DNA of 12,466 nucleotides from Candidatus Woesearchaeota archaeon (GTDB taxonomy: Archaea; Nanobdellota; Nanobdellia; Nanobdellales; Nanobdellaceae): NCBI GenBank assembly GCA_964468425.1, contig CAYXSZ010000004.1, positions 1 through 12,466 of the forward strand. Direction: 5' to 3'. The stretch's first letter is position 1. The number at the start of each line of letters is the position of its first letter. A program made the position numbers and the translations under genes. Under the pieces are notes generated by a model, which saw only the letters and a list, made by a program, of their open reading frames with translations, was not told where the DNA came from and ran no database searches. Shown here in pieces: positions 1 through 12,466 of the stretch.

Positions 1-1086
1 GAGCCTTTCTGGATTTATTCCTTTTTCTTTTACCTGGTTGATTAACTTTTCGTAGCGGTGCTCTCGCTGACCTCCAGAGGCAATCTCTAATCCCCTGAAG
101 ATTAGATCAAAAGATTTTGTGCGCTTGGGATCTTCATCGAAGCGCATGTAGTAAAAAGCACGAGAGTACGATGGATATTCGGTTACAAATATAAAATCGG
201 TATTGTATTCTTCTTTAGCGTATTCTCCGAGGATTCTTTCTCCTTCTGTTGAAATATCGTCCCACCTGTAAGCTTCAGGACTCTTTTCTTTTATGATCCT
301 TTGAGCTTCCTCGAAGGTTATTCTTGGGATTTGATCTACGTTCGCGCCAAAGTGCTTTGAAACGTACCTAACAGCCTCCTCGAGAACGTCCATCACCTCG
401 TTGTAGTCTTCTATGTAGCTTATCTCAGCGTCAACAGATCGAAACTCTGTGAGATGTCTCGGAGTAAACGAAATTTCCGACCTATAGTAGCTAGCAATTT
501 CAAACACACCTTTTACTCCAGAAGCTAGAATCATTTGTTTGTAGAGTTGGGGACTTTGAGCCAAGTAAGCTTCTTTATCGAAGTAAAGAATAGAAAATAC
601 TTCAGAACCAGATTCAGTTCCCATTATAACTATTTTCGGAGTAAACACCTCCAGATATCCTTTTTTAATGAAAAATTCCCTGAAAAGTTGTGCTACCCTT
701 GCATAGGTTTCGAAGATCCTGAAGTATTCTGGAAGGCGCAGAACGAGTTGTCTATACTTTATTTTCTTATCTTTGCTCATTTTTCGGAGAGTCCATTGAT
801 CAAAAATCTCTTCAAGAGTTTTCGATAATACTTCTAAATCGTTAGCTCTTAGCTCGATCCCGTTTGGAGCTCTTTGATCTTCGCAAAGAATTCCCTTTAC
901 CTTTAAGGAGTCTCCTCTTCGAACCTTTTCTTCTCCCTCGTAAACAACTTGGAGATTATTTCCTCCGTCCGTGAGAATGATGAACTTTTTAGCTCCGAGG
1001 TCCCGAATGTGTAAAACAACTCCGTAAACTGTCAGTTCCTTCCCTACCAACTCCTTGGAGACATCCGAAGGTGTTAGCTTCTCCAT
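1..1086 (-). CDS. aspS: Aspartyl-tRNA synthetase, archaeal/eukaryal type. N-terminal 362 codons only; the 3' end lies beyond the left window edge.
   Basis: The minus-strand frame is open from ATG (1086..1084) to position 1. It is missing from the supplied track because it runs off the window. Hand translation begins MEKLTPSDVSKELVGKELTVYGVVLHIRDLG (OB anticodon-binding domain). Further on it contains FTPKIV, LAQSPQLYKQ, YYRSEISFTPRHLTEF (class II motif 2) and FDLIFRGLEIASGGQREHRYEKL, which are typical of archaeal AspRS. Confidence 0.85.
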   Translation of the reverse strand, partial: MEKLTPSDVSKELVGKELTVYGVVLHIRDLGAKKFIILTDGGNNLQVVYEGEEKVRRGDSLKVKGILCEDQRAPNGIELRANDLEVLSKTLEEIFDQWTLRKMSKDKKIKYRQLVLRLPEYFRIFETYARVAQLFREFFIKKGYLEVFTPKIVIMGTESGSEVFSILYFDKEAYLAQSPQLYKQMILASGVKGVFEIASYYRSEISFTPRHLTEFRSVDAEISYIEDYNEVMDVLEEAVRYVSKHFGANVDQIPRITFEEAQRIIKEKSPEAYRWDDISTEGERILGEYAKEEYNTDFIFVTEYPSYSRAFYYMRFDEDPKRTKSFDLIFRGLEIASGGQREHRYEKLINQVKEKGINPERL

Positions 1087-1109
1087 GAAATAATCTTTTG
1101 GGCTAAGTG

Positions 1110-1132
1110 TTTTTAACTATAAGGTTTTTAAA
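1110..1132. promoter_or_regulatory. Back-to-back divergent TATA elements serving aspS (minus) and rpoD (plus).
   Basis: tttttaactataa (1110-1122) reads TTATAGTTAAAAA on the minus strand, 24-36 nt upstream of the aspS ATG. tttttaaa (1125-1132) is centred about 26 nt upstream of ATG 1154. Confidence 0.45.
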
Positions 1133-1153
1133 GTGTTCCAGGATGTATTCTTA

Positions 1154-1918
1154 ATGGTTGAAATTAAGGTTCTGGAGCGAGATAAAGATCAATTTGCGAG
1201 CGACAACAAAACTTCTACATTAAAATTACTCATAAAAGGTGAAACACATCAGTTTCTTAACGTTCTTCGAAGAATTATTCAGGAAGAGGTTAAAACCCTC
1301 GCAATAGAGGATGTTTACGTTATCGAAAATTCTTCTGCCTTGTGGGACGAGTTCATAGCTCATAGACTGGGATTAATAGTATTAAACACGCCTGAAAAGT
1401 TGAGTTATGGGGATGAAGTTAAACTAACGTTGGAAAAGGAAGGAAAAGGTTATGTTTACGCTTCCGATATAAAATCTGAAAATAAAGACGTATATCCAGT
1501 TTATCCGGAAACGCCAATCGCCTACTTGGGGGAAGGGCAGAGAATCAAGCTAAGCTTGGTTGCAAAGTTTGGAAATGGGAGGGAACACGCTAAGTGGATT
1601 CCTGCTCACGTCTATTACTATAGACTTGCGGACGTAAAGATAAAGGGAAAGTTAACTAACGATGACAAAAAGACTCTAGAGGAGCTTGGAGTTAAAGTTG
1701 AAAAGAACAAAATAAAGCTACCAAAAGAAAAGGAAAACGATCGAACGCTAATAGATGCTATAGAATCCGCTCTTAAAGATAAAGTGGAGGTAATCCCAAA
1801 GGATGAGTTCGTTTTCGTAGTGGAATCCTTTGGACAGTATTCTGCCGAAAAAGTTGTGCTTCTTGGATTGGAGGAGTTGAAAATAAAGCTGAAAAACTTG
1901 CTTAACTCGTTAATATAA
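1154..1918 (+). CDS. rpoD: DNA-directed RNA polymerase subunit D (Rpo3/Rpb3 homologue).
   Basis: FLNVLRRIIQEEVKTLAIEDVYVIENSSALWDEFIAHRLGLIVL is the Rpb3/RpoD dimerisation-domain signature. The protein has no Cys, so it lacks the Fe-S domain. The track starts the ORF at GTG 1133, but in-frame ATG 1154 (MVEIKVLERD) sits about 26 nt after the TATA centre, which fits a leaderless start. Confidence 0.85.
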   Translation: MVEIKVLERDKDQFASDNKTSTLKLLIKGETHQFLNVLRRIIQEEVKTLAIEDVYVIENSSALWDEFIAHRLGLIVLNTPEKLSYGDEVKLTLEKEGKGYVYASDIKSENKDVYPVYPETPIAYLGEGQRIKLSLVAKFGNGREHAKWIPAHVYYYRLADVKIKGKLTNDDKKTLEELGVKVEKNKIKLPKEKENDRTLIDAIESALKDKVEVIPKDEFVFVVESFGQYSAEKVVLLGLEELKIKLKNLLNSLI

Positions 1919-1921
1919 ATA

Positions 1922-2812
1922 TTGAACTTTCCAAGACCCGACGCTAGAAAGATCTTAAAAAATTACTTGAGCTACCTTTCGTATCTATTTTTTAAGAAAG
2001 TATTTCTATTTGGGTTTGCTGTGTATTTCGCGGAAAGAATCTCCGTAAACGCTGTATTTACTTTTATTTTGTTTTGTTTCAACTATCTATCGGTTTACTT
2101 TGGAAACGACCTAATAGATAGAAGGTTTGATAAGGATAGAAAATTTCTTTTGGACTACAAGCTGCGAATGTCTGAAAGGACGTTGCTTTATCTCTTCATC
2201 TCACACTCAATAATACCATTTGCGATTCTATCTGCGATTAATCCGAGAATAGCTATCGTTAGCTTTTTAGCCTCTGCATTTGGCGTCGTAAGAAGTTATT
2301 TTAGGAAACCTGCGATCAGAGAATTTACTTTGTTTTTACTGCAAATCATACAACTATTTTTGATGTTCGATATGTTGGGAGCTGTAGACGAATTTGTTGA
2401 ACATATATTTTTAATAACGTTGTTTTCCTTGATGTACACGGTTTATTATTACTTTCATAAAATTCCTGAGAAGGGGGAAGCGTTGTCGAAAACAATTGCA
2501 TACATTCTATTGTGTATTATCGTAAATGTGTTTGCACTTGCCGAGGTGGAGGACATAATAACTCTACTATACGCTGTTGGAGTCGTTCCTGGTCTCGTGT
2601 ACACTCGGAGAATGTTTGTCGGTAGTGATCTTAAAACAGAGAGCTTCAAGAAGACAGTAATAGCATTTCACTTGCTTGGCTTGTTTTCTGGAGCATTGCT
2701 CATGGCTCTAGGTTTGCTTCACGCAAAAATATACTTAAATATTTGTAATACGCAGCTCAGCTCCTTATGTTACCTGGTTAACTCATTGAAAGGGCTAACA
2801 CTAAATTGGTAG
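1922..2812 (+). CDS. Polytopic membrane protein, divergent UbiA-prenyltransferase-like.
   Basis: About 8-9 hydrophobic helices. After the second helix there is an NDLIDRRFD sequence matching the first UbiA Asp-rich motif NxxxDxxxD. I could not find a clear second Asp-rich motif or RPxPSG. The only start that retains TM1 is TTG 1922, 3 nt after the rpoD stop. Confidence 0.5.
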   Translation: MNFPRPDARKILKNYLSYLSYLFFKKVFLFGFAVYFAERISVNAVFTFILFCFNYLSVYFGNDLIDRRFDKDRKFLLDYKLRMSERTLLYLFISHSIIPFAILSAINPRIAIVSFLASAFGVVRSYFRKPAIREFTLFLLQIIQLFLMFDMLGAVDEFVEHIFLITLFSLMYTVYYYFHKIPEKGEALSKTIAYILLCIIVNVFALAEVEDIITLLYAVGVVPGLVYTRRMFVGSDLKTESFKKTVIAFHLLGLFSGALLMALGLLHAKIYLNICNTQLSSLCYLVNSLKGLTLNW

Positions 2813-2909
2813 TGGGCCCGCCGGGATTCGAACCCGGGGCCTCCGGCTTTCTCAGTGTCAAGAGCCCGACCTTATAAGGCCGGCGCTCTCACCGCTGAGC
2901 TACGGGCCC
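2813..2909 (-). tRNA. tRNA-Ile, anticodon UAU, with a 24-nt intron at the canonical 37/38 position.
   Basis: Hand-folded cloverleaf: GGGCCCG-UA-GCUC-AGCGGUGA-GAGC-G-CCGGC-CU[UAU]A/intron/A-GCCGG-AGGCC-CCGGG-UUCGAAU-CCCGG-CGGGCCC-A. That is 73 nt of mature sequence plus 24 nt of intron, 97 nt in total. No CCA is encoded. Confidence 0.8.
2849..2872 (-). other. tRNA intron with bulge-helix-bulge geometry.
   Basis: Intron sequence is AGGUCGGGCUCUUGACACUGAGAA. Its 3' UGAG pairs with loop nucleotides C32-A35 to form the 4-bp central helix. That helix is flanked by 3-nt bulges UA|A and AA|A, which place both splice sites symmetrically. An inner GUC/GAC helix closes the intron. Confidence 0.7.
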
Positions 2910-2919
2910 AATTTCTTTT

Positions 2920-3381
2920 TTAAGGTTGATTAGTTTTTAAATCTATTTCCTTTACTACGAATCTTTTACACAAGCTCCCGCAGCGGTGACAAATTTCTCT
3001 GTTAGTAATCCTTTTACAGTTTTCGCAGAAAAAACAATACACCAACGCCTTTTCAATTTGAACGTCTCCTTGAAACTTAATTCCTAGAAAGTAACATAAG
3101 TTCTGGATATGAAAGTCGTTCGTACATAACACGCAATCGTCTTTGTGCTCTAAAGCGAGTGCAACGAGCTTTAGATCAGCGTCAGATAAGTAACCAAGAA
3201 CTCCAATCTCTTCAGCCACCTTTTTAACCTTATCGAGGAACTCTCTTTTGACTGAAATGGTTTTTACATTTCCAAGCGCCTTTGCAAACCCCTCGCTCCT
3301 CGCTTCTTCAAGAATTTCCTTAACAGTGTATCCATCCTCGTAGGGATGCTTTTTTAGGTAGGAAAGATCTAGTATTTTCAT
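2920..3381 (-). CDS. nob1: Nob1-like endoribonuclease (PIN domain plus C-terminal zinc ribbon).
   Basis: N-terminal MKILDLS supplies the PIN acidic residue. LSDADLKLVALALEHKDDCVLCTNDFHIQNLCYFLGIKF matches the archaeal Nob1 core (LSxaDxxvLALA...TDDysiQNva). CENC...CHRCG is a C4 zinc ribbon. Confidence 0.7.
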   Translation of the reverse strand: MKILDLSYLKKHPYEDGYTVKEILEEARSEGFAKALGNVKTISVKREFLDKVKKVAEEIGVLGYLSDADLKLVALALEHKDDCVLCTNDFHIQNLCYFLGIKFQGDVQIEKALVYCFFCENCKRITNREICHRCGSLCKRFVVKEIDLKTNQP

Positions 3382-3420
3382 TTTTAATAAGGGTAGGAAC
3401 GTTTTTTAGGAGCCGGGTCT

Positions 3421-3491
3421 TGGGCCCGGGGGGATTCGAACCCCCGTCATCGGGTCTGGAGCCCGACAGCCTGCCGCTAGCCGACGGGCCC
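3421..3491 (-). tRNA. tRNA-Trp, anticodon CCA, no intron.
   Basis: GGGCCCG-UC-GGCU-AGCGGCA-GGCU-G-UCGGG-CU[CCA]GA-CCCGA-UGAC-GGGGG-UUCGAAU-CCCCC-CGGGCCC-A, 71 nt. The D stem has two G-U pairs. No CCA is encoded. Confidence 0.85.
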
Positions 3492-3513
3492 TAAAGCCCG
3501 CGAGTCATCTATG

Positions 3514-3522
3514 TTATAAATA
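3514..3522. promoter_or_regulatory. Quasi-palindromic TATA box that may drive both tRNA-Trp (minus) and the C/D sRNA (plus).
   Basis: ttataaata reads TATTTATAA on the minus strand. Its centre is 27 nt upstream of tRNA-Trp G1 (3491) and about 24 nt upstream of the C box (3542). Confidence 0.45.
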
Positions 3523-3539
3523 GTTTTGTGCAAAGTTTA

Positions 3540-3597
3540 TAATGATGACGCAAGGCATTGCTGATACAAAATGATGTATTATTCCCGCGACTGAGAC
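3540..3597 (+). ncRNA. Box C/D sRNA (2'-O-methylation guide).
   Basis: The layout is C box AUGAUGA (3542-3548), a 12-nt guide CGCAAGGCAUUG, D' CUGA (3561-3564), a 6-nt spacer, C' AUGAUGU (3571-3577), a 13-nt guide AUUAUUCCCGCGA, and D CUGA (3591-3594). This is the canonical archaeal 12-nt guide geometry. It lies in an intergenic gap. Confidence 0.8.
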
Positions 3598-3605
3598 AAA
3601 TGTAA

Positions 3606-3914
3606 CTAGAATTCTTCTTCAACCTCGAGGTATCCATTTCTCCTCAACCATTCAACCTCGGTTGGGAGGTAAATATAGATTATGTCTCCCTTTTTGTCTC
3701 CTTCAATTTCCCAAGGATCTACGATTACGTAATCTCCCTTTCTAAGCCAAATTCTTCGGGAAATCTTCTTGGGAACTCGACAAATTCTTACTTTACCGTC
3801 CAGACACCTAACCTTAGCGTGAGCCCATCCAACGAGCTCCTCGATTATACCAATAACCTGCCTTCCTTTTGGGAGAGGAACTTTACCCTCCTTTTCTTCA
3901 GATTTCTTACCCAT
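3606..3914 (-). CDS. eif1a: Translation initiation factor aIF-1A.
   Basis: S1/OB core VIGIIEELVGWAHAKVRCLDGKVRICRVPKKISRRIWLRKGDYVIVDPWEIEGDKKGDIIYIY matches the aIF1A/eIF1A family. The protein ends in an acidic-aromatic tail, LEVEEEF. Confidence 0.9.
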   Translation of the reverse strand: MGKKSEEKEGKVPLPKGRQVIGIIEELVGWAHAKVRCLDGKVRICRVPKKISRRIWLRKGDYVIVDPWEIEGDKKGDIIYIYLPTEVEWLRRNGYLEVEEEF

Positions 3915-3954
3915 TTAGGGTAAGGATGTTAAAAAATAAATGTTAATTGGGTGT

Positions 3955-4116
3955 TTACTCTTCTTCCTCTAGAAATTCTTCCTCCTCTTCGAAAAGTTCT
4001 TCTTCTTCCTCGAAGAACTCCTCTTCAAATTCTTCCTCCTCGTCAAAAACGAATTCGTCTTCGAATTCGTCTTCCTCTTGGAGTCTCAAGATGAGCTCGT
4101 CAACAGTCATATCCAT
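3955..4116 (-). CDS. Hypothetical hyper-acidic, Phe-punctuated microprotein (53 aa, or 51 aa if translation starts at ATG 4110).
   Basis: Hand translation: MDMTVDELILRLQEEDEFEDEFVFDEEEEFEEEFFEEEEELFEEEEEFLEEEE*. It has an ATG start and a TAA stop. A TATA-like ttttttaaaaatat (4127-4140, minus-strand reading) lies upstream. It has the same orientation as all neighbouring genes. The track shows only the antisense poly-Ser ORF. Confidence 0.5.
   Translation of the reverse strand: MDMTVDELILRLQEEDEFEDEFVFDEEEEFEEEFFEEEEELFEEEEEFLEEEE
4051..4074. repeat. Perfect 12-nt tandem duplication, gaattcgtcttc x2.
   Basis: Read directly at 4051-4062 and 4063-4074. On the minus strand it encodes the EDEF-EDEF unit of the acidic ORF. 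It sits inside a longer GAA/GAG-TTC low-complexity tract (3958-4080). Confidence 0.9.
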
Positions 4117-4154
4117 CTATCAACAGATATTTTTAAAAAAGTTTCGCAGGGAGT

Positions 4155-4751
4155 TCACAACCTCACTGCGACCGTGACTTTATAAACTTTTTTTGAGGAA
4201 ATTTTGTCGTATGTCACCAGCTTCCTCGAGATCTTTATCGAACTCGAGATCGCTCGAAGGTATTTTAGGAGCTTCTTGAACTCGAGGCGGTTGAGTTTGA
4301 AGTACAGATCAATGCCTTCGGGAAGCAACTTACAATTTACTGGAAAAAATCGATTTGAAAGTTCTTTTGCGATTTGCTCTACCTTTGTTTTTTCTCCACG
4401 GAGCTGGATCTTGTAGTTATACGATCTAGGGTTAAGATATCTCTTACATTCGTTGCAGATAAATTGTTTCTCGGAGAATTCTATTTGTATCACGACGTTG
4501 TCTGATAGAACTTCTATGTGAGTTTCGCATACTTTAACATCCCCACCAAACTCTTCCTTTATTTTGTTTATTAGATCATCACGCGTATAAATCTTGTTTT
4601 CATATAGAACTCTTCCGCAGATCGAGCAAACCTTGACATTTCGCCTCTTTTTTATGAACTTCCTCGAAACCTCTCGGTAACACTCTTCGCATAAGCCATT
4701 ACGGAGCTTTTTTGCTTCTTTTCCACACCTAGCGCATATTCTCCTGTACAT
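4155..4751 (-). CDS. NMD3-family protein (large-subunit ribosome biogenesis factor homologue), short form.
   Basis: The N-terminus has paired Cys clusters, CARCG...GLCEEC and CSICG, plus a later CNEC, resembling the NMD3 N-terminal zinc-binding region. It overlaps the upstream DUF424 gene by 23 nt. Confidence 0.6.
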   Translation of the reverse strand: MYRRICARCGKEAKKLRNGLCEECYREVSRKFIKKRRNVKVCSICGRVLYENKIYTRDDLINKIKEEFGGDVKVCETHIEVLSDNVVIQIEFSEKQFICNECKRYLNPRSYNYKIQLRGEKTKVEQIAKELSNRFFPVNCKLLPEGIDLYFKLNRLEFKKLLKYLRAISSSIKISRKLVTYDKISSKKVYKVTVAVRL

Positions 4752-5049
4752 TGAAGATTAAGAGAATCGGAACTCCTTCAATGATTTTAGCTCTTTTTGC
4801 ATCTTCTTCCGAGATTACATCCAATTTTATCAGGAGTTCGATAGATCTCCTGCCGACCGCGTGAATGCTAATGGCATTTTCAAACAGGTTTTTAGAGATT
4901 TCTTCGGAGCTAACTTCTTTTCCCTCGTAAAACTTTCCGATTTCGTATTTGATTTCTTCAGATTCTAGAACCTTTCCGCAAAGCTCAGCATCGCAAATGG
5001 TAATTATCTTTCCGTTTAGAGCTGGATATTCATTGATTAAAAATTTCAT
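4729..5049 (-). CDS. DUF424-family small protein.
   Basis: The pattern IITICDAELCGKVL...KYEIGKFYEGKEVSSEE...AISIHAVGRRSIELLIKLDVISEED...IEGVPILLIF matches my memory of the archaeal DUF424 consensus (vaaCDeeLlGk...FYgg..v.eee...n.vG..sv..a.e.glI......i.GvPha). It has a 4-nt overlap with aIF2-beta. Confidence 0.55.
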   Translation of the reverse strand: MKFLINEYPALNGKIITICDAELCGKVLESEEIKYEIGKFYEGKEVSSEEISKNLFENAISIHAVGRRSIELLIKLDVISEEDAKRAKIIEGVPILLIFNVQENMR

Positions 5050-5465
5050 AACTTATAAAGCACGGGCGATTCAGCTCCGCAAGCCATGCACTTTATGTAA
5101 AGAATTCTGTCGCGTTTTTCGAGAACTGTATCTGGCTTGCCACAAACGGGGCAGATCACGAATTCTCTTGCGAACCTCTCCATCTTATTCTTTACACTTT
5201 CCAAGGACACCTTCTTTAATATTACAATAGCGTTCCCCTCGACTCTTGTTGGTGAATTAAACTCGACCTGGAGGAACTTCGCAAGCAAGTTCAAGTCTCT
5301 ATTGAAGACTGAAGAAAATTCTCTGGCGTTAAGTATTATAGTCCAGTTTTTTTGGTAGTTGATTCTTGGAAGAGGGATTTCGAGTTGATCCCTCGCTGAA
5401 GTGGTTGTTACTTTGTTTTTTAGTAGCTCGTAAGCTTCCTCCAGCATTTCAAGATAAGACTTCAT
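5046..5465 (-). CDS. eif2b: Translation initiation factor aIF-2 beta subunit.
   Basis: Length is 139 aa. Contains the central aIF2-beta/eIF5-type core and a C-terminal C4 zinc ribbon, CPVCGKPDT...CMACGA. Confidence 0.9.
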   Translation of the reverse strand: MKSYLEMLEEAYELLKNKVTTTSARDQLEIPLPRINYQKNWTIILNAREFSSVFNRDLNLLAKFLQVEFNSPTRVEGNAIVILKKVSLESVKNKMERFAREFVICPVCGKPDTVLEKRDRILYIKCMACGAESPVLYKL

Positions 5466-5476
5466 TGGAACTGTGT

Positions 5477-6064
5477 TTATTTTAAGATTTTAAGCTTTCC
5501 GAGAGAAGCTTCGTAGATCTCTCCGAGAGCCAGGAGCTCTTCAACAATCTCCTCGACTTTTTCGAGTTCGATCGCCAAGTGTTCTGATAATTCTTTAGTG
5601 GTCACTCCATCTCCCTTATCTAATTCTTCTATAGCCTTGAGAATTAGAGATCTTAAGTCTTTTTTAGTAGGAGATTTTGGAACTTGCTCTGGGATTTGTT
5701 TCTGTTCCTCTCTCTTTTCTTTTTGTTCCTCTGGTTCGCGTTTGGGCTTTGACCTTCTCTTGTAGAGTTCGACGTGCCTTTTTCTCCAAAAAACTTCTTC
5801 TTCTGGGGAGATTTCCACCATCCTATCCGGAGCTATGTAGATGGTGTCTTTGAATGTTCTAACTCTTCCGAGAACGAGGATCGTTGAAAACTCCTTAAGT
5901 TCGAGCTTTTCAAAAGAACGAACCGTAACTTTTCCAAAGGGATCTAGAACTATTAAATCGTTGTACTTTGGTTTCTTGACCAGCTTGACGACCTTTCCGA
6001 TTATGCAAACTCTTTTGTTGATGTAATTGCTTACATCCCTGGAGAAGATTGGTGTGTACATCAT
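5477..6064 (-). CDS. RPA32/RPA2/Stn1-like protein: N-terminal OB fold, charged linker and C-terminal winged helix.
   Basis: OB pattern: KRVCIIGKVVKLVKKPKYNDLIVLDPFGKVTVRSF...ILVLGRVRTFKDTIYIAPDRMVEI. A K/E/P-rich linker follows. The C-terminal wH ends EELLALGEIYEASLGKLKILK. The ATG overlaps the MCM stop (ATGA). Confidence 0.55.
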   Translation of the reverse strand: MMYTPIFSRDVSNYINKRVCIIGKVVKLVKKPKYNDLIVLDPFGKVTVRSFEKLELKEFSTILVLGRVRTFKDTIYIAPDRMVEISPEEEVFWRKRHVELYKRRSKPKREPEEQKEKREEQKQIPEQVPKSPTKKDLRSLILKAIEELDKGDGVTTKELSEHLAIELEKVEEIVEELLALGEIYEASLGKLKILK

Positions 6065-8538
6065 CCCGCGATCTTATAATGTCCTTGCTTGCACTCGTAG
6101 ATCTCTCCCTCCCGTAGCAATTTTTCTATGGTTTCCCTTACTTTATCTTCCTCGATTTTTTGCTCCTTCGCTGCGTTAATTATCTCTTCGAGTGGAACCC
6201 CATCTGGAAAGTCCTTCTGGAGATTCTTGATAATGTCGTAGATCTTTGAAAGCCTGGAGCGTTGCGTTGATGAAATGCCGACAGTTAGGATATCTATGTC
6301 TAGAGTCTGGGTCTCTGGGTTAATTCCGACTTCCTTTAAACTCTTCATCAAAAGCGATTTGGCGACCTCCACATCCTCTTCCGTTACCTTCTTCGATAGC
6401 CTAGCTCGAGCAGACGCTTCTGCTAGACGAATTATAGACTCTAGTTGCCTAGCGGTGATTGGGATGGTTTGTTGATCTTTTGAAGCTTTTCTCAGGGTTA
6501 GATAAAACTGCATAACCTTTTCCTTCGCAGACTCCGTCCATTCTGGGTTAATCTTCTTAGCGTAGATGATGTACTTTCTGAAGAGTTCTGGAGGGATTAT
6601 GCTCTCCTTAGCTTCGGTCAACCCCCTAACGACTCCCTCCGCGACCATTTTATCGATGTCCTCATCAGGTTCGTCTCTGAGAACGAAAATCAAGTCAAAA
6701 CGATTAATGATTGTTGGGGGCAGGTCGATTTGATCTACGACGCTTTTCATCTTATCCCACCGTCCAAACTTAGGATTCGCAGCAGCTAGAACAGCTACTT
6801 CGCTCTTGAGCGTCGCATGAATGTTCGCTTTGTTTACCGTAATTGTTTGCTGTTCTAGGGCTTCGTGAAGCGCGAGCATGTCTTCTTTATCTACCTTATC
6901 GAGCTCGTCGATGCAGTTGTGGACTATCACGTCGTTCGCCAGAAAGTTTCGATAACCCGGGACGCACAGGTCGTAAACGTATCCCTCGTAAGGAATTTCA
7001 CTCACATCAATTACTCTAGCTCGCGTCTTGCCAACGAGAACATCCCCTTCTTTTACTTTTTTAGCTGGAACCCATTCTTCGTCGTCCAAAAGAATTAAGT
7101 GATCTGGCGTCGCAAGGAGTTCTTTAGAGTCGTATGCGATTTTTATTAGAATTCCCTCGTACCACCTTCTTGCGACTAAGAGCGCTTTCTCTTTAACTAA
7201 CTTCTTAAACGTTAGGCTGTACGAGGTTGTTAATTGATTTATTGGAGAGACTTCCACTTCTTTTCCGTTCTTCAACTTGAGGGTTATGTGGTTCTTGAAT
7301 AAAGACGAAATTTTTACTGGTCGATCGTTGATGAGAACTTCCGTATCGGGGTGGAGGCACACTATTCCTCCCGAAGCTAGGACGAGCGCTCCCGCCTCCA
7401 AAGCCCATCCTCCCTTTAGGAACTCGTCTCTTCTCACGTTTGCCGTAATTCCTACTGCCGAGGCGGTTACTCCGGAAACGAAGCGAGACTTCGGCGCTAT
7501 TTTGTTGACGAACTGAAGAATTTGGGACTTGGCAACTCCAGGATCTCCGATTAACAGGATGTGAATGTCTCCTCGAACCTTGGTTCCGTCCGACCTCACT
7601 TTCTTGACCCCCCCGACGAGTTGGAGGACTATGGCTTTTTTTATCGGATCGTATTGTTTTCCGTAAACGTTCGGGGCGATGGAGGATGCCAGGGTCGAAA
7701 GAGTATCTCCAGACTTCGCTATTTCCTTGATTTTTATCACATCCTCTTCAGATATCTTCACATCCTCAATATCCTTTTCCACAGGTTCAATGTACAATGT
7801 GTTAATCATCAGATCCAAGACTGCTTGGGACTTGGATGTTTGGGAGGCTTCCACAATTCCAACAATCTTCACCCTGGTTCCCGGGATGGTTCTTCTCTCC
7901 ATCTTCGGTTCGCAGAGATCTTCCGTCAGGAAAACGATCATTTGCGCTGGTTGTTCTCCTCTTTCTATTTGATCTGGGGTCTCCTCGACAAGTAGCCTTT
8001 GAATGTCGATTATTCGCTTGTCCACTTCTATGAACTTTCCTTCAGATCTTCCACAAACTTCACATACCTTTGGCTTCTCGATTTTGAACTTGACGAACCT
8101 TTCCTTTACTTTACCCTCGCCATTTCCTAAAAGGTTCAACCAGAATTCCCTGCCGCAATCTGTGTGATAGTACTTTACCGCGACTACAACAGGTCTTACT
8201 TCCGTTGAAACCTTGATTACACCTTCTGTCTCAACGAGTTTTCCGATGTGTTCGGAGCGGATGTCCCTGATGCGTATTTTCCTGTCTTCTGGAAGATCCT
8301 TAATTCTTACTCGAAGTTCCACGCCCAGCTTTTGCTTTAAAAATTCCTCGATGACTTTCAACGTTTTTTTCGGATTGTCGAGAACTTCTTCAGCTAATTC
8401 GATGTCGACCGTCGCGAGCGCCTTGTGCGGGATAACCACCGAATTTCTCCCCTCCTTTAGAGCTTCCGAGATGTTTTCTTTGATGATTGAGTATAACTCG
8501 TTGAGTTTCTTGAGTAGCTTATCGTTTTGGTCATCCAT
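6061..8538 (-). CDS. mcm: MCM replicative helicase precursor (825 aa; 677 aa after intein removal).
   Basis: N-terminal Zn motif HTDCG...CEVCG. Walker A ILLIGDPGVAKSQ. Walker B is split as GGIV / CIDELDK by an intein. Arginine-finger region SRFDLIF. C-terminal winged helix LLREGEIYECKQGHYKI. Confidence 0.95.
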   Translation of the reverse strand: MDDQNDKLLKKLNELYSIIKENISEALKEGRNSVVIPHKALATVDIELAEEVLDNPKKTLKVIEEFLKQKLGVELRVRIKDLPEDRKIRIRDIRSEHIGKLVETEGVIKVSTEVRPVVVAVKYYHTDCGREFWLNLLGNGEGKVKERFVKFKIEKPKVCEVCGRSEGKFIEVDKRIIDIQRLLVEETPDQIERGEQPAQMIVFLTEDLCEPKMERRTIPGTRVKIVGIVEASQTSKSQAVLDLMINTLYIEPVEKDIEDVKISEEDVIKIKEIAKSGDTLSTLASSIAPNVYGKQYDPIKKAIVLQLVGGVKKVRSDGTKVRGDIHILLIGDPGVAKSQILQFVNKIAPKSRFVSGVTASAVGITANVRRDEFLKGGWALEAGALVLASGGIVCLHPDTEVLINDRPVKISSLFKNHITLKLKNGKEVEVSPINQLTTSYSLTFKKLVKEKALLVARRWYEGILIKIAYDSKELLATPDHLILLDDEEWVPAKKVKEGDVLVGKTRARVIDVSEIPYEGYVYDLCVPGYRNFLANDVIVHNCIDELDKVDKEDMLALHEALEQQTITVNKANIHATLKSEVAVLAAANPKFGRWDKMKSVVDQIDLPPTIINRFDLIFVLRDEPDEDIDKMVAEGVVRGLTEAKESIIPPELFRKYIIYAKKINPEWTESAKEKVMQFYLTLRKASKDQQTIPITARQLESIIRLAEASARARLSKKVTEEDVEVAKSLLMKSLKEVGINPETQTLDIDILTVGISSTQRSRLSKIYDIIKNLQKDFPDGVPLEEIINAAKEQKIEEDKVRETIEKLLREGEIYECKQGHYKIAG
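6916..7359 (-). mobile_element. Class 1 mini-intein (148 aa, no homing-endonuclease domain) inserted in the MCM Walker B motif.
   Basis: Residues 394-541. Block A is CLHPDTEVL, block B is ATPDHLIL (TxxH), and blocks F/G are VYDLCVPGYRNFLANDVIVHN, followed by the +1 Cys of CIDELDK. Junction codons were verified on the sequence: TGC at 7359-7357, AAC at 6918-6916, TGC at 6915-6913. Confidence 0.9.
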
Positions 8539-8556
8539 AATACTCTAAAGGCTTGG

Positions 8557-8569
8557 AAAACTTAAAAGT
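8557..8569 (-). promoter_or_regulatory. TATA box for mcm.
   Basis: Minus-strand ACTTTTAAGTTTT lies at -19 to -31 relative to the MCM ATG (8538), which is consistent with a leaderless or near-leaderless mRNA. Confidence 0.4.
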
Positions 8570-8580
8570 GGTGAAAAATG

Positions 8581-9579
8581 TTAAGAAGAAAGCTTTTCTT
8601 CGATTCGGATTAGTTCGTTGAGCTTCGCTATTCTCTCGCCGTTTACGATGCCAAACTTTACGATTGGTGTCTCCAGACCAACTGCCAGGTGGGCTAAAAT
8701 GTTGCTTTCGGTTTCTCCAGATCTATGAGAAAGAACTGGGATTACGCCGTGCTTTTTGCACAGTTCTACCGCCTTAACCGTTTGAACAAGCGATCCAACT
8801 TGGTTCGGCTTTATTATCACCGCGTTGACGGATCGCTTTTTTATGGCTTCCTCGATCCTCTCCGGATTCGTCACCGTTAGATCGTCCCCGACGATGAGTC
8901 TGCTCGTTCTCCTGTTGAGGTCCGCGAAACCTTCAAAGTCTTCCTCGTTAAGCGGATCTTCGATGTAGTAAATATCGAACGCGTCAGCTAGCTCGAGAAC
9001 CTTCTCTATTTGTTCTTCCCTGGTCAGCTCCCAGCCTTCTTTCCTGTATATGTACTTTTCTCCATCGAAGAGCTGGGAAGCTGCTATGTCCACCCCGAGG
9101 TCGACTTCGACGCCCTCCTCAGATTTGATCCGGTCTCTAACCTCGTTGAGGAGAGCCAGCGTTTCCTCTGTTCTCAGCGTGGTGACCCAAGCTCCTTCGT
9201 CGTTTTTAGCTCCAAGAAATCCCCTGTCAATAATCGAAAGCTTTTCTTGGAGAACTTTATGAATTAAAGAGTTTATGAAGATTCCGAGGGAAACCGATTT
9301 CGTTTTTGGGAGGACGAGAAACTCCTGGATATCCGAACCTTTCCACTTAGCATGAGCTCCGCCTCCAACGACGTTCGAAAGCGGTCTTATATCCAGCTTT
9401 GGGTTCTTGTTGAAGAAAGCGTAGACCGGTAGTCCAACGTAGTCGGACCAAGCTCTCAGAATTGCGTATTCGGTAGCGATTAGCGTATTAGCTCCGTACT
9501 TATCGAAACCTCCCATTCGAAAAAAGTAATCCTCTAGATCTTCCAGATCGCTAAGCGTTTGAATGTCGAACGTCTTCAA
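8581..9579 (-). CDS. eno: Enolase, C-terminal 332-codon segment (frameshifted gene; the TTG start in the track is probably not real).
   Basis: Enolase signatures are present: GANTLIA, NVVGGGAHA...DIQEFLVLP, NDEG, VDIAASQ, YIEDP, IVGDDL, IIKPNQVG, SHRSGETE, GERIAKLNELIRIEE. The metal-binding and catalytic positions look intact. Confidence 0.85.
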   Translation of the reverse strand: MKTFDIQTLSDLEDLEDYFFRMGGFDKYGANTLIATEYAILRAWSDYVGLPVYAFFNKNPKLDIRPLSNVVGGGAHAKWKGSDIQEFLVLPKTKSVSLGIFINSLIHKVLQEKLSIIDRGFLGAKNDEGAWVTTLRTEETLALLNEVRDRIKSEEGVEVDLGVDIAASQLFDGEKYIYRKEGWELTREEQIEKVLELADAFDIYYIEDPLNEEDFEGFADLNRRTSRLIVGDDLTVTNPERIEEAIKKRSVNAVIIKPNQVGSLVQTVKAVELCKKHGVIPVLSHRSGETESNILAHLAVGLETPIVKFGIVNGERIAKLNELIRIEEKLSS

Positions 9580-9761
9580 AACATCGCGAGATCCTCGTTA
9601 AACCTCTTTACTGCTAGAACGGGATCTAGATACTTTGCCTCGTGCGTACCTGCACTCGCTCCCTGAGGTGCAGCCTCGCTGAACCCGTTTATCTCTACCT
9701 CTATCGTTGGATCTCCTCTCGAGTTTAGAACCAGCCTAGCCCTCGCTTCCTTTATCCTCAT
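9576..9761 (-). CDS. eno: Enolase, N-terminal 61-codon segment (frameshifted gene).
   Basis: MRIKEARARLVLNSRGDPTIEVEI...QGASAGTHEA is the enolase N-terminal domain, including the SGASTG-like loop. It terminates at a TGA created by a frame change inside a T4 run. Confidence 0.85.
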   Translation of the reverse strand: MRIKEARARLVLNSRGDPTIEVEINGFSEAAPQGASAGTHEAKYLDPVLAVKRFNEDLAMF

Positions 9762-9958
9762 TTCCTCAGAATGACCAACGGAAGCTTACCTTCTTCGAAC
9801 TCCTTCCTAGCGATTTCGACGGGATCGTACTTGATTTTTTCAAGGAAGTCTTTCGAGAGTTTCACGAAAACTGGAGCCCCCATCGCGATTTGAATAGCCC
9901 TCGCGGCAATTAATCTGGCGAGTTCGAAGCGGGAAAGCGTTTTTTGATAGTCTTTCAT
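9758..9958 (-). CDS. rpoK: DNA-directed RNA polymerase subunit K (Rpo6/Rpb6 homologue).
   Basis: LSRFELARLIAARAIQIAMGAPVFV...DPVEIARKEFEEGKLPLVILR is the Rpb6/RpoK signature. It has ATGA overlaps with the genes on both sides. Confidence 0.9.
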   Translation of the reverse strand: MKDYQKTLSRFELARLIAARAIQIAMGAPVFVKLSKDFLEKIKYDPVEIARKEFEEGKLPLVILRK

Positions 9959-10770
9959 TTTATTGAGTTTAAAAGAAGTTTTTTAACCTTTTTATGGAGT
10001 GCTTGTGCAGAGTCAATCACTGTTAGAAAGTCCTCCTGGGAGATCGTTCCAGCCTTTCTGGTTTGCAATCCGTGAATAGCATGATCGGAGAGACCTACGT
10101 GAATTAAAAGCTCTGCAGACTCTTCTTCCAGCTTAATCGGATCGAGGATGTACTTTCCTCCAACTTTTGCGAAGGAGATCAGGGTAGGTAGCCTATCCAG
10201 GTCTAGGGGTAGTGCCTTGTCGGTTTTTACCTTCGGATCAACTGCATAACCTTCTCCAACCTTTTTAAGCTCTGGAAACCTGGTAGTTAAGAGAGCTCCG
10301 AGCGTTGCTAACATGCTAGCATCAACGATGTTCCCGTCGTCGTTTATAACATAAATGTCTATGAACGCTAGCCAGACGTACTTTCCTTCCTCTATAACCA
10401 TTTCATTTAGCTTGATGAAACCAGATTCTCTTAGAGTTTTATCCACGATTCTTGCGATCTCGATAGCCTCTGAGCTGGGGGGACCGGGTTCTACCGTTGG
10501 AAAGGAAGACGGAAGGAACTCGAGAGAAACTATGAATATTCCCTTATCGGGAGTGTCTGGAAACGGCTCGTCAACCTCCAGCTTCACTCCGGCTAGAACC
10601 TTAGTGTCTCCTAGCTCGACGTAGCAAGAACCTTCCGCGTTTTTTATGTAGTTCGGAACTATCTTGATTTTTCTGTATTCATCCAACTTTCTTCCGTCGA
10701 ACCTATCTCCTTTTTCCACGAGCGAGGCGATGTACTTTGAAGTATGCTCGAACGTTCCCTGATCGATCAT
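9955..10770 (-). CDS. rrp42: Exosome complex component Rrp42 (inactive RNase PH-like subunit).
   Basis: Length is 271 aa. Contains RFDGRKLDEYRKIKI...AEGSCYVELGDTKVLAGVKLEVDEPFPDTPDKG...EPGPPSSEAIEIARIVDKTLRES...VWLAFIDIYVINDDGNIVDAS, which is the Rrp42-type RNase PH domain pattern. Confidence 0.85.
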   Translation of the reverse strand: MIDQGTFEHTSKYIASLVEKGDRFDGRKLDEYRKIKIVPNYIKNAEGSCYVELGDTKVLAGVKLEVDEPFPDTPDKGIFIVSLEFLPSSFPTVEPGPPSSEAIEIARIVDKTLRESGFIKLNEMVIEEGKYVWLAFIDIYVINDDGNIVDASMLATLGALLTTRFPELKKVGEGYAVDPKVKTDKALPLDLDRLPTLISFAKVGGKYILDPIKLEEESAELLIHVGLSDHAIHGLQTRKAGTISQEDFLTVIDSAQALHKKVKKLLLNSIK

Positions 10771-10790
10771 CTATAGTTATTTGAACTAAG

Positions 10791-10798
10791 TTTAAATA
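10791..10798 (-). promoter_or_regulatory. TATA box for the rrp42-rpoK-eno operon.
   Basis: Minus-strand TATTTAAA lies at -21 to -28 relative to ATG 10770. Confidence 0.4.
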
Positions 10799-11719
10799 CT
10801 ATGATGTTATCGTCTCTTCGCACAGCTCCTTCGCCACTTCGCGAGCTTTCTCGAAAAGTCTCTTGGTTATGTTTCCCCTTTCGTAGAACTCCTTCAGTTC
10901 GTCTAGATCGAGAACCTTCACGGAGTCTGTCTTGACAACATCCACGGCTAGGTCGATGTATTGGATTTTCTTGTGGGTTATCTCGAGGGGGGTGTTGATG
11001 TTGAAGTAAACTCCCTTCAGGTTTCTATTCTTGTCGTAGTATCTTATCGGGAAGAACCAGGAGCCTTCAACGTACTTGGTCTTTATGAAGTCTCCCGGTT
11101 CGATTGGTTTTTCCAACCCGTCGTAAGTTCTTCCGGGCTTTGGAACTCTTATCGTCTCGAGAACTAGTTTATCTTCCTCGATTTTTACATTCTCCACCAC
11201 CTCGACCTTGGAGAACCAGGTTCCGTCGAGCCTTCTGTGAAACCTCTTGATCACTCCTCTGTCTACGAGCTTTTTTACTATCAGTCTCTTGATGGCTCGG
11301 CGTATCTTGAGTTCCTCCACCTCCTCGAGGAGGATCTCGGAGAAGTCTACTAGCGTCGAGAGATCCCTTCTCAGGGTGTGGTGGCTCTCGATTGTAGGAA
11401 CGACCTGCTTTCTTAACCGATCGAGGAGCTTCTTTGACTCTCCTCCGAGGATTACGTACCACAGGTTTTCAGATTTCCTCAGGTACAGGGAATCCCAGAG
11501 GTGTTCCTTCAGAAAGTTGATAACTTCCTCGACTCCTTCTCCGAGGACGGAGATTCCCGATCTGTCCTTGAGGTCTCTTATCGATACATCTGGTTGTCCA
11601 TCGCTCGCGATTCCGAACCTTTTCTTCTGGACGTCTGACAGGTTGGTTAGCTCGAAGCCGTGATCCAGAAACAACTTTATCAGTCCCGTCGAATAAATGC
11701 CCTTGATGGTTACTTTCAT
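10799..11719 (-). CDS. FAU-1-like / RNase E/G-like RNA-binding protein with a C-terminal DUF402 domain (short form, 306 aa).
   Basis: The N-terminus MKVTIKGIYSTGLIKLFLDHGFEL resembles archaeal FAU-1 N-termini. The C-terminal region WFFPIRYYDKNRNLKGVYFNINTPLEI...IQYIDLAVDVVK...VLDLDELKEF fits the DUF402 pattern. Confidence 0.6.
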   Translation of the reverse strand: MKVTIKGIYSTGLIKLFLDHGFELTNLSDVQKKRFGIASDGQPDVSIRDLKDRSGISVLGEGVEEVINFLKEHLWDSLYLRKSENLWYVILGGESKKLLDRLRKQVVPTIESHHTLRRDLSTLVDFSEILLEEVEELKIRRAIKRLIVKKLVDRGVIKRFHRRLDGTWFSKVEVVENVKIEEDKLVLETIRVPKPGRTYDGLEKPIEPGDFIKTKYVEGSWFFPIRYYDKNRNLKGVYFNINTPLEITHKKIQYIDLAVDVVKTDSVKVLDLDELKEFYERGNITKRLFEKAREVAKELCEETITS

Positions 11720-11741
11720 GTAAAAAGCTTGGGGTTTGGGG

Positions 11742-11755
11742 TTTTATATAAAAAT
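11742..11755 (-). promoter_or_regulatory. TATA box for the FAU-1-like gene.
   Basis: Minus-strand ATTTTTATATAAAA lies at -23 to -36 relative to ATG 11719. Confidence 0.4.
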
Positions 11756-11764
11756 GTGTTTGGG

Positions 11765-11787
11765 AAAATAAAAAATCTAGGAAAAAG
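11765..11787 (-). terminator. Oligo-T terminator tract downstream of the S-layer-like gene.
   Basis: The minus strand reads TAA-AGGCTTTTTCCTAGATTTTTTATTTT. Two T-runs (T5 and T6AT4) fall within 25 nt of the stop, which is the usual archaeal intrinsic termination signal. Confidence 0.45.
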
Positions 11788-11790
11788 CCT

Positions 11791-12466
11791 TTATTGGAGC
11801 TTCTGGGCTGTTGGTGTTTCTACCGTACCGCCGACCTTAACTGCTGTGGCGTTTGTGAACTCGGAGGCGTCCCTGTTTTCTGTCAAGTATAGTGCGAATT
11901 CTCTGGCTGCCATTCTCGTTGAATCTGCGCTGTCTCCCATGATTAATACGGCGACGTTTCCTCCCATCTCAGCAGCTTTGATGAGTCCTCCCGTTAGACC
12001 GCTGACTCTTGTACCGTAGGATACTCCTAGGAAGTCTGCGGTAACCTTGTTTACGTCAGGTCCTCCTATAGATATTAGCTTGTTGTCAGATGGAGTTACT
12101 TGTGTGTCTAGGACGGCTACGCTCGTTACTATTGGCTGTACCGTGGCTTCTGTGTAGTTCTTTGGAACTCCCTTTATGTCCGCGACCTTCCATCCGTCTA
12201 TCTCGTCACCAAGTCCTATTTCTTTGGTTTCTGTGGTGGTCTTGACCTCTCCTGTTGGAGCTAGTTTAATGTCATACCATACCTTCTCATCTGGATAATA
12301 GATTCTTAGGTAATAATCCTCTCCTGTCTTATATTCTACGTAGTCTCCATATGCGTCTAATAGCTTATAGTCGTTGTTGTCAGAGGCTAGGATCCCCCCA
12401 ATACCAGTTCCTCCAGAGTTTTCATCTAATTGGTCATTTGCATCAATACCCTCTACATAGTTTAAT
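11791..12466 (-). CDS. Surface (S-layer-like) protein, C-terminal 224 codons. The 5' end lies beyond the right window edge.
   Basis: The minus-strand frame is open from the window edge to TAA (11793-11791) and is not in the supplied track. Hand translation ends ...LISIGGPDVNKVTADFLGVSYGTRVSGLTGGLIKAAEMGGNVAVLIMGDSADSTRMAAREFALYLTENRDASEFTNATAVKVGGTVETPTAQKLQ*. The T/V/G/D-rich beta-type composition and the GGPxVNK motif resemble the C-terminal domains of euryarchaeal S-layer proteins. Confidence 0.5.
   Translation of the reverse strand, partial: LNYVEGIDANDQLDENSGGTGIGGILASDNNDYKLLDAYGDYVEYKTGEDYYLRIYYPDEKVWYDIKLAPTGEVKTTTETKEIGLGDEIDGWKVADIKGVPKNYTEATVQPIVTSVAVLDTQVTPSDNKLISIGGPDVNKVTADFLGVSYGTRVSGLTGGLIKAAEMGGNVAVLIMGDSADSTRMAAREFALYLTENRDASEFTNATAVKVGGTVETPTAQKLQ

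Follow-up and report, generated by a model that had tools for sequence, protein, structure and literature searches.

A conserved acidic, aromatic-punctuated microprotein encoded directly upstream of aIF1A in Nanopusillaceae

Introduction

Does the short, acidic reading frame between the NMD3 and aIF1A genes of a nanoarchaeon encode a protein and, if it does, what would such a protein do beside a translation initiation factor? The frame lies in the window, by which we mean the whole 12,466-nt stretch of archaeal DNA analysed here, and a first-pass annotation had singled it out as an unannotated microprotein gene. The C-terminal tail of human eIF1A is acidic with hydrophobic or aromatic residues interspersed, and in eukaryotes this tail guides scanning, commitment to the start codon and the transfer to eIF5B. 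It is disordered and contacts its own protein's OB domain, dynamically covering that domain's ribosome-binding surface, a tail peptide added in trans still makes this contact, and the tail lowers the affinity for the 40S subunit (PMC5009744). Archaeal aIF1A, in turn, is described without an acidic C-terminal tail (PMC9226500).

Results

The micro-ORF occupies positions 3955-4116 of the minus strand, where an ATG at 4116 is followed by 53 codons in all and a TAA stop (3955-3957), and it translates as MDMTVDELILRLQEEDEFEDEFVFDEEEEFEEEFFEEEEELFEEEEEFLEEEE. The translation is the one given in the first-pass annotation, with 32 of 53 residues acidic, eight Phe and a single basic residue, and carries a net charge of -31. 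Its head, MDMTVDELILRLQ (4078-4116, minus strand), is a putative short amphipathic helix, and the 40-residue tail (3958-4077, minus strand) consists of D/E runs broken by F, L or V and ends in EEEE with no terminal aromatic residue. A perfect 12-nt tandem duplication in the tail, two copies of GAAGACGAATTC at 4050-4074 (2.1 copies with a 100% match in TRF), codes for EDEF-EDEF. An A/T box, TTTTTTAAAAATAT (4127-4140, minus strand), lies 11-24 nt 5' of the ATG and is a putative TATA-type promoter, which would suit a leaderless-type transcript. The micro-ORF is separated from aIF1A by a T-rich 40-nt spacer (3915-3954, minus strand) with TTTATTTTTTAA at 3940-3929; this spacer is a candidate oligo-T terminator of the micro-ORF, a candidate aIF1A promoter, or both.

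The aIF1A gene (3606-3914, minus strand) encodes 102 residues ending in LEVEEEF and matches Pfam eIF-1a (4.7e-19) and NCBIfam IF-1A (7e-33). On the other side of the micro-ORF lies a short NMD3-family protein of 198 aa (4155-4751, minus strand; Pfam NMD3, 2.2e-20), and a Nob1-like PIN protein is encoded at 2920-3381 on the minus strand. Further neighbours on the same strand are DUF424, aIF2-beta, an OB/winged-helix (OB/PCI) protein and an intein-containing MCM, and every flanking gene between 2920 and 11719 shares the minus strand. The features that the first-pass annotation had listed for the locus, namely the ATG start, the own A/T box, the duplication, the shared orientation of the flanks and the acidic aIF1A C-terminus, are all seen in the sequence.

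To trace relatives we used synteny with aIF1A as the anchor in reference genomes, metagenomes and assemblies, and profile searches were run afterwards. The aIF1A homologues put the window itself among the Nanopusillaceae. A small same-strand ORF lies 29-59 nt upstream in every lineage that has an aIF1A with a G[WY][AG]H loop and the upstream region on the contig. The family has at least 25 distinct orthologues of 31-58 aa in Nanopusillaceae, including those of L031 (48 aa; MDMTAEELVFKFDELEEEEFFEEFEEEELFEEEELFEEEEEFEEFEEE), L035, a Nanopusillus sp. (58 aa; MTFDEYRWKLQDEEEDEEEWWDEEEEFWDEEEEWDEWWDEEEEEWDEESEEEWLEEEE), L041 (51 aa; MAVDELEIKLRKYEDEEEDWDEEEEEWEEEFDEEWEEFDEEWEEEEEWEEE), L039 (39 aa; MDWDELKRRLGDEDEFDEEDEGEWEDVEEEEWEDWDEEW) and L007 (41 aa; MEDWLRLQLDEEGEEFWDEEGEEEWWEEEEEWEEEWEEEEW), the L030 and L033 proteins (42 and 43 aa), which are one in-frame codon indel apart, and the proteins of L043, L044, L037/38, L045 and L046 (31-56 aa). 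One member is deposited under a name, 'Uncharacterized protein Nst1_021' of Ca. Nanobsidianus stetteri, with the aIF1A start 32 nt downstream, and has no arCOG in the N. acidilobi/Nst1 table. Profile searches gave 14 further stand-alone members of 40-51 aa. An exhaustive profile search over 1.84 billion representatives returned four significant matches, all short, stand-alone and of the same type, and no fusion of the microprotein to aIF1A or any larger protein.

These searches agree with the earlier remark that no described family was recognised. The window peptide has no match in Pfam or NCBIfam, 12 family members have none in Pfam at E<=1, and the family profile has none among PDB sequences at E<=1. 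A viral-contig scan with aIF1A gave no relatives, and the literature searched for the motif, the locus tag and nanoarchaeal acidic small proteins held nothing relevant. No acidic ORF precedes aIF1A in any of 22 outgroup DPANN loci, where NMD3 or DUF424 directly precedes it, and in Acidilobus, a crenarchaeal host, NMD3 and aIF1A are adjacent with no annotated gene between them. The micro-ORF at 3955-4116 is a genuine, conserved protein-coding gene, and it belongs to an undescribed microprotein family restricted to Nanopusillaceae (Nanoarchaeota, DPANN), which are heat-loving nanoarchaea.

The simplest objection to this assignment is that the micro-ORF is a non-functional, GAR-rich low-complexity intergenic tract that is open by chance. 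GAR-rich DNA is indeed open in several frames by composition, and a HMMER search with the single peptide (E<=0.01) gave no matches; the same search also missed the peptide's own deposited copies, because composition correction suppresses such a peptide. In all 13 orthologues tested, the sense frame alone is fully open, with an ATG and with a stop just past the tract, so the loss of frame in relatives that the first-pass annotation had named as a refutation of its proposal was not seen. The plus-strand poly-Ser frame, which it had considered as possibly the translated one, is open by composition and almost never has a start codon in these orthologues, and the remaining frames are broken in several lineages. 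K/R-rich peptides of the same-strand +1 frame, such as a 40-aa ORF with an ATG in L007, were set aside as a by-product of composition, this frame being interrupted or startless in several orthologues.

Each Glu codon is one step from a stop codon, and in a neutral-drift simulation with d = 0.5-0.8 substitutions per site, only ~1-2% of replicates kept an ORF of GAR codons intact. The genomes compared are deeply diverged: aIF1A is 60-81% identical between lineages and differs at 52% of third positions in the closest lineage pair, and NMD3 identity is 32% for L007. Against a neutral survival of 1-2% per lineage, the ATG, the stop and the frame are kept in ~25 variants. The composition of the tails is not what drift from acidic codons would leave either, in that 81 of the 102 non-acidic tail residues across the family are aromatic (W 53, F 27, Y 1). 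The single-step neighbours of D/E codons (K, Q, A, H) are absent from the tails, and F and W codons are not single-step neighbours, so the aromatic enrichment is unreachable in single steps. The switch from Phe to Trp between lineages is conservative in the sense frame only, and length differences between lineages are in-frame indels. Most of 12 orthologues inspected have TTTAAAAA or a TTTATAA box ~13-30 nt before the ATG, and in all orthologues the 29-59-nt spacers to aIF1A are T-rich without a Shine-Dalgarno-like G-run; together, these boxes and spacers fit leaderless-type transcripts. When the window and loci L001-L028 were scanned for segments with at least 60% acidic residues per 25 aa, only family members and two segments inside long proteins were found, and this rarity, with the conservation over deeply diverged genomes, argues that the ORF is more than a chance feature. 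We regard the non-functional reading as effectively refuted.

What is conserved is not the exact sequence. Between the heads of the window and L031, the two closest lineages, 7 of 13 codons differ non-synonymously and non-synonymous changes outnumber synonymous ones. These changes are mostly class-preserving (V>A, D>E, I>V, L>F, R>K). A claim of purifying selection on the exact sequence from a simple dN/dS is unsupported given this excess in the head, and selection can be claimed for residue class, frame and composition only.

The orthologues share a common plan, in which a short amphipathic helix at the N-terminus leads into a disordered tail with 2-5 D/E per aromatic residue. The punctuating residue is Trp in most lineages and Phe in the window lineage; most orthologues have 4-9 Trp codons, or else 8-9 Phe codons, dispersed and not clustered, and no Trp codon occurs in the lineages of the window and L031. 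D/E content ranges from 51 to 67% and net charge from -17 to -36, with a modal acid-run length of 3. Heads are 6-21 residues long, with acid runs starting at residues 7-22, and have in common the pattern hydrophobic-x-x-[KR]-hydrophobic; within the MDWE subfamily the Trp positions align, as does the head, MDWE[ED]LKR[RK].xE[LM][KR]. Of the 14 variants first compiled, eight have a terminal Trp or Tyr (EEEW, EEEY). A likeness of the head to an ESCRT-III MIM1 motif (LxxR[LI]xxL[KR]) was a partial match and was dropped.

The amphipathic N-terminus described in the first-pass annotation is also predicted by AlphaFold. For Nst1_021, modelled from a 12-sequence alignment, residues 3-16 are predicted as a helix (pLDDT ~88, then 73) and the tail as low-confidence coil. 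For the window protein, which is free of Gly and Pro and was modelled from its single sequence, AF2 predicts a helix at residues 5-14 and, for the tail, a long helix of moderate confidence. The AF2 models are of low confidence (pTM 0.32-0.38) and show a single helix or a helix plus coil, with no compact fold.

We then compared the gene neighbourhoods. The junction between the micro-ORF and aIF1A is unbroken, at 29-59 nt and on the same strand, in every locus with readable context, a synteny that supports the link to aIF1A, and it holds even where NMD3 is absent, replaced or distant. In L041 and L043, NMD3 is missing upstream of the micro-ORF and DUF424 is found there instead; in L046 a divergent HisRS takes the NMD3 position, and in L035 NMD3 is ~290 nt away. 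The genes downstream of aIF1A vary widely between loci. None of ~8 inferred breakpoints falls between the micro-ORF and aIF1A (p ~0.04, a rough estimate that assumes three equally breakable junctions). NMD3 is the usual but not obligatory upstream neighbour, and aIF1A is the invariant downstream partner.

This pattern bears on the idea, raised in the first-pass annotation from the NMD3 neighbour, that the protein is a chaperone of ribosomal proteins. Since the aIF1A link is kept while NMD3 is lost, that reading is weakened. In a broader form of it, the microprotein would be a general polyanion that acts as a chaperone or mimics nucleic acid, its target would be different or wider, and the adjacency to aIF1A would be historical: the tail would bind or solubilise ribosomal proteins, histones or OB folds of the RPA/MCM type, possibly as a heat-resistant 'entropic' protectant in thermophilic, genome-reduced cells. 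We consider this rather unlikely. The extreme net charge and disorder would suit almost any basic surface, the locus lies within a translation/replication cluster (MCM, OB/PCI protein, aIF2beta, DUF424, NMD3), the family is kept in very small genomes, and the head changes rapidly, a trait of loosely specific disordered proteins. However, a generalist needs no strict adjacency to one gene, and it is the link to NMD3 that is broken in L041, L043 and L046 while that to aIF1A never is. The aromatic punctuation and the aligned Trp positions also suggest specific contacts rather than charge alone.

Two kinds of known polyanion were compared with the microprotein. Prothymosin-alpha is highly acidic and disordered and binds basic partners through charge; it is eukaryotic and unrelated in sequence to the microprotein. 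Folded DNA mimics such as Ocr and ArdA present a DNA-like carboxylate array on a stable fold; the AF2 models of the microprotein, which predict no compact fold, are of low confidence. The archaeal stalk protein aP1 has an N-terminal dimerisation domain of ~60 aa and an acidic hinge with a conserved hydrophobic GTPase-binding peptide at its end, and the family does not resemble it, having no Ribosomal_60s or other Pfam match and a head of just 6-21 residues.

On the other side of aIF1A, 114 nt downstream, the window has a tRNA-Trp(CCA) gene (3421-3491, minus strand; ARAGORN and Rfam). A tRNA-Trp gene adjoins aIF1A in 11 in-clade lineages (the window and ten others) against 0 of 22 outgroup loci. 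Nine lineages have it co-oriented with aIF1A, the gaps ranging from -1 to 132 nt; in L044 and L046 it is inverted but only 4 and 17 nt away, and in L007 and L035 it is missing after aIF1A. This tRNA-Trp, the deposited Nst1_021 and the predominance of Trp over Phe were not part of the first-pass annotation. The pairing of a tRNA-Trp with a Trp-rich micro-ORF poses a second question about the locus, and may reflect either inherited synteny or some functional link.

One answer would be that the micro-ORF is a cis-acting regulatory leader and its peptide incidental. Its D/E and Trp/Phe codons would then report ribosome, Mg2+ or Trp-tRNA status and affect either promoter use or termination at the T-rich spacer, and through this control aIF1A and, where it is co-oriented, the tRNA-Trp gene as well. 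Like MgtL, trpL, pheL, hisL and TnaC, the micro-ORF is a very short ORF just upstream of its neighbour and rich in D/E codons or in codons of a single amino acid, and its adjacency to aIF1A across a T-rich spacer of 29-59 nt is never broken. The tRNA-Trp neighbours of the clade, which the outgroup loci lack, and the 4-9 Trp codons of most orthologues would suit such a leader. So would the literature on N-proximal D/E runs, which destabilise the ribosome intrinsically and are used by MgtL as a sensor (10.1101/2021.02.02.429294; PMC9718836). Bulky residues are reported to counteract this destabilisation by acidic runs (10.1101/2021.02.02.429294), and the aromatic punctuation may partly serve translatability in this way. 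In an MgtL-type sensor ORF the D/E/P run is near the N-terminus; the acid runs of the family begin behind a bulky head, at residues 7-22, and bulky aromatics break them up.

Several observations nevertheless make the leader explanation unlikely. The window and L031 have no Trp codons and the tRNA is inverted or absent in four further lineages, and a Trp-sensing loop therefore fails in ~6 of 14 lineages. A Shine-Dalgarno-like element is missing from both genes and a TATA-like box precedes each at a leaderless distance, which suggests separate transcripts, probably from separate leaderless promoters, unlike the known leaders. On the coding strand, no hairpin terminator, antiterminator or alternative RNA hairpin was found in a spacer that is just 29-59 nt long and A/T-rich; the oligo-T tract in it is possibly used for archaeal-style termination. 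The confidently predicted amphipathic head helix and the frequent C-terminal Trp resemble features of a finished protein. To our knowledge, the leader ORFs of this type are bacterial, nothing comparable is established in archaea, and attenuation itself is not established there.

A more elaborate version, which we consider quite improbable, groups the micro-ORF, aIF1A and tRNA-Trp as a three-part module under selection, in which a Trp-codon-rich, ribosome-destabilising leader provides an attenuation-like feedback. Translation of the leader would report Trp-tRNA, Mg2+ or ribosome status, and this status would set the expression of aIF1A, plus that of the tRNA where it is co-oriented. If true, such a feedback on the translation apparatus would be without a described counterpart in archaea.

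Discussion

The gene and its conservation, the head-plus-tail plan and the linkage to aIF1A are results of the comparison, and by analogy we infer a binding partner and an effect on initiation. The reading that we tentatively favour is that the microprotein is a trans-acting polyanionic partner of the ribosome-binding face of aIF1A, in the manner of the eIF1A acidic tail. The head helix would dock the microprotein on aIF1A. The tail would imitate single-stranded RNA, its carboxylates taking the place of phosphates and its aromatics that of bases, and would lie dynamically over the basic face with which the OB fold binds the ribosome and RNA. This covering would keep RNA from binding non-specifically and adjust both the loading onto the 30S subunit and the release from it, and the tail might also give aIF5B a handle.

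The genomic arrangement suits this partnership, in that the micro-ORF adjoins aIF1A wherever the locus could be read, with outer neighbours that vary on both sides. The aIF1A of the clade is also altered. Its N-tail before the conserved Pro has a median of 10 residues against 24 in outgroups (~14 shorter), its net charge is +2 against +7, a loss of ~5 positive charges, and its beta1-beta2 loop reads GWAH instead of the outgroup GGSR. The same charge difference can be turned against the partnership, as an aIF1A at +2 has no obvious need of a polyanionic shield. The adjacency could be merely inherited or reflect a cis role, the head evolves fast, and no fusion serves as a Rosetta stone. A derivation of the head from the lost aIF1A N-tail by gene fission finds no support in the sequence: the head is no more similar to outgroup N-tails than composition-matched shuffles are (z = 0.3).

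The comparison with the eIF1A tail, which the first-pass annotation had drawn, is a reasonable analogy, as that tail is acidic, disordered, able to contact the OB domain in trans and absent from archaeal aIF1A (PMC5009744, PMC9226500). Both the tail and the microprotein are tied to e/aIF1A and intersperse acidic, disordered sequence with hydrophobic or aromatic residues. However, the eIF1A tail is a covalent C-terminal extension and the microprotein is a separate upstream gene with its own ATG, stop and promoter-like box. The microprotein far exceeds it in length and acidity, is punctuated by Trp or Phe, begins with an N-terminal helix of its own and lacks the DIDDI motif; the likeness is compositional and not homologous, with no detectable homology.

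Bacterial SSB ends in an acidic disordered tail, ...DDDIPF, that folds back on its OB-fold cleft and recruits partners. Similarly, the acidic tail of T7 gp2.5 folds back on the OB-fold nucleic-acid-binding cleft and also recruits partners, and a parallel between it and the eIF1A tail has been drawn (PMC5009744). These tails are, like the microprotein, polyanionic and disordered, and they often end in an aromatic residue, as do eight of the 14 first-compiled variants but not the window protein; they differ in being part of the OB protein itself, 10-25 residues long and devoted to DNA replication, while the microprotein is free and encoded beside a translation factor. We propose that the microprotein is a separately encoded functional analogue of the eIF1A C-terminal tail and of the gp2.5 and SSB tails, and by this analogy it would be placed among the acidic disordered regulators of OB-fold nucleic-acid-binding proteins. 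Another acidic and aromatic element of translation initiation is the AA-box of eIF5 and eIF2B-epsilon, which lies in the folded W2 HEAT domain and binds the K-boxes of eIF2beta. The AA-boxes are eukaryotic and unrelated in sequence to the microprotein, and we know of no K-boxes in archaeal aIF2beta.

The aIF1A C-terminus of the clade and of many DPANN ends in ...EEEF or ...DEF, and the first-pass annotation had seen in the microprotein a free, reiterated copy of this unit. In that case, the microprotein would compete as a decoy for the partner of the aIF1A tail, presumably domain IV of aIF5B, or bridge to it. We find this highly improbable. The eukaryotic eIF1A C-terminus does bind eIF5B-D4 (PMC5009744), and the eight variants ending in ...EEEW or ...EEEY carry a comparable unit at the terminus. 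In the archaeal aIF1A-aIF5B contact seen by cryo-EM, however, aIF5B uses its own alpha15 helix, which meets the alpha3 helix and beta2-beta3 loop of aIF1A (PMC9226500). In A. pernix aIF5B, the groove that binds the tail in eukaryotes is filled by an extra C-terminal helix (PMC5009744), presumably the same as alpha15. The window protein, moreover, ends in EEEE and not in an aromatic residue.

If the microprotein does partner aIF1A in trans, as we favour, a free aIF1A-linked peptide would show that the function of the tail can exist as a separate subunit, and would offer a simple pair of proteins with which to study the role of the tail on an archaeal-type ribosome. The retention of the family in some of the smallest cellular genomes known argues for its importance to the cell.

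Most annotations miss the micro-ORF, which makes it an example of a conserved microprotein hidden by size cut-offs and low-complexity filters. It is uncalled in two NCBI assemblies examined, and the N. acidilobi gene table passes from Nps_00130 (NMD3) straight to Nps_00135 (aIF1A), leaving the orthologue unannotated. The N. acidilobi proteome is uninformative on its expression, as the orthologue is outside the annotation and aIF1A and NMD3 are themselves both undetected. The window allele, in turn, has a gene call in six contigs of hydrothermal-vent and related metagenomes, with the same gene order. These six copies, from different samples, have 0 nucleotide differences. Of the earlier suggestion that the repeat tract may expand and contract, the between-lineage part stands, as in the indel that separates L030 from L033, and instability within the population is not borne out by the six identical copies.

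aIF1A in the micro-ORF clade

The window aIF1A (3606-3914, minus strand) was compared with the homologues P0001-P0029. In the micro-ORF clade, the N-terminal tail is ~14 residues shorter than in the outgroups, the net charge is +2 as opposed to +7 in the outgroups, and the β1-β2 loop reads GWAH(A/V)(K/R)V while other archaea have GGSRxxV. The β1-β2 loop region of IF1 and eIF1A faces the decoding-site rRNA.

At the opposite end of the protein, a Phe-closed acidic stretch (...LEEEF, ...LDEF, ...NEF) ends the aIF1A proteins of many DPANN and some other archaea (L007-L028, P0001-P0029); these proteins thus have a short conserved acidic-aromatic C-terminus, even though archaeal aIF1A is said to have no C-terminal tail. 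Acidic N-terminal extensions (MRDWKIKDKEEDKEKGGEEGEEGEEKE... and MRDDEFFDSQETPVEGENQEF...) are encoded by two outgroup aIF1A genes, at 3917-4267 of the Pacearchaeota locus L028 and at 3935-4285 of L017. These extensions loosely resemble the micro-ORF, and no significant similarity between them and the micro-ORF was shown.

The +1 frame of the acidic tract

When read in the same-strand +1 frame, the acidic tract codes for Lys/Arg/Gly-rich peptides in L007 and similarly in L035, L037, L041 and L046. The L007 frame (3860-3979, plus strand) starts with ATG and encodes 40 aa, MKKAKNFGMKKEKRNGG... An intact frame is not kept across the orthologues; elsewhere it is interrupted or has no start, and therefore the Lys/Arg/Gly-rich frame is probably a by-product of the GAR composition.

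A tRNA-Trp gene beside aIF1A

We also observed that tRNA-Trp(CCA) follows aIF1A directly on its 3' side in 11 Nanopusillaceae lineages. The gene lies at 3421-3491 (minus strand) in the window, and adjoins aIF1A at 2794-2864 in L030, 2800-2874 in L037, 2797-2867 in L041 and 3485-3555 in L048. In two of the 11 lineages, L044 (2808-2878) and L046 (2231-2301), the tRNA gene is inverted, and its distance to aIF1A is still 4-17 nt. Across the 22 outgroup DPANN loci, no tRNA-Trp adjoins aIF1A. The micro-ORF upstream of aIF1A is extremely Trp-rich in most lineages.

Other genes of the window

The order of MCM, a 195-aa protein gene, aIF2-β, DUF424 and NMD3 is kept across the family. The window MCM helicase (6061-8538, minus strand; 825 aa) contains an intein, with an Intein_splicing match at residues about 400-541. 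The MCMs of the related loci are 666-675 aa long and gave no intein domain match; therefore, the intein appears to be specific to the window's lineage. The 195-aa protein between MCM and aIF2-β (5477-6064, minus strand) has weak RPA_C and MCM winged-helix matches and a Lys/Glu-rich linker.

Enolase seems to be split into two minus-strand ORFs with a 4-nt overlap, a 332-aa TIM-barrel part (8581-9579) and a 61-aa fragment that matches the beginning of the N-terminal domain (9576-9761). The pair represents a split gene such as those known from Nanoarchaeota, or else a pseudogene with a frameshift.

The UbiA-like membrane protein is 296 aa long in the window (1922-2812, plus strand), L001 and L003, while in the otherwise near-identical contig L002 its gene is called at only 214 aa (2028-2672), a difference that points to truncation or a frameshift at the strain level. 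Finally, the window tRNA-Leu(AAG) (2812-2909, minus strand), reported at 97-98 nt, is a little longer than the tRNA-Leu of L041 (85 nt), and therefore might hold an intron besides its long variable arm.
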